From the IMG/VR virus record IMGVR_UViG_3300045970_000382, positions 32,001 through 96,000 of that record: a stretch of 64,000 nt of DNA; one strand, given 5' to 3'. Position 1 is the first letter of the stretch; each line of letters opens with the position of its first letter. The notes under the pieces are model-generated. The model saw only the letters and a list, made by a program, of their open reading frames with translations. It did not search any database and had not been told where the DNA came from. The stretch is from a virus. The translations under genes and the position numbers were made by a program. Positions 1 through 64,000 of the stretch are shown here, in pieces.

Positions 1-435
1 AATAAAATTATCCCACAATATGTTAAAGATTTACCAGCTTCATATTTACAAGAATTTTATGAAAGTTATAAGTTAGGTGATGGTGATAAACAAGGAACTT
101 TATATACATCTGGAAAACAGTTAGCTGAAGATTTATATGAAATAGTTGTTAAATCAGGTTACGCTGCACAACTTAAATTATTATATTCTGCAGGGACTGA
201 GACTTTTAGTAAATCTTGGGATAGATCTCATGTTGCAACTAAAGATGGTTATGCTATCTATGTTAGTAAACATCATATAACTCCTTGGGTTTCTTTATGG
301 AGACAAGATAAAGTATTAGAAACAACTTCTAATAAAATAGGTTATGAAAATTATACGGGCTTTGTTTACTGCGTAACGGTTCCAAATTCTATTGTTTTAG
401 TAAGAAGAAATGGTAAGAGTGTTTTTTGTGGTAAC
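1..435 (+). mobile_element. Intein, C-terminal part (LAGLIDADG-type endonuclease remnant plus C-terminal splicing blocks)
   Basis: Frame 1 reads LQEFYESYKLGDGD...LYTSGKQLAEDLYEIVVKSG...YTGFVYCVTVPNSIVLVRRNGKSVFCGN|S; terminal Asn 433-435, +1 Ser 436-438. Confidence 0.9.
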
Positions 436-3400
436 TCCATGGCCGGGACTGCACTTCGTGGTATGTTAGAGCATTTGTTTAATCCAACTAAAGATGAAGC
501 CAAATTAATGGATGAACTTGGAAAAAGAATTGGTGGTGTAGGTTTACAAATTAAAGATTCAGAAGGAAGTTTTATAGGGTTTGCTAATATTATTAGGCAA
601 TTAGAAAAAGCAGGTTTTACTTCTGCAGAAGCTTTGAGATTGTTTGGACAAAGAGCTGGCCCAGGTGTTGCAGCCATGATGAAATTGGGTTCTGCTGGTT
701 TAGATGAATTTAATTCTAAGATGTATACGGCAGAAGGAACTGCTGGAGCTATGTCACAAATGATGGAGTCATCTTTACAAGGACGGTTTGAACTGATGAC
801 TAGAGCTATTCAGAGTTTTAGTATGGCTCTTGCTCAAAATTTAGAAGCTCCATTGAAGATGGCTGCGGATGCAATAACTACTGTTGTTGTTGCTTTCCAT
901 AATTTTCATACGGCATTAGGGCCAGTTGCTCAAGTATTAGATACTATAGCGGCATCATTAGCAGGTTTTATGGCTGTTGCTGGATCAGCAACATTCGCAT
1001 GGTTCTTGATGGTTGTTCCTGTTACTCAGTTTTTAGGGTTTGTAAGATTGTTAGTTGCTGTGATGGAAGTAGGTAAAACATCTTTATTGACTAATGCGGC
1101 TGCGGGTCAGGTTTTAGCTGCACAACAGATGGAACAGATTGCTGTTTTAACAGGAGTTACTATTCAGACTAAAGCTGCTACTATTGTTACAGAATTAAAT
1201 ACTATAGCTAAAATTCAGAATAATGAAGCAACAATAGCTCAAGGTTTAGCTGAAATGAGAACTGCTTTAATGGCTCAAGGTCTTACTACTGCTCAAATAG
1301 AACAGACTATGGCTATGACAGCAAATAGTATTGCTATGGCTAGAGATTCTGAAGCTGCTCTGTTGTTAGCTAAGAATACCGCTATTGCTGATCTAGCTAA
1401 TAGAGGATTTTTTGCTACATTGGGTGCTTTTGGTAAGATGATGTTAAGTCAACTTGCATCAGGTTTAGCTGCTCTTGGGACTTATGTTATAAATGCAGTT
1501 AAATCTATATATACTCTTGTTGTGGCTCAGGGGGTTTTAGGAACTGCAAGTATAGGTTTATCTGGAATACTTACTTATTTACAGGCAGCCCTCATTCGTG
1601 TAAGTGTTGCTGCTACTACTGCTTGGACAGCTTTAATGGGACCTATAGGAATTGGAATAGCTGCATTAGCTCTTTTAGGTGCTGCTATTTATGGAATTTA
1701 TCTGTCAATGACAGAAGTTGAACGTGCCAAAGAAGATGCACTAAAATTTGATAAAGAGTCAGAATCAATTAAGAAATATGCAGGTGATATTAAAGATGCT
1801 AAAGCTGAATTAAAAGATTTACTAGTAACTAGATTAGAAGGTGAAATTGAAACTCCTAATATAGTTTTAGATAAAAGTAATATTGAAAAAACAATTCAAC
1901 AATTTGCTAAATTAGAACAAGATGCACTTAAACATGGTAATACTGACATTGCTCTTGAATACAAATTTAATTTAGAAACTAATTCACAAGATGTTGCTCT
2001 TAGATTTAAGGATCAATTAATACCTATTATAGAGGCAGGTAAAGCTTTACCAGCAGGTATTAAACAAGTAATGGATGCATACGATACATCTGCAATAGAT
2101 TCTAAAGCAGAAATTTTGGATAAATCACTTAAAAATTTTGGAATAATTCTTACTGATGGAGTAAAGACTCAAGGTATTTTAATTACTGCATTTCATAAAC
2201 TTTTTAATATTCCTATTACTTTAGATTCTGGACAACAACAAAAGTTAGTTGAAGTTATAGATCAAAATAAGTTAATGTTTTCAAAATGGTATGAAAGTCA
2301 GAAACAGACCGTTGAAGATTTTAGTAATCTTAAAACAGCAGAAGTGCTTAGAAAATATTGGATTGATATTTACGGAAGCTCTAGTTCTATTCCAAAAACA
2401 GTAGTAGAAGAAACAAAAAGCTCTTTAACAGTATTAGTAGAAGAAATAAGAAATACTGAAGCTAAGTTAAAAAATCATAAACCTTTACAAGTGTCTTTAG
2501 TTAATTTGGCTAAAAATTCTGATGATTTTAAAGCTGGATTAGTAGAATTTGATAATGGATATGATGAAGCTACTAAGAAAATGGCAGACAAATTTAAAAC
2601 AGGTTTTGATGCTGCGGGTAAGTATCTTACAGAGTTTACTGCTATAAATTCGGAAGCATCTAAAGATCAAATAAGAACTTTAGAAAGTGCCAGTACTGAA
2701 CGTTTGGCACTTGCTAAGAAAGATGCGGATATGACTGGTACTTTTGAAGTTCTTACTTCTCAAGAATTAAGAAAGACAACCACTGAAAAGACTAAAATAC
2801 TTATTGATGGACTTAAAATAATAGAAGATGTTAAAAAGAGTATGATGGATTCATCACAAGGACTTGGCCCAGAACTTAAAATAGAAGCTGAAAAAGGTTT
2901 TATTGAAGTATTAGGTCAAGAAAAAACTGTGTATCAAGATTCGGTAGCTTCTATGATTGCTGAATCTGCTAAATTAGCAGATATTATTAATGGTTTAGAA
3001 AAAAATTATAGAACGTTTCATGAAAGTATTTTAGCTTCTCAGGTTAAACTTACGAAAGATGCTTGTGAAACTGATCTTACAACAGAGTCTGCTAGTTTAG
3101 AAGCTAAAAAGAAAATAGATGAGGCTAAATTAGCTTTTACAGCCGGAAATTATGCTGATGAATTTAAATTGGCTCAAGAAGCTAAAGCAAAATTAGATGC
3201 TATAGATGCTACTACTGTTCAATCTTTTAGTACACAAGAAAAAAAGCAAATTTTTGACCAATATACAGAAATAGATAAATTAGCAAAACAAAGTGCAGAC
3301 ACATCTATTGCTAAACATAAGGAAGAACAAGATGCATTACAAAAAGCCATAGGAGAAACTAATAAAGTCATTCAATCTATGTCTGTTAATATGAGTCAAG

Positions 3401-5529
3401 TTGGAACTAGCATTGAAGGTAGTGTTAATAAGATGACTGAAGCTGTTAATAATTTACTTACAGCTCTTGCAGAAGTAGCTAAAGCAAAAGGTTTTGATAT
3501 AAATCCAGCTACTCATGCTCTTACATTAGATGATGATTTAAAAAAATTACAAGCATCTCTTAGAGTTGCAGAAGTTATTAGAAATAAGTTAGTTGATATT
3601 ACTAAGATTTTTGATGAAACAGGTAAACTAACAGGAGAACAGGAATCGTTAGAATATTTAAAAACATTAGATAATGCTTTTACTGATCTTCATAAAGCAT
3701 CTATTAATGTTTTTGAAGAATTTAAGAAAGAAGGGGAAGATTTTAATTTACAGCCAGCAACAACATCTTTGGATATTTTTAAAAACAAGTTAGGTGAGAA
3801 TAAAAAAGCACAGGAAGATTTATTAATTATACTTCGTACAACTGCTAATGAACCTGGTATTTCACCACAAATGAAAACAGGTATAGAAGCTCAAATAGCA
3901 GAAGTTGAAAAATTTAAAAATGTAATTACTAATGATTTAAATACTCTTAGTCTTTTAGATCCATCAAAATTTGACCAAGATAAAGAAAAATTTAGAGCTA
4001 TTTTAGATGCTATAAGAATAGATTTTACTAAGTTTACAGAACATACTTATGTTGTTAATGTAGATGTTGCTGATAATCTTTTAGTTGCTGGTTTAGATAG
4101 AATAAAAGCAAAATTAAAGACTGTTGTCAGTACTCAAGATTTAATAGGTTATAAAGATGAATTAACTGCTCTACTTCAACAGTCTGTAGATCAAGGATTA
4201 AATCCTACTTTAATAAAAAGTACAAGAACTCTTCTTAATGTTGTTAAAGAAACTATTTCTACTATGGCAGGTATTGAACCTAAAATTGGAAAAAGTCCTA
4301 ATCCTACCAAAGTTAATGTTGAAAAACAGGCACAACCAATAGATACTGTAGAAAATACTAATAAAAATATCGTTGCTATTAAAGAAGAAAATGATGTTTA
4401 CACTAAAAATAGACTTGCTATTCAAGGATCAATTGATACAAGTAAACAAATTGCTGGTTTAGAAATTAAAAATACTGATGCTGTTAAAGAAGAAACAAAA
4501 GCTGTAGATGAATTATCTCAAGCTCAATTGAATAATAGAAAGATTAAAGAAGATTTAGCTAAAGTAGAAAGAGGTACAAGTACTGAAGGTAATAAAAACT
4601 ATTCGTGGATGAAACCTGTTATAGAACAGACTCAAATATTTGAGGATGTTTGGAATGGCATGACTAAAAGTGTTGAAACTTTCTCAAAACAAGATTTTAA
4701 AATTGATTTAGATTTAACTGATATAAAAAATACAGAAGATGCAGAAGATAAAGTTAAACAAATAGAAGAAGGATTAAGATTAGTTGCCAAGGCTAAAGAA
4801 GAAGTTAATGGTAAAAAAATGGATCCAGAAAATCTTAAAGCTTATGCTGATAGACTAACTGATTTAGAAACAGCCTACACTGATGCTTTATCTAAATTAG
4901 ATAAACCTTTAACTCCTGAAGTTAAGGCTACTTCTTTAAATGAAACCACTTTTAGCTTAGAAAATATGGTTAATATGCTCAATTCTTTGAAGTCTGAACA
5001 AGTAGGCATACCTGTAGAAGTTTTTGATAAAGCAACTAGTGTTGTAGAAAGTATCCAAGCTAGTGTGGATCAATTACACGGTAAAACTTTAGATATTATA
5101 GTGAATAAAGTATCAGGAAATAGTATTGGTGGATTAATTAGCTATTTTACTGAAGGTGGTAATGTTTTTAATAGACCAAGTTATTCGGTAGTACCAGGTT
5201 CAGGGGATGGTGATAAAGTGCCAGCCATGCTTGAGGCTAATGAATTTGTTTTACGAAAATCATCTGTACAAAAATTTGGTGTACCTTTCTTGAATAATAT
5301 TAATGCGGGTATTTTGAAACTTCAATCAGGTGGATTGGTTTCTGGATTTGATCTTAATTCTATACAAGGTTTAAATGATAGTTCTTTTAATAAAGGAAAA
5401 GATGGTAAAATTCTTGACGAAGTTAATGTTAATTTACAAGTAGGTAACCATCCAGTTCCTTTTGTAATGAAATCTAATAGAGAAACAGCTAATGAATTAT
5501 TAGCCGTTCTTAAAAATGTGGGGTTGTAA
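1..5529 (+). CDS. Tail tape measure protein (5'-truncated, intein-containing)
   Basis: Frame 1 is open from base 1 into the 439 ORF. S-MAGTALR...G.Q..DS.G.F..F..I..QL is a TP901-type TMP core motif, followed by an Ala-rich hydrophobic region, a long coiled coil and the C-terminal GG..VPG.G.GDKVPAMLE.NEFVL motif. Confidence 0.9.
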   Translation, partial: NKIIPQYVKDLPASYLQEFYESYKLGDGDKQGTLYTSGKQLAEDLYEIVVKSGYAAQLKLLYSAGTETFSKSWDRSHVATKDGYAIYVSKHHITPWVSLWRQDKVLETTSNKIGYENYTGFVYCVTVPNSIVLVRRNGKSVFCGNSMAGTALRGMLEHLFNPTKDEAKLMDELGKRIGGVGLQIKDSEGSFIGFANIIRQLEKAGFTSAEALRLFGQRAGPGVAAMMKLGSAGLDEFNSKMYTAEGTAGAMSQMMESSLQGRFELMTRAIQSFSMALAQNLEAPLKMAADAITTVVVAFHNFHTALGPVAQVLDTIAASLAGFMAVAGSATFAWFLMVVPVTQFLGFVRLLVAVMEVGKTSLLTNAAAGQVLAAQQMEQIAVLTGVTIQTKAATIVTELNTIAKIQNNEATIAQGLAEMRTALMAQGLTTAQIEQTMAMTANSIAMARDSEAALLLAKNTAIADLANRGFFATLGAFGKMMLSQLASGLAALGTYVINAVKSIYTLVVAQGVLGTASIGLSGILTYLQAALIRVSVAATTAWTALMGPIGIGIAALALLGAAIYGIYLSMTEVERAKEDALKFDKESESIKKYAGDIKDAKAELKDLLVTRLEGEIETPNIVLDKSNIEKTIQQFAKLEQDALKHGNTDIALEYKFNLETNSQDVALRFKDQLIPIIEAGKALPAGIKQVMDAYDTSAIDSKAEILDKSLKNFGIILTDGVKTQGILITAFHKLFNIPITLDSGQQQKLVEVIDQNKLMFSKWYESQKQTVEDFSNLKTAEVLRKYWIDIYGSSSSIPKTVVEETKSSLTVLVEEIRNTEAKLKNHKPLQVSLVNLAKNSDDFKAGLVEFDNGYDEATKKMADKFKTGFDAAGKYLTEFTAINSEASKDQIRTLESASTERLALAKKDADMTGTFEVLTSQELRKTTTEKTKILIDGLKIIEDVKKSMMDSSQGLGPELKIEAEKGFIEVLGQEKTVYQDSVASMIAESAKLADIINGLEKNYRTFHESILASQVKLTKDACETDLTTESASLEAKKKIDEAKLAFTAGNYADEFKLAQEAKAKLDAIDATTVQSFSTQEKKQIFDQYTEIDKLAKQSADTSIAKHKEEQDALQKAIGETNKVIQSMSVNMSQVGTSIEGSVNKMTEAVNNLLTALAEVAKAKGFDINPATHALTLDDDLKKLQASLRVAEVIRNKLVDITKIFDETGKLTGEQESLEYLKTLDNAFTDLHKASINVFEEFKKEGEDFNLQPATTSLDIFKNKLGENKKAQEDLLIILRTTANEPGISPQMKTGIEAQIAEVEKFKNVITNDLNTLSLLDPSKFDQDKEKFRAILDAIRIDFTKFTEHTYVVNVDVADNLLVAGLDRIKAKLKTVVSTQDLIGYKDELTALLQQSVDQGLNPTLIKSTRTLLNVVKETISTMAGIEPKIGKSPNPTKVNVEKQAQPIDTVENTNKNIVAIKEENDVYTKNRLAIQGSIDTSKQIAGLEIKNTDAVKEETKAVDELSQAQLNNRKIKEDLAKVERGTSTEGNKNYSWMKPVIEQTQIFEDVWNGMTKSVETFSKQDFKIDLDLTDIKNTEDAEDKVKQIEEGLRLVAKAKEEVNGKKMDPENLKAYADRLTDLETAYTDALSKLDKPLTPEVKATSLNETTFSLENMVNMLNSLKSEQVGIPVEVFDKATSVVESIQASVDQLHGKTLDIIVNKVSGNSIGGLISYFTEGGNVFNRPSYSVVPGSGDGDKVPAMLEANEFVLRKSSVQKFGVPFLNNINAGILKLQSGGLVSGFDLNSIQGLNDSSFNKGKDGKILDEVNVNLQVGNHPVPFVMKSNRETANELLAVLKNVGL

Positions 5530-5532
5530 GTA

Positions 5533-5922
5533 ATGGCGGAAGCATTTGTAGTTAAAATTGGGTCGTTGATTCTAAACCCTGAGATTGTCTGGGAAGACAA
5601 ATCTAAATGGGTACCTATATATCAGGGCAGCGCACTTACATTGGGTGGTAAAACTATTATTCAGGCTATAGCCGCTGTTAATGGTAGGCCGGTGACTCTT
5701 ACAGCAACACAGACTCAAGGTTGGCTGACGCTAACCCAAGTAAATGCTCTATTAGTAATGGCGGCTGTGCCTGGGGCTGTTTATGTTTTTCAGTATGGAT
5801 CATTCACTACCAATGTGATGTTTAGGAGTCACGAACCACCCGCTGTTGAAATGACTCCTTTAGTAGATGGAGCAGAACCCTGTACCTATCATTCAGGTAC
5901 TATTAAGTTGATAACGATATAA
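5533..5922 (+). CDS. Distal tail / tail-tip protein
   Basis: Directly after TMP; W.D...W......TLGG..I.Q.....GRP.TL and GWL patterns typical of small siphovirus tail proteins. Confidence 0.6.
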   Translation: MAEAFVVKIGSLILNPEIVWEDKSKWVPIYQGSALTLGGKTIIQAIAAVNGRPVTLTATQTQGWLTLTQVNALLVMAAVPGAVYVFQYGSFTTNVMFRSHEPPAVEMTPLVDGAEPCTYHSGTIKLITI

Positions 5923-5984
5923 CCTGTTATTTTAAATTGTAAAAGTATATAATATACATTTACTTAAAATACAATAGGTTATAT
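5917..5984 (+). promoter_or_regulatory. Long hairpin sequestering the HNH gene RBS, with a TATAAT at its apex
   Basis: atataacct 5917-5925 pairs aggttatat 5976-5984; attttaa/ttaaaat, gtaaa/tttac and gtat/atac also pair; TATAAT at 5948-5953. Confidence 0.65.
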
Positions 5985-5985
5985 T

Positions 5986-6714
5986 ATGAAGATAGGCGAT
6001 ATTTTTCAAACAAACACATCTGGTTTTTGTACTGTTATAGAGTATAAAGATTGTAAAAATGTAAGAGTTAGATTTGAAGATGGAACTGAAATAACTTGTC
6101 AGGCAGGTAATTTAAGAAATGGTTTAGTTAAAGATCCAAGTCTTAAGTTTTGTAGTATTGGTTTTATTGGAGTTGGAATTTATTCTTATACATCACATAA
6201 AAGAATTTATATGGTTTGGATTGAGATGTTAAAAAGATGTTATGACGAAGGTACTCAATTAAATAATCGATCTTATATCGGTTGTACTGTTTGTGAAAAA
6301 TGGTTTAATTTTCAAAATTTTGCCCATGATTACTTGTTGATGATAGGTTCAGATCTAAATTGGGAACTGGATAAAGATATATTATTTAAAGGAAATAAAT
6401 TATATTCACCAGAAACGTGTTGTTTAGTTCCATCTCAAATAAATAAACTTTTAACAAAAAGTGATGCTAGTAGAGGTGAATTTCATATTGGAGTTTTTTA
6501 TGATGAACGTTATATAAAACCATATTTGGCTCATTGTAGTATTAAAGGAAAACAAGAGTATCTTGGATCTTATAAAACAGAACATGAAGCACATCAAGCT
6601 TACAAAATAGCTAAAGAAACTGAAATCAAAAGACTAGCCAATGTTTATAAAGACCAATTAGATAGAAGAGTATATATTGCTCTAATGAATTACGAAGTTG
6701 AAATAACAGATTAA
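5986..6714 (+). CDS. Free-standing HNH-type homing endonuclease with AP2-like C-terminus
   Basis: W..ML.RCY...Y.GCTVCE.W.NFQNF, LDKDIL.KGNK.YSPETC.LVP..IN, YLGSYKT..EAH.AY; paralogous to 56885 and 62509. Confidence 0.8.
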   Translation: MKIGDIFQTNTSGFCTVIEYKDCKNVRVRFEDGTEITCQAGNLRNGLVKDPSLKFCSIGFIGVGIYSYTSHKRIYMVWIEMLKRCYDEGTQLNNRSYIGCTVCEKWFNFQNFAHDYLLMIGSDLNWELDKDILFKGNKLYSPETCCLVPSQINKLLTKSDASRGEFHIGVFYDERYIKPYLAHCSIKGKQEYLGSYKTEHEAHQAYKIAKETEIKRLANVYKDQLDRRVYIALMNYEVEITD

Positions 6715-6727
6715 GAGGAATAAAACA

Positions 6728-7732
6728 ATGTCAATTGAAAGATCTAACATAAAGTACTACAAATCACTTGTTTATGATGATGGGGTAGGTAGTGGTGGTC
6801 GAAGGAGTAATACCCAGATAACATCTGGATCTTCAAACCAATTATTCCCTGTAATAACAAGTGCAGAACGATCTGCGGGATCAATAAAGTTTCGTAAAAT
6901 CTTCGTTCAAGTGGAAACGTATCAAAATTTACCTTTAATTGATGCAAAGGTTTATATAGAAAGTCCCACCCAGGCTCAAGACATGGTGTTTTTCGCTCCA
7001 GGTACAGCTACCAATATTAAATCAGGTTTAACAGGTAGTGAACGGTTTTATGGATGTGGTTATTTAAATGCTAATGTTGCTTTAGATGCAACTGTATTAA
7101 CAGTTAGAGTTGAAGATGGTACTATTCCATTGTTTGTAAGTGGCGATTTAGTTAGGATTAGTAATAAATCTAATCTTGATGATACTACCTCAGGTACTAC
7201 AGAAGAATATGTAACCATTACTGGAACTCCATCTGTAGTAGGAAGCGTAGTTACATTTAGTCTTGTTACAGGTGTTACTAATGCGTATTTGGCTGCTGAT
7301 ACAAGAGTTGCATCTGTTTATCAAGCGGGTAATGTTGATACCCGTTATAGTGATTTACTAGTTTCGTCTACTGATGGACTTTATGATGAAGTAAATTATC
7401 CTATAGAGTTGGCTTCTATTTCAACGATAACTCAGAATTGGACATTAACTTTTACTACTGCTAATTTAGTGACTGTGGTAGGTGACTCTATTGGATCTTT
7501 AGGTTCATTTTTGACTTTATCAGGAATATCACCTGTAAACGTGGCCTATTCTTCTGCTTATTTTACGTTGCCTGCTGCTGCATTTAGTGGAACTTTTGTG
7601 GCTAATGACGTTATCACTTTTAAGACTTATGCTCAATTTATTCCTTTATGGTTCAAAAGAATAGTTCCTATAGGTACAGCTACTTTTACAGGTAATAAAT
7701 TTGTTGTGGTGGTTGAAGGCGAATCGGAATAA
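6728..7732 (+). CDS. Virion structural (tail) protein
   Basis: N.LFP.I...ER..G...RKIF and LW.KRIVP motifs, also seen in 31715; beta-rich; tail context. Confidence 0.65.
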   Translation: MSIERSNIKYYKSLVYDDGVGSGGRRSNTQITSGSSNQLFPVITSAERSAGSIKFRKIFVQVETYQNLPLIDAKVYIESPTQAQDMVFFAPGTATNIKSGLTGSERFYGCGYLNANVALDATVLTVRVEDGTIPLFVSGDLVRISNKSNLDDTTSGTTEEYVTITGTPSVVGSVVTFSLVTGVTNAYLAADTRVASVYQAGNVDTRYSDLLVSSTDGLYDEVNYPIELASISTITQNWTLTFTTANLVTVVGDSIGSLGSFLTLSGISPVNVAYSSAYFTLPAAAFSGTFVANDVITFKTYAQFIPLWFKRIVPIGTATFTGNKFVVVVEGESE

Positions 7733-9942
7733 TGGCTATTGAAGACCTTGCGGTCACTTATACAGTTTCTGCCACTTTAACTTTTTCTTTTGAAAGAGCT
7801 AAGATTATTCCTCAATTAATTGAAGGGTATACTAGTTCAGAATTTGTTTTCAATCCTTATTCTGATAGATTTGATCCTTGTGTAAATTACTACCATAGCT
7901 ATGGTATTGATCCAATAAGTGTTAATCTTACTGGTTTAGGACATTTAATTTATGTAGGTTATAATACAGAACTTTTTCAAGAGGAATTAACTTTTGATGG
8001 TTCTTCTGTAGCTTCTTTATCTCAAATACCTATAAGTAATGTGCTTATGGGTGTTGAGAGTCGTTATTTTGAAAAAATAACAGAAACATTTAATATGGGT
8101 GAAATCACTTATACTGCATCCAGTTTTTCTCCTGTATTAAAATATAATTCTATAGCTAATGAAATAAGTGTTTCTGACAATCCAGATGTTTTAGTAAAAT
8201 ATTATGGAAAGATTGTTGTAAAATACAATGTTCATAAAAATACATATAAAGTTTCTTTTAAAGGTATTCCATGTTATGATTTTGCTGGTTACGTTCCAAC
8301 AACCAGTCAAATGGGTTCATCTACTTTACCTTCAGGAAGTGGAAATAGTGGAGTTACAGTTACTAATGCCAGTTATTTTTCTGGTGGGACAAGTTATGTG
8401 ACACAAGATAATGTTATTACTTATACTACACAACTAACTCCAAATGATCTCATATTGACAAATGAGAATTATACTCTTGCAGCTATCTTTTTAACAGGTA
8501 TATCTACTATATCAGGAAAAAGAAATCAGAATTGTTGTGCTAGACCGACTTATGCGGGTGGTGTTGTAACAGGTGTTTCTGGAGATAATAATGAGGCTTT
8601 TGGTTGTACTACTGTTGTAAGTCTTTATGGGGATAATCCTGATTCAGTTTCTGATAAAAATAATAATGCAAGTGTAGGATATATGGGTTACTCTAAAGAA
8701 GGAGTTATTGAGACTTTAGAATTTAATGGATCTACATCAGTATCTTTAAAATATATTCCTATTGGTATCCCTAGTATTATAGAAAAATCTGATTTTGAAA
8801 GTATCGGAACTTATGCTAATGGTAGTGGTACATCCAATGTTCCACATAGTGGACTTGGATATAATCCATTTACTAATTCTTATGAAATAATTCCAACATC
8901 AGGTATAAGTAATGCTCAATTTTTTGGAACTATGGTTATTGGTTATGAGAGTGAAAGATATGATTATGCAGTAACTTTTAGCCAAAATAATTGCCCTGAA
9001 AATACAGATACTGAAGCTGAAAGGAAAAGAAAAGAAGATTTATCTAAAGCATTTCTTGTTATTACTTGGGGTCCTACTCATAAAACATCGCTGACTGTAA
9101 GTAGAGACAGTTCTTGTTGCCCTAAACAAAAACCAGGAAAATCAATAGAATCATATACAGTTAAAGTAGAACATGCATCTTTTTGTAATTCTTTTAAATC
9201 TAAAAAAGAAGTTTCACAAAGTGCATTAACAGGTTATACAGCTAGAGTAGATATAACAGATTATATTTTAGTACATAATTTTGGTGAATATGATTTTGAT
9301 TTAGATGCTTATACAATAGAAGATGGAACTTTTGGTAAAGCTAAACAAGATTCTGGTGGAGAATCTTCAGTAGGTGAAGTTGCAAAAGCACTGGATATTT
9401 CTTTTTCAAAGGTTTTTAGAAAAGAAGTTTTAATAAGACAACAATTATCTTTAAAAGAATCTAGTACGGCAACTTTAGATGGAATACCAAAACAACCCAA
9501 TTGGAAAGAAATTGTTCCATTAAAATCTATTCTTCCACAAAAATATGAACTCTATGTTTGTTTTGGTGTAAAAACTGAAGAAGTATATACAGGAGAGTAC
9601 AATTATTCTACACACACTTTTAATATTACTGGAGTCAAACAACTAAAAGCTAATGAAGTTTGTATCGTTAATTCTTTAAATATAGAAATGTTAGTATCTG
9701 GAGTTATAGAAGTTTCGTATTATACAACTATCTGTATTTATGAGATAATGTATACTTTAGGTTCTTCTAATCCAGCACCTAGTGTAACAGAATCAAGATA
9801 TAGAATTAGTTTTGTAAGTGACGATATTGTTTTAAATGGAGAATGTAAGTCTGATATAAAATCTATAAATGTGGTCAGTAAGAAAAAACTGAATAAAAGT
9901 TTTAAAGAATTTTTTGATTCATGTAAGACATGTAATCCTTGA
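7732..9942 (+). CDS. Putative tail-tip protein with three internal beta-sandwich-like repeats
   Basis: 736 aa, coupled to the upstream gene; three E.L.F.G..S.SL..IP...G...V.Y units. Confidence 0.5.
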   Translation: MAIEDLAVTYTVSATLTFSFERAKIIPQLIEGYTSSEFVFNPYSDRFDPCVNYYHSYGIDPISVNLTGLGHLIYVGYNTELFQEELTFDGSSVASLSQIPISNVLMGVESRYFEKITETFNMGEITYTASSFSPVLKYNSIANEISVSDNPDVLVKYYGKIVVKYNVHKNTYKVSFKGIPCYDFAGYVPTTSQMGSSTLPSGSGNSGVTVTNASYFSGGTSYVTQDNVITYTTQLTPNDLILTNENYTLAAIFLTGISTISGKRNQNCCARPTYAGGVVTGVSGDNNEAFGCTTVVSLYGDNPDSVSDKNNNASVGYMGYSKEGVIETLEFNGSTSVSLKYIPIGIPSIIEKSDFESIGTYANGSGTSNVPHSGLGYNPFTNSYEIIPTSGISNAQFFGTMVIGYESERYDYAVTFSQNNCPENTDTEAERKRKEDLSKAFLVITWGPTHKTSLTVSRDSSCCPKQKPGKSIESYTVKVEHASFCNSFKSKKEVSQSALTGYTARVDITDYILVHNFGEYDFDLDAYTIEDGTFGKAKQDSGGESSVGEVAKALDISFSKVFRKEVLIRQQLSLKESSTATLDGIPKQPNWKEIVPLKSILPQKYELYVCFGVKTEEVYTGEYNYSTHTFNITGVKQLKANEVCIVNSLNIEMLVSGVIEVSYYTTICIYEIMYTLGSSNPAPSVTESRYRISFVSDDIVLNGECKSDIKSINVVSKKKLNKSFKEFFDSCKTCNP

Positions 9943-9969
9943 AATTAAGTTTAATAAAGGAAAAATAAA

Positions 9970-10326
9970 GTGATTGAGTATAAACGAAAATATTCCATTC
10001 TTAATTTAACTGATTTAGGATTGTTTCATGACGGTCAATTGCCTCCTGATTACGATGGTTCAGTATTAAAGATAGAAGTTGTTCATAGAATTTTATTTGT
10101 AAATGAATTTACGGGTGAGTTGTTTACGATGACATTTAATCCTCCTGATGCAAAAAATTCTAGTAAAACTGTTACTCCATATACAAAAGATGAAATAAAG
10201 TTAAGAACTGCTGATGTTAATGAAGAACATGAGGATGGCAACCATTATTTTCCTAAAAGAGTAAAAGATTTGGCTGATTTTTTTATAGCAGATATAGAAA
10301 AAGATGGTGAGTCAAAGGTCATTTAG
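9970..10326 (+). CDS. Hypothetical protein
   Basis: 118-aa ORF, GTG start after aagga. Confidence 0.55.
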   Translation: MIEYKRKYSILNLTDLGLFHDGQLPPDYDGSVLKIEVVHRILFVNEFTGELFTMTFNPPDAKNSSKTVTPYTKDEIKLRTADVNEEHEDGNHYFPKRVKDLADFFIADIEKDGESKVI

Positions 10327-10986
10327 ATGTTTAGAATCAGTTCTTTTTTAGATACGGATACTACAATAGATTCTGAGGGAAATAATTACTTTGTTTTAGA
10401 CAGTCCCTATTCTTTTCCAGTAGCCAATGTGGTTAATTTTTTATTGGATCCTAACGTGAATATAATAGTTAATTCTACTTTTGAAAGTCTTGATAACTTC
10501 AGTACATCTTCAATATTGTTTCAAAAAGTGTATTATGAATTTTCTTCTGCTTTTAATTTCTTAACTACTTTAAATACAATTAAAGTTAAAGATAGTCTTA
10601 TTTGTTTAGATGATTTTTATAAAGTAACATCACCTTTGGAATGTTTTGAAAGATTCCAAATAAATAATTTTTATGAGTTTTTAGATAATGAAGCATTTAT
10701 TATAAAGAATGGTTTAGATATTTTTACAAATGGATTACTTGTAAAGAATTTTTGCAGTTCTTTAGATCCATATACAGTTTTTGTTACAGATACTATAGAA
10801 TTAACAGATACGTATGTTAATCCAGTATTTTCATTTTTAGATTCTTTATACGACTGTAAAAATACTGTATCTGCTGAATTAGCAGTTTTAGAAGATTTTG
10901 TAGATAGAGTTCCAGTTTCAAAAGCATTTGAATTTTTACAAGATTCAAAAGTAACTCCACCTTTTTCAATCACGATGACTAATTAA
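10327..10986 (+). CDS. Hypothetical structural protein (acidic, Phe-rich, short degenerate repeats)
   Basis: 219-aa ORF in the tail operon. Confidence 0.5.
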   Translation: MFRISSFLDTDTTIDSEGNNYFVLDSPYSFPVANVVNFLLDPNVNIIVNSTFESLDNFSTSSILFQKVYYEFSSAFNFLTTLNTIKVKDSLICLDDFYKVTSPLECFERFQINNFYEFLDNEAFIIKNGLDIFTNGLLVKNFCSSLDPYTVFVTDTIELTDTYVNPVFSFLDSLYDCKNTVSAELAVLEDFVDRVPVSKAFEFLQDSKVTPPFSITMTN

Positions 10987-10991
10987 GATTC

Positions 10992-12125
10992 ATGGCTTTA
11001 ATTACTTTCAGTTTTGTATCTTTAGATATATCAATAGACGAAAATAGTCCTTATTGGGATTGTGCTGCTGTCATAGCAGACTATTCTCAATTTGAAAGTA
11101 TTAATGAAGGTGATTCTTTTAATGTATCTATATCGGGTGAAATTTGGACATTTATTATTGTCAGTAAAAAAGAAGATAGAAATTCACCTGCCATACCTAA
11201 TTTTACAATTACAGGTAGATCTGATACATGTTTATTAGACCCACCTTATAAGCTTCCACTCATTTATGTGATGCAAGAAGATAGCAGTGCTAAAGAAGTG
11301 GTATCTGCTTTATTAGAACATAGACCTGTGACTTGGCTGTTAAAAGATTCTGTCGGTGCAGAATTAGATTGGACTTTAGATATGTTCAGTATCGCTGAAA
11401 GTGGTTCTAGCAGATTGGATTGCGCTAAGAAAATAGTTGAAGCGGCTGGTGGAGTTTTAGAATGTGAGCCTGATGGAACTGTGGTAGTTAGACCTTTGTT
11501 TTCTATATCTCCTTGGCAATATGATACAATAGTTGCAGATCATTCATTTACAGATGTTGAAAATTTACTTAATCTGTCTTTTGATTATACTTTAGAATCA
11601 TTTTATGATTGGGTAAGAGTTAGAAATGTAGACCATTCTACTATATACGCTCCTACTGATAAAATAGAAATGATTTTCAATTTAACAGATGATGGAACTA
11701 ATTTTATTGAGAGTAGGTCTGAGAATTTACATGGATGGTTAAGAGTTTATCCATTTCCATACAGAAATATGGAAGTTAAAACAACAGGATCTTTAGCTGT
11801 AGTAAAAATAGATTTTGCTACTAAAAAAGAAGAATATAGAGTAGTTCCTAGAGAATTTATAGAGATAATTAAAGGTGCGGGCAATACTCAGTTTCCTATT
11901 TATGATATTTTAGAGTTTCGTTGGCAAGCAGAAGATTTAGGCCCATTGACATTCAATCCTTATACCACGGTTTTATTTTCTACTAAGGCAACGCCAGGTT
12001 ATTCTACAGTAATGGTCACGTATAGAACACGGTGTTATAAATGGGCAGTAATTGCTACTATGCCAGAACTTTTTTCAAAATACGAGACTCAAATTCTTTT
12101 GGTGGATCCAAGTGCCATTAAGTGA
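10992..12125 (+). CDS. Tail tip / hub-like protein (N-terminal part)
   Basis: ITGRS...LLD.P, LD..K.IVEAAGG.L...PDG...VRP resemble phage tail hub proteins. Confidence 0.55.
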   Translation: MALITFSFVSLDISIDENSPYWDCAAVIADYSQFESINEGDSFNVSISGEIWTFIIVSKKEDRNSPAIPNFTITGRSDTCLLDPPYKLPLIYVMQEDSSAKEVVSALLEHRPVTWLLKDSVGAELDWTLDMFSIAESGSSRLDCAKKIVEAAGGVLECEPDGTVVVRPLFSISPWQYDTIVADHSFTDVENLLNLSFDYTLESFYDWVRVRNVDHSTIYAPTDKIEMIFNLTDDGTNFIESRSENLHGWLRVYPFPYRNMEVKTTGSLAVVKIDFATKKEEYRVVPREFIEIIKGAGNTQFPIYDILEFRWQAEDLGPLTFNPYTTVLFSTKATPGYSTVMVTYRTRCYKWAVIATMPELFSKYETQILLVDPSAIK

Positions 12126-12651
12126 AATTAGCCAGTTTTTAAATACAGATGTTGCAGTCGGGTTCAATAGCGAAACGTTGCCTGGAAATATTATTTTAGA
12201 AGAGGACAGTAATTATAATTTAAATTCATTTCCTGGATCAACTCAAAGATTTTTTTTATATACAAGTATTGGAGTTACTAACATACAGGTATCCAGTACT
12301 TTAGGCAGTCTTAGATATTTAAAAGATTACACTGTTAAAAAGGAAGAGATGGCCACTATTACTAACCAAGGATATCTTAATTTAAAATATCCAATTACTC
12401 CAGGAACAATACCTAATTTTATGGTAATTGGTAAACCGCTTAATTATGGTGGTATAGAACAACGACGAGACAAAACTTGGCTAGTGAAAGCCCAAGACTT
12501 GAATAAGAACTACATGATGGTTATTTTATTAGTGGATTATATGACGACGAGACAGCATTGGGAGTTAAGTAATACTTTTTTCCCATTGGCTAGTTACGAA
12601 ATTGGAATTTTAGCAACGGGAACTAATCCGCTTTTGAAAAAGAGTTCATAA
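12112..12651 (+). CDS. Tail-associated protein
   Basis: Track start is 12052 (TTG); the in-frame GTG at 12112 after ggtgga is preferred; shares a domain with neighbours. Confidence 0.5.
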   Translation: MPLSEISQFLNTDVAVGFNSETLPGNIILEEDSNYNLNSFPGSTQRFFLYTSIGVTNIQVSSTLGSLRYLKDYTVKKEEMATITNQGYLNLKYPITPGTIPNFMVIGKPLNYGGIEQRRDKTWLVKAQDLNKNYMMVILLVDYMTTRQHWELSNTFFPLASYEIGILATGTNPLLKKSS

Positions 12652-12652
12652 A

Positions 12653-13213
12653 ATGCCCATAGTACCTATTACTCAGCAACAGATTGTAACTGCGAACTTA
12701 AGTGTCACGTTTACAGTGTCAGGGGCATCTTCTTTAAAAGCAGAAATAGATTCTCGTCATAGTGGTGGTAATGCGGGTAAAACCAGTTTTAAGCCAGGCG
12801 ACGAGGTATCTTGGTTGCTGTTTAGAAGTCCGGCAGTCTATTTAGATCAGATTATTACCAGTGCGGGTACTACATCGGGTTCCATAATTGATAGCAAAGG
12901 TGGAACGGGGGAGTCTATACCCGTTAAAGAATTTTTATCTTTAGCGGGAGTTTATGATGTGTCTTTAGAGTACCCGTATTATTCCAATTTTTCGTATGAA
13001 TGGGTAGGTACTCCAGGTGCCACTGTTATAGAAACTCCACCTATTGGATCAACTCAACTCAATTTTAAAGGTACAAGTAAATACGGGGCTATAGGTTATT
13101 TAATAATAAAATATAACACGTTAGGAGAAGTAAATCGGTTAGTGTCTACTTACTTACCCTATTTACAATATGATATAGTAGTCTATATAGGTGGACATGA
13201 TCCTAATCTTTAA
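12653..13213 (+). CDS. Tail-associated protein
   Basis: 186-aa beta-rich ORF sharing the E.L....SL.YP...I.Y.T unit. Confidence 0.55.
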   Translation: MPIVPITQQQIVTANLSVTFTVSGASSLKAEIDSRHSGGNAGKTSFKPGDEVSWLLFRSPAVYLDQIITSAGTTSGSIIDSKGGTGESIPVKEFLSLAGVYDVSLEYPYYSNFSYEWVGTPGATVIETPPIGSTQLNFKGTSKYGAIGYLIIKYNTLGEVNRLVSTYLPYLQYDIVVYIGGHDPNL

Positions 13214-13229
13214 ATTCAAGGTGAATTAA

Positions 13230-13583
13230 TTGATTGTTACAGATATTGTTGTTCAGAGGCCAAATGCTTTCCCATATAAAGCAGAAGACATATTTGATAT
13301 TTTGATCCAGGGTAAAGAATGTGCCTTAGCTAGAGGACGGTCTTTTCTTGATGAAAAAGGTACAGGTACCCAAGTTGTTTCATTTGATATTCCATACGTA
13401 CCTAATTTAAGATTAGGACAAATAGTCCAAGTTTCAGATTCATTTTTAGCTTTGACTTGGCGAGCTAAAATAGTATCTATCAGTCATAAGATTCAAATAG
13501 GATCTGGTTCTTCATTGCTATTGACCACAAATTTGAAAGTAAAAAAACCATCCACTTATTTTGTTCCCGCTTCGGAGTTCTAA
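13230..13583 (+). CDS. Tail hub C-terminal-like protein
   Basis: ARG..FL.E....VSF..PY.P.LR.GQIV.V.D.....W.AKI.SISH pattern of hub C-termini. Confidence 0.55.
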   Translation: MIVTDIVVQRPNAFPYKAEDIFDILIQGKECALARGRSFLDEKGTGTQVVSFDIPYVPNLRLGQIVQVSDSFLALTWRAKIVSISHKIQIGSGSSLLLTTNLKVKKPSTYFVPASEF

Positions 13584-13585
13584 TC

Positions 13586-13819
13586 ATGAGTCTTGTAAAC
13601 GATTTAAAATCAGTGTTTAATCCAAGTAAATCTTATGTGACGGGTAATGTTATATCTGTAGAAGTAGATAGGGCTATTGTCAGTACTATTAATGGTCGAG
13701 CGAATTGTGGCATAGGTATATTGTCTACTTTAAAAGCGAATGATAAAGTCCATATTGAGGACGGCACTATCATAGGTAAGTTGTCTGATGAAAAATCTCT
13801 TACCAAACACTTCGTTTGA
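13586..13819 (+). CDS. Small tail-tip protein (OB-fold-like)
   Basis: G.V..V....A.V.T..G....D.V.I.DG.I.G pattern; follows hub-like genes. Confidence 0.5.
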   Translation: MSLVNDLKSVFNPSKSYVTGNVISVEVDRAIVSTINGRANCGIGILSTLKANDKVHIEDGTIIGKLSDEKSLTKHFV

Positions 13820-13936
13820 AAACGCGTCTTGCTGGCACGAAAATCGTTGTCTAAGCCACGTTCTTTTTATGAGTGGTGTACTGGTGTTAGTTAATGAAAA
13901 CTCCAAGCTTAAATCGAATATTTTGAAGGTGGCATT

Positions 13937-15058
13937 GTGGCAGTAATGGTTTTTAGAAATACAGATACTGGAGTCCCTGATCCTGGATTAAAAAGTGACA
14001 GTGCTTCAGGTATGTTTGTCAATTTTTTAGATAAATGTCTGGTTACTGGATTTGGTGGTGCAAGCATTTCATCTATTACTAGAAGTGGGTCTGTTGTAAC
14101 TGTGGTGACAGCTACTGCTCATGGTTTGGCTCCTACATTACAGACTTATAGGTATGTTTTAATAGCAGGAGTAGAGCAAACAGAGTATAATGGCACGTTT
14201 AAGGCCACAATCATCAATACAACCACTTTTACTTATCCAATAACAACAACTCCTATATCACCTGGAACCAGTTCTACTGCAATGACTGTTAAAATTGCTC
14301 CGGCTGGTTGGACTAAACCATTTACGGGAACAAATAGTGCCGCATTTAAACAGCCTGCTGGTTCAAATGGAATGTATCTTTTTGTGGAAGATACTGTAGG
14401 TATTAATGGGTTGCTTTATCGTGGTTATGAAACCATGTCTAACATTGGTACAGGAACAAATCCATTTCCTGCAGGTGCTTACCTTAGTTGGTATAAATGG
14501 AGTACATCGGGTATTGATTGGGTATTCATTACTAATGGGAAGTTTTTTTATTTTATATCGTTGTGTTCTTATACTTCTTATTATAGTTATTGGGTGATTG
14601 CTTTTGGGGATTTCACTTCGTATTTAATAGCTCCAGATAATTATAATACTATTTTAATAGGTAATGCTCTTTCTACTCAAGCATGTAATTTTATGTGTCT
14701 TGGTAATGGAACTGGACGTTATATCGCTAGATCTTGGGCTCAAACAGGAGCTGCTTTTTCTTTTGCAAATTGGACTGATGGTATATCAGGAGCTTATATA
14801 GGTGGACAAGGTTTTAGTTATCCAGAACCTAATAGAAATGCTTTTATAGTATCTCCTGTTTATATTAATGATGGTTGTAAACGAGGAGTATTACCTGGAT
14901 TTCTTAATCCATTACATGCAGCAAGAATATTTGCTGATCTTGATTTTATTCAAGGTACAGGTGATTATGCAGGCAGACTTTATCTTTATAAATATCTTGG
15001 AGGTTCTAATGCTCCTGCTAATACTGCTGCTCTGTTTGAAGTTTCGGACACTTGGTAA
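13937..15058 (+). CDS. Virion adaptor/fibre protein, family A copy 1
   Basis: TDTG.P...LD.CLV.G.G, ITRSG..VTV..AHGL insert, GWTK.F, RG.LPG, terminal DTW. Confidence 0.65.
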   Translation: MAVMVFRNTDTGVPDPGLKSDSASGMFVNFLDKCLVTGFGGASISSITRSGSVVTVVTATAHGLAPTLQTYRYVLIAGVEQTEYNGTFKATIINTTTFTYPITTTPISPGTSSTAMTVKIAPAGWTKPFTGTNSAAFKQPAGSNGMYLFVEDTVGINGLLYRGYETMSNIGTGTNPFPAGAYLSWYKWSTSGIDWVFITNGKFFYFISLCSYTSYYSYWVIAFGDFTSYLIAPDNYNTILIGNALSTQACNFMCLGNGTGRYIARSWAQTGAAFSFANWTDGISGAYIGGQGFSYPEPNRNAFIVSPVYINDGCKRGVLPGFLNPLHAARIFADLDFIQGTGDYAGRLYLYKYLGGSNAPANTAALFEVSDTW

Positions 15059-15064
15059 ATAGTT

Positions 15065-15421
15065 ATGGCAACAATAACTCCAACTAACATGTTATGTCTT
15101 TCAAATGATATTCCTATATATTGTTCACCTTGGATTGAATATTGGGATTCTAAAGCCTGTTTTATTCCTGATGTGACTGGTTCTATATCAGGAGTAGTCA
15201 CTCTTAAAGGTGTACTTATGCCAGGTGAACTGGTGTCTTTGTATTACAGACCTAATGGTAAGAAAATAGGATCTGTTTTAACTGATAATAATGGATCTTT
15301 TACTTTTCAGCATCTGGATAAAAACAGTAACCAATACTACGCAGTTGCCAGACTAAAAGGAACCTATATAGAGCCAGAAAAATACAACGCTCTAATTTAC
15401 GATCTGCTTCAACCAATTTAA
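15065..15421 (+). CDS. Small virion protein consisting mainly of the shared C-terminal module (family B copy 1)
   Basis: GSISGVV...G......V.LY....G......TD.NG.F.F..L......Y........YNALIYD.L.P. Confidence 0.6.
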   Translation: MATITPTNMLCLSNDIPIYCSPWIEYWDSKACFIPDVTGSISGVVTLKGVLMPGELVSLYYRPNGKKIGSVLTDNNGSFTFQHLDKNSNQYYAVARLKGTYIEPEKYNALIYDLLQPI

Positions 15422-15433
15422 AGAGATAAGAAA

Positions 15434-16612
15434 ATGAGTGGAACCACCATTGTCACACTAAGATCTACAGATACAGGAGCACCACGATTATCTGGTACAG
15501 CAGGAGATATAATTGCTTTATTTGATGCCTGTCTTATCAATGGCTATAACAGTAAAACAGTTCTAAGTATGGTTAGAACTAATCAGACTGTTACTGTCTA
15601 TTTTGCTACTGCACATAATCTTGCAGGAGATGGGGTTACTAAAGTTTTAATATCGGGAGCAGATCAAGTTGAATATAACGGAATATTTAAAATAAGTAAT
15701 ATCCAGGCTTCATCTTTTGATATTACGGTGACAGGGTCACCTTTGTCTCCCGCTACTGGGACTACTATTACATCTAAAGTGGCTCCAGTAGGTTGGTCTA
15801 AGGCTTTTACTGGAACCAATTTAGGTGTGTACAGAAGTTTAGAAAGTACTGCCACCAAATTATATCTTCGTATTGATGATACGGGTACTTTATCTTGTAG
15901 AGCCCGTGGTTTTGAAACCATGTCTGATGTGAATAATGGCAGTGGTTTGTTTCCTACTGATTTACAATTATCGGGTGGTTTGTTTATTCAAAAATCTAAT
16001 AGCGCTTCTACTGCTTCACGGCCTTGGATTTTAGTAGGCGATGGGTTTGAGTTTTTCTTTTTTAGTGCAGCGCACGGAAGTTATCCAACTTTATTTTATT
16101 CTTTTCATTTTGGTGATCCAGCATCGGAAATGACCAGTGATCCGTATGGTTGTTTGATTTATGGTGGTAATGCAGATGATACTGGTCAGGCCCCAGCCTT
16201 TTACTGTGGTGTTGCTCCTCAATCTATAACAACTTCTTTAGCTGCCCAGGCAGGTCATTATTACGCTAGGATTTATAATCAACTAGGTGGTAGTGTAGGA
16301 GCTTCTAAATTAGGTTCAAGTGGTTTAGGTGGAACTACAATAGGATATGGTGGTATTTTAACTTATCCTGCACAACATAATAACGGTTTATATATTGCTC
16401 CTATTGTCGTATCAGACACGTATGTCATACGAGGTCAATTGAAAGGACTTTACCAACCATTACATAGAACTCCTTTAGGAAATTGGATACTTGTAGATGT
16501 GAGCTTATCTCCAATAAATAGAAGACTTTATTCTATAGGTACATCTGTAGGAACTCAAGGTAATATTCTTACAGGTGAAGTCCATGTTGACATTGATGGT
16601 CCATGGCGGTAA
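15434..16612 (+). CDS. Virion adaptor/fibre protein, family A copy 2
   Basis: LRSTDTGAPRLSGTAG; close paralog of 17795. Confidence 0.7.
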   Translation: MSGTTIVTLRSTDTGAPRLSGTAGDIIALFDACLINGYNSKTVLSMVRTNQTVTVYFATAHNLAGDGVTKVLISGADQVEYNGIFKISNIQASSFDITVTGSPLSPATGTTITSKVAPVGWSKAFTGTNLGVYRSLESTATKLYLRIDDTGTLSCRARGFETMSDVNNGSGLFPTDLQLSGGLFIQKSNSASTASRPWILVGDGFEFFFFSAAHGSYPTLFYSFHFGDPASEMTSDPYGCLIYGGNADDTGQAPAFYCGVAPQSITTSLAAQAGHYYARIYNQLGGSVGASKLGSSGLGGTTIGYGGILTYPAQHNNGLYIAPIVVSDTYVIRGQLKGLYQPLHRTPLGNWILVDVSLSPINRRLYSIGTSVGTQGNILTGEVHVDIDGPWR

Positions 16613-16615
16613 TAC

Positions 16616-17782
16616 ATGTCCGATTCCTATTATGATAATGTGGTTTTGCAATTATTATGTACAGGTATTAATAATTCTACTACGTTTATAGATACTTCTA
16701 AATTTAATAGATCTGTAACAAGAGTTGGTTCTACTATTATTTCAACAGTTAAATCTAAGGATTGGAATGGTTCTAGTGCTTATTTTGATGGTAATATAGG
16801 TTATTTACAATGTGATACATCTACTGATTTTAATTGGGGAGCAGGTGCTTTTACTATTGAGATGTGGGTACTTGCGACAGGGACAGGTATAGGTGGTACT
16901 CTATATAGTGATAGTCTTGAAGGCAATGTTGCAGCTAATAGAGCTAATAGAACCATTTTAATGTTTAGTAATGGGAGTTTTATGGCTGAAATAGGTAATG
17001 CTTGGGTTGGATGTACTGCTGTAAATCCATTTGTTTGGAACCATGTGGCAATATCAGGGACGGGTAATACTTATAGATTATTTGTTAATGGAGTTTATCA
17101 AACTTATGGAGCTACAGGAGGTACTACTCTAGCCGCACAAGCAGGTCGTCCTGTAATAGGTATTTCCGGTGATCTTACTTCTGATAGATTTATAGGATAT
17201 ATAGACGACATTCGTATCACTAAAGGTATATCTAGATACCCCACAACAGCAAACTTTATTCCTCCATATCCTTTTTTTGCTGATTCTGCAGGTCTACCAA
17301 CTTATGGAAAAAACATTCAGGGTCTTTATAGTAAATCTGCTTTTCAATGGTGTCTATTACCTACTTATGAGAAAATGATAGATATTCTTTTAGATAAGAC
17401 TGCTTTTCAATGGTGTCTATTACCTCAGCAAGGTCATTATAATAATAATATTTTAATGTCTTCATTTTTACAATATTCTGGATTGCCTAAAAAAATAACA
17501 GTAATACCAGAATGTTATGATGCAAGACAATCTAATGCAATTTTTTGGTGGGGTGGTACTGGATCACTTTCAGGAACAGTTAGAATAGGCCCTACTGCTT
17601 GTAAACGTAAAATTAGATTGTATGAATCTGTTACTAATATTTTATGTCAAGAAGCATGGTCTGATACTGATGGTGGTTTTGCTTTTACAAATCTTAATAA
17701 AACTTGTAAATTCACCGTTACGGGCACAGACTATAACAATGTTTACAACGACATTATTATAGGAAATTTAACTCCAATTTAA
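16616..17782 (+). CDS. LamG/ConA-like domain protein with family B C-terminal module
   Basis: SAYFDG, FTIEMW, WNHVA, GYIDDIRITKG; C-terminal RKIRLY...WS..DGGFAF.NL...YND. Confidence 0.75.
   Translation: MSDSYYDNVVLQLLCTGINNSTTFIDTSKFNRSVTRVGSTIISTVKSKDWNGSSAYFDGNIGYLQCDTSTDFNWGAGAFTIEMWVLATGTGIGGTLYSDSLEGNVAANRANRTILMFSNGSFMAEIGNAWVGCTAVNPFVWNHVAISGTGNTYRLFVNGVYQTYGATGGTTLAAQAGRPVIGISGDLTSDRFIGYIDDIRITKGISRYPTTANFIPPYPFFADSAGLPTYGKNIQGLYSKSAFQWCLLPTYEKMIDILLDKTAFQWCLLPQQGHYNNNILMSSFLQYSGLPKKITVIPECYDARQSNAIFWWGGTGSLSGTVRIGPTACKRKIRLYESVTNILCQEAWSDTDGGFAFTNLNKTCKFTVTGTDYNNVYNDIIIGNLTPI
17337..17425 (+). repeat. 26-bp direct repeat, 63-bp period (AFQWCLLP linker)
   Basis: ctgcttttcaatggtgtctattacct at 17337 and 17400. 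Confidence 0.85.
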
Positions 17783-17794
17783 AGGAAAACTATC

Positions 17795-18955
17795 ATGAGC
17801 GGAACTCAAGTTATTCTATTAAGATCAACAGATACAGATGCTCCACGATTGTCGGGGACTGCTGGAGATCTTGTCAATCTTTTTTATAAGTGTTTAGATT
17901 CAACACAAGGCTACAACATTTGTGCTTTAACTAGTATAACTAGAGTTGGTTCTGTAGCAACAGCCACGTTTGCAGGTCATGGTTATGCAGCAGATGGTCT
18001 TACTAAAATACAGATAAGTGGTGCAACTCCAAGTGATTATAATGGACTTAAAACTATTTCAAATGTATCTGCAAATACCTTTGATTTTGCAGTAGCAGGA
18101 ACTCCTGTAGATGCAACTGTTCCAGGTTCTAGTTGTGTTGCTCCATTAGGATGGACACGTTCATTTACTGGAACTAATCTAGCTGCTTTTAGAAGTAATG
18201 AAGTTACTGGAACAAGACTATATCTTCGTATAGATGATACAGGGACGACTACCGCAAGGGTTCGTGGATGGGAATCTATGTCAGATATTAATACAGGAAC
18301 AGGTTTATTTCCAACAGAAGCACAATTGTCTGGTGGGTTGTGGATTAATAAATCAGATCTTGCCAGTACAGCGGCAAGAACTTGGATTTTAGTAGGCGAT
18401 GGTTTTGAATTTTACTTCTTCTATGCGACTAACATAACAACATATCCAAATGTTTACAGACAATTTCATTTTGGTGATCCAGCATCTGAAATGGCAAGTG
18501 ATCCTTATGGATGTTTGATATATGGAGACATTGCATCTGCTTTAGCTGCTCCAGAATTATCCCAAACAACCTTTCAAGTAGGTACTACAAGTGCGGCAGC
18601 ACAGGCAGGGCATTATTACGCTAGATCATATACTCAAACAGGTGCTTCTGTTGCAGGTGGTAAATTTGGAAATTACACTTTAGGTACTGCAAATATTGGA
18701 GTGGGTAATATCCTGTATCCATCACAAGCTAATAATGGATTGTACATATCACCTATTTTTACAGTAGATGTTTCTGTTATACGGGGACAATTAAAAGGCA
18801 TCTATCAACCTTGCCATACCAGACCATTAGGTAATCTCACGTTTCTTGCTGCTAATGTTTCTCCTATTTCACGAAGATTGTTATCTATAGCAACAGCTTA
18901 TTCTGGAGCTACTCCTGGTGAAACCCATATAGATATAGATGGCCCATGGAGATAA
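17795..18955 (+). CDS. Virion adaptor/fibre protein, family A copy 3
   Basis: LRSTDTDAPRLSGTAG; ends HIDIDGPWR like 15434. Confidence 0.7.
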   Translation: MSGTQVILLRSTDTDAPRLSGTAGDLVNLFYKCLDSTQGYNICALTSITRVGSVATATFAGHGYAADGLTKIQISGATPSDYNGLKTISNVSANTFDFAVAGTPVDATVPGSSCVAPLGWTRSFTGTNLAAFRSNEVTGTRLYLRIDDTGTTTARVRGWESMSDINTGTGLFPTEAQLSGGLWINKSDLASTAARTWILVGDGFEFYFFYATNITTYPNVYRQFHFGDPASEMASDPYGCLIYGDIASALAAPELSQTTFQVGTTSAAAQAGHYYARSYTQTGASVAGGKFGNYTLGTANIGVGNILYPSQANNGLYISPIFTVDVSVIRGQLKGIYQPCHTRPLGNLTFLAANVSPISRRLLSIATAYSGATPGETHIDIDGPWR

Positions 18956-18958
18956 TTT

Positions 18959-21900
18959 GTGGCAGATCCCTATATAAATAATGTAGTTCTGCTTCTTCAT
19001 TGTGATGGAGTTAACGGCTCTGCTACATTTACAGATAGTTCTCCAAAAGGAAAAATTCCTAGTGTTTATGGATCTGCACAGATAAGTTCTACTAAGTATA
19101 AATTTGGTGGAACTAGTGGATATTTTGAAGGCAGTGTCAGTGATCTTAGGTATGCCTCTAGTGCAGATTTTGACTTTGGATCTGGTGACTTTACAATAGA
19201 GTGTTGGATATACCCTATTAGTAATCCTTCAGTTAAATTATTTTGTGGAAAATTACCCAATTCTGGTAGAGGTCCTTTTTTCTTAGGATGTGATAATTCA
19301 ACTTTTTATTTTGGTTTTTCTACTAATACAGGTAATTGGGATATAGCTGATTACAAAACACTTGGATCTGTTACACAAAATACTTGGAGTCATGTTGCTG
19401 TATCTAGACAAGGGTCTACATTTAGATCTTTTTTAAATGGAGTGGCTGGAGCAACAGCTACTTCTTCATCTGCCTTAGTGGTTGTTGCAAATCCTTTATC
19501 AATAGGTAGTGGTGGTGAAGGTACAACTGGAAACTATTTTAATGGATACATTGATGATCTTCGTATCACTAAAGGAGTTGCTAGGTACACAGCAAACTTT
19601 ACTCCACCTACTTTTGCACTTGAAGATAACATACCTATATCTTCACAAGATCCATATTATGATAAAGTAGCTTTATTACTCCATTGTGAAGGTTCTAATA
19701 ATTCTACTACTTTTAAAGATAGCTCTCCAATACCAAAAGATATAGATGTAACTGGAACTTCTAAAATAAGTACAGCACAAGCTAAATTTGGTGGGTCAAG
19801 TGCTTATTTTGATGGAACAGTAAACTATTTATCTTCTTCTAATAGTTTTTTAAATTTAAGTTCTGGAGATTTTACAATAGAATGTTGGATGTATCCAACA
19901 TCTTTAGTAGCAGCATCTCAAGGAATTTTTTTTAATGGAACATTTGGCAGCAGTAGTAATAGTAGAATACAAATAGATTTAAAATCAGATGGGAGTCTTA
20001 GTTTTTTTGCAGCTAACTCTACACCTACTACATCATGGTCTTTAACTTCTGCTATATCTTTAATAAATATAAATACTTGGTATCATATTGCTGCTGTTAG
20101 ACTAGGAAGCTCTGTTACTCTTTATATTGATGGAATTTCTGTAGCAACTTCTTCTATTAGTAACGAACCTGGTGCAGGTAGTGTTTATTATATTGGATAT
20201 GCAAGAAATTCATCATTAGATAGATATTTTACTGGATACATAGATGAACTTCGTGTTACAAAAGGATTAGCTAGGTACTTAACAAATTTTACTCCAACAG
20301 TATATCCATTTCAGGATATACTACCATTACCAACTTCTACAGACCATTATCATTCTTTTGTAAGCCTATTATTGCACTGTGAAGGTACTCATGGTTCTAC
20401 TACTTTTATAGATAATGGATCTGCTCCAAAGACTGTAACAGCAAATGGGAATGCATCTATAAGTTCAACTCAATCTAAAATAGGATCAACCAGTGCTTAT
20501 TTTGATGGAACTGGTGATTATTTAACTATTCCTATTAGTAGTGATTTTAATTTTGGTACAGGTGATTTTACAGTTGAGGCATGGGTCTATGTATCTTCCT
20601 TAAATGAATATTCACATATTATCCAATTTGGTGAATCTTCTACTAAAAGATGGAATATCTATCATAGCAAAACAGGTCAAACATTTCGTTTGTATTATAA
20701 CGATTCAGGTGTCTGGGGTGATGTAGCGGTAACTGGAACTGTTAGTTTTAATACCTGGTATTATGTAGCAGTGGTGAAGAACGGAACAACAGTTAATTTT
20801 TATCTAAATGGGTCTAACACATATTCATCCACCACGTTAGGCTTACCAATCGGTAATTTAATGGTAGGTATAGGTGAAGAAAATTTTAGTCTAGACTCAA
20901 CTTGCTATTTTAAAGGATATATAGATGAAATAAGAATAACAAAAGGACTAGCAAGATATACTATAAATTTTAATTCAACTTCAGTACCTTTTTCTGACAA
21001 TCCAAGAATTATTTCTTTAGGAAATGATGCTTATTCATCTTCTGTAAGTCTGTTATTACATTTTGAAGGGTCTAATGGTTCTACTACATTTACAGATAAT
21101 TCTCCAAATCCAAAAACTGTAACAGCTGCAGGTAATGCTAAGATAAGCACAGCACAATCTAAGTTTGGTGGAACAAGTGCCTTATTTGATGGAAGTGGAG
21201 ATTATCTAACCATACCTGCTAGTTCTTCTACAGATTTAAGAAGTAGTGCCTTTACTATTGAGTTTTGGGCATACCGTCCCAGTACAGGTGGAACTAATCC
21301 TGGTGACGGAGGATGTGTTGTATTAAATCGTAGATATGGAGGTGGATCTGCGACTGATGTTCAATGGGGAGCTGGAGTTAGTTTAACAGCATCTACTTTC
21401 TGGTTCTCAACTTCAAATGGGGCAGGTAATCAAAGTATTTCAACGGTCTCAACTAGCTCAAAAGATGTATGGCATCATTACGCAGTAACTTTAACAGATG
21501 CAGGATATATACGATTATTTGTTGATGGTGTATTATCTGCAAGTAATCCATCTTATGGAATGCTAAATGTTATTGCGCCTGTAGATAACAATAATGTTTA
21601 CGTTGGATATGGAGGATTTAATACACAATATTTTAATGGATACATAGATAAACTTCGTATTACTAAAGGTGTGGCTAGGTATATCAATGATTTTACTCCT
21701 ACCATAACAGATTATCTTCCAACAGATTCTTTAGATCCTTATATAAATTCTGTAAGTCTTCTATGTACATTTGATAATGAAGATACTGCTGTTTTTTCGG
21801 ATTATTCTCCTGCACGTAGAACTGTTTCTCCGTCTGCTGCTGGTTTTAACACTACATCTACTTTTAAATATAGAGGTGGAAGTTGTTTAATAAATAATGC

Positions 21901-23536
21901 TACAAATGATTATATCTATGCTGGATCATTTCCTATAGCAGATAATAGTTTTACAATAGAAGGTTGGTTTAATGTAAGATCTTGGGGAACGTATGGAAGA
22001 CAATTATTTTTTCATGGTTCAGCTTTTACACCTTCTATGTCCCTTCAGGCTCAAATAAGTTCAGCTGGAGCTATAACAATAGCTGCTCCTAGTGTGTCTG
22101 GAGCTGTTTTAACCTTATCTGCTGGAATTATTCCTGGAAAGTGGTATCACATAGCCTTTGTTAGAAATGGTTCTACAATTAGTACATTTGTTAATGGAGT
22201 GAAGTTAGGATCTACAGTAATTTCTGGAGTTATATCTACTTCTGCAAATAATTTTTATATAGGTAGAGGATCAGATTGGGGTACTAACAATATTTGTTCT
22301 TTTGATGGATATATAAATGATTTTAGAGTAACTGTTGGTATATCTAGATATACTGCAAACTTTAATCCTCCTGGCTCACTTAGAGATACTTTTAATCTTT
22401 TACAAGATCCATATTATTCAAATAATACGTTAGAATTATTTTTTGATGGATCTACTACTGAGACTAAATTAAAAGATGCCTCAAGTCTGGGTAAGCATGT
22501 AGCTTTATACGGTAATGCATCTATATCTAATACTATTTATAAATACAGCAAAAGCAGCGTCTATCTTGATGGAGTTAACAGTTCTGTACAAATAGAAAAA
22601 TCTTCAAACTATGGAATTTCTTCAGGTGATTTTACTATAGAAGGCTGGTTTTATATTATTCCTAATGGGTCTGGATTAAACCATCTTTTGCAGGTTAATT
22701 ATGGATCATTATCTAGTAGATGGAATGTATTTTATAATACCACGGATAGTACGTTAAATCTTTGGATGAATGGAAATTTAGTATCATGTGTAATTTCTGC
22801 ATCAGTTTGGAATCATGTAGCTGTAGTCAGACTTGGATCAGTTACAACTTTATTTATTAATGGTGGTTCTATGGGAACTACTTCTGTAACACTTCCATCT
22901 GGTGTTCCATCAATAACTTTAGGTACTCAATTTTATTCTCCTCTTGCTCCTGATTATTTTAAAGGTTATATAGATGAATTTAGAATAACAAGCATGGCAA
23001 GATATACTTCAAGTTTTTCTCCACCAATAAATTATTTCTTAATTAATCGTATTTTAGAAATTGTAAGAATTTTAGGTGTATCTTCATTTGGAACATTTCT
23101 TCAATGGTCTGGTTTACCACCTAAAATGATAAATCTTCCAGTAGAGATTGGAAGAGGCTACTATGAGTGGATTATAAAACCACCTAAAATGGTAAATCTT
23201 CCAGTAGAATTTGGAATAGGGTATCTCAGTTGGAACACCCTTCCACCTAAAATGATAACATTGCCAATAGAATTTGGACATGAACAAAAAATAGTTACCT
23301 GGTGGTCTGGTAATAGCACTATCTTTGGAGTGATTACAATTAATTCTATACCAGCTAAACGTAGAGTTAGATTATTTGATTCTATTACCGGAATATGTCT
23401 TAAAGAAATAATTTCAAATTCTGAGGGTGAATTTGTTTTTCTTAATTTAAGGAAAGATTTAACGTATACTATCAGTACCACAGATAGGGGAGAAAATTAC
23501 AATGATGTTCTTACTGCAAATGTTTTTCCTGTCTAA
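18959..23536 (+). CDS. Six-LamG/ConA-domain fibre protein with family B C-terminal module
   Basis: Six D.Y...V.LLLH...FTIE.W...W.H.A...GYID..R.T units; C-terminal RRVRLFD..TG......S..EG.F.F.NL...YND. Confidence 0.8.
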   Translation: MADPYINNVVLLLHCDGVNGSATFTDSSPKGKIPSVYGSAQISSTKYKFGGTSGYFEGSVSDLRYASSADFDFGSGDFTIECWIYPISNPSVKLFCGKLPNSGRGPFFLGCDNSTFYFGFSTNTGNWDIADYKTLGSVTQNTWSHVAVSRQGSTFRSFLNGVAGATATSSSALVVVANPLSIGSGGEGTTGNYFNGYIDDLRITKGVARYTANFTPPTFALEDNIPISSQDPYYDKVALLLHCEGSNNSTTFKDSSPIPKDIDVTGTSKISTAQAKFGGSSAYFDGTVNYLSSSNSFLNLSSGDFTIECWMYPTSLVAASQGIFFNGTFGSSSNSRIQIDLKSDGSLSFFAANSTPTTSWSLTSAISLININTWYHIAAVRLGSSVTLYIDGISVATSSISNEPGAGSVYYIGYARNSSLDRYFTGYIDELRVTKGLARYLTNFTPTVYPFQDILPLPTSTDHYHSFVSLLLHCEGTHGSTTFIDNGSAPKTVTANGNASISSTQSKIGSTSAYFDGTGDYLTIPISSDFNFGTGDFTVEAWVYVSSLNEYSHIIQFGESSTKRWNIYHSKTGQTFRLYYNDSGVWGDVAVTGTVSFNTWYYVAVVKNGTTVNFYLNGSNTYSSTTLGLPIGNLMVGIGEENFSLDSTCYFKGYIDEIRITKGLARYTINFNSTSVPFSDNPRIISLGNDAYSSSVSLLLHFEGSNGSTTFTDNSPNPKTVTAAGNAKISTAQSKFGGTSALFDGSGDYLTIPASSSTDLRSSAFTIEFWAYRPSTGGTNPGDGGCVVLNRRYGGGSATDVQWGAGVSLTASTFWFSTSNGAGNQSISTVSTSSKDVWHHYAVTLTDAGYIRLFVDGVLSASNPSYGMLNVIAPVDNNNVYVGYGGFNTQYFNGYIDKLRITKGVARYINDFTPTITDYLPTDSLDPYINSVSLLCTFDNEDTAVFSDYSPARRTVSPSAAGFNTTSTFKYRGGSCLINNATNDYIYAGSFPIADNSFTIEGWFNVRSWGTYGRQLFFHGSAFTPSMSLQAQISSAGAITIAAPSVSGAVLTLSAGIIPGKWYHIAFVRNGSTISTFVNGVKLGSTVISGVISTSANNFYIGRGSDWGTNNICSFDGYINDFRVTVGISRYTANFNPPGSLRDTFNLLQDPYYSNNTLELFFDGSTTETKLKDASSLGKHVALYGNASISNTIYKYSKSSVYLDGVNSSVQIEKSSNYGISSGDFTIEGWFYIIPNGSGLNHLLQVNYGSLSSRWNVFYNTTDSTLNLWMNGNLVSCVISASVWNHVAVVRLGSVTTLFINGGSMGTTSVTLPSGVPSITLGTQFYSPLAPDYFKGYIDEFRITSMARYTSSFSPPINYFLINRILEIVRILGVSSFGTFLQWSGLPPKMINLPVEIGRGYYEWIIKPPKMVNLPVEFGIGYLSWNTLPPKMITLPIEFGHEQKIVTWWSGNSTIFGVITINSIPAKRRVRLFDSITGICLKEIISNSEGEFVFLNLRKDLTYTISTTDRGENYNDVLTANVFPV
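23117..23275 (+). repeat. Three 63-bp-period repeats (PPKM.NLP.E.G linker)
   Basis: ccacctaaaatg at 23117, 23180 and 23243. Confidence 0.85.
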
Positions 23537-23569
23537 AAATTAAATTAATCAAATTGGGATGATCTGATT

Positions 23570-26500
23570 GTGTCTAATTACGTCCCTACTCCAAGTACAA
23601 ATATCAATTTAGTTTTCTTAGAAGAACTATTACCTCCTTTAGGTAATGATGTAGATCTAGAATTATCTAGAGTAGTTCTTTATGGAGAATTAATTTGTAC
23701 TACAGATGATATATTATTAGATTTAGTTCTTTATCATTATATTTGGGAAAAAACTCTTAATCTTGTTGTAACAACAGATGACATTGTTACAGATGTTCAT
23801 ATCGCTCCTAACGAAGGTTTGTGGTATCTAGTACCACAACAGCCTATAGTTTTTGCATTTATTGATGATACGTATACCATACCTGGAGCAGCAAATGTTC
23901 CATTCACGTTTACACCTTTAACAGTTCAATTCAAGTTTCTCAAATTTACTGTAACAGCAGATAATGTCAGTATAGATTTAGAATTATTTACTCAAGATAT
24001 TCGTGATAGATTTATCACATATACATTACCTACAGTTGGACTCTTCACTGCTTTTTTTGCCAGACCTGCTTTTTTCACTTGGATAAGTTCTTTAGCAACT
24101 ATTTTACCACTCTTTGCTTGTAAATATATTCCACCAAGAACCGCCAATATCTTTAGTACCTTAGCAAATGGTTCTTGTTCTATATCAGGAATAGTGCCTA
24201 TACCTGTAACAGGTACTTTAGCTGCAACGTTGGGTTATACTTCTTGTTCAGTTTTAGGAATAGTTCCTATCCGGATTTATATAATTTTTTCTACAACTCT
24301 AGATAATATTACTCCTACTTTTTCATTATTAAGGTGGGATAGTGTTCAAGGATCATTTGATTGTAATACCGGAAGTTGTTCTGTAATATTTAATCTTTAT
24401 AAAGCTCCAGTAGGTAATTGGCTTTCAACTACTGAAAATAATACAGATTTATTTACAGCCGTTCATTTAGTTGGAAGACTAAACTCAATCTTAGCAGTAA
24501 ATACTTCTATATTTAGAACTGTTCATATTGTAGGAATATTAGATTCTAATACGAATTGTGTTTTCTATTTAACTGGAATTATTCCAATAAGAATATATTT
24601 AACTTTAGATTTTACAACTGGAACAGTAATATGGGTTCCATTAAAAGAAATGATAGCGGAGTTTTCAATAGATTATTATCTGGATGCATCTGATTCTATT
24701 GAGCATATTCAAGATATTTCGTATTTTGGAGACGCTAGAAATTTATTCAATAATGTCCATATCTTAACTTATATTAATGATGCTCCAAATGATCTTCCAA
24801 TAATACAAAATTTGAATTATTTATCTAATCTAACAAGTTCAGAAATAATTGTTAATGAAGAATATGCTCTTGAAGGTTTGGCAGATGAACATAATTATAT
24901 TCTTCAACAATATTCTGTAAATCTTAAAGAATCAGTTATTTTTGAGGTTTTAGAATATTTAGTTGAGGTATCTTTAAATAAATCTAATGTAATAACTAAT
25001 TCATATTCTAATATTTTAGTTTCTACTGAATATATCAATGAAATATCTAGTAGTATTATTGTAGAAGAACAAACGGATGAAGCTCATTTTTATTGGGATT
25101 TAGATACGATAAATCTTTATCAGGATTCTTATAGTGTTAATTACGAATTACAGTCCCCTACCGCAGCTATTATTAATATTGTTCCAGATACACCTGTTAC
25201 TATTATAAGATTTTTAGTTAGTCTAGGTGCGGTTATTCAAGGTTTTACAAGTTCTATTAATGTTGAAATATTTCTTCATATTATGGAACCAAAAACTATT
25301 GATCTAAGTTTTATTACTGATGATTCTTTGTTTGATAGTAGAGGATATTCTGTATTAAAAATAATTATAGATGCACATACCCATAATGATTATAGTCTAT
25401 TTAGTATAGTCACTTTTTATGGACGCTTATCCATAACTACAGCATCGGTAATCAGTGTTATTAGAGGTGGTATTCCAACTTTAATTTCTATGAATTTAAT
25501 TACTAATAAAGATGTTTCACTAACAACTGGACATTTTTTACTGACAGCCGCATCAAATTATCTAGTTTATATAAATATAGATACAGGATCTGTTCAAGCC
25601 AATATTTTTGGTGTAGGTGCTAATTTAGGAAGTTTATTTGTATCAGGTAATCCAAATGAGGTTTATAATTTAACTGATCCAATCACTCATAAAATATTAA
25701 GATACTGGTATGCATTAGGTGTCATTTTTAATGGCATGATAATAAATCCGTATGCATTAAGAGCTGAGATAATAACTCCAATGGTGGTTTGTAGATTTGT
25801 TGCTCTTATTCCAGAACCAAGACAATTAACACTAGCATTAAATCTTAGCCCTGTTATTTTTAGAGGTCGAGGTTATATACGTGTTACTTTAATTTTTAAT
25901 GTAATTCTTAATAACATTAATGGCGTTTTTACGTTAGGTTATACTAATACAAAATTGCAAATGGATTTGTTTACTGCTATTTCAAGATCAACATTATCTT
26001 TAACAACACCTATTAGAATTTATGTAGATTTTAGAGCAAACACAGGTGATATACATTCTGACATTTTTATTCGCTTGAGCAGTTTAGGTAAATTACAAAG
26101 TGACACTCTTGATTCTACAAGTCGAATATGGGGTGTGCAAATGGTAGGTACGTTTGATGTTGTATCTAGAAATGTTATACCTATTTTAGAATTAAGAATA
26201 CCTTTTGGCATTACACTTGCAGGAGATACAGGTTGTCCTCTAGGTAATATAGATTTAAAAGTTCCTATTCAAATAAACATAAGATTTGACTGTGCGTTTG
26301 ATAACGCTTTAGGAGGTTTTAAATTAAGGAATCCTATTGTAGGTTCATTAGAAACTACAACAGCTTTTATGTTTCCAAAGATATTAATCTCGTCAATAAT
26401 AGGAAGATTAAGCACTGTCACTAATAATTATCTTTATATAAATTTTTATCTTAAACATAGAGATTTACAAACATTAGAATTAGATTTAGAACTTGAAGAT

Positions 26501-29500
26501 TGTAGTTCTAAAATTAAAGGTAGAATAATTACGAACTTTCGTATAAATCTAACTATGTCAGATAATTATTCTATTATTATGATGAAAGCTCCTATTTATA
26601 ATGTTTTAGATTTTAGAACTTCTTTATTTGATAATATTCCAACATTTGTATTAAGAAATGGCAAAGCCACTTTTGTTATTATAGAAAAACTTTTACCTAA
26701 TTCTATAGCACAAATTTATTGTTATTATCCATTAATAGGTTTTTTCAATGTAGTTCTTAATGATGTTTTTCTTAATTTAAAAATAAAAGTTCCAGAAAGA
26801 TATTTAGTAGATTTTACTCCTGATACAGTAACTGCCTTTTTTGATATACGAATGGCTATTCCTGTTTTTGGATATGTTAATGGTCTGATTCATAATGATC
26901 TTAGTTATTTCAGAGGTTCTGCTACTTTAGGAATAATGGCTATTTTTCCTCCTGCTATTAAAATTGTAAGTTTTAAATTATCTGTTGCAGTAAGAATTTC
27001 AGTTAAATTCCTTAGTACTTTAGAATTAATAAATTTTAGATTGAATAGTTGGGTAGATGTTGTAGGTATTTTAAGTGGAATTAATGAAGAATTATTTAAG
27101 GAAGAAGATCCTCAATTTGACCATCAATTAATGTTAAATCAACAACAAAGATCAGGAGTTACCTCATTATTTAGATTATTTACTTATGTAATGCCTACGG
27201 CTATCAGTGGACGGTTATTACAATTTTTACCTAATGTATTTCCTAATTTTGTATTAAATAATCCAACTAATGGAATAAGATTTAATGTTTATGTTACTGC
27301 TTATGGTAATATCAATTTAGTATCTTTAGTTCAAGGTGAATTTATAATTGAAACTGAAGATTTAAGAAGTTGTGAAATAATTTTAAATCTTAAAGCTACT
27401 TCAGGAATTATCACTTCACAATTAAAAAATAGTTCTGCTAATTTTAAAGGTTCTATTGATATTGCAGTTTTCTTAGATAAAGTAACAGAGTTAGTAAAAC
27501 CATTTATTCTTTTAGAAGTTAAATCTACTAGACATGGAAGTCTTATTTTTAGAACACAAAATAATACTGGAATTTTTGTATGTAAGTCTATAAAAGACCA
27601 ATATGCAGGACCTTGGTTATCTGTTTTAGATAATGTTAAATTTGTTCTTTTTCAACTTAAAATTCCATATAGATTATATTGTGTTATAGATTCAAATACA
27701 GTTAGATGTTATTGCAATATTGCAATCCATGTTAGTTGTGGTGGTAGATTAAGTTCCGAAACTGATTCTGTTTTACCTACAATTTTATCACAAGATAGTA
27801 ATCTTAGAATTTTATTAATTACAGAAGATTTAATAGGTAAAATAAAACTAGGAATTGCTCCAGCAGTAGATGGATTATTTAAAGTTATTACTGAAAAATT
27901 TATAGTAGATATTCATTTAAAAACTCCTACTAGTGGGCATTTATTTGTGGTAACAGCACCACCCAGTTTAGTAAGATTTAGAATGAATAAAGAAATCTAT
28001 GGAAAAATGGTTCCATGGGATTACATAGTAAGTAACAATCCACCTTTATATAAACTAGATTTAAAAGATCCAATATATCAAGGAATTGATATTACAGAAT
28101 GGATGTTTGACCCTACAAAATGTGATATTTTTAAAAGAACAGCTTTTGTTATTCCGCAAATAGAATTATACACACCCATACCTGCTAAAATTCGCATGAA
28201 TTTGCTTCCAGGAAAAGAAGAACAATTTGCAGATACATATATGGTTTGGAATAGTTATATTAATAAATGGGAGTGGGGTACAACTAGAACATTACCTAAT
28301 CCTTGGTTTAGTGCTTCTGGTATTGTAGATATTTTTGGATTTATGGAAACAGGTATTACTGGAGTAAAAGAAGTTTTATTTTATTTATCTATAAAGGTGT
28401 TTTCAGGAAAATGGGAATCTAAATTAGATGGAGTAAAAAAGACAGATCTTAGATTAAGGAATGTTTTTAGTATTGGTTTCTTTTTAGAATTTCAAACAGG
28501 TCCTGCTACTTTTTATATTGCGGCTACTGCAACAAATCCTAGTTATTTTGCAATTATTACAGATCATGTAAATTGTGCTATTTATGCTACAGCACCTTTC
28601 TTTGCATTTTGTGATTTAGAATCTACTACAGAATCTATAAAAATAAGAATAGTTATAGATGTTGTTTTGTATAAGTGGGCATTTATATTTACTCAAACTG
28701 TCGATAGTGTTGCTGTTATTACTGGATTAATTTCATTTTCGCTTAATAGAATAGAATTAATTACTCAGGATATTATTAGTGATATTTTATTGATTGAATA
28801 TTTTATTTTAGGTAGAATGAACGCCTATTTAAGAGCTTGTACTGTTAGAATGAAAATAAATACCACTGGATTAAATCCAATTATAGGTTATTTTATAACT
28901 CATACTGATTCTATTATTTTTCATACTGAAATTTATGCTTCTACAGGTTTATTTATTCTTGTGGGTACTAAAAATGCTACAATGAATTTTATAGGTAAAG
29001 TTGCACGACCATTAGTAATAGATTTTTATTTTAGAACTGAAAATTCTTTAAGTGCTATTTATTTGGTTGCACCTATATCAGGTTTGTTACAATCTAATTT
29101 ACAAGATATAGAAAATGATCTACAATTACTTTATATAAAACCTATTATAGGTCACTTATTTTCAGATTCAGATTCAATTTCATGTAATATTAGATTATAT
29201 ATTCCTGTATATCTTACATTAGATCTTATATTGCAAGACATTATTACTGATATGGATATTAGAGTAATGGTTACTTTAACTCTAGAAAGTATTTTAGAGT
29301 CTTCAGTTTACTTTGGACGAGTTAATATTTACGAAAAAGAGGTGGAGCAAATTTCAGATTTATATTATGATATAGAAGGTGAAATATTACCAGACTCTCC
29401 TACTTCAACTTTCAATAAAAAAGGCTTTGTACGTGTATATTCGGGTGAAACAGGGGAATTAGTAAAAGAGGTTTATACTACAGGTTCGACTTATAAAATT

Positions 29501-29599
29501 GCTAATCTTATTGAAGGGGAATATTCAGTAGTCTTAGATCCTGATGTTGAAAAAAGATTAAAAGTCCACAGTAAGATAATATTGGGAGAAGATGCCTAA
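23570..29599 (+). CDS. 2009-aa hydrophobic beta-repeat fibre-associated protein with divergent family B C-terminal module
   Basis: Degenerate 20-24-aa units (G.L..TL.......G.V); C-terminal FVRVYSGETGELV.E.......Y.I.NL.EG.Y.V..D. Confidence 0.6.
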   Translation: MSNYVPTPSTNINLVFLEELLPPLGNDVDLELSRVVLYGELICTTDDILLDLVLYHYIWEKTLNLVVTTDDIVTDVHIAPNEGLWYLVPQQPIVFAFIDDTYTIPGAANVPFTFTPLTVQFKFLKFTVTADNVSIDLELFTQDIRDRFITYTLPTVGLFTAFFARPAFFTWISSLATILPLFACKYIPPRTANIFSTLANGSCSISGIVPIPVTGTLAATLGYTSCSVLGIVPIRIYIIFSTTLDNITPTFSLLRWDSVQGSFDCNTGSCSVIFNLYKAPVGNWLSTTENNTDLFTAVHLVGRLNSILAVNTSIFRTVHIVGILDSNTNCVFYLTGIIPIRIYLTLDFTTGTVIWVPLKEMIAEFSIDYYLDASDSIEHIQDISYFGDARNLFNNVHILTYINDAPNDLPIIQNLNYLSNLTSSEIIVNEEYALEGLADEHNYILQQYSVNLKESVIFEVLEYLVEVSLNKSNVITNSYSNILVSTEYINEISSSIIVEEQTDEAHFYWDLDTINLYQDSYSVNYELQSPTAAIINIVPDTPVTIIRFLVSLGAVIQGFTSSINVEIFLHIMEPKTIDLSFITDDSLFDSRGYSVLKIIIDAHTHNDYSLFSIVTFYGRLSITTASVISVIRGGIPTLISMNLITNKDVSLTTGHFLLTAASNYLVYINIDTGSVQANIFGVGANLGSLFVSGNPNEVYNLTDPITHKILRYWYALGVIFNGMIINPYALRAEIITPMVVCRFVALIPEPRQLTLALNLSPVIFRGRGYIRVTLIFNVILNNINGVFTLGYTNTKLQMDLFTAISRSTLSLTTPIRIYVDFRANTGDIHSDIFIRLSSLGKLQSDTLDSTSRIWGVQMVGTFDVVSRNVIPILELRIPFGITLAGDTGCPLGNIDLKVPIQINIRFDCAFDNALGGFKLRNPIVGSLETTTAFMFPKILISSIIGRLSTVTNNYLYINFYLKHRDLQTLELDLELEDCSSKIKGRIITNFRINLTMSDNYSIIMMKAPIYNVLDFRTSLFDNIPTFVLRNGKATFVIIEKLLPNSIAQIYCYYPLIGFFNVVLNDVFLNLKIKVPERYLVDFTPDTVTAFFDIRMAIPVFGYVNGLIHNDLSYFRGSATLGIMAIFPPAIKIVSFKLSVAVRISVKFLSTLELINFRLNSWVDVVGILSGINEELFKEEDPQFDHQLMLNQQQRSGVTSLFRLFTYVMPTAISGRLLQFLPNVFPNFVLNNPTNGIRFNVYVTAYGNINLVSLVQGEFIIETEDLRSCEIILNLKATSGIITSQLKNSSANFKGSIDIAVFLDKVTELVKPFILLEVKSTRHGSLIFRTQNNTGIFVCKSIKDQYAGPWLSVLDNVKFVLFQLKIPYRLYCVIDSNTVRCYCNIAIHVSCGGRLSSETDSVLPTILSQDSNLRILLITEDLIGKIKLGIAPAVDGLFKVITEKFIVDIHLKTPTSGHLFVVTAPPSLVRFRMNKEIYGKMVPWDYIVSNNPPLYKLDLKDPIYQGIDITEWMFDPTKCDIFKRTAFVIPQIELYTPIPAKIRMNLLPGKEEQFADTYMVWNSYINKWEWGTTRTLPNPWFSASGIVDIFGFMETGITGVKEVLFYLSIKVFSGKWESKLDGVKKTDLRLRNVFSIGFFLEFQTGPATFYIAATATNPSYFAIITDHVNCAIYATAPFFAFCDLESTTESIKIRIVIDVVLYKWAFIFTQTVDSVAVITGLISFSLNRIELITQDIISDILLIEYFILGRMNAYLRACTVRMKINTTGLNPIIGYFITHTDSIIFHTEIYASTGLFILVGTKNATMNFIGKVARPLVIDFYFRTENSLSAIYLVAPISGLLQSNLQDIENDLQLLYIKPIIGHLFSDSDSISCNIRLYIPVYLTLDLILQDIITDMDIRVMVTLTLESILESSVYFGRVNIYEKEVEQISDLYYDIEGEILPDSPTSTFNKKGFVRVYSGETGELVKEVYTTGSTYKIANLIEGEYSVVLDPDVEKRLKVHSKIILGEDA

Positions 29600-29611
29600 C
29601 TAGTTTATTAT

Positions 29612-29667
29612 ATCTATGTTAAAATATAGATTGAATTAAAGAACTATGCTTAGTAATTGCTAGGCAT
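29612..29667 (+). promoter_or_regulatory. Two short leader hairpins upstream of the intron-containing gene
   Basis: atctat/atagat 29612-29631; atgcttag/ctaggcat 29646-29667. Confidence 0.3.
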
Positions 29668-29699
29668 TTAAATAAAAACACTATAGGAATCAAAGACTT

Positions 29700-30467
29700 A
29701 TGACAATCAAATTTGCCACCGCTATAAGAAATTCCCGTGCAGGATCCATAGCCACAGCGATAGATGCTGGAGCTACTCCAGGAACTCTTAAACTTTACAC
29801 AGGTAGTAGACCTGCCACTTCTGGAGGTGCTATTGATCCTTTCAACAACATTCTATTAGGTACATTGACATTCAGTAAACCATGTTCAGCTTCTATTGAT
29901 AATGGTGTATTAACATTTTCTGCCATTGCTCAAGACACGGCTGCGGATAATAACGGAACTGCAAGTTGGGCACGGATCAATAACGGGGATGGTGGTTACG
30001 TTATGGATCTTGATGTTTCAAACAATAGCGGAAGCGGGGACATAAAACTTAATGAGATTATAGAAATAGAAATCTCTGGGTTCATTGCAGAGTAATCTGC
30101 AACAGCAAACTATGTGAATTGCTGGGATCTCTTATTCATTATCGGGTGAATAAGACAATCAGCAGCCAAGCTAAAATGGATTTTGGAAGGTTCAACGACT
30201 ATCCAAAGCAGATGGATTATTTAAAATAATCCGGGTAAGTGAGTAGAGTACGAATCAAGTGATTCGGAAGTGCATAGCCCCTAATTAAGATAGCATGATG
30301 CTAGGTAGGGTGAAGAAATAGTCTCAACATTACAGGTGACTGTAAGCAGCTTTAAAAAGCGGAATAGATTTAACGAATCTATTTGAAGGTGATGCAATAG
30401 TACCGATATAATCCAAGGAGGACCTATCAGCGTGATCTCGGCATCTATAACCGAAGGAAACGCCTAG
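29700..30467 (+). CDS. 140-aa virion structural protein, spliced: exon 1 29700-30049, exon 2 30395-30467
   Basis: Joining AAA CT|C AAT AGT gives ...GSGDIKLNSTDIIQGGPISVISASITEGNA*, the expected end for this TLKLYTG / GTASWARI family. Confidence 0.85.
30050..30394 (+). ncRNA. Group I intron (ORF-less, 345 nt, IA-like)
   Basis: P aattgctggga 30117; Q aatcagcagccaag 30157; R gttcaacgactat 30190; S aagaaatagtct 30313; P3 ctatgt/gcatag; P2 ttgcaga/tctgcaa; 5' exon ends in U paired to G30079; intron ends in G. Confidence 0.92.
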
Positions 30468-30488
30468 CTTGTATAACTGCTTTAATGC

Positions 30489-30517
30489 TTGACAAATCCT
30501 TTTAGTTGGTTTAAACT
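30489..30517 (+). promoter_or_regulatory. Sigma70-like promoter of the HNH gene
   Basis: TTGACA 30489-30494, 17-nt spacer, TAAACT 30512-30517. Confidence 0.75.
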
Positions 30518-30549
30518 CTTAGTCGTAAATTAACCGACTAAGAGGATTT
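30494..30549 (+). promoter_or_regulatory. Two alternative hairpins sequestering the HNH RBS (gagga)
   Basis: 30494-30511 pairs 30532-30549 (18 bp, 2 G-U); ctcttagtcg 30516-30525 pairs cgactaagag 30535-30544. Confidence 0.8.
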
Positions 30550-30553
30550 TCAA

Positions 30554-31276
30554 ATGTTAAAAAAATTATGTAAAGAGAGTGGATGTGATAGACCTGCGAG
30601 AGCTATAGGTTTATGTACTCTTCACTATAATAGATTAAAACCTATAAAGAATTTAAAAAAATGTTCTGTTGAAAATTGTGTACAATTAACAGCAGGAAAA
30701 AATGGAGTATGTAAAGAACATTATCAAGAATTTTTAAGAAATGGTACGATAAAAAGTTATGAAAGGGATCCAATAGAAATTAGATTTAAATCTAAATATA
30801 AAGTAGATTTAAATACAGATTGTTGGAATTGGACTGCTAGTAAGGATGATTGTGGTTATGGTTATTTCTTAAAAGATGGTAGACCACATAGAGCACATAG
30901 AATTAGTTATGAATTTCATAAAGGTCCTATTCCAGAAGGAATAGAAGTTTGTCATACTTGTGATAATCCTCCTTGTGTTAATCCAGATCATTTATTTCTT
31001 GGAACACATAAAGTAAATATGGGTGATATGGTTAATAAAGGAAGAAGTAAAGGTACTCCTGGAGAAGCCCACAATAAAGCTAAATTGACAGATGAAAAAG
31101 TTTTAGAGATACGACGACTTTTTAATGCTGGATATTCTGAATCAGCTTTAGTAAAGAAATTCAAAGTTTGTCAGAGTACGATAAATAGAGTTATACTAAG
31201 ACAGACTTGGTCTCATGTAAAAGAACCTGAACCTGAAAAATTAACATTTAAAACACGAGTTAAAACTCATGTTTAA
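30554..31276 (+). CDS. Free-standing HNH endonuclease with N-terminal Cys/His repeats and C-terminal HTH
   Basis: CW.W, AHRISYE...GPIP.G..VCHTCDNPPCVNPDHLFLGT...NM.DM; AKLT...V.EIR. Confidence 0.9.
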   Translation: MLKKLCKESGCDRPARAIGLCTLHYNRLKPIKNLKKCSVENCVQLTAGKNGVCKEHYQEFLRNGTIKSYERDPIEIRFKSKYKVDLNTDCWNWTASKDDCGYGYFLKDGRPHRAHRISYEFHKGPIPEGIEVCHTCDNPPCVNPDHLFLGTHKVNMGDMVNKGRSKGTPGEAHNKAKLTDEKVLEIRRLFNAGYSESALVKKFKVCQSTINRVILRQTWSHVKEPEPEKLTFKTRVKTHV

Positions 31277-31481
31277 AAAAAGAACAAAAACTAGAGTTAG
31301 CAAGCAGATTACTTTAGAACAAGTTGAATTTATTAAATTCAGATTGAAGTCTGGAGAAGATATTCCTTCTTTAGCAAAAGAATATGATCTAACAGTTACA
31401 CGAATTGCTGCGATAGGTAAACACGTTCTTAAAACCCATATTAAAAGTGGTTTGAAACTTCGTAAATGTAGTTTGCGGTAG
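31269..31481 (+). CDS. Small basic HTH protein
   Basis: ITLEQVEFIK.RL.SG.....LAKEY.L....I..I resembles the HTH of the upstream HNH; 8-nt overlap. Confidence 0.55.
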   Translation: MFKKRTKTRVSKQITLEQVEFIKFRLKSGEDIPSLAKEYDLTVTRIAAIGKHVLKTHIKSGLKLRKCSLR

Positions 31482-31491
31482 TTCGAGAAAG

Positions 31492-31533
31492 TGGCTGTTT
31501 AAGCCAAGAATCTGGCTGTTTAAGCCATTTTTT
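31492..31533 (+). terminator. Duplicated hairpin / intrinsic terminator
   Basis: tggctgtttaagcca at 31492 and 31513, the second followed by six T. Confidence 0.65.
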
Positions 31534-31550
31534 CAAATTAGCATTATCAG

Positions 31551-31577
31551 TGTGAAGCTTTATACTGTGAAGCTTTA
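31551..31577. repeat. 12-bp direct repeat tgtgaagcttta x2
   Basis: Copies at 31551 and 31566. Confidence 0.7.
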
Positions 31578-31603
31578 AAACGCTTATTTTTGGGGATAAA
31601 GTT

Positions 31604-31705
31604 ATGGCTATGAAAACACAACAAGATAGAGATTTTGATGCTTTAACTGCAAAAGTAATCGTATTTGTTTTAGTAGTGGTGGCGTTGGTTTTATTTTTTG
31701 TTTAG
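31604..31705 (+). CDS. 33-aa single-TM membrane peptide (not in ORF track)
   Basis: MAMKTQQDRDFDALTAKVIVFVLVVVALVLFFV*, gggga upstream. Confidence 0.5.
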   Translation: MAMKTQQDRDFDALTAKVIVFVLVVVALVLFFV

Positions 31706-31714
31706 GAATTAATT

Positions 31715-33382
31715 ATGGCAGTTTCAAGTAATCTTGGGGCGTATGTTCAGCTTAAGTTATCTGGAGGCACAGGTAACCAAGACGGTAATTCTTCATTAGG
31801 TGGAGTAGTTTCAAGTAAAACTATAACCAGCCAGACAGTGGCTACGTTATTAAGTGCAAAACCCTTAAAAAGGTTTGCAATATCTGCCATAACCAGTTCT
31901 GCCAAGCGTAGAACCAATTATCTTATAGATAGCATCACACAAAATTTTACTCTAAATCATAGTCCAGATCCTTTTATTTTAGGATTAACTTGGATTAATG
32001 CTTTACCTGCTAATATAACAAATCTTGTTCCAACAGGTTTAGGTACTGATACCAGTTATGCACTCTATTTTAAAAAAGTAGTTGTATCCACTTCGTTAAC
32101 AGAATATTATGCCATTCTTATTCCAGATGTGTTTTTAGATAACGAACCATTGCTGGATGCTGAAACGGGTATCCAAGGAACTAAATCTTTGCTTTTTGAA
32201 AGTACTCCGTGGTCGTATGGAGTAGGTTATCCTACTTGGAATAAATATTATTTAGATAGCAATGGTGCTGTTCTAACATCTAGTTATGCTAAAAAGATTT
32301 TATCTGTTACTACGAATACCAGTACTGGAGCACCTATTATTGGGACTTATCCGGCATTAGTAGCTATTACTGATCCTAAATCCATAAATGGTTATATTGA
32401 ATTTGGGTTGTCTTTTGCTTGGGCTAGTGGTGTGCAAGTTACGGGTACTATTTCTGCTGATTTAGATGGTGGAGTGTATCCATTTCAATTAAAAGTTAAT
32501 GGTAATTCCTATAAGAAATTTGCAGTGGTAAATGATGCTCCTTTTGTGAGAAATACTTATACTGTCACTAATTTAGCCGCTCCTACTACAGATATACAAA
32601 GACCTGACTATAAGTTTAATAATGGTATTACGGGAATTACTGTGCTTGATTCAGGTGGTTGGGCTATTGCATCAGACTATTCAGTAGTCTATGATATGGC
32701 TACTAAACGTTGTGCTGTTCTTGAAAATAGATGGCAGGAAGATTTAAATTATATTCAAGCGGTGGGCAGCACCACTTACAATTTTGAAACCATTGTTTCG
32801 GAAGATGTTAATTATGCAGGTTGGCGTTATGGTGATTGGTCAGATGTATCTATAAATGGCAATTATAAACTCCATAATTCAGCAAAGAATAAATGGCTCA
32901 CTATTTCAGTTATTAATTCCATGTTACCTGTTTCTGGAAATAGATTTCAAATAGTAGATATTCAATCCAGTAATAAAAAGAATGAGTTATTTGATTCTAT
33001 AAAACGAGCAGAAGCACATTTTGGTGATACGGAATATAGATCTTTTTATATTGCTAATACCCATGCAACAGAAGCTATGTGGCAAGTTAAAGTCTATATA
33101 GATTCTCAACCAGTATCAGGAATAGATACACTAGAATTAGGATTAGATCCTGCTGGAATAGGCAATGGATCAACTACGGGGGTGGCTGTCACTATTGTAG
33201 ATGAGAGTACTGCTCCTGTTGGAGTTACTTTTACTACTCCAACTAAGTTAGCTCCTCTAGTAATAGGAGATTTATTACCCTATGAATGTGCTGCGGTTTG
33301 GATTAAACGAACAGTACCGGAAGGAGTGGAATGTGACATTTGGGATAATTTTAGCAGTATTGGAGTATCTGGTCTAATTTAA
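31715..33382 (+). CDS. Virion structural protein with large internal insertion
   Basis: N-terminal LSGG..N.D.N.SLGG..SS and C-terminal NELFD...EA..G.TEYR..Y...TAP.GVTF...AVW.KRTVP. Confidence 0.65.
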   Translation: MAVSSNLGAYVQLKLSGGTGNQDGNSSLGGVVSSKTITSQTVATLLSAKPLKRFAISAITSSAKRRTNYLIDSITQNFTLNHSPDPFILGLTWINALPANITNLVPTGLGTDTSYALYFKKVVVSTSLTEYYAILIPDVFLDNEPLLDAETGIQGTKSLLFESTPWSYGVGYPTWNKYYLDSNGAVLTSSYAKKILSVTTNTSTGAPIIGTYPALVAITDPKSINGYIEFGLSFAWASGVQVTGTISADLDGGVYPFQLKVNGNSYKKFAVVNDAPFVRNTYTVTNLAAPTTDIQRPDYKFNNGITGITVLDSGGWAIASDYSVVYDMATKRCAVLENRWQEDLNYIQAVGSTTYNFETIVSEDVNYAGWRYGDWSDVSINGNYKLHNSAKNKWLTISVINSMLPVSGNRFQIVDIQSSNKKNELFDSIKRAEAHFGDTEYRSFYIANTHATEAMWQVKVYIDSQPVSGIDTLELGLDPAGIGNGSTTGVAVTIVDESTAPVGVTFTTPTKLAPLVIGDLLPYECAAVWIKRTVPEGVECDIWDNFSSIGVSGLI

Positions 33383-33393
33383 AGGGGATTAAT

Positions 33394-33594
33394 ATGTTAG
33401 ATTATCAACAAAGAGTTATTGATGAAAAAATAGAATTAGATGAAAAACTTGAAAAATTATTGATTTTTATTTCTTCTGATTTTTTTTCTAAAACAATATC
33501 TTTTGAAGAACAAATTAGATTAAGAAAACAGTCTGTAAGTATGACAGCATATTCAGAAATTTTAGCAGAAAGAATAGAAGCATTTAGTCTTTAA
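33394..33594 (+). CDS. crAss001_48 / T4 DenB.1-like small helical protein (putative nucleotide-signal sponge)
   Basis: YQQRV..EK.ELD.KL.KL..FI....F......EQ..L..Q...M..YS.IL.ERI..F. Confidence 0.7.
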   Translation: MLDYQQRVIDEKIELDEKLEKLLIFISSDFFSKTISFEEQIRLRKQSVSMTAYSEILAERIEAFSL

Positions 33595-33600
33595 TATCTT

Positions 33601-35247
33601 ATGCGTATATATTTCGGTTTTGGATGGATTCATACTCCAGATGTAATAGCCAGTTTTACAGGTGGACTTATTCAGAAAAGTTGGCATTTAGATTTAATTT
33701 GTAAAAGGGATTATTTAAATAATTTATATCTAGGTGGTGCTTTTTCTGAAAGTGGTAAAAATGTAGCTATTTATATTTTAAGTACAGGTATAACATTTAG
33801 TTCTAAAACTCTTAAAAATAGAGTTTTTCAACTTTATGGTAACGAAGATATTGATGGTCATGGAACTGCATTGGCTTCTATAGTGGCAGGTGTTCAGTAT
33901 GGTATTGCACGTTCTGCTCATGTTTATGGTCTTACTTTAGATTATGCTAATTTAAGAACTTCTTTAGATGCTGCTATTACTGTAGTTTTAAATCATATTG
34001 CTAATGGAACTAATAAAGCTGTAGTATTATTAGATGCTTTAGAAGTTCCTGAAGAGTCTAATAATTTTAGATTTACCAGTGATTCTGATAATGCTCTTAC
34101 TCTTAGTGTGCAAAGATTATTAGATTTAAACATAACGACAATTGCTTGTGCAAAATCAGGTTACTATAATAAAGGTAATTGGCTAGGAAATTTGAATTTG
34201 GATTTTCTTCCACCAATCAGTACTACAGACGTTATGTCTTTTGTTGGTTTTGATAATAGATTTATTCATTATCTTTATTGCAATTATGGAGCATCAGCTT
34301 TCTTATATGCTCCATGTTGTATGATTGTTGTAGAATCTTTACAAGGTATTTTGTATTATGATTCTCATGCAGATTATGCTTCAGCTATTGGTACAGGTAT
34401 TGCTGCATTATGCCTATCAAAAAATCCACATTGGGGGCATAAACAAGTAAAAGCCTTTCTTAAAAGAATTTGTAGAACTAAAAAAATAAATAACAGTAGG
34501 TCTTATGGTTATGATGCTATTGTTGGTATGGATAGAGATTTTGTGTTAGATAAACAAGGGCATATTATTGTTTATACTTATCCTAATTTTACAATGTTGA
34601 CCAGTGATTCTGTTAATGCTTATTTTATTAAAAATCTGTTAGAATTTAATTCAGATGCAGATCTTGGAGAATTTAATAGTAACCAAACTATCTCTATATC
34701 TTTTGATGTAATTTGTAAGTCTTTTTATGAAGAAAATAAACCTTATCTTTTAAAGATACTTTCTAGTGACTGTGCTTTTTTAAAAATAGATTCAGCTAAT
34801 AAACTCTATGGTTTTGTACCTGTTCATAAAACAGATATTTCATACAGTATTATTTTAGGAATAAGTAATGGTGTTAATGCTCTTTCAAAGACTTTGATTT
34901 TTAAAATAAAGACCACGGTGACTCAAAGTAAGGTAGCGGCTGTTAAAGTTATTGTAAAAGAAAAGAATTGGTTAGATTTTAATTTAGTATATAAAGAACA
35001 TGAGAAATATAATTTAGTTGAGACGCAATTTCATTTAAAGACTTCTATTACTAGACCTGTCAGTAGAGAAGTAGGATTTTATGACCATGTTTCAGGTCAT
35101 TATTCTAATTCAATAAAATCTTCTCCTAATACAGGGGATGCTTTCGTTGATACTAAGTCAGATAGATTGTATGCTATAATAGCAGAAGATAAAAAAGATA
35201 GATTAATATCTGATTCTAAAATAATAAGTAGGATAGATCCGCAATGA
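33601..35247 (+). CDS. Subtilase (S8)-like domain protein, probably inactive, with family B-like C-terminus
   Basis: WHLD.I, G.NV.IYILSTGI, D.DGHGT..ASIVAG..YGIA, NYG....LYAP; catalytic Asp and Ser positions substituted. Confidence 0.7.
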   Translation: MRIYFGFGWIHTPDVIASFTGGLIQKSWHLDLICKRDYLNNLYLGGAFSESGKNVAIYILSTGITFSSKTLKNRVFQLYGNEDIDGHGTALASIVAGVQYGIARSAHVYGLTLDYANLRTSLDAAITVVLNHIANGTNKAVVLLDALEVPEESNNFRFTSDSDNALTLSVQRLLDLNITTIACAKSGYYNKGNWLGNLNLDFLPPISTTDVMSFVGFDNRFIHYLYCNYGASAFLYAPCCMIVVESLQGILYYDSHADYASAIGTGIAALCLSKNPHWGHKQVKAFLKRICRTKKINNSRSYGYDAIVGMDRDFVLDKQGHIIVYTYPNFTMLTSDSVNAYFIKNLLEFNSDADLGEFNSNQTISISFDVICKSFYEENKPYLLKILSSDCAFLKIDSANKLYGFVPVHKTDISYSIILGISNGVNALSKTLIFKIKTTVTQSKVAAVKVIVKEKNWLDFNLVYKEHEKYNLVETQFHLKTSITRPVSREVGFYDHVSGHYSNSIKSSPNTGDAFVDTKSDRLYAIIAEDKKDRLISDSKIISRIDPQ

Positions 35248-36152
35248 CAGTTTCCACTTTTAGATCAATAGATTATGGAGCACCCGTTCTTAATGGTGAA
35301 TTTGGAGCTTTTTTTAATGTTCTTAATACGTGTTTAGTGACAGGTTATGCTGCTAATGGTGGTGCTGGTTGGACTAATCCTTATTTTGATGCTCAAAATA
35401 ATTATGTTTTACGAACGGGTTTACCTGGGTATGGTTTTTGTCTTAGAATAGCAGATCAATATACAGACCATGCCAATTTTGCAGTTATGGCGGGTTTTTC
35501 TAGTATGACAGGTTTAAATGTAGGTGAAGATTGTACTCCTACTGTTTTACAGTCCCTTTATGGTGTAGGACTTTGTAAAAGCATTACTGCAAATACAGTT
35601 GCTAGAAATTGGCTTATTGTTGCTAACCAACGATTTTTTTATCTGTTTATTTGTGCAGATGGTTCTTCTGATTTTACTACAGCAGAAGGTTATTGTTTTG
35701 GACAGTTTGATTCATTTAGAGTTGATGATGAATTTAATTGTATTCTTATTGGTAGAGATCCAGTAGACTTTTCAATAGGTAATTATTCTTATTTTGCAAA
35801 TTCAGGTGCGACAAATGCTGCAATAGGTAAGCATTGGTTAATGCGGAGTTATACTCAAATAGGTGCTGCTGTACCTTGTGGTAAGCATTATGATATCAGT
35901 AAAACTGCTCTGCCTTTTCCAAATCTAGTAGATGGAAATTTATATTTATCTCCTGTATTTATAACAGAATCTACTTTGAATTGTGTACGTGGTAAATTAC
36001 CAGGATTATGGGCTATTTGTCATAATAAATCTTATTTTAATCACGGTGATGTTTTTACAGGTAATGGAGATCTTGCTGGTAAGACTTTTATGGTAGTAAA
36101 AGTCTATAATGGAGCTTTTGCTTTAGAAACATCTGATACTTGGGATGCTTGA
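35244..36152 (+). CDS. Virion adaptor/fibre protein, family A copy 4 (no insert)
   Basis: FRSIDYGAPVLNG...VL.TCLVTGY, GW, RGKLPGLW, terminal DTW. Confidence 0.65.
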   Translation: MTVSTFRSIDYGAPVLNGEFGAFFNVLNTCLVTGYAANGGAGWTNPYFDAQNNYVLRTGLPGYGFCLRIADQYTDHANFAVMAGFSSMTGLNVGEDCTPTVLQSLYGVGLCKSITANTVARNWLIVANQRFFYLFICADGSSDFTTAEGYCFGQFDSFRVDDEFNCILIGRDPVDFSIGNYSYFANSGATNAAIGKHWLMRSYTQIGAAVPCGKHYDISKTALPFPNLVDGNLYLSPVFITESTLNCVRGKLPGLWAICHNKSYFNHGDVFTGNGDLAGKTFMVVKVYNGAFALETSDTWDA

Positions 36153-39100
36153 TTGTGGCTACCAAGATTTTAAAGCCTACAAAAGAAGCAACTTTTTTTG
36201 CTGCTCCATTTGGCCCTTATAATCAATTTCTTTTCAATGATAGTGGACTTTATGTAGAAAGTGGAGCTCTTTCACTTCAATATTCTGGCTATGCTAACAT
36301 CAATTCTTATTTTCCAGAACAACTTTATACAAATATAGAAACTTGTCCAATAACTGGATATCTTTTTGTTAATTCTTCTAGAGTGAATTCTTCTGATGGA
36401 TGTCAAGAAGATAAAGTAGTGAGTGTTAGTGGGACTAATACTGCTAAAGGAGTTAAGGGATTTTTAGAATCAATAGCATTTGGTTGTGAGAAAAAAGTAG
36501 ATGAAGTTGAGTGTATGAATCCTAATGGAAATTCTTATACTCTATATAGACATGAAATTGCACCTAAGACTATTATAGATTTTCCTATTTTACCAATAGT
36601 TCCTAGTGCTGGCGGTCAGATGGCAGTAGGACAAGCTTATCTAGAATGGAGAAATAATTGGTTAAAGTCTCAAATGACCCAATCTTATATAAAAGGTTAT
36701 AGTTTTAATAGTTCACCTTTTGCTTTAAAGAGTGAGAAAGCTGATATTTGTGATTGTGATTTAATAGATAGAAAATATAATCTTAAAAGATATGTACATC
36801 CACAAAGTTTCAGTGGTAAAACTAGACTATTTGTTCAGTCTATTTTTGGATCTAAAGAAAAACTGATGGATGTTGAAATAAATGGAATTACTGTTTCAGT
36901 TATGTATCATGGTTTAGCAAAAAATACTGATGATACTAAACGTAAAAGAATTGCATCTTTAGATAAACAGTTTACGAAGTTACATACGGATGATGCGGGA
37001 AATTATTATCTATTACAAGTATCTTCTTCAATATCTATTAATGCGCTTGTACCTTCTAGAGAAGGACGTTTATTACAAAAATGGTTGAAGACTAAGAATT
37101 TTGATAAAAAGAAAAGTTCTGTTTATGAAGCATTTATTTTATCTTCTTGTTCACCAACCAAGACTGTTAATATTGCAGGAAGTTCTTTAGAAGGAGTATG
37201 TTATCAGAGTTTAGGTGGTTATGGGTGGAAGTCTAATTGGCGGGGTAATGAATTTTCAATAGCTACTTTAGATTGGGAAACACCTTGTAAAGCTAAACTC
37301 TTTACAGCTAATGTTACTTTAACAGATCCTGTTGTATTATATTCCGATGAAAAAGATAGAAAATTAGCTTCCATAGTAGAACAATATGAAGCTCCTGAAA
37401 TTTTAAAAAAATTGACAAAAGAAGAAAGAGAAGCTCTTGTTCCTGCCGTAGTTTCACAATATAAATCTATATATTCTTTATTAGTTACAGAAATTCCAGG
37501 TGAAAATCCAGAAGATCCTCCTATTAAAAAATATTGTATAGATGGTGATATACATGAAGGAGAATGGGGATGGGTTATATCTAATGAATTTAATGTGACT
37601 CCTTCTACAAAAAAGAATTTAGAAGATGAATTAAAAACTAAAAATAAACAAGATGGTGGCTTACCTTATTCTCCTACTTTTTTTAAAGATTTAGCTGATG
37701 CTTTTATAGTTTCAGAATCTTTAGCTGATTCTGGTGAATTTAAGTTCCCTTATTATGCAGACCGTATATTTACTTGGGATGAAATGTATGGAGTATTTAA
37801 TTTAGAATTACCTTACGACGTTCGTGACCATATTGGAGGTATGGCTGGATCAGGTCCTGTATATTGTTTTTATAATGATAAAGATCTGTTAAAGATAGTC
37901 TATTATCAAAATGGAGCAGTCACTCCAACTTCAACAAATGATAACGATAATTCTGAGAATCAGTGTGGTGATGCTTTTACAAGAGGATCTACTATAAATG
38001 GAGGAGGTGGAGGTTCTAGTTCTTTTTATATAGGAGGTATTGAAGTATTGAATTTGGCAGCTAGTAGTTATTCTCAATCTGAATCTTCTTCTAAACAATC
38101 TTGTGGTGGTTCTAATTTAGAATGTCTTGAGTATCCACCACACCCAGGGCCTTGTAATATTGTTTATTGTGGAACTTATTTTTGGAAAAATTTTAGAGGC
38201 AGTGTACAAGGAAGTTCTTTTTCATTTTCAGGAGGCCAGTCATCAAAAATATGTTTAGTAATTTCTAAATATGATTGTGAGACTGTTTTTATGGCTAGTG
38301 TTACTTCTTATAGTGGCAGTCATTCTGAATCACAAACAGATGGTAAAAATTGTATTTGTGCCCAATGGGTATCTCCAAGACGTAGTGCTGCTTATTGGCA
38401 ACCTTGTTTTTCACCATTAGAAAACTGTACTGCTCAAGGTGGTGAAGCTCCTTGTTGTGCTAAGGAAAAACAATATGGGCCTAAATTTGATCAGAACTAT
38501 GGGCCAGGTCAAGCCTGTGCTGATATAGGTCCTACTATGGGTGTAAATGGTGCTATTTTTATATTTGATGTTTATGGATTTTGGTTTAATGGCCCTAATT
38601 CTGATGCTGTTAGAGCAGGTGATAATAATCCTGACCCTAATAGAAATAATTTTGATTGGTCTAATTATAGTCATGTAGATCAAAATGCTATAGGTTGGCG
38701 TCCTTCTAAAAAAGGTAATATTCCCAGTAGAGGAGGATATTGCACTTATAGACCTACTACCCCTGATTGTGCGGGTGAAGAATTAAAATTTATTCCACAA
38801 GGAATCCAATTTGCGTATTTAGGAAGTGGGGCTGCATACGATTCTGATTGCAATATTAATTATTCAAGTAAATCTAAAAGTATGACCAGTTCAGTATTAA
38901 AAGTCTATGCTGTTACTAGAACTGATGAAACTCTTGTTTTAGAAGGCACTGAAGGTTATGGTGATCTAGGTAATATGTTTGCAGGTGATATTAGTGCGGG
39001 AAATGCTGTTTTTACTCCAGGTTGTCATGAATGGACTGGAGAACAAAAGTTTTTAGGCCGTATTGATCCAATGTTTCCGTATGTTGAATCAGTTGTAACT

Positions 39101-39208
39101 ATTAATCAAAGTGTAAATGGAGTTTATTGGCTTGTATCACCTGATATGATATACAGTGCAGATTATCCTTTTGATAAGAAAGGACTTTATTATATAGGTT
39201 CAGCATGA
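36140..39208 (+). CDS. Large Cys-rich hypothetical (virion) protein
   Basis: 1022-aa ORF; SG..RL.VQ...G and GW..N..G motifs; true start may be the GTG a few codons downstream. Confidence 0.55.
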   Translation: MGCLIVATKILKPTKEATFFAAPFGPYNQFLFNDSGLYVESGALSLQYSGYANINSYFPEQLYTNIETCPITGYLFVNSSRVNSSDGCQEDKVVSVSGTNTAKGVKGFLESIAFGCEKKVDEVECMNPNGNSYTLYRHEIAPKTIIDFPILPIVPSAGGQMAVGQAYLEWRNNWLKSQMTQSYIKGYSFNSSPFALKSEKADICDCDLIDRKYNLKRYVHPQSFSGKTRLFVQSIFGSKEKLMDVEINGITVSVMYHGLAKNTDDTKRKRIASLDKQFTKLHTDDAGNYYLLQVSSSISINALVPSREGRLLQKWLKTKNFDKKKSSVYEAFILSSCSPTKTVNIAGSSLEGVCYQSLGGYGWKSNWRGNEFSIATLDWETPCKAKLFTANVTLTDPVVLYSDEKDRKLASIVEQYEAPEILKKLTKEEREALVPAVVSQYKSIYSLLVTEIPGENPEDPPIKKYCIDGDIHEGEWGWVISNEFNVTPSTKKNLEDELKTKNKQDGGLPYSPTFFKDLADAFIVSESLADSGEFKFPYYADRIFTWDEMYGVFNLELPYDVRDHIGGMAGSGPVYCFYNDKDLLKIVYYQNGAVTPTSTNDNDNSENQCGDAFTRGSTINGGGGGSSSFYIGGIEVLNLAASSYSQSESSSKQSCGGSNLECLEYPPHPGPCNIVYCGTYFWKNFRGSVQGSSFSFSGGQSSKICLVISKYDCETVFMASVTSYSGSHSESQTDGKNCICAQWVSPRRSAAYWQPCFSPLENCTAQGGEAPCCAKEKQYGPKFDQNYGPGQACADIGPTMGVNGAIFIFDVYGFWFNGPNSDAVRAGDNNPDPNRNNFDWSNYSHVDQNAIGWRPSKKGNIPSRGGYCTYRPTTPDCAGEELKFIPQGIQFAYLGSGAAYDSDCNINYSSKSKSMTSSVLKVYAVTRTDETLVLEGTEGYGDLGNMFAGDISAGNAVFTPGCHEWTGEQKFLGRIDPMFPYVESVVTINQSVNGVYWLVSPDMIYSADYPFDKKGLYYIGSA

Positions 39209-39969
39209 AATTACGTCTTTCTTCTGATCCACAAGCTAAACAGATTACTGCTGATGTGGATTCTATCCGAAAGATTTTAAAATCCTGTTTAGTGGATGGG
39301 TATGGTTCTTTTGAAGGTTTAGGTTGGACTCAAGTTTTTGTATCTAATACGGCTGCTGTTTTTAAATCTAAAAATGATGTGGTTTTGATCGTAGAAGAAA
39401 CTCTTGATACCGTAAGTTTTAGAGGTTGTAGTAATGCATCTACTATTTCAGATTATACTTTTTCAGAAAAACATCTTTATAAGTTTTTTCCAACGGTGTA
39501 TCAAAGAGAAAATGGACTTACTCTAAATAAAAGTTCTTTAATAACTAATTGGACATTATTAGGAACGGATAGTTATTTTTATTTCTTTTCTGGTAATTTT
39601 TTATTGTTCTTTGGATCTTTTATGGAAACTAGAACTAATGAATCTGAAATGTTAATATGTTCCTCTTCGTTTGGTACGTTTACAAATACAACAGATGACC
39701 ATATTGTTACTAAAAAGAGTAATAATTTATTTAGTCCAGAATTTGTAGGAAAGATAACAATTTTTGATAAATATAGACAGGGTGAGACTTTTTCTTATGT
39801 AAATATTTATGAAGATCTTTTTTTTGCATTGTTAGGTATTTTACCCGAAGTTTTTGTAGTGGATATACAATCACCTTTTAATGATGGATCTTTTTCTACT
39901 ACTTTTGGTAAAAATATTCTAGTTAAGAATTTTAATGGCAGACCTTTCTTTTTTCAAACAGATGGCTGA
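39205..39969 (+). CDS. Virion adaptor/fibre protein, family A copy 5 (divergent)
   Basis: SSDPQA....ILKSCLVDGYG...LGWT..F; W.L.G...FY; G.LP. Confidence 0.6.
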   Translation: MKLRLSSDPQAKQITADVDSIRKILKSCLVDGYGSFEGLGWTQVFVSNTAAVFKSKNDVVLIVEETLDTVSFRGCSNASTISDYTFSEKHLYKFFPTVYQRENGLTLNKSSLITNWTLLGTDSYFYFFSGNFLLFFGSFMETRTNESEMLICSSSFGTFTNTTDDHIVTKKSNNLFSPEFVGKITIFDKYRQGETFSYVNIYEDLFFALLGILPEVFVVDIQSPFNDGSFSTTFGKNILVKNFNGRPFFFQTDG

Positions 39970-40372
39970 TTTAGGTAATTGCGGATTTACTATTAATTCT
40001 TTTAAAGTTAATATAGTGAGTCCTATTTTTAATTATTTTACCAAGTCTTACGGAGTTAGTAGTACAAATGTCTTAACTCCATTGACGGGTAGTATATCTT
40101 TCTCTACAATGTTACCATTGATAGAAAATATAGAAGTAATAACTAAGTCTATCAAAGGTATAACAAGAAAGGACGAAATTCCAACACCTAAACTAGTTCG
40201 TTTATATGATAGACAATCTGGAATAATGATTCATGAAGTTCTCAGCAACCTTGATGGATCATTTGAATTTAATGGGTTAAGTATTACAAAAGAGTTTTAT
40301 GTAATAGTTTTAGATGATGGTGACAGCATCTATAATGCCTTAATAGAAGATCATTTATTTGCCTTATGTTAA
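39935..40372 (+). CDS. Family B C-terminal-module protein
   Basis: IKG.......P...VRLYDR.SG......S..DGSFEF.GL......YV...D....YNALIED; start probably ATG 39962. Confidence 0.65.
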   Translation: MADLSFFKQMADLGNCGFTINSFKVNIVSPIFNYFTKSYGVSSTNVLTPLTGSISFSTMLPLIENIEVITKSIKGITRKDEIPTPKLVRLYDRQSGIMIHEVLSNLDGSFEFNGLSITKEFYVIVLDDGDSIYNALIEDHLFALC

Positions 40373-40384
40373 ACAGGATAAAAC

Positions 40385-40801
40385 ATGATACCTCAAAATG
40401 AAGAAGATGTAGAATACTTAACAAGGGGAGATAGACGTCCCCAAAGGTATAATTCTCAATCAGGTGGTAGTCCTGATGAACATGGTTGTAATAAAGATTA
40501 TCCTTTTGCAGATATTCTACCTAAAGATGAAGCTTATATAGATTTTTTAAAAAATAAAGAAGTGGTAGGAATAGCTGTTAATGATATTGGTATGAAATGT
40601 TCCAGTGTTATGAATTTTGTTCATAATCTTAAAAATTATTATCCTGAAGAACTTTTAAAAAATAATATAGAAGGATTACAAAATTCTGTCACTAGTCTTA
40701 ATTCTGCTTTAACAGAATTACAAGAATATTTACTTGCCAGAGAAAAACTTGCCAGAGAAGTGCTTAAGTCTGGTAGTACTTGGATAAGACGATCTTTGTA
40801 A
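40385..40801 (+). CDS. Hypothetical protein (C-terminal coiled coil)
   Basis: 138-aa ORF with agga RBS. Confidence 0.55.
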   Translation: MIPQNEEDVEYLTRGDRRPQRYNSQSGGSPDEHGCNKDYPFADILPKDEAYIDFLKNKEVVGIAVNDIGMKCSSVMNFVHNLKNYYPEELLKNNIEGLQNSVTSLNSALTELQEYLLAREKLAREVLKSGSTWIRRSL

Positions 40802-40810
40802 GGAATTAAT

Positions 40811-41227
40811 GTGGCAGCTTGTATATTTGATCTTATAATTGAACAAGGATCTCTTTATGAAGCATTATTTTCTTGGACTGACGACCAAGATGTACCTATT
40901 AATTTGTCAGGTTGGTCTGCTAGGATGCAAATTAGATCTACTGTAGAATCGAATGTTGTTTTAGTAGATTTGTCTACTGAAAATGAAGGTATTTTACTGA
41001 CTTACAATAACCCAGGAACAATCCTCATTCGTCTCACTACTAGACAGACTAATGCTTTTACTTGGGTAACAGGTGTATATGATTTAGAATTATACAGCCC
41101 TCAATTTGAAAGTTATCGGCTTATAAAAGGAAAAGTTAAAATAGATCCTCAGGTAACTAGAGTTCCGCCCATGATTATAGGTGTATTTAATTTTACAACA
41201 GGACCTGTGATTAGTCTCATATCTTGA
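40811..41227 (+). CDS. Ig-like fibre attachment protein (BppU N-terminal-like)
   Basis: I.QG......W......PINLSG..ARMQIR...GVYDLEL...RL..G.V...P.VTR. Confidence 0.65.
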   Translation: MAACIFDLIIEQGSLYEALFSWTDDQDVPINLSGWSARMQIRSTVESNVVLVDLSTENEGILLTYNNPGTILIRLTTRQTNAFTWVTGVYDLELYSPQFESYRLIKGKVKIDPQVTRVPPMIIGVFNFTTGPVISLIS

Positions 41228-41242
41228 TAAAAGAGGTTCTGA

Positions 41243-41635
41243 ATGGCTGTTATCCCAGGTCAACCTGATAAAGTATTAAAAAATTCTAATAGAATAGTTC
41301 TTATAAAAAGAGAAGTAATTAGAAGAGTTGTAACGACACATGAACAAGGCCCTCCTGGTGTATCTGGACTACCTGGATTAAAGGGTTCTGAAGGTGTACA
41401 AGGGCCACAAGGCCCTTTAGGTTTAACTCCTATTCCCAATCAATTAGTATTTTTCATTACTGAGAATACTAGAAATAGATTTACACTTTCATCTGTTCCT
41501 ATAGTTAATTCTGTTTTAGTAGCCATGAATGGAGTATTCCAGCATGGTTGGACTTTAGATGGATTAGATATAGTATTAAACACTCCAGCGGAAAAAGATG
41601 ATTTCATTTTAGTTTTCTGGTTTGAAAGCGTATAG
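41243..41635 (+). CDS. Short collagen-like fibre protein
   Basis: Nine G-X-Y triplets GPP...GLT; C-terminal V.V.MNGV.Q module. Confidence 0.7.
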   Translation: MAVIPGQPDKVLKNSNRIVLIKREVIRRVVTTHEQGPPGVSGLPGLKGSEGVQGPQGPLGLTPIPNQLVFFITENTRNRFTLSSVPIVNSVLVAMNGVFQHGWTLDGLDIVLNTPAEKDDFILVFWFESV

Positions 41636-41672
41636 TAAAGAATTATTTTATTAGATTATCAGGATAAGTACC

Positions 41673-42431
41673 ATGACCGTTTCTACAATTAAAGGCAGTC
41701 AAATTAGACTGGGTGCAATTACCGCTGCACATTTAGCCGCAGATGCGGTGTATATTGCCAATGCATTTAATTATGTGAGTGGTATTGCTGGTGGGGCTAC
41801 AGGTTCAGCAACAGATTTAGCACTACAGAGTGCTGATGGAAAACGTGCTGGATCGTATTATAAAGTCACTACTGCGGGTTACTTTAAGGTATCTGCACCT
41901 GTAGTAGAACCATTAGATCCAGATTTACAAGCCGAGTTTTATGTTAATAATAATGACGGGTTAGTTTGGAATACGGGCGGTACTGTTGATATTATTGATA
42001 ACTCTAATTCCACTTTAACAGGTACAGATCATTTAATTGGCGTATCAGGTTCCACTAACTTAGGTTACACTGTCACTATACATAGTGACTTCACCACTAA
42101 GGTTTCAAATTTAGAATCAGCCGTTGGTACAATAGGTAGTTTAGCGACTACTGCAACAGACTTGGTTGCTGCTATCAATGAAGTCCACGGTGAGTTAGTT
42201 GCCGCTGCTCCAGTATTTGTCCACGAAACACCTGCAGGTGATATTGATGGTGCTAATAAGGCTTATCTTATCACAGATACATCTATTGCTGGAACTGTTC
42301 AAGTTTATTTGAATGGAGTTTTACAAGAATTAACTGCTGACTATGCTTTTGCCACCAAGACCATCACATTCGTAGATGCTCCTGTTGTAGATGATAAAGT
42401 ATCTACCATTTATTACAAATTAGCGGCCTAA
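41673..42431 (+). CDS. Head/neck fibre-like protein (paralog 1)
   Basis: L.TTATDLVAAINE trimer-fibre motif; C-terminal ETP.G..DG.N...VYLNG.LQ...DY module. Confidence 0.6.
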   Translation: MTVSTIKGSQIRLGAITAAHLAADAVYIANAFNYVSGIAGGATGSATDLALQSADGKRAGSYYKVTTAGYFKVSAPVVEPLDPDLQAEFYVNNNDGLVWNTGGTVDIIDNSNSTLTGTDHLIGVSGSTNLGYTVTIHSDFTTKVSNLESAVGTIGSLATTATDLVAAINEVHGELVAAAPVFVHETPAGDIDGANKAYLITDTSIAGTVQVYLNGVLQELTADYAFATKTITFVDAPVVDDKVSTIYYKLAA

Positions 42432-42458
42432 TATTCGTAGATTTAGGGAGATATTATT

Positions 42459-43205
42459 ATGACAATTTCTACAATTCATGGCTCACAGATACGGTTGGGA
42501 GCGATTACTGCCGCCCACTTGGCTGCGAGTGCAAAATATATCAGTAATGCCTTTAATTATGTAGGTACTATTGAAGGTGGTTTAACAGGTTCAGGTACAG
42601 ACCTTTCGTTACAAAGTGCTGACGGAAAAAGACCTGGATCATATTACAAAGTGATTACCGCTGGTTTTTTTAAAGTAGATGCAGGTGCTCAATTTTATGC
42701 CAACATCAATGATGGTCTGGTTTGGAATTTAAGTGGTTCTGTTGATATTATTGATAATACGGGCACTCTTATTTCTGGTGACACTGGTCTTATTGATGTG
42801 TCAGGAACCGTGGATGATGGTTTTACGGTTACGGTTGCAGATGCTTTTACTGGTAGAGTCACTACTCTTGAAACAAATGTTGATACTGTTGCTAATTTAG
42901 ATACCGATTCTAAAAACTTGGTGGGAGCTATTAATGAGCTTCATGCTGCTATAGTACCTCCAGCTCCAGTTTATGTACGGCAACAGCCCACTACAGGTGC
43001 TATTAATAGCACTAATTTAGATTATACGTTAGAATTTGCTCCTATAGCTGGAACTTTGTTAGCGTATTTGAATGGAATTTTACAGGCACTGACTGATGAT
43101 TATACTTATGCTGCACCTAACGATGTACCTACTGTATCTTTTGTAGAAGGTGGAGCACCTAAAACAGATAGTGTGTTGACGTTCCTTTATTTTAAATTAG
43201 GTTAA
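42459..43205 (+). CDS. Head/neck fibre-like protein (paralog 2)
   Basis: Colinear paralog of 41673 (STI.GSQIRLGAITAAHLAA). Confidence 0.6.
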   Translation: MTISTIHGSQIRLGAITAAHLAASAKYISNAFNYVGTIEGGLTGSGTDLSLQSADGKRPGSYYKVITAGFFKVDAGAQFYANINDGLVWNLSGSVDIIDNTGTLISGDTGLIDVSGTVDDGFTVTVADAFTGRVTTLETNVDTVANLDTDSKNLVGAINELHAAIVPPAPVYVRQQPTTGAINSTNLDYTLEFAPIAGTLLAYLNGILQALTDDYTYAAPNDVPTVSFVEGGAPKTDSVLTFLYFKLG

Positions 43206-43212
43206 GCTATTG

Positions 43213-43243
43213 TGGTGGTGAGGGATAAGTCTTGCCACTATTT
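43213..43243 (+). terminator. Hairpin, possible terminator/stabiliser
   Basis: tggtggtgag 43213-43222 pairs cttgccacta 43231-43240, then ttt. Confidence 0.4.
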
Positions 43244-43254
43244 AAGGAGCTATC

Positions 43255-43521
43255 ATGGCTAGAACACAAATTCGCGGTACTCAGATATTAGATAAGACTA
43301 TTGAACCGATAGATTTGTCTGTTGATTACGCTTTAGCTAATAATGTTTCTTATCAATTTTTGCCTGTTCTTAAACACGACTCTTTTATAGCTAAAGTCCC
43401 ACCACCCCAATTCTTAGCAATTTTTACTCGTAGTCAAACTTACACCCAGTTAGTCATTTATTTGGGACTCTTACCCGTGGTTACTAGAGCGGGTTCTACT
43501 GTGCAGGTGCAATTATCATGA
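43255..43521 (+). CDS. Small fibre-associated protein
   Basis: N-terminal TQIRGTQI matches the STI.GSQI of the two upstream paralogs. Confidence 0.55.
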   Translation: MARTQIRGTQILDKTIEPIDLSVDYALANNVSYQFLPVLKHDSFIAKVPPPQFLAIFTRSQTYTQLVIYLGLLPVVTRAGSTVQVQLS

Positions 43522-43754
43522 CCCAACGTTATCCCTTAGTTTTGAACGGTGTGCAGATTCAGGAAATACAGGCGGGTGAATTTTTAGCTGTGCCAGAGTT
43601 GTTTGCAGACAATGGTGTGGTTTGCAATAAACAAACTATAGATACCAGCATCACATTCCCAGAAGCCACCAATGTTATTTCAGTGGGAACACTAACCATA
43701 AGCCCAGGTGTCACTGTCACTCTGGGTGCAGGCCAGAAATGGTCTATCATTTAA
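43518..43754 (+). CDS. Small fibre-associated protein
   Basis: N...I....T.P...N..S.G.LTI..GVTVT...G..W.I motif common in phage fibre modules. Confidence 0.55.
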   Translation: MTQRYPLVLNGVQIQEIQAGEFLAVPELFADNGVVCNKQTIDTSITFPEATNVISVGTLTISPGVTVTLGAGQKWSII

Positions 43755-43767
43755 AGGCAGGTTTAAT

Positions 43768-44421
43768 ATGACCACTGTAGTAAAAACTAATAGTTCAGGA
43801 TATTCGGTCACACCAGGTGTGGATAATATCTTTGAATTTAAAACCAATGATATACTAGCTCTCACAATCAATGCTTCTCAAGTCGTTTCCTTAGTAAATC
43901 CATTACCTGTAAATTCGGGAGGTATTGGTTTTGCTGCTCCAGGTATGGTTGGTAACATTTTAAGAAGCAATGGCACTATCTGGGAATCAGTAGCACCTAC
44001 ACCTACTATTACCGATGACACTACCACCAATGTTCTTCAATATTTGGGTATGTCCAGAGCCACGTCAGGGGCTTGGATCACTGATTATATTTGTACCTCT
44101 AAGTTGAATTTTAATCCGTTTACTGGTGTATTAACTTCCTTTTTATTCAATGCTTCTTCTGACGTGACTCTGAAAGAAAATATTACACCTATTGTAAACG
44201 GTTTGTCTACTATAGAAAGTCTTAATGGTGTTAGTTTCAATTGGAAAGATAGTCAGTTACCATCCATAGGTTTAATTGCTCAGGAAGTTGAAAAGGTTTG
44301 TCCCATATTGGTATCGGAAGAAGATGGTTTAAAGTCTTTGAACTACAATGGCATCATTGGCTTGTTAGTAGAAGCGGTTAAGGAATTGTCGGCACGGGTT
44401 AAAGAATTGGAGAACGGATAA
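43768..44421 (+). CDS. Short tail fibre with peptidase S74 intramolecular chaperone
   Basis: SD..LKENI..I...L..I..L.GV.F.W......GLIAQEVE...P.LV......NY.G....L.EA.KEL; ATG 43768 preferred over track start 43708. Confidence 0.85.
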   Translation: MTTVVKTNSSGYSVTPGVDNIFEFKTNDILALTINASQVVSLVNPLPVNSGGIGFAAPGMVGNILRSNGTIWESVAPTPTITDDTTTNVLQYLGMSRATSGAWITDYICTSKLNFNPFTGVLTSFLFNASSDVTLKENITPIVNGLSTIESLNGVSFNWKDSQLPSIGLIAQEVEKVCPILVSEEDGLKSLNYNGIIGLLVEAVKELSARVKELENG

Positions 44422-45581
44422 TGGCCTCTAACTATACTGAAGATGACCCTGTTTTTGGCACTGTAGACTTGGATGACGAGTATATAACTGATGCTTGGTT
44501 GGTTGACAGATATGTGGGTAATACATTATGGTCTTTTGGATATAATAATAATGGACAATTAGGTAACGGTACAATTATTGATTATTCTAGCCCTATTCAG
44601 ATAGGTTCACTAACTAACTGGAAACAAGTTGCTTGTGAATATAGACATACTTTAGCTATTAAAACTGACGGCACTTTATGGGCTTGTGGATATAATGATT
44701 ATGGGCAATTAGGTAACGGTACAGCTATTTATTATTCTAGTCCTATTCAAGTAGGTAGCTTAACTAATTGGAAACAAGTTGCTGGTGGATATAAAAATAC
44801 TTTAGCTATTAAAACAGATAATACATTATGGGCTTGTGGATATAATTATTATGGACAATTAGGCAACGATACAACTATTGCTTATTCAAGTCCAATCCAA
44901 ATTGGTAGTCTGACTAACTGGAAACAAGTTGCTTGTGGGCGCTATCACACTGTAGCCATTAAGACAGACGGCACTTTATGGAGTTGTGGATATAATTATT
45001 ATGCTCAATTAGGTAATGGTACAGTTATTAAATATTCTAGTCCTATCCAAATTGGTTCATTGACTGATTGGAAACAAGTAGTTAGTGAGCAATACTCTAC
45101 ATTAGCTATTAAGACAAATGGAACTTTATGGGCTTTTGGATATAATGGTAATGGACAATTAGGCAATGGTACAACCATTAATTACTCTAGTCCTATTCAA
45201 ATTGGTTCATTGACTAATTGGAAACAAGTTGCTGGTGGATATTTTTTTACTGTAGCCATTAAGACAGATGGAACTTTATGGGGGTTTGGTACTAATTCTT
45301 ATGGACAATTAGGCAATAATACACGTATTCATTATTCCAGCCCCATTCAAGTAGGTAGCTTAACTGACTGGAAACAAGTTGCTTGTGGAAATAGTACTTT
45401 AGCTATTAAAACTGACGGCACTTTATGGGCTTTTGGATATAATGATTATGGACAGTTAGGTAATAGCACATCTATTAATTATTCCAGCCCTATCCAAATA
45501 AGCAGCCTGACTAATTGGAAACAAGTTGCTTGTGGAGATAAACATACTGTAGCAGTCACATTTAAAGATATAGGAGATTAA
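44421..45581 (+). CDS. RCC1-repeat 7-bladed beta-propeller protein 1
   Basis: Seven 50-aa LW..G.N..GQLG...SSPIQ.G.LT.WKQV.....T.AIKTDGT repeats. Confidence 0.9.
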   Translation: MASNYTEDDPVFGTVDLDDEYITDAWLVDRYVGNTLWSFGYNNNGQLGNGTIIDYSSPIQIGSLTNWKQVACEYRHTLAIKTDGTLWACGYNDYGQLGNGTAIYYSSPIQVGSLTNWKQVAGGYKNTLAIKTDNTLWACGYNYYGQLGNDTTIAYSSPIQIGSLTNWKQVACGRYHTVAIKTDGTLWSCGYNYYAQLGNGTVIKYSSPIQIGSLTDWKQVVSEQYSTLAIKTNGTLWAFGYNGNGQLGNGTTINYSSPIQIGSLTNWKQVAGGYFFTVAIKTDGTLWGFGTNSYGQLGNNTRIHYSSPIQVGSLTDWKQVACGNSTLAIKTDGTLWAFGYNDYGQLGNSTSINYSSPIQISSLTNWKQVACGDKHTVAVTFKDIGD

Positions 45582-45583
45582 AA

Positions 45584-46240
45584 ATGCAATATTTACTGAC
45601 CGAAAACAAATCTGTACTGCTAGGCCCGATTGATTGGAAACCAAGATTCATACAATCAGAGCTAGATGATTTAGAGGTAGACTTTAAAATACCTATCGCA
45701 GAACCAGGTTATTTGGCTATTAATGAAACCTTGGAAATTATTCCGGTAATCACGTCTTATAAGCCAGCCGTGGATTTCAATTTTGAACATTTGGCAGGGC
45801 CATTCTATACCTTCACCAACAATGGGGCACATGAAGTCTATAGCTCCTATCGTTTGTCGTTAGACATTATCAAGGAGAATTTACATGCCATTGCTGCAAT
45901 GGCAAGGTTCAGAAAGGAAGAACTGGGTACTAAAACCACTATCCAGAACTTGGAAGTGACTGTAGACACCACCCGAAGTAGCAGAAACATCTTCGTACAA
46001 AAATACTTATTGATGAGTGAGTCTGATACTGTGTTGTTAAAGTTTGCTGAAGGTTGGTTTACGGTGACTAAAGCAGAATTAGGTCAAGTTGTGCAAGCGG
46101 GTAATAATTATATCCAAGCTCAATTCGATGCTGAAAAGGTTAAGTTGGGTGAGATAGATGCTCATGACACTTTTGAAGGTCTGCAAGCTGTAGTTATTAT
46201 ACCACTACCTGAAGTACCAGAAGCTCCTTTAGGAGGCTGA
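45584..46240 (+). CDS. DUF4376-like fibre-associated protein
   Basis: R..KE..G......VDT.R.SR...K...GW......EL........Y.QAQFD.E. Confidence 0.6.
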   Translation: MQYLLTENKSVLLGPIDWKPRFIQSELDDLEVDFKIPIAEPGYLAINETLEIIPVITSYKPAVDFNFEHLAGPFYTFTNNGAHEVYSSYRLSLDIIKENLHAIAAMARFRKEELGTKTTIQNLEVTVDTTRSSRNIFVQKYLLMSESDTVLLKFAEGWFTVTKAELGQVVQAGNNYIQAQFDAEKVKLGEIDAHDTFEGLQAVVIIPLPEVPEAPLGG

Positions 46241-46241
46241 T

Positions 46242-47423
46242 ATGCTGACCGGATTTAAGACTATAGACCCTAATACAGGTAATGCTAATGATTTGGGTGA
46301 ACGGTATCTGACTAAAGACTATATGCTCGATGCTTATCCTAACTTGATTCCAGGTATGAACCCTAGTGGGTTGTGGAGTTTTGGATATAATGGTTTTGGG
46401 CAATTAGGTAACGATACACGTATTAATTATTCTTCTCCTATTCAAGTAGGTAGTCTGACTAACTGGAAACAAGTTACTTGTGGGCGTTACCATAGTGCAG
46501 CTATTAAAACAGACGGCACTTTATGGGCTTTTGGCGATAATTATAGTGGACAATTAGGTAACGGTACAACCATTAAATATTCCAGCCCTATTCAAATTGG
46601 TAGTCTGACTAATTGGAAACAAGTTGCTACTGGTTTTTATCATACTGTAGCCATTAAAACTGATGGAACTTTATGGGCTTATGGAAATAGTGGTTATGGA
46701 CAATTAGGCAACGGTACAACTAACAGTTATTCCAGTCCTATTCAAATTGGTAGCTTAACCAACTGGAAACAAGTTGCTTGTGGGTATAGATATTCTTTAG
46801 CTATTAAAACTGATGGCACTTTATGGGCTTTTGGCGATAATTATAGTGGACAATTAGGTAATGGTACAACCATTAAATATTCCAGCCCTATTCAAGTAGG
46901 TAGTTTAACTAATTGGAAACAAGTTGCTACTGGTTTTTATCATAGTGCAGCTATTAAAACAGATGGGACTTTATGGGGTTGTGGATATAATGGTTTTGGT
47001 CAATTAGGCAATGGTACAACTGACAGTTATTCCAGTCCAATTCAAATTGGTAGTTTGACTAATTGGAAACAAGTTGCTACTGGTTTTTATCATATTGTAG
47101 CCATTAAAACTGATGGGACTTTATGGAGTTTTGGTAAGAATTGGCAAGGACAATTAGGAAATAGTACAATTGACAATTATTCCAGTCCCATTCAAATTAG
47201 TAGCTTAACTAATTGGAAACAAGTTGCTTGTGGAATTGATAATACTGTAGCCATTAAAACAGATGGGACTTTATGGGGTTGTGGATATAATGGTTTTGGT
47301 CAATTAGGCAATGGTACAACTGACAGTTATTCCAGTCCCATTCAAATAGGAAACTTAACTAACTGGAAATTTATATATGCTGGTCGGAATAATAATTTTG
47401 TTATTTCAGCTTTATATTTATAG
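46242..47423 (+). CDS. RCC1-repeat 7-bladed beta-propeller protein 2
   Basis: Seven 50-aa repeats. Confidence 0.9.
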   Translation: MLTGFKTIDPNTGNANDLGERYLTKDYMLDAYPNLIPGMNPSGLWSFGYNGFGQLGNDTRINYSSPIQVGSLTNWKQVTCGRYHSAAIKTDGTLWAFGDNYSGQLGNGTTIKYSSPIQIGSLTNWKQVATGFYHTVAIKTDGTLWAYGNSGYGQLGNGTTNSYSSPIQIGSLTNWKQVACGYRYSLAIKTDGTLWAFGDNYSGQLGNGTTIKYSSPIQVGSLTNWKQVATGFYHSAAIKTDGTLWGCGYNGFGQLGNGTTDSYSSPIQIGSLTNWKQVATGFYHIVAIKTDGTLWSFGKNWQGQLGNSTIDNYSSPIQISSLTNWKQVACGIDNTVAIKTDGTLWGCGYNGFGQLGNGTTDSYSSPIQIGNLTNWKFIYAGRNNNFVISALYL

Positions 47424-47434
47424 GTAGGTGAATT

Positions 47435-48568
47435 ATGGCAACGTCAGGTTTTCAAAGTAATTCAGCTACATTAGAAGGTATTTTTGTTAAAAAGAATATT
47501 TTCCTAGAATCTAATTTATGGGCTTTTGGCGATAATTATAGTGGACAATTAGGTAATGGTACAACCATTAAATATTCCAGCCCTATTCAAGTAGGTAGCT
47601 TAACTAATTGGAAACAAGTTGCTTGTAGATGTACATATACCTTAGCCATTAAAACAGACGGCACTTTATGGGCTTTTGGCGATAATTATAGTGGACAATT
47701 AGGTAATGGTACAACCATTAAATATTCCAGCCCTATTCAAATTGGTAGTCTGACTAATTGGAAACAAGTTGCTACTGGTTTTTATCATAGTGCAGCTATT
47801 AAAACAGATGGAACTTTATGGGGGTTTGGTACTAATTCTTATGGACAATTAGGCAATAATACAACTATTGATTACTCTAGTCCTATTCAAGTAGGCAGTT
47901 TAACGGATTGGAAACAAGTTGCTTGTGGATGTACATATACCTTAGCCATTAAAACAGACGGCACTTTATGGGCTTTTGGCGATAATTATAGTGGACAATT
48001 AGGTAACGGTACAACCATTGGTTACTCCAGCCCTATTCAAGTAGGTAGCTTAACTAATTGGAAACAAGTTGCTTGTAGAGATAAATATACTGTAGCTATT
48101 AAAACTGATGGCACTTTATGGGCTTGTGGATATAATGGTTTTGGGCAATTAGGTAACGATACACGTATTAATTATTCTTCTCCTATTCAAGTAGGTAGTC
48201 TGACTAACTGGAAACAAGTTGCTTGTGGGAGCTATCATACTTTAGCTATTAAAACAGACGGCACTTTATGGGCTTATGGAAATAGTGGTTATGGACAATT
48301 AGGCAACGGTACAACCATTAGATATTCCAGCCCTATTCAAATTGGTAGTCTGACTAATTGGAAACAAGTTGCTTGTGGATATAAACATACTGTAGCCATT
48401 AAGACGGATGGGGCATTATGGACTTGTGGATATAATGGTTTGGGACAATTAGGCAACGGTACAAGAATTAATTACTCCAGCCCCATTCAAATTGGTAGTT
48501 TAACTAACTGGAAACAAGTTGCTGGTGGGAGCTATCATACTTTAGCCATTAAGACAGATGACTTATAA
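47435..48568 (+). CDS. RCC1-repeat 7-bladed beta-propeller protein 3
   Basis: Seven 50-aa repeats. Confidence 0.9.
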   Translation: MATSGFQSNSATLEGIFVKKNIFLESNLWAFGDNYSGQLGNGTTIKYSSPIQVGSLTNWKQVACRCTYTLAIKTDGTLWAFGDNYSGQLGNGTTIKYSSPIQIGSLTNWKQVATGFYHSAAIKTDGTLWGFGTNSYGQLGNNTTIDYSSPIQVGSLTDWKQVACGCTYTLAIKTDGTLWAFGDNYSGQLGNGTTIGYSSPIQVGSLTNWKQVACRDKYTVAIKTDGTLWACGYNGFGQLGNDTRINYSSPIQVGSLTNWKQVACGSYHTLAIKTDGTLWAYGNSGYGQLGNGTTIRYSSPIQIGSLTNWKQVACGYKHTVAIKTDGALWTCGYNGLGQLGNGTRINYSSPIQIGSLTNWKQVAGGSYHTLAIKTDDL

Positions 48569-48577
48569 CAGGATTTT

Positions 48578-49351
48578 ATGAAAAAATACATATTCACGGC
48601 AGGACTACCTAGAGCTGGAACTACGCTCTTAGGTACTATTTTAAAACAAAACCCACGGTTTGAAGCCTCCATATCAGGGCCACTGGCACGGTTTGTCAGA
48701 GCTGTTATTCAAGAGTCATCTTCCCAAGGCGGATATCGCCATGAATGTCCACCTCCATTACGAAAACGGCTTATCCAAGGGCTGTTTGAGAATTATTACA
48801 GCGACCCCACCAAAGATGTTGCGTTCAATCATAATCGCGGTTGGGGTTTGTTGCTACCTACTATTAAAGACCTTTACCCCGATTGTAAGTTGATTCTATG
48901 TGTGAGAGACATGGGCTGGGTGTTGGATTCATTTGAAACTTTAGTAAGAAAGAATCCTTATTCGTTTTCCTCCATGTTCTCTTTAGATGAAAATATCAAT
49001 GTTTATACCCGTTGTGAAACTCTATTAAGACCAGATAGGACATTAGGTTTTGCTTACAATGCAGTTAAGCAAGCCATCACTTCCGAACATAATGATTCTG
49101 TTTTTATACTTGAATATGACAAGCTGGCACAAGTCCCAGAACTGATGCTTAAAGCCCTGTATAACTTTATTGAAGAACCTTACTTTGAGCATGATTTTAA
49201 TGATGTTGAGGCTTCTTATGATGAATTCGATGAAGATGTACAGTTACCCGGACTACATACTACTCGAAAAAAAGTGGAGTTTATTGAACGTAAGACTATA
49301 ATTCCACCTGATATATGGGAGCGTGTCAAAAACATGGAAGTGTGGAAATGA
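48578..49351 (+). CDS. Sulfotransferase family protein
   Basis: PAPS-binding GLPRAGTTLL..IL.QNP; K.I.CVRD...VL.SFE. Confidence 0.85.
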   Translation: MKKYIFTAGLPRAGTTLLGTILKQNPRFEASISGPLARFVRAVIQESSSQGGYRHECPPPLRKRLIQGLFENYYSDPTKDVAFNHNRGWGLLLPTIKDLYPDCKLILCVRDMGWVLDSFETLVRKNPYSFSSMFSLDENINVYTRCETLLRPDRTLGFAYNAVKQAITSEHNDSVFILEYDKLAQVPELMLKALYNFIEEPYFEHDFNDVEASYDEFDEDVQLPGLHTTRKKVEFIERKTIIPPDIWERVKNMEVWK

Positions 49352-50079
49352 TTTACAATGTCATACCTGGAACGTTTAATAATTATGGAATAAGAAATGG
49401 AGATATGATTGCCATTATCAATTTCCTGCAATGGTTTAGAATGCAGGAAGACGACCCTACTATTAAACTCCACATAAAATCTAATGTCATAGTTAAAACT
49501 GACTATTGCAAACAGTTCTATAAATTGTTATGTGAACTGACCGACTGTTTTTCTCTGACAGAAGGCTATCAAAATCTACCTTATCATGAACTGATGCTTT
49601 GGGACTTCAGGGACATTTGTGGGGATGTAGTATCCATTCATAATCCTCATATCCAAAAGAAAAAGATTGTAGTGTTTCCGGTCTATGATTCAGATTACCA
49701 TGTTTATAGGAATTGGAATATAAGTCTACTTGAATCCATACTAGAAGAGTACACTGAAAAATATCCCGATTATGAAAAACTGCTCTGTGTTAAAGACCTA
49801 CCTGATTTAGATATAAAAATGTCAGGGTTTTCCATCAGCACCCACTTTATGCAAAACATAAAACATATTATGGAAGCGGAGATATTCATTGGTGGTGATA
49901 CCGGGGTTTCACATTTCGCTTCAGCACTTAACCTTGGTCCTAAAGAACTAGTGTACTGTTACAATGGCAGGAGCACGGTACATACTTTGCCTTTTCATTT
50001 ATTAAGTGGTAAAGGCACGTTAAGAAAATACTGGTTAAATTGCTATAAAACAACCTATAAAGGACAGCTAGTGTTATGA
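49348..50079 (+). CDS. GT-B / GT9-like glycosyltransferase
   Basis: R.GD.I at the N-terminus; I..AE.FIGGDTG.SH.A.AL; ATGA overlap start 49348. Confidence 0.6.
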   Translation: MIYNVIPGTFNNYGIRNGDMIAIINFLQWFRMQEDDPTIKLHIKSNVIVKTDYCKQFYKLLCELTDCFSLTEGYQNLPYHELMLWDFRDICGDVVSIHNPHIQKKKIVVFPVYDSDYHVYRNWNISLLESILEEYTEKYPDYEKLLCVKDLPDLDIKMSGFSISTHFMQNIKHIMEAEIFIGGDTGVSHFASALNLGPKELVYCYNGRSTVHTLPFHLLSGKGTLRKYWLNCYKTTYKGQLVL

Positions 50080-50663
50080 AGATATTGTTAGGTAGCGGTT
50101 ATAAAAAAGAAGAAGGTTTTGTTACTATAGATGACGACCCTATAGTGAATCCAGATTATCTGATAAATCTGGATGATGTTAATATAAAACTACCTTTTGC
50201 GGATAATTCAGTTAGTGAAATCAGGGCTTATCATATTTTGGAGCATATTGGTGAAGGGTTTATACCTCTAATTCAAGAGATGTATAGAATATCTGAACAT
50301 AATGCAATATTGGATATTAAAGTACCCCACCATAACCACGAAGTCTATTATGGAGATCCTACCCATAAACGACCTATCACAGTCAATGGCATGAAATTAT
50401 TTGACCAAGACTACAATCGGGAACATATAGCGGAGCATAATGCCAGTTCGGGATTAGGTATCCGGTATAAGGTTGATTTCAGAATGCTCTGGTATAATTT
50501 TGATTATGACCCTTTTTATATGGATATGATTAAAGGGATTGAACAACGCCAAGCAGCAGGAACTTTATCCAAAGAAGAAGAATTTGCTTTTATGCGTTTA
50601 ATGCGTGAGGCTAATAATGTGGCAATGAACACTAACATTAAGATGCTGGCTATCAAGGAGTAA
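50076..50663 (+). CDS. Class I SAM-dependent methyltransferase-like protein
   Basis: LLGSG....GF..ID...LPF.DNSV.EI.A.H.LEH...E.YR......I.VP...DPTH. Confidence 0.75.
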   Translation: MKILLGSGYKKEEGFVTIDDDPIVNPDYLINLDDVNIKLPFADNSVSEIRAYHILEHIGEGFIPLIQEMYRISEHNAILDIKVPHHNHEVYYGDPTHKRPITVNGMKLFDQDYNREHIAEHNASSGLGIRYKVDFRMLWYNFDYDPFYMDMIKGIEQRQAAGTLSKEEEFAFMRLMREANNVAMNTNIKMLAIKE

Positions 50664-50667
50664 TGCA

Positions 50668-52065
50668 GTGGCACAACCTATAAAGTATGACAGTAATGAC
50701 CCATTATCTTTTATTATAGAATATTTAGAAAAAGCTAATGAGGATGAACTAGCTAATAAGGTACTAGATGTATTTGCCAGAAACTCCAATCAATTGGAGC
50801 AGTTTAACTTGTTGGCTAAACTGTATTTGGATTTACGGAACGGTGACAAGGCCGAAGAGTTTTCCCTAAAAGTGTTGTCCATGGTGGCTGACCCGCAAGC
50901 TCAATATAATGCTAGGTCTAACATCGCCAAGATGTATAACAACATGAACAAACCTGATAAGTCTTTACAGCACTCCAGCCTGAATAGGATTATTACTCCA
51001 GATGACCCAGATACCCTGTTAGAATCAGTATTTTCGTTATACTTATTAGGTCAAAAAGACGATGCTGAAAAGATACTGAGAGATTTGAAAGCTAGGGAAG
51101 ATACTTTAAGCGAACACCATCAAACTATTGTTGATTTTAACTTGGGTACGTATGACATGGAGCAAGGTCACTTCCTAAAAGGGTTGGCTGGGTTTTTAAT
51201 TAATATCAAAAAATTAGGCTTATGGTTCTCCAACAGGGAACTACCCTACAAGTATTGGAATGGCGGTATATATCCGGGTAGAACTTTAATCTTGTTTATG
51301 GAAGGCGGAGGCATTGGTGACGAGTTCATATCTGTGAGACACATGGATGACCTTAAAAGACTTGGGTTTAGACCTATCTATTATACCTTTAGACCGGACT
51401 TATATAAGATTTTTAACCGTTGTGGCTATGAAACGGTATTAAATCTTGATGATGTACCTAAAGATTCCTTATGGACTTACGCCATGCAAGTGCCATTATG
51501 GATAAAGAAGACTCCTGAAACTATTATCAGGGAAAATTATCTATATCCATCTGATGAAGCCAGATCTAAATGGCAGTTTATAAAAGATTCTAACAAGTTT
51601 AAGATTGGTGTACGTTGGCAAGGTAATGCTAAAAATGAACGTGACTTGCATCGTAAGGTTCCTCTTGACGGGATTATGGACACTTTAAAATCAGTATATA
51701 AGAACAAAGATGTAGAATATTATTCGTTACAGATTGGTGATGGTGAGGAAGAGATTGTTAATTACCTTGAATTGATAAACGTATCTGATAAAATAGAATC
51801 TTATGATGATACTTTAGCATTATTGGAAAACTTAGATTTGGTTGTATCTTCGTGTACTTCGGTACTCCATGCCTCAGCTATAGTGGGTACTGAAACCATT
51901 GGTTTGATTCCAATATCAGCTTATTTCACATGGTTAAGTCCCACTCCTAATAGACCTATTTATACCAGCATCTGGTATGGCGACAATTTAAGAATTTTTA
52001 AACAGACTACTATCAATAGTTGGGAAACTCCTTTTAATCAGATAAAGGAATATCTTAATGGATGA
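50668..52065 (+). CDS. TPR-domain plus GT9-like glycosyltransferase
   Basis: Helical TPR N-terminus; W.G.......EGG.GD; KIG.RWQG; YSLQ; DT.A...NLDLV.S.CTSV.H. Confidence 0.8.
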   Translation: MAQPIKYDSNDPLSFIIEYLEKANEDELANKVLDVFARNSNQLEQFNLLAKLYLDLRNGDKAEEFSLKVLSMVADPQAQYNARSNIAKMYNNMNKPDKSLQHSSLNRIITPDDPDTLLESVFSLYLLGQKDDAEKILRDLKAREDTLSEHHQTIVDFNLGTYDMEQGHFLKGLAGFLINIKKLGLWFSNRELPYKYWNGGIYPGRTLILFMEGGGIGDEFISVRHMDDLKRLGFRPIYYTFRPDLYKIFNRCGYETVLNLDDVPKDSLWTYAMQVPLWIKKTPETIIRENYLYPSDEARSKWQFIKDSNKFKIGVRWQGNAKNERDLHRKVPLDGIMDTLKSVYKNKDVEYYSLQIGDGEEEIVNYLELINVSDKIESYDDTLALLENLDLVVSSCTSVLHASAIVGTETIGLIPISAYFTWLSPTPNRPIYTSIWYGDNLRIFKQTTINSWETPFNQIKEYLNG

Positions 52066-52744
52066 CTTTTATACTTTTATTGTATTATCCACTATCAATA
52101 CTGATACAGGTGTTCTTGACAGATTGGTTAGATTTGAGCAGACTATTAACACTTTAAATTCAATAAGGTTGAAAGTACCCAATGCAAAGATAATCTTTTT
52201 AGATAACTCTATAGAACCCTTGACACCTGAACAACTTAAACAGATATGGGCTAAAGTAGATATTTGTAAGTATGCTTTCCAAACTTTACCCAACCTTTAT
52301 TTTAATCAGAGAGGTCTGAAAGGTGATGGGGAAATTTGTATGATGTACGAAGCCATGCAAATACTTAAAATTTCTGAATTGCTTGGAAAACGTGTTTTTA
52401 AGTTATCTGGCAGATATTTTTTAAACGAGCATTTTAATATAGATGCTTATAATGATCTACAAGGTAAATATGTAGCCAAGATTAACGCTTGGGACATTAC
52501 TAAAGATAATTGGGTTACTAGAGAACAAGTTTATTATTTTGAAACAAGATTGTGGTCATTCTGTGGTACATTATTTGATGAATTTTATAATCAACTACCT
52601 GTCATTTTTAATTACATGATGAATGTGGATAATAATCTTGAGAAAGCTTATTTAAAATTATTAGATCCAGATAAGATAGTACCTATGGATGTTATCGGAG
52701 TTAGTGGTTATTCGGCTGATACTGGGGAGATAAAGATAGAATGA
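52058..52744 (+). CDS. Hypothetical, possibly glycosyltransferase-related protein
   Basis: R..QT..T..SIR..VP....I..DNS; K..GE; R.FKLSGRY.L. Confidence 0.55.
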   Translation: MDDFYTFIVLSTINTDTGVLDRLVRFEQTINTLNSIRLKVPNAKIIFLDNSIEPLTPEQLKQIWAKVDICKYAFQTLPNLYFNQRGLKGDGEICMMYEAMQILKISELLGKRVFKLSGRYFLNEHFNIDAYNDLQGKYVAKINAWDITKDNWVTREQVYYFETRLWSFCGTLFDEFYNQLPVIFNYMMNVDNNLEKAYLKLLDPDKIVPMDVIGVSGYSADTGEIKIE

Positions 52745-53133
52745 AGATATTGATTTATGGATTATCCGGTTCAGGAAAATCTACGTTAGCTAAGAAATTA
52801 GCTGATAGATTAAATATCCCAATTATTAATGGAGATGAAGTTAGGATGCAGTTTAATGACTGGGACTTTTCCATTGATGGAAGATTGAGACAAGCAATTC
52901 GTATAAAGGATATAAGTGAGAGTTATGATTTAGTTATTTTAGATTTTATTTGTCCGTTATCTGAATCTAGAGATACACTTAATCCTGATATAACTATTTT
53001 GATGGATACAATTGAAGAATGCCAATATGAAGATACTAATTCTATTTTTGAATTTGGTAATCCTGATATAATTATTTCAAAATTTGATTATGATGTAGAT
53101 AGAATTTTAGAAAGGTTATTAGAAAATTCATGA
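52741..53133 (+). CDS. cysC: Adenylyl-sulfate (APS) kinase-like P-loop protein
   Basis: GLSGSGKSTLA, NGDEVR, DFS..GR.RQ, DFICP; shorter than cellular CysC. Confidence 0.7.
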   Translation: MKILIYGLSGSGKSTLAKKLADRLNIPIINGDEVRMQFNDWDFSIDGRLRQAIRIKDISESYDLVILDFICPLSESRDTLNPDITILMDTIEECQYEDTNSIFEFGNPDIIISKFDYDVDRILERLLENS

Positions 53134-53432
53134 TTGAAAAAGATCCCTCCAGTTATTCCATGTTGACTTATACAGCTATCCTGCTGTTGTCAACATGGGG
53201 TTCTATTGTCAATATCATTAACAAAAAAGAATTCAAAATAATGGAAGCTTTGGGTGAGGTATTCACTTCGGCTTTTATAGGTTTGCTGGTATTCTGGTTA
53301 TGTGAAGGTGCAGATATAGTTCCATTATATACAGCCGCTTTAATAGGTATCAGTTCTCACATGGGGTCGAGGGGTTTATTTCAATTGGAACTTATATTAC
53401 AAAAAAAAATAAACAAGATAGGAGATTTATAA
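53130..53432 (+). CDS. Holin (LydA-like)
   Basis: EKDP...S..TY, three hydrophobic segments, GE..TSAF.G, GI..HMG.R. Confidence 0.8.
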   Translation: MIEKDPSSYSMLTYTAILLLSTWGSIVNIINKKEFKIMEALGEVFTSAFIGLLVFWLCEGADIVPLYTAALIGISSHMGSRGLFQLELILQKKINKIGDL

Positions 53433-53515
53433 TGAAAAATCCAAGTGACACTAAAAAAGGCCCAGGTCGTAGACCCGCCAACAAACAAGACCATAAAAAG
53501 AAGAAAAATAAATAA
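53432..53515 (+). CDS. 27-aa basic peptide (not in ORF track)
   Basis: MKNPSDTKKGPGRRPANKQDHKKKKNK*; TAATG coupling to holin, ggag upstream. Confidence 0.45.
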   Translation: MKNPSDTKKGPGRRPANKQDHKKKKNK

Positions 53516-53527
53516 GGGGGACAGACC

Positions 53528-53740
53528 ATAAAAATATTACCCATAAAAATAGAATCAAATACTATTTACAACGTACTTATGAATGGCGAGTATAGATTGA
53601 GGGCAGGTGGTGATTTAATTACGGACGGCTTTAGTGTAATCGTCATTAAGATGTCGCAGCAAGATGTAAAGGACGCTTTAATGCCGTTGCGAAGGCATTA
53701 TATGGAGCGTATAGGGGATAATTTAGATGAGGGTTTATAA
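53528..53740 (+). CDS. Hypothetical 70-aa ORF (ATA start, or ATG 53579)
   Basis: Open frame after aggggg, ending in a TAATG overlap with the next ORF. Confidence 0.35.
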   Translation: MKILPIKIESNTIYNVLMNGEYRLRAGGDLITDGFSVIVIKMSQQDVKDALMPLRRHYMERIGDNLDEGL

Positions 53741-53868
53741 TGCGTAATTTTTGGGCTATCTTAAAAGTGTGGTAGTCTGACCCTTTAATAGTAGGATTCA
53801 TCTGGGGAATACTACTGAGTGCAGTTATTATTTTGTTAATTAATTTACAGACCATTCATTGTGGATAA
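53740..53868 (+). pseudogene. Small membrane-peptide ORF interrupted by in-frame TAG
   Basis: MRNFWAILKVW*SDPLIVGFIWGILLSAVIILLINLQTIHCG*; TAG at 53773-53775. Confidence 0.4.
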
Positions 53869-55120
53869 TATGGCTGCAATATTTGATGCCCTTACTGATG
53901 AAGATAGACGAATGACTAATCATGTTAATAAAAACCTAAAAGAACAGTTAAGTGAACGAATTAAAGAACAACGTTGTTTTAACGATATTTTTTACAGTGT
54001 CAGTAATTTGGATACACCTATACCTGAATTGTTACAGACTATTGTAAATTTGTTACCCAAAGGTTGGATGTACCCGGAAGTAACCGCCGCCAGAATAGTT
54101 GTTGAAGACCGTTGTTATGACACCATCAACTTTCGTGAAGGTTTTGCCCAGTTGACGGCTCTGATAGAACTTGATGGTTATTGTTACGGAAGTGTTTGTA
54201 TTACTTACCTTGAAGCTAAACCAGAACAACAGGAAGGCCTTTTTCTTTATGAAGAAAGTGTATTGTTAGATGCGGTAGCTTTATTAATAGCTAGAATTCT
54301 TAAACGTATCAGTCTAAATAAAGAACTGGCTCTTGAATATGAAGAAAAAGCCATACGGGCTGAAGAATTAAAAATAGCTAACAAAAAACTGGCTTTTCAA
54401 CAGGAAGAAAAAGCTAAACGTGCAGCAGAACTGGTAATTCTTACTACTTTAAAACAGGAAAAAAATAATCAGACAGCGGAACTGTTAATAGTTAACCAAA
54501 AATTACGCTTGTCTATCTTTGAGACCATTACCTTAGCACGGCAACTCGGTGAGATGCGTGACCCTTATACTGCGGGGCATGAAGAGCATGTAGGGGATTT
54601 GGCAGCGGCAATAAGTGTCGAAATGGGTCTGACTAAAGAATTTCAGGAAGGTATTCGTGTTGCTGGGTATCTGCATGATGTTGGTAAGATAATTATTCCT
54701 GCGGAAATACTGTGCAAACCGACAAAATTAAGTTTTGAAGAATTTGCTCTAATTAAAACTCATGTCATGGCAGGCTATGAGGTCGTTAAAAATATCAGCT
54801 TCCCTTGGGAAGTGGCACGACCTATTTTAGAACACCATGAGAAACTGGACGGCAGTGGTTATCCAAACGGTCTTAAAGGTGATGAAATATCACTGAATGG
54901 GCGTATTTTGGCAGTGGCGGATGCCTTAGATGCCATGTCTACGCATCGGCCCTATCGCCCGGCATTGGGGCTGTTTTTTGCAGTCACTGAAATAGAACGT
55001 TGTGCGGGTACTTACTACGATCCGCAGGTTGTAGAAGTCTGTGCAAGGCTATTTAAGGAAAAAATGATAACCGTTTATCATGACTATGCTAAAGTAATAT
55101 ACCCACTTGGACATAAATAA
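53861..55120 (+). CDS. HD-GYP cyclic-dinucleotide phosphodiesterase with GAF-like and coiled-coil N-terminus
   Basis: RDPYTAGH, LHDVGK, HHEKLDGSGYP.GL.G.EI, AVAD..DAM..HRPYR; likely start ATG 53870. Confidence 0.92.
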   Translation: MDNMAAIFDALTDEDRRMTNHVNKNLKEQLSERIKEQRCFNDIFYSVSNLDTPIPELLQTIVNLLPKGWMYPEVTAARIVVEDRCYDTINFREGFAQLTALIELDGYCYGSVCITYLEAKPEQQEGLFLYEESVLLDAVALLIARILKRISLNKELALEYEEKAIRAEELKIANKKLAFQQEEKAKRAAELVILTTLKQEKNNQTAELLIVNQKLRLSIFETITLARQLGEMRDPYTAGHEEHVGDLAAAISVEMGLTKEFQEGIRVAGYLHDVGKIIIPAEILCKPTKLSFEEFALIKTHVMAGYEVVKNISFPWEVARPILEHHEKLDGSGYPNGLKGDEISLNGRILAVADALDAMSTHRPYRPALGLFFAVTEIERCAGTYYDPQVVEVCARLFKEKMITVYHDYAKVIYPLGHK

Positions 55121-55390
55121 ATGAAATCCTTATATTATTTAACCCCAGTAGTGTTATTAATGGGGTGTACCATCGTCCATTATGACGCCTTACCTGGGCA
55201 AGGCACTAGCGTTTCCATTTATTCATTAGGGTCTGATAAAGCCTTTACAGACTTTAAAGCCAGCATAGATCAAAAAGGCAGCAGAAAACTATCTATTGGA
55301 GCTTTTGATGAAATACAAACTAAGGGCATGGAACAGGTTAATCAAGGATTAAAAATGATGGTGGAAGGGGCTGTTGCGGGGGCTAAATGA
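55121..55390 (+). CDS. Lipoprotein (possible spanin component)
   Basis: Signal peptide ending in lipobox LLMGC; lysis context. Confidence 0.6.
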   Translation: MKSLYYLTPVVLLMGCTIVHYDALPGQGTSVSIYSLGSDKAFTDFKASIDQKGSRKLSIGAFDEIQTKGMEQVNQGLKMMVEGAVAGAK

Positions 55391-55494
55391 TTATGAAAAT
55401 TATTGAAATTACTATTCTTACTCTAGTAGCAATGGGTATTTTATCTTTATTTGGCATGTGGATGTGTGCTTTGTTGAAAGATGATGATGAATGA
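55387..55494 (+). CDS. 35-aa membrane peptide (not in ORF track)
   Basis: MIMKIIEITILTLVAMGILSLFGMWMCALLKDDDE*; ATGA overlap. Confidence 0.45.
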   Translation: MIMKIIEITILTLVAMGILSLFGMWMCALLKDDDE

Positions 55495-55663
55495 ACTGGA
55501 AAAAATAACTGCCGAATTAAGAATGGAACAGGCTAGTATAATCCTGAAAATTCTAGTATATAGCTTTGGAAAATCTTTCTTTTGTGACAATTTAAGATAT
55601 TCCAGATTTTTTGGTAACGATTATCTAATTACGTTTAATTGCAAGAGAAATTCACATGATTAA
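55481..55663 (+). CDS. Hypothetical protein
   Basis: 60-aa ORF overlapping both neighbours. Confidence 0.4.
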   Translation: MMMNELEKITAELRMEQASIILKILVYSFGKSFFCDNLRYSRFFGNDYLITFNCKRNSHD

Positions 55664-56081
55664 CAGTAGAGATTTTAAAGACTTATTACCCCAAGTAGCA
55701 GACTTGGCTAAACAGTTTGTAGCTGTTTGTGAATCTAGAGGTCTGCATGTATTGATAACATCCACTTATCGTGATAAAGAAAGTCAAAATGCTTTATATG
55801 CAATAGGTAGAACTACTCCAGGTAAGCGTGTCACTAATGCTAAAGGAGGTGATTCTATGCATAATTACAAAATCGCTTTCGATTTCGTACCCATGTTATA
55901 TGGCAAACCTGCCTGGAACGAACTTGGATTATTTACCAAGTGTGGAGCTGTTGCTAAGAGTGTTGGTCTTGAATGGGGTGGTGATTGGAAAACTTTTAAA
56001 GATTTACCACATTGCCAGTTTACAGGTGGATTAACTTTAAGCGATTTTAGAGCTGGAAAAACTTTAACTAAAACGTCTTAA
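55656..56081 (+). CDS. Endolysin, M15 family L-Ala-D-Glu peptidase
   Basis: TYR..E.Q.ALYA.GRT.PG..VTNAKGG.S.HNY..AFD, EWGGDW..F.D.PH.Q. Confidence 0.92.
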   Translation: MINSRDFKDLLPQVADLAKQFVAVCESRGLHVLITSTYRDKESQNALYAIGRTTPGKRVTNAKGGDSMHNYKIAFDFVPMLYGKPAWNELGLFTKCGAVAKSVGLEWGGDWKTFKDLPHCQFTGGLTLSDFRAGKTLTKTS

Positions 56082-56564
56082 TTGAATAAATTTGTAATAA
56101 AGATCTCCATCTTTAATTAATTCTGTATTAACTATTTTCCATTTAAGAGGATCTATATCTGGAAAATAAGTGTCACCTTCAACATCTATAGGTAGTATTG
56201 ATAGATACAGACTATCAACATCTTCAATAAACAATTGATAAATCTCACCTCCTCCAATAATAAAAGTCTTAGTACAAGACCGACCTAAAACCAGAGCTTG
56301 TTCTTTGTTGTTGACTACGACCACATCACCCGCACCTGGTTCAGTTTCATAATGAAGTAAATCTTTTGTTCTTGATAAAACTATGTTAGTTCTATTTAAT
56401 AAAGGCTTACCTAATATCTCATAAGTTTTACTACCCATTATAATGGAAGAATATAAAGTTAGTTCTTGAAACCGTTTTAAATCTGTAGGTAATTTCCAAG
56501 GAATAGATCCATCTTTACCTATCACTCTGTTATTACTCATACAAGCTATTATTATTAAAGACAT
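56064..56564 (-). CDS. folA: Dihydrofolate reductase
   Basis: NRVIG..G.IPW.LP.DL.RF..LT...IIMG.KT...PL.NR.NIVLSR; FIIGG..IY; GDTYFP. Confidence 0.95.
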   Translation of the reverse strand: MSLIIIACMSNNRVIGKDGSIPWKLPTDLKRFQELTLYSSIIMGSKTYEILGKPLLNRTNIVLSRTKDLLHYETEPGAGDVVVVNNKEQALVLGRSCTKTFIIGGGEIYQLFIEDVDSLYLSILPIDVEGDTYFPDIDPLKWKIVNTELIKDGDLYYKFIQLRRFS

Positions 56565-56712
56565 TCGGTTATTCCTTTAGTTATAAAATTTGTTTTGAAA
56601 ACAGCATTAACAGTGATAGTTAAAACCTGTAAAATAAGCCACTAAAAACGTTGCTGGTGGCACGAAAGCAAATAAACCAGCATCAGTGTATTACTTATAA
56701 AATTATCTCAGC

Positions 56713-56898
56713 TTAAACGTTAATTTTTTCAATTAGTGTCATTTCAAGATCATCAAAATAAATCTTTAGATTACTTTCATTAATAACTATTTTTAAATTG
56801 TGATACTTCCCATCATTAAAAATCCAACGTTCTATAGTTTCTGAAACTGTATAAGAATAGGGTTCCAAATCTTCGTTAGTATCTTTAATCATTTTCAT
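56713..56898 (-). CDS. Hypothetical protein
   Basis: 61-aa ORF overlapping the HNH stop. Confidence 0.4.
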   Translation of the reverse strand: MKMIKDTNEDLEPYSYTVSETIERWIFNDGKYHNLKIVINESNLKIYFDDLEMTLIEKINV

Positions 56899-57622
56899 CT
56901 ACCACATAATTCATCATAGCTTCATAAATATCTGGATCTATGACATCTTTATAGAAATTAGCCAGTCTTTTAGCTTCAGCTTCTTTAGCAGGTTTATAAA
57001 CTAGATATGCTTCTTGTTCTGTTTTGTAACAACCAAGATATTTTTGTCTTCCTTCAATATTACATACAGCCATATATGGATTTATTTTACAATCTGGATA
57101 ATAAGTAACTCCAATACAACATTCACCTCTACCAGCATCACATTTTACTAAAAAGGAATTTACTTCTCGTGGTACTAGTCGGCATGTTTCTGGTGAATAA
57201 ATTTTATTGCCTTTAATAAGGCAATCTTTATCTATAAACCAATTTAAATCTGAGCCTACCATTAATAAATAATCATGAGCAAAGTTTTGAAAATTCTTCC
57301 ATCTTTCACAAACAGTGCAGTTTCTGTAAGTAGGATGTAAATTTTTATAATCTTCGTTATAACATCTTCTCAACATGTCACTCCAAACCATATAAATTCT
57401 TCTATGCGTTTTTTGGGAATAAATTCCAATTCCAATAAAACCAATCCCACAAACATTAGGATGGTTTGGATTCTTAACATTACCATTTCTTAAATTACCC
57501 GCGGTGCAATACGTTTCAGATCCATTTTCAAATATAACTCTTACGTTGCGAGCAGAATTATATTCTAAAACAGTGCAAAACCCAGATCTAGTTGTTTCAA
57601 AAACATCGCCTACTTTTATCAT
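56885..57622 (-). CDS. Free-standing HNH-type homing endonuclease (paralog of 5986)
   Basis: Same motifs as 5986; ATGA-coupled to the helicase gene. Confidence 0.8.
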   Translation of the reverse strand: MIKVGDVFETTRSGFCTVLEYNSARNVRVIFENGSETYCTAGNLRNGNVKNPNHPNVCGIGFIGIGIYSQKTHRRIYMVWSDMLRRCYNEDYKNLHPTYRNCTVCERWKNFQNFAHDYLLMVGSDLNWFIDKDCLIKGNKIYSPETCRLVPREVNSFLVKCDAGRGECCIGVTYYPDCKINPYMAVCNIEGRQKYLGCYKTEQEAYLVYKPAKEAEAKRLANFYKDVIDPDIYEAMMNYVVDEND

Positions 57623-59163
57623 AATAAATCCTTAATAGATATCTTACCTTCAATTAATCTAGATGATAGATCTATTCCTTCTTCTAAGGAAGATAATATC
57701 TTTTCTTCTATACTGTTCTTTGTTAATAAGAAGTAGTAGAACACTCGGTCACTTAACTGACCTTCACGGTGAATTCTCTTTAACGATTGACGGTACGTAA
57801 TTACATTATCTGTAATTTCATAGTAGATACAATATGCTGCGTTCTGAAGGTTGAGACCAGTGCTACCACTTGATATATTAATTAAAAATATCTTAGATGT
57901 CTTATCTTTCCTGAAATTTTCATACTCCTTTGCTAGATCTTTTTCACCACCATTAAATTTGAGATTCATTTTAACAAGACGTTCTTTTATCATGATGCCG
58001 CTTTCTTGAAAGTGAAAAAAGATGATGGCTTTTTGATCTTCTGGTAACTCCTCTATTATCTCAGAAAGTTCATCAAGTTTTGGATTGTCTTTAAAACGTA
58101 TTGCTATTCTAGATCCATCTTCAAAAACTTCGTATACGAAACCAGAACTTATCTGTCTACCTTTATTATAAAAATTAACAGTGGTTTTTTTATCCTCAAT
58201 TGTTTCTCTCGCTAATGTCCGTAATGTTTGCATTTCAGAATGACTCTGATCTGAAAAAGGAACAAATCTTTTTATAAAAACTTGCTTCGGTAAATCCCCG
58301 CATTCTTTATCAGAATAGTAAATTGATTTGTTCTTGATAAAAGAATGTAATAATTGTTCTTTCCTTTTATCAAGAACAAAGTCTACACCACCAAAATATC
58401 CAGGTTTAGCATTGTAAAATGCTTGACGAAACATGGATATACTTGTCCCTAATGTTTCTCCTCTATCAATTAAGTACATTTGACTCCAAAGATCCTGACT
58501 ATCTTTACCAAGAGGAGTACCTGTAAGTGAATATCTATAAGGTGTTCGTTCACAGATATAATTACAGATTTCAAATGTCAGAGACCGATGATTTTTTGCA
58601 CGATGCGTTTCATCTAGAACAACCATATCGAAAGAATTAATAAAATCTTTTGCCTTTATTGGATCAAATACTTTAGATCTTTTCTTTTTATTCCTTGTTT
58701 TTTGTAAATTGGTCGTCATCACGGACAACCCCTCATAATTTATGACATATACACCTGCTTCTTCATTAAGCAACTCTTGTCTTTCTTTTAAAGAACCATA
58801 GAGTTTAACTATCTTATAGTCAGAAAATTGTTCTATCTGTTCTTTCCAATTTTGGATATTGATGACTCCAGGTACTACGACCAAGAGTTTATCTATTTTC
58901 TTTTGTTGTTTAAGATAATCAAAGATCATTAATGCTATAACAGTTTTACCCAAACCCATATCAAGATGAAGAAGAAAATTATCAGTAGTAGCACAGAGAT
59001 AAAAGACTGCTAACTGGTGGGTGTGCGGAACTAATTTTAAATTAGATTTATAACCTAGCTCTTTAACAGCTTCTTCTAATTCCTCTCTTCCAACAGACTT
59101 AATCCAATCGTAGTTTTCAAGCTTTCGGTTTAAAAACACATCAACAACACTTTTACGAATCAT
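57619..59163 (-). CDS. SNF2-family helicase
   Basis: DMGLGKT, VLDETH, LTGTP, GLNLQ, Q..KRIHR.GQ. Confidence 0.92.
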   Translation of the reverse strand: MIRKSVVDVFLNRKLENYDWIKSVGREELEEAVKELGYKSNLKLVPHTHQLAVFYLCATTDNFLLHLDMGLGKTVIALMIFDYLKQQKKIDKLLVVVPGVINIQNWKEQIEQFSDYKIVKLYGSLKERQELLNEEAGVYVINYEGLSVMTTNLQKTRNKKKRSKVFDPIKAKDFINSFDMVVLDETHRAKNHRSLTFEICNYICERTPYRYSLTGTPLGKDSQDLWSQMYLIDRGETLGTSISMFRQAFYNAKPGYFGGVDFVLDKRKEQLLHSFIKNKSIYYSDKECGDLPKQVFIKRFVPFSDQSHSEMQTLRTLARETIEDKKTTVNFYNKGRQISSGFVYEVFEDGSRIAIRFKDNPKLDELSEIIEELPEDQKAIIFFHFQESGIMIKERLVKMNLKFNGGEKDLAKEYENFRKDKTSKIFLINISSGSTGLNLQNAAYCIYYEITDNVITYRQSLKRIHREGQLSDRVFYYFLLTKNSIEEKILSSLEEGIDLSSRLIEGKISIKDLL

Positions 59164-60620
59164 TTTCTGGATGACTCCCGTTTTCTATACTTTATTTTTT
59201 CATTTTCTTTTCCATTAGTATCTCCAGTACTAGGAAAATGAACATTCAGCTCGTCCCAGTAACGATTCTCGTTCATCATAATTGCATCAAGACAGAATTG
59301 ACCTATTCTGTAGCATTGGCTAATTAGTACACACTGCTCTCGTTCCTCGTCACGAGCTTTAGCAATAAACAACCGTGCTAATCCAATTTTGGACTCAGCC
59401 TGAGTTTGGCAATATGCCACAATATTATCTGCTGTTGCAGCTTTACTATAATCTTCAGCCAGATGTTTTAGAGTAATTATTTTAGCATCTTCAGCCAATC
59501 TATTAGACTGAGATGCTGTAGCTATTGCTAAATTTCGTTCCACAGCAACACGCCTTAGTTCTTTATAAATTATACCCGTATCTATACGAACATTAGAACT
59601 GCCAATTTGCATTAGGTCTGCATAGTCAAGTATTAATAAATCTGGAATGTAGTTTAAGAATCGCTCCATACTATCTAAATATGCTTCAAGCCCTTGTATA
59701 GTTAAACCATTGGTGGGGAATCTTTTGATGTATAGTCGCCATCTGTTTTTAAATTTGCTTAATTTATTGGCTATTATTTTCCTACTATCTGATTTATGGT
59801 CGATAACAGCTATGGTTATTGTTTTAAAATTGATACTTGAAAACCGATTCATTTCATCCATTTCAAATTTTGCTATTCGTGCTTCATCTTTTGAAGTACT
59901 TAGAGCAAACATTCCTTGAATATATTTTCTACTCATTTTCTCTTCTGACATTTCTAAAGATATATGCAATACTTTTAATCCAGATCTTACACATGTTTTA
60001 CCTACATGGACTAAAAAACTTGTCTTTCCTTTGTTAGCTGGAGCCAGTATCACGAACAATTCTCCAGGTGCTGGACCAAATTTCATATCATCTAAAGGTT
60101 GGATGCCTGTTGGAAATGGATCCAATTCTTCACTTAAAAATTTAAGTGATTGGTTTGGATCAGCAAAAAAGATACCTGGATTGAAAGTGAGGACTTCTTG
60201 TTTAGATGATGTATTAAGTATAGCTCTAGCATTTTCTAAGTTACCAGATTTTAATGCGCCAGCCGCTTCTATTATGGCTGTTTTCAATAACTGGGAGTTG
60301 ATAAATTCTGTAATTTGAGATAAGACATAAGTCTCGTTAACCGAATCTTGATTCTCAAATAAGGAATTTAAAGTAGAACTATAAACTCGTTCTGTTTTTG
60401 GATCATCAAGATGAGATTGTAACAGATCAGCAATATGATCCTTAGCTGGTTCTTTAAATTTTATATAGAATTCAATAGCCTGAATAGCAATAGTTTTATA
60501 AATTGTGTTATCCAAAAGTCCCGGATCTAAAACATTGACTAAATATGGGGCAGCTGTATCTGAGAAGCAAAGTAAAACAAGTAGATTTTCTTGCAGCGAA
60601 CCTGTTAAATTTTCATTCAT
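59160..60620 (-). CDS. DnaB-like replicative helicase
   Basis: PTG...LD, AP.N.GKT, HISLEM, LILDYADL, TASQ.NR, K.R. Confidence 0.9.
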   Translation of the reverse strand: MNENLTGSLQENLLVLLCFSDTAAPYLVNVLDPGLLDNTIYKTIAIQAIEFYIKFKEPAKDHIADLLQSHLDDPKTERVYSSTLNSLFENQDSVNETYVLSQITEFINSQLLKTAIIEAAGALKSGNLENARAILNTSSKQEVLTFNPGIFFADPNQSLKFLSEELDPFPTGIQPLDDMKFGPAPGELFVILAPANKGKTSFLVHVGKTCVRSGLKVLHISLEMSEEKMSRKYIQGMFALSTSKDEARIAKFEMDEMNRFSSINFKTITIAVIDHKSDSRKIIANKLSKFKNRWRLYIKRFPTNGLTIQGLEAYLDSMERFLNYIPDLLILDYADLMQIGSSNVRIDTGIIYKELRRVAVERNLAIATASQSNRLAEDAKIITLKHLAEDYSKAATADNIVAYCQTQAESKIGLARLFIAKARDEEREQCVLISQCYRIGQFCLDAIMMNENRYWDELNVHFPSTGDTNGKENEKIKYRKRESSRK

Positions 60621-60623
60621 AAT

Positions 60624-61478
60624 CTATCTAAACCACGAAAATGCTTCAGACATCTTATCTGTTACATGTATCCCTTGTGAGATAAGTAAACGATCTATTT
60701 TTGATTGAGAAGATTTGTGTTTTAATAAAATATCTGAATCTAATTTATTAAATTCCATATTTGGATATGGTAGGGTTATTACTTTGTAAGCTAAATCAAA
60801 ATGATCTTTGTAATCTCTTTTTGTTTTAAAACTTAAATCAATATTAGATAATATTTTCCTAGCCCCTACATCACCAATTCCTTTTATACCTGGGAAACCA
60901 TTATGCGTACCTACTAGTGAAGTATAATCAATCCAGTCTTTGGGTGACAGTGGATGATAATCTTTTTTGAACTCTTGTTGCCCATAAAGATAAGTTTTTG
61001 CACCCTTTCTTTTATAAATGTAAAAATTGTTTTGATCTAAAATCTGGTATAGATCTGAATCATTAGATATGCAAATGATCTTATCAAAAACTTTTTCATA
61101 TTTCTTTGTTAGTAGAGAGATCCAGTCATCAGCTTCATATCCACGTTCTTTAATAATGGGAATATTCATTAATTCTAAAAGTTGAATACACAAGTCTTTG
61201 TTATAAGTTAGAGCTTCAAAGAAGGAGTTGCCATCTTCGTTTTTTCTACGATCTTTTTTATACTTTGCGTAAAAAGATTCCCTTAAATATGGTTTTCTAT
61301 CATCTGTTACTATGATGTTGGTAGGTAGGGTAAAATTAATAACTGATGTAAGCATACCAATAAATCCGTATATGCCACCTGTGAGCTGTCCGTTGTAGGA
61401 CAAATTCTTGTTAGCAGCAAGTCCTCTTATTAAAACATTATTAAAATCAATAAGTACAAGCGTTTTTTCATCTGTCAT
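60624..61478 (-). CDS. 5'-3' exonuclease (Pol I N-terminal / RNase H-like)
   Basis: LID, YK..R, GYEADD, S.DSDL.Q, PGIKGIG..GA. Confidence 0.9.
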   Translation of the reverse strand: MTDEKTLVLIDFNNVLIRGLAANKNLSYNGQLTGGIYGFIGMLTSVINFTLPTNIIVTDDRKPYLRESFYAKYKKDRRKNEDGNSFFEALTYNKDLCIQLLELMNIPIIKERGYEADDWISLLTKKYEKVFDKIICISNDSDLYQILDQNNFYIYKRKGAKTYLYGQQEFKKDYHPLSPKDWIDYTSLVGTHNGFPGIKGIGDVGARKILSNIDLSFKTKRDYKDHFDLAYKVITLPYPNMEFNKLDSDILLKHKSSQSKIDRLLISQGIHVTDKMSEAFSWFR

Positions 61479-62516
61479 TTATTCACCTTTAAAAAGTTTT
61501 AAACCTATATCAAGTAAACTACCTGATATTTTTTCAGTCTGTGCAAATTTTAATAATACATCTTTTGATGATAAAGATTTTATATTTGATTTTATATAAT
61601 CCTTTATTTCATCCGATGCTTTTGTTTCAACTATTTTTTCCATACGGATATCGTGGAGTTCAATAGCATTATCTTTACAGTAATTAATAGTCTGTGCTTT
61701 TAATTCTGCCCACTTATGAATAAGATTTCTATCTAACAATAATGTTATTTTAACCTGATCTTCTTTTTTTAATTTCTTTAAGTCAACTAACAAATCATCA
61801 AAAGAATTAACTTCCTTTTTTATATGAGGTCTTTTTATTGTTTTAATATCTATAAATCTTAATTTACCATCTTCAATAACAGACATTCGTGGCTGGTAAT
61901 CATCCCCGAATGACACGGGGTGCTGGGTGCCAGGATAATTTACTTTTCGTAATGTTTGAGGAACGTGAATATCACCACTTACTATCTTAGCTGATACATT
62001 TTTAAAAAAGTTTGGATCAAGACCACAGTTGAGTTCATGAAAATTAGATACTTTTGATCCAATAATAGATTGGTGTATGAACAAAAATTTTAAATTTGGA
62101 TCATTTATTATTGGTAGCCACTCTTCCCATTCAATTTCAGCAACTCTACTATGTGGAAGAAATAAAAACTGATCTCTTTTCCAATATGTTGGTTTATCTA
62201 TAAATGTTATGTTTTCGTACTTGGATACGAAACGTAAGAAACAGTGATTTCGGTCTACTGTATAGTCGTGGTTGCCTCCCAGTATGGATATAGGGCAGTA
62301 CTTGTCTCTAATTTCAAGGAACGAGTTGACAGTTCTATTAACCAACTGGGACTTATGCTTATCCTTCCTATCTAAAACATCCCCAAGGTGTAGGAAAAGA
62401 TCATATCCACCTTTATCTAATTCAGCCTTAGCGAAATCAAATACCTTCCAACGATACTCATTACTTGGATTATCGTCGAGGTGCGTATCATTGATAATAA
62501 GAATTTTTCTAGTCAT
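61479..62516 (-). CDS. SbcD/Mre11-like metallophosphoesterase recombination nuclease
   Basis: DTH, LGDVLD, GNHD, H, SGDIH.PQ. Confidence 0.88.
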   Translation of the reverse strand: MTRKILIINDTHLDDNPSNEYRWKVFDFAKAELDKGGYDLFLHLGDVLDRKDKHKSQLVNRTVNSFLEIRDKYCPISILGGNHDYTVDRNHCFLRFVSKYENITFIDKPTYWKRDQFLFLPHSRVAEIEWEEWLPIINDPNLKFLFIHQSIIGSKVSNFHELNCGLDPNFFKNVSAKIVSGDIHVPQTLRKVNYPGTQHPVSFGDDYQPRMSVIEDGKLRFIDIKTIKRPHIKKEVNSFDDLLVDLKKLKKEDQVKITLLLDRNLIHKWAELKAQTINYCKDNAIELHDIRMEKIVETKASDEIKDYIKSNIKSLSSKDVLLKFAQTEKISGSLLDIGLKLFKGE

Positions 62517-63252
62517 TAATATCCACCTTATAATTTATCATTGCTGATAGTATATCTGGATCTATTGTATCCTTAAATACATTTGCTAGTCTTTTAGCTT
62601 CAGCCTCTTTAGCGGCTTTATAAGCTAAATAAGCTTCTTGTTGTGTTTTAAAATAACCAAGATGTTCTTGTTTTCCTTTAATCCTGCAACTAGCCCTATA
62701 TGGTGTTGATGTACCTTCATAATAATTGACTCCAATACAACACTCACCTCTACTAGCATTACTTTTTTCTAAAAAATTATTCACTTCTTGTGGTACTAAA
62801 CGACATGTTTCTGGTGAATAGATTTTATTACCTTTAATAAGCCAATCTTTGTCCAGTTGGTAATTTAAATCAGAACCAAACATGAGTAAGTAATCATGAG
62901 CGAAGTTTTGAAAACACAACCATCTTTCACAAACAGTACAATCTTTATAAGTAAGTTGTTTTTTCTGTGTAAATTCTGAATAACATCTTCGTAACATAGC
63001 AAGCCAACAATTATAAATTCTTAGATGCGACGTACAAGAATAATTTCCAATTCCAATAAATCCAATTCCATAAAATTTAAGACTTGGGTATTTAACATAA
63101 CCATTTCTTAAAGCACCAGCTTCACAAGTCGTTTCAGCCCCATCTTCAAATCTGACTCTTACATTGTGAGCATTTATATACTCTATAACAATGCAAGAGC
63201 CAGATTTGTTTGTTTTAAAGGCGTCACCAACTTTAATAGAAGGTAAAAGCAT
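62509..63252 (-). CDS. Free-standing HNH-type homing endonuclease (paralog of 5986)
   Basis: Same motifs as 5986; TAATG-coupled to the upstream gene. Confidence 0.8.
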   Translation of the reverse strand: MLLPSIKVGDAFKTNKSGSCIVIEYINAHNVRVRFEDGAETTCEAGALRNGYVKYPSLKFYGIGFIGIGNYSCTSHLRIYNCWLAMLRRCYSEFTQKKQLTYKDCTVCERWLCFQNFAHDYLLMFGSDLNYQLDKDWLIKGNKIYSPETCRLVPQEVNNFLEKSNASRGECCIGVNYYEGTSTPYRASCRIKGKQEHLGYFKTQQEAYLAYKAAKEAEAKRLANVFKDTIDPDILSAMINYKVDIND

Positions 63253-64000
63253 TAGGCATCTTCTTCTAGTTCTACTTCTGAGTGTGTCAATTTCTCTTCT
63301 TGTATTATGTCAAAAGTATCTCTGTCGTAATCACGGATTAATGATCTCTTACCATAAAAGATACTAGATATGAGACTGTCAGTTGATAATAACGAAGATG
63401 CTGTTTTGGATTCGTGTGTGGAGTAAGCTGTCAATATATTGTACAACGTCCATAAGTCACAAGGGAACAGATTTGGATCCAATAACGTTTCAAGTGTTTT
63501 GTCTGAAAACTTTTTCTCAAAGAGTTGGAGTGCTTCGTCGTAAGTGATTATGATTTCCCTCCAAGACATCCAAAGGTCATAAAGATATTTACTATCTTCT
63601 ATTATTCTAGCTACCTTACCCTGTAGTGATGTTGGATTGAACCCTTCGTCAAGAAGCTGGCGGGAATTGAATCCAGCCACAGCCTGGCCGACTACAGCAC
63701 CATTACTGCAAACTTGTCTGAACACACCTAACTGCAATTTAAATCCACTAGCATGAGCATAACTATTGTTGAGAAGTAAGTGAATTTTATTAGTGTCACC
63801 ATTTCCTAAATCCACTTCAGGGAATTGGTCAAGTGATATTTTAGCCCGTATAATAGCTCCTGATTTTATAGACGTCACTTCAATCTGTGGTTCAGCTCCA
63901 AACATCAAGTTTACACAATCACTTACAGTCTGCAACGCAGACTCGTGCCTAATCAGGAAGGATTTTGAACTGTGTATACCAAATAATAAGTCATGTTCTG
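63252..64000 (-). CDS. DUF932/DUF945-like protein (5'-truncated)
   Basis: L.NSY.....F....G.FRQVCSNG, LW.LYN..T...TH; frame stays open to the window edge. Confidence 0.7.
   Translation of the reverse strand, partial: EHDLLFGIHSSKSFLIRHESALQTVSDCVNLMFGAEPQIEVTSIKSGAIIRAKISLDQFPEVDLGNGDTNKIHLLLNNSYAHASGFKLQLGVFRQVCSNGAVVGQAVAGFNSRQLLDEGFNPTSLQGKVARIIEDSKYLYDLWMSWREIIITYDEALQLFEKKFSDKTLETLLDPNLFPCDLWTLYNILTAYSTHESKTASSLLSTDSLISSIFYGKRSLIRDYDRDTFDIIQEEKLTHSEVELEEDA

Follow-up and report, generated by a model that had tools for sequence, protein, structure and literature searches.

The closest described parallels to the locus considered here come from fungi and from T-even phages. In Podospora anserina, the NWD/HNWD genes, which include het-d and het-e (Paoletti et al. 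2007, PMC1805685; Chevanne et al. 2010, PMC2873952), encode WD40 propeller repeats that evolve in concert across several paralogous genes, with units exchanged both within and between loci. The gp38/gp37 adhesins of T-even phages (Trojet et al. 2011, PMC3157838, with Tetart 1996 and 1998 cited therein) are host-recognition modules in which conserved motifs frame hypervariable segments, and recombination in the conserved motifs shuffles the specificity determinants. Large phages often carry RCC1-like genes in several copies, with no function assigned. (The term RCC1 in a paper on Ostreococcus viruses denotes strain numbers of a culture collection.) Eleven such genes are reported from phAPEC6 (PMC7247149), and the paper describing cyanophage S-SRM01 makes no mention of its RCC1 genes; no analysis of blade exchange or function is reported for the multi-copy RCC1 phages S-SRM01, BUCT-ZZ01 and phAPEC6 or for those of Clostridioides. 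The three RCC1 genes described below are probably paralogous propellers of a tail-fibre module whose 21 blades are in concerted evolution by general recombination, an evolutionary regime rather than a programmed device.

The window, the whole stretch of 64,000 nucleotides that was analysed, belongs to a 156-kb phage genome from pond metagenomes (CheckV 100%). Within a late tail-fibre module the order of genes is S74 fibre, RCC1-A, DUF4376-like, RCC1-B, RCC1-C and sulfotransferase, and the genes abut or overlap in operon-like fashion, the stop codon of the S74 fibre gene overlapping the start of RCC1-A at 44421. The tail-fibre neighbourhood named in the preliminary description, a fibre with an S74 chaperone domain and a DUF4376-like gene, is thus present. 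The fibre gene matches PHROG tail-fibre and baseplate families with E values down to 9e-35; a search for its close relatives in IMG/VR found none. Exact-protein look-ups for RCC1-B and RCC1-C returned no second contig with either, and the sole megablast match of the locus among phage records is S-SRM01 (70%, partial), in which a sulfotransferase also follows the last RCC1 gene (gp344–gp345).

Features of the RCC1 locus, with positions numbered in the window.
Feature	Position	Strand	Evidence
Short fibre protein, C-terminal S74 intramolecular chaperone domain	43708..44421	+	Pfam Peptidase_S74, E 2.6e-14, residues 151-201
RCC1-A, seven-bladed RCC1-like propeller, 386 aa	44421..45581	+	Pfam RCC1, E 5.8e-90, 7 stretches
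RCC1-A blades A1-A7	44526-45572	+	GQLGN-anchored units
DUF4376-like protein, 218 aa	45584..46240	+	Pfam DUF4376, E 4.6e-6; PHROG 10508 'tail fiber protein'
RCC1-B, seven-bladed propeller, 393 aa	46242..47423	+	Pfam RCC1, E 2.4e-86
RCC1-B blades B1-B7	46371-47420	+	GQLGN-anchored units
Longest exact block common to two blades, 94 bp, in B1	46382..46475	+	Maximal exact matches
RCC1-C, seven-bladed propeller, 377 aa	47435..48568	+	Pfam RCC1, E 8.4e-93
RCC1-C blades C1-C7	47516-48565	+	GQLGN-anchored units
Twin of the 94-bp block, in C5	48127..48220	+	Maximal exact matches
Sulfotransferase, first gene of downstream modification cassette	48578..49351	+	Pfam Sulfotransfer_3, E 1.9e-13

Each of the three genes was said to consist of exactly seven blades of about 150 bp, and this is confirmed. 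The proteins match Pfam RCC1 in seven stretches each (E 1e-86 to 1e-93), and Tandem Repeats Finder gives a period of 150 with 6.6–7.0 copies and 78–80% matches. Anchoring on the GQLGN motif defines 21 units, which start at 44526+150n in A, 46371+150n in B and 47516+150n in C, unit A6 being 147 bp. All three proteins contain the RLD domain (PF25390; 272–312 bits, against a Pfam cut-off of 150), are bare propellers with an N-terminal peptide of 27–43 residues, and share 70–76% amino acid identity among their blades. Alignment of the units likewise confirms a near-invariant framework with three variable sites. At 26 of the 50 codon positions (Trp excluded) no fewer than 19 of the 21 units have the same residue, and variation is concentrated at codons 3–9, 15–19 and 37–43, where Tyr, Asn, Ser and Gly abound in the loops. 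A consensus of 77 homologues, drawn from many different sources, shows the same framework and the same three sites, and this organization is therefore a property of the family. Blade number is nearly constant as well: in the window and its relatives, 17 of 18 RCC1 genes split into blades have exactly seven, the other being S-SRM01 gp335, with six detected.

The RCC1 proteins are predicted to adopt the seven-bladed β-propeller fold of the solved RLDs. The AlphaFold2 model of RCC1-C (pLDDT 95.2, pTM 0.91) matches UVR8, HERC1/2, RPGR and RCC1 in Foldseek with TM scores of 0.84–0.88. Strands are predicted at unit positions 1–5, 20–25, 32–37 and 41–46, and sites 1 and 2 therefore fall in the s1–s2 loop and site 3 in the s3–s4 hairpin. 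Site 3 corresponds to the G-x-x-H-T motif of RCC1-like domains, GWRHT in UVR8. By strand topology only, with alternate loops emerging on alternate faces, the three variable sites would lie on one face of the propeller, as had been expected. Guanine-nucleotide exchange on a small GTPase, the activity of RCC1 proper, is not expected in a bacterial virus.

Long stretches of identical DNA recur among the blades, and those listed in the preliminary description are all found at the places it gave: the DNYS unit five times (B2 46521, B4 46821, C1 47516, C2 47666, C4 47966), the TNSY unit twice (A6 45276, C3 47816), and a block of some 90 bp, exact over 94 bp, twice. Exact blocks of 50–94 bp are common to different genes and blade positions. 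In a mosaic map, successive blocks along one blade match different partner blades, and the three variable sites occur in new combinations across blades, again as had been reported. Exchange chiefly involves B and C. Gene A is joined to the other two by a single long block, that of A6 and C3, and a weak positional signal still ties it to its ortholog in the related lineage L014.

Such a mosaic could in principle be produced by short-read assembly, as chimeric paths through a repeat graph. The record is indeed a metagenomic viral contig, and Logan contigs, which confirm the flanks of the locus and local pieces of it but do not bridge the arrays, break inside them and show stray joints. (The short sides of these joints are 21–34 nt and uninformative.) Nevertheless an artefact is very unlikely, because the longest exact repeat is 94 bp, none of the three frames is broken and each has exactly seven blades, and Logan pieces of 124–384 bp from two runs match local junctions without differences (44910–45293 and 47309–47544 among them). 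Moreover, the architecture recurs in the genome of an isolated phage and is identical in eight assemblies of a relative.

Statistical tests on the units point to recombination. The PHI statistic was reached in 0 of 2000 permutations. When column order was permuted, the longest shared tract had p ≤ 0.005 in about 16 of 210 unit pairs, where about one is expected. A global p-value for the tract test was discarded as uninformative because near-identical pairs dominate it. Both the PHI and the tract test are open to inflation if selection favours loop motifs that recur. Position-specific codon identity reaches 0.70, where the codon usage of the genome would predict 0.48.

Comparison with related phages carries the argument further. 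The RCC1 genes are orthologous across phages by their N-terminal segments and by synteny, the N-terminal 35 residues of RCC1-A aligning with gene 1 of the relatives. Despite this orthology the blades group by genome. A tree was built of 126 blades, those of the window together with those of four related lineages; on it the genome label changes 8 times (minimum 4, shuffled mean 72) and the blade-position label 86 times, and the 21 window blades fall to one side of a single branch with support of 82. The best match of every window blade lies in its own genome (0.71–0.98, as against 0.54–0.72 elsewhere), and mean blade identity is higher within than between genomes in five of six lineages, S-SRM01 included, the exception being L012. 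Certain framework residues are fixed in a genome-specific way, across genes and in nearly all blades of the genome concerned: position 14 is N in all 21 window blades and L in all 21 blades of L014, and position 20 is Y in all 21 window blades and R or K in other genomes. A conversion event can be seen directly in one relative, of which two assemblies, L012 and L013, have only 3 differing sites over 12.6 kb, all of them inside 17 bp of one blade. The variant tract is a copy of a blade 300 bp downstream, with the run of identity extending to about 68 bp, and it falls in a variable loop, within one gene. Thus the 21 blades evolve in concert, and short tracts are copied from blade to blade, whether within a gene or from one gene to another. 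The claim that the three genes recombine internally and with one another is upheld by the permutation tests, the tree, the best matches, the fixed residues and the conversion tract alike.

The opposite position is that no exchange occurs, an old idealised repeat being held by structural constraint and the shared blocks arising by convergence. The consensus of the 77 homologues and the substitution rates of the framework (dS 0.77, dN/dS 0.09) are in keeping with it, and indeed these rates indicate that conservation is mostly the work of purifying selection at the protein level and not of fresh copying. Such selection maintains the four strands together with two loops, (V/I)GSLTN and TDGT. Convergence is nonetheless highly improbable as an account of the whole, since it would not give fixed residues particular to a genome in all its genes, grouping by genome of orthologous genes, exact DNA blocks with changing partners along one blade, codon identity in excess of expectation, or the tract caught between L012 and L013. 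For the 16 variable codons dN/dS is 1.66, a circular figure in that the codons were chosen beforehand as variable. Their dN of 0.56 is close to the overall dS of 0.61, so relaxed constraint fits as well as positive selection.

A rival explanation is a dedicated, high-rate shuffling of cassettes that generates an antibody-like repertoire within populations. Mosaic blades with three recombining sites, loops rich in Tyr, Asn, Ser and Gly, and the single micro-conversion in a variable loop are all compatible with it. However, a relative that has 6 RCC1 genes and 42 blades is represented by eight independent assemblies, all identical over 12.6 kb, and two runs that contain the stretch of the window show no variants. 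Two near-identical genomes differ over 50 kb in one RCC1 tract and one terminase-like tract, and RCC1 is therefore not uniquely variable. There are also no silent donors, the only 21 blades of the genome all residing in three intact ORFs, and no reverse transcriptase, and the framework dS is 0.77. High-rate shuffling is thus quite unlikely. The terms antibody-like repertoire and undescribed diversification system, used in the preliminary description, are not supported, in view of the family-wide consensus, the framework dS, the identical assemblies, the constant blade number, a RecA-like gene that is enough for the chemistry, and a principle that has already been described (PMC1805685, PMC3157838).

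Adenine mutagenesis of the kind found in diversity-generating retroelements (DGRs), which would derive NNT/NNC variable codons from AAY template codons, has in its favour that T is the third base of 76% of variable codons. Yet the amino acids together with the codon usage of the genome already predict a T3 share of 0.64, codons for Lys, Arg, Gln, Glu and Trp are present at the variable sites, and adenine accounts for 0–40% of mismatches in the closest pairs, as base composition predicts. The complete 156-kb genome has no RVT_1 match at E ≤ 0.1, in agreement with the earlier statement that a reverse transcriptase is lacking, and no extra template copy. This mechanism is extremely improbable. 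Reverse transcriptase, adenine bias and silent cassettes are all absent, and there is no sign of a dedicated or rapid system of diversification.

Concerted evolution by general homologous recombination, in which tracts of tens of base pairs to about one blade are copied, accounts for both the mosaic blades and the lineage-specific flavour of the framework. The phage has a RecA-family ORF (G000:C1:97003-97740, E 4.7e-37), and searches for RecT and ERF recombinases gave no match; the RecA-like gene suffices for the chemistry of exchange.

The place of the propellers in the virion may be approached through the DUF4376-like protein. It carries this qualified name because its match to DUF4376 (PF14301) is marginal, at 27.5 bits over residues 97–195 against a gathering cut-off of 25; it has 33% identity to S-SRM01 gp336 (E 1e-26). 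Its gene sits between RCC1 genes in all related phages. The AlphaFold2 model of the protein alone is poor (pLDDT 59, the N-terminal 90 residues below 50), and a PDB fold search with that model gave nothing under E 0.2 and only weak prefoldin-like rows. The model of its complex with RCC1-A scores 0.63, the best control 0.01, and the runs show at least 80% contact agreement with partner pLDDT of at least 84. Of 80 solved complexes 58 attain that mark, as do 2 of 110 mismatched pairs, counts that are rough here because the alignments were our own. Among the RCC1 contact residues, 21 of 22 belong to the framework, the N-terminal junction or the C-terminal tail, and one to a variable site. The complex model thus docks the DUF4376-like protein on the conserved face, opposite the variable loops, and makes it a candidate adaptor for the propellers. 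By docking there the conserved face would tie the propellers to the fibre, and the variable face would bind a ligand on the host surface. Blade exchange would then passively recombine loop variants and feed host-range evolution. This putative host-binding role is drawn from the gene neighbourhood and the model.

It is also possible that the propellers are intracellular effectors or scaffolds, with the fibre neighbourhood incidental. In PHROG, nucleotide metabolism is the category given to RCC1 families, a placement made solely from the name, and the authors of the phAPEC6 study speculated that its eleven RCC1-like proteins organise DNA (PMC7247149). Such a role is unlikely here, because the order fibre–RCC1–DUF4376–RCC1 is kept in six lineages, the genes form an operon-like array, PHROG 'tail protein' families include members with RCC1 repeats, and the modelled partner belongs to a tail-fibre family.

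A bolder proposal, possible but doubtful, is that a freshwater phage clade including S-SRM01 uses bare RCC1 propellers as terminal host-binding units, docked by their conserved face on a DUF4376-like adaptor at the fibre. The 21–42 blades in 3–6 genes would constitute a self-contained library, and intragenomic gene conversion would move loop variants within it from blade to blade and gene to gene, so that new binding surfaces and shifts of host range could arise independently of reverse transcriptase. The locus, its relatives and the isolated cyanophage together supply a hypothesis for these genes, namely that they encode propellers associated with the fibre, one face serving for docking and the other, variable one for binding; since S-SRM01 can be cultured, the idea is open to bench testing.

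Among known systems, DGRs resemble the locus in that they give phage tail proteins hypervariable residues for ligand binding on a scaffold that stays constant, and differ in their reverse transcriptase, template repeat and adenine bias, all tested here and absent. The silent donor cassettes of vlsE and pilE/pilS have no counterpart in this genome, which holds no other RCC1 copy. RCC1, UVR8, HERC1/2 and RPGR share the seven-bladed fold (TM about 0.85, sequence E down to 8e-57), whereas the phage blades are far more alike, are phage-encoded and occur in three linked copies. S-SRM01 has the same arrangement of distal fibre, RCC1, DUF4376-like gene and RCC1, with a further RCC1 gene and sulfotransferase farther on. 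The gp38 adhesin, although a phage host-recognition module, has an unrelated fold with a glycine-rich core, is a single gene, and exchanges segments mainly between phages rather than among 21 internal repeats.

The fungal NWD genes differ in having a WD40 fold, a highly variable repeat number, much higher repeat identity, mutations added by RIP, and a function in allorecognition or NLR sensing rather than in a phage appendage. Like them, the phage genes have a few hypervariable surface positions on one (predicted) face and no dedicated enzyme, and they show grouping by genome despite orthology and exchange of segments between loci. The mosaic is real and of a known evolutionary kind, its principle having been described for NWD WD40 repeats and gp38; the locus reveals not a new molecular mechanism of diversification but that the concerted evolution of propeller blades known from fungal immune receptors operates in viruses.

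The genes across 43.7–49.4 kb all lie on the plus strand and abut or overlap. The window covers bases 32001–96000 of an IMG/VR virus record of 156,223 bp that CheckV rates as complete, and its stretch is present in two pond-metagenome runs. Each RCC1 protein contains exactly seven repeats of 50 residues (49 in A6, the sixth blade of RCC1-A), giving 21 units of 150 bp and agreeing with the count in the preliminary description. AlphaFold2 gives a confident model of RCC1-C (pLDDT 95.2, pTM 0.91), which superimposes on UVR8, HERC1/2, RPGR, and RCC1 at TM ~0.85; sequence matches to these proteins reach E values down to 8e-57.

Genes of the propeller region, in window coordinates
Feature	Position	Strand	Basis
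Fibre protein, 237 aa, S74 intramolecular chaperone domain	43708-44421	+	Pfam, PHROG
RCC1-A	44421-45581	+	Pfam, PHROG
DUF4376-like protein, 218 aa	45584-46240	+	Pfam, PHROG
RCC1-B	46242-47423	+	Pfam, PHROG
RCC1-C	47435-48568	+	Pfam, PHROG
Sulfotransferase	48578-49351	+	Pfam, PHROG

The sulfotransferase and the genes that follow it (48578–53133) directly adjoin RCC1-C. In the cyanophage S-SRM01 a sulfotransferase and a glycosyltransferase likewise stand behind the last RCC1 gene, so the association of the propellers with a modification cassette is conserved. Elsewhere in the window, at 15434–18955, three successive genes of 392, 388, and 386 aa are near the RCC1 genes in size but are not RCC1; the middle one carries a Laminin_G_3 (ConA-like lectin) domain. 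This trio may represent another group of paralogous binding proteins.

A single residue occupies at least 19 of the 21 units at 26 of the 50 codon positions (excluding Trp), and variation is concentrated at codons 3–9, 15–19, and 37–43 (sites 1, 2, and 3), confirming a near-invariant framework with three variable sites. The shared DNA blocks quoted in the preliminary description were found where it placed them. Exact blocks reach 94 bp, at 46382 and 48127, with others of 86, 84, 82, 81, and 79 bp. Successive 30-nt segments of a single blade can match different partners: in C2, nucleotides 1–30 match B2, B4, C1, and C4; 31–60 match B4 and C1; 61–90 match B2 and C6; and 91–120 match B2, B4, and B5. 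None of 2000 permutations reached the observed PHI statistic, and in about 16 of the 210 unit pairs the longest shared tract is significant at p ≤ 0.005 by column permutation. These results bear out, in kind, the claim that blades exchange by recombination or gene conversion. Exchange is chiefly between B and C, the sole block that gene A has in common with either being A6–C3. Assembly artefact, which would make the mosaic a product of read joining, is made less likely by exact repeats no longer than 94 bp, by unbroken reading frames, and by matching Logan pieces and, for loci of this kind, by a locus that is identical in eight contigs of a relative. The feature is real and well defined.

Much of the framework identity has another source. 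By Nei–Gojobori comparison of all unit pairs, framework codons have a dS of 0.77 and a dN/dS of 0.09; with dS so high, their identity must reflect mostly purifying selection at the protein level, not recent copying. Position-specific codon identity is nevertheless 0.70 versus 0.48 expected, and thus some homogenisation at the DNA level is superimposed on selection. The 16 variable codons give a dN/dS of 1.66, a value biased upward past 1 because the codons were picked for variability; their dN of 0.56 is close to the overall dS of 0.61, and on these values relaxed constraint and diversifying selection are inseparable. The third base is T in 76% of variable codons versus 42% of framework codons, and 0.64 would be expected from a composition rich in Tyr, Asn, Asp, Phe, Cys, and Ser together with genome codon usage. 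Amino-acid content and codon usage thus account for most of the T-ending excess, and a small excess remains.

A search through the DUF4376-like gene yielded 14 related viral loci in four lineages, and at every one of these loci RCC1 genes flank that gene on both sides. The relatives carry 3 to 6 RCC1 genes per phage, each with seven blades. In S-SRM01, an isolated freshwater cyanophage (L039, NC_070963.1 222328–231556), the module runs distal fibre, RCC1, DUF4376-like, RCC1, with a further RCC1 gene and the sulfotransferase farther on; its DUF4376-like homologue is 33% identical (E 1e-26). The blades of S-SRM01 are homogenised too (0.67 within the genome), and this cultured phage offers a ready experimental model. 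One lineage, L017–L024, comprises contigs of 55–329 kb from eight metagenomes, with six consecutive RCC1 genes around one DUF4376-like gene and an N-terminal extension of 90–130 aa on each RCC1 protein; this lineage is possibly a jumbo phage.

Over their short N-terminal segments, A, B, and C can be aligned with the relatives' genes 1, 2, and 3, respectively, which makes the genes orthologous. The blades, though, group by genome. Mean blade identity is 0.54–0.74 within genomes versus 0.45–0.58 between them, irrespective of gene and blade position within a genome; the sole exception is L012, a relative whose within-genome value of 0.54 falls under two of its between-genome values. On the blade tree the genome label requires 8 changes, where 4 is the minimum and shuffled labels average 72, and the position label requires 86; for each of the 21 window blades, the best match is a blade of the same genome. 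Every genome also has framework residues of its own that are constant throughout its RCC1 genes: at position 14, 21/21 window blades have N and 21/21 of the related locus L014 have L, and at position 20, 21/21 window blades have Y where R or K stands elsewhere. A weak positional signal is left only for gene A and its L014 ortholog. Grouping by genome among orthologous genes marks concerted evolution, shown here in several lineages.

A single event is visible between L012 and L013, two assemblies of one relative that have only three differences across 12.6 kb. These are confined to 17 bp (8189–8205) of blade 2 of the third RCC1 gene: one replaces a site-2 residue (N108D), and the other two are synonymous. 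In L013 the tract exactly reproduces blade 4, 300 bp downstream, so that the stretch over which blades 2 and 4 are identical lengthens to ~68 bp. This tract is a micro gene-conversion caught in the act. The two contigs overlap for 50,229 bp, and in all of that length, a contig-end artefact set aside, there is one other difference: 15 changes, most of them at third positions, within a tract of 79 bp (L045 G001:C1:100489-100567 versus L042 G002:C1:49408-49486). It lies inside a 548-aa ORF that we take, from its motif, to be terminase-like. No donor for it is present in the genome, so it appears to have been imported from another strain. The two genomes differ by recombination tracts and not by point mutations, and of the two tracts one lies in the RCC1 locus.

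In the RCC1-C model, DSSP assigns strands to unit positions 1–5, 20–25, 32–37, and 41–46; the long loop that joins strands 1 and 2 contains sites 1 and 2, and the hairpin that joins strands 3 and 4 is site 3. With the strands in an antiparallel meander, all three would share one face, with the invariant loops (V/I)GSLTN and TDGT on the other. This placement follows from the strand topology of the predicted propeller and agrees with the expectation of a single variable face. Modelled as a complex, RCC1-A and the DUF4376-like protein score 0.63, and the best of three controls 0.01; among solved complexes 58 of 80 attain that mark, and among mismatched pairs 2 of 110, counts that apply here only approximately because the alignments were our own. 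At least 80% of contacts agree between runs, and the partner's pLDDT is at least 84. Of 22 RCC1-A contact residues, 21 lie in the SLT(N/D)-K and TDG loops of blades 5–7, the N-terminal junction, or the C-terminal tail, and one is at a variable position. The model supports a putative interaction between the two proteins and would fit a docking face that leaves the variable face free.

No reverse transcriptase was found in the genome. A diversity-generating retroelement is rejected on this ground and by the lack of a spare template copy and of adenine bias in mismatches; programmed cassette conversion is rejected because silent copies are absent. A RecA-family ORF of 355 aa (G000:C1:97003-97740, minus strand; Pfam RecA, E 4.7e-37) lies ~1 kb past the window's end. 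General homologous recombination between 150-bp units of 77–97% identity would produce blade exchange and suffices to account for it. The mechanism first proposed, recombination or gene conversion among blades without reverse transcription, is correct in kind.

The further claim of an antibody-like, undescribed diversification system is not supported. No fast generator of diversity is visible: the relative with six RCC1 genes is represented by eight contigs from eight metagenomes, all of them identical across 12.6 kb, and the two runs holding the window's stretch contain no variant letters. Across 77 homologues from many metagenomic sources, the majority consensus has the same framework and the same three variable sites, and a constant framework with variable loops thus characterises this RCC1 subfamily. 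The blades here are 70–76% identical to one another, which is high for the top database matches (median 48%, maximum 79%) but not unique.

Multi-copy RCC1-like genes in phages are already known, without explanation. Phage phAPEC6 has eleven (PMC7247149), 85 phage records have RCC1-like matches, several of them at multiple places, and the S-SRM01 paper does not discuss its RCC1 genes. The same logic is found within phages in the T-even gp38 adhesins, where conserved motifs frame hypervariable segments and act as recombination sites (PMC3157838). Of the systems described so far, the nearest is the WD40 family of fungal NWD/het-d/het-e genes. Ten genes there show concerted evolution of their repeats, with exchange both inside a locus and from one locus to another, and four repeat positions on the interaction face are under selection (PMC1805685). 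Repeat number is variable in the fungal family, whereas in the phage RCC1 blades it is constant.
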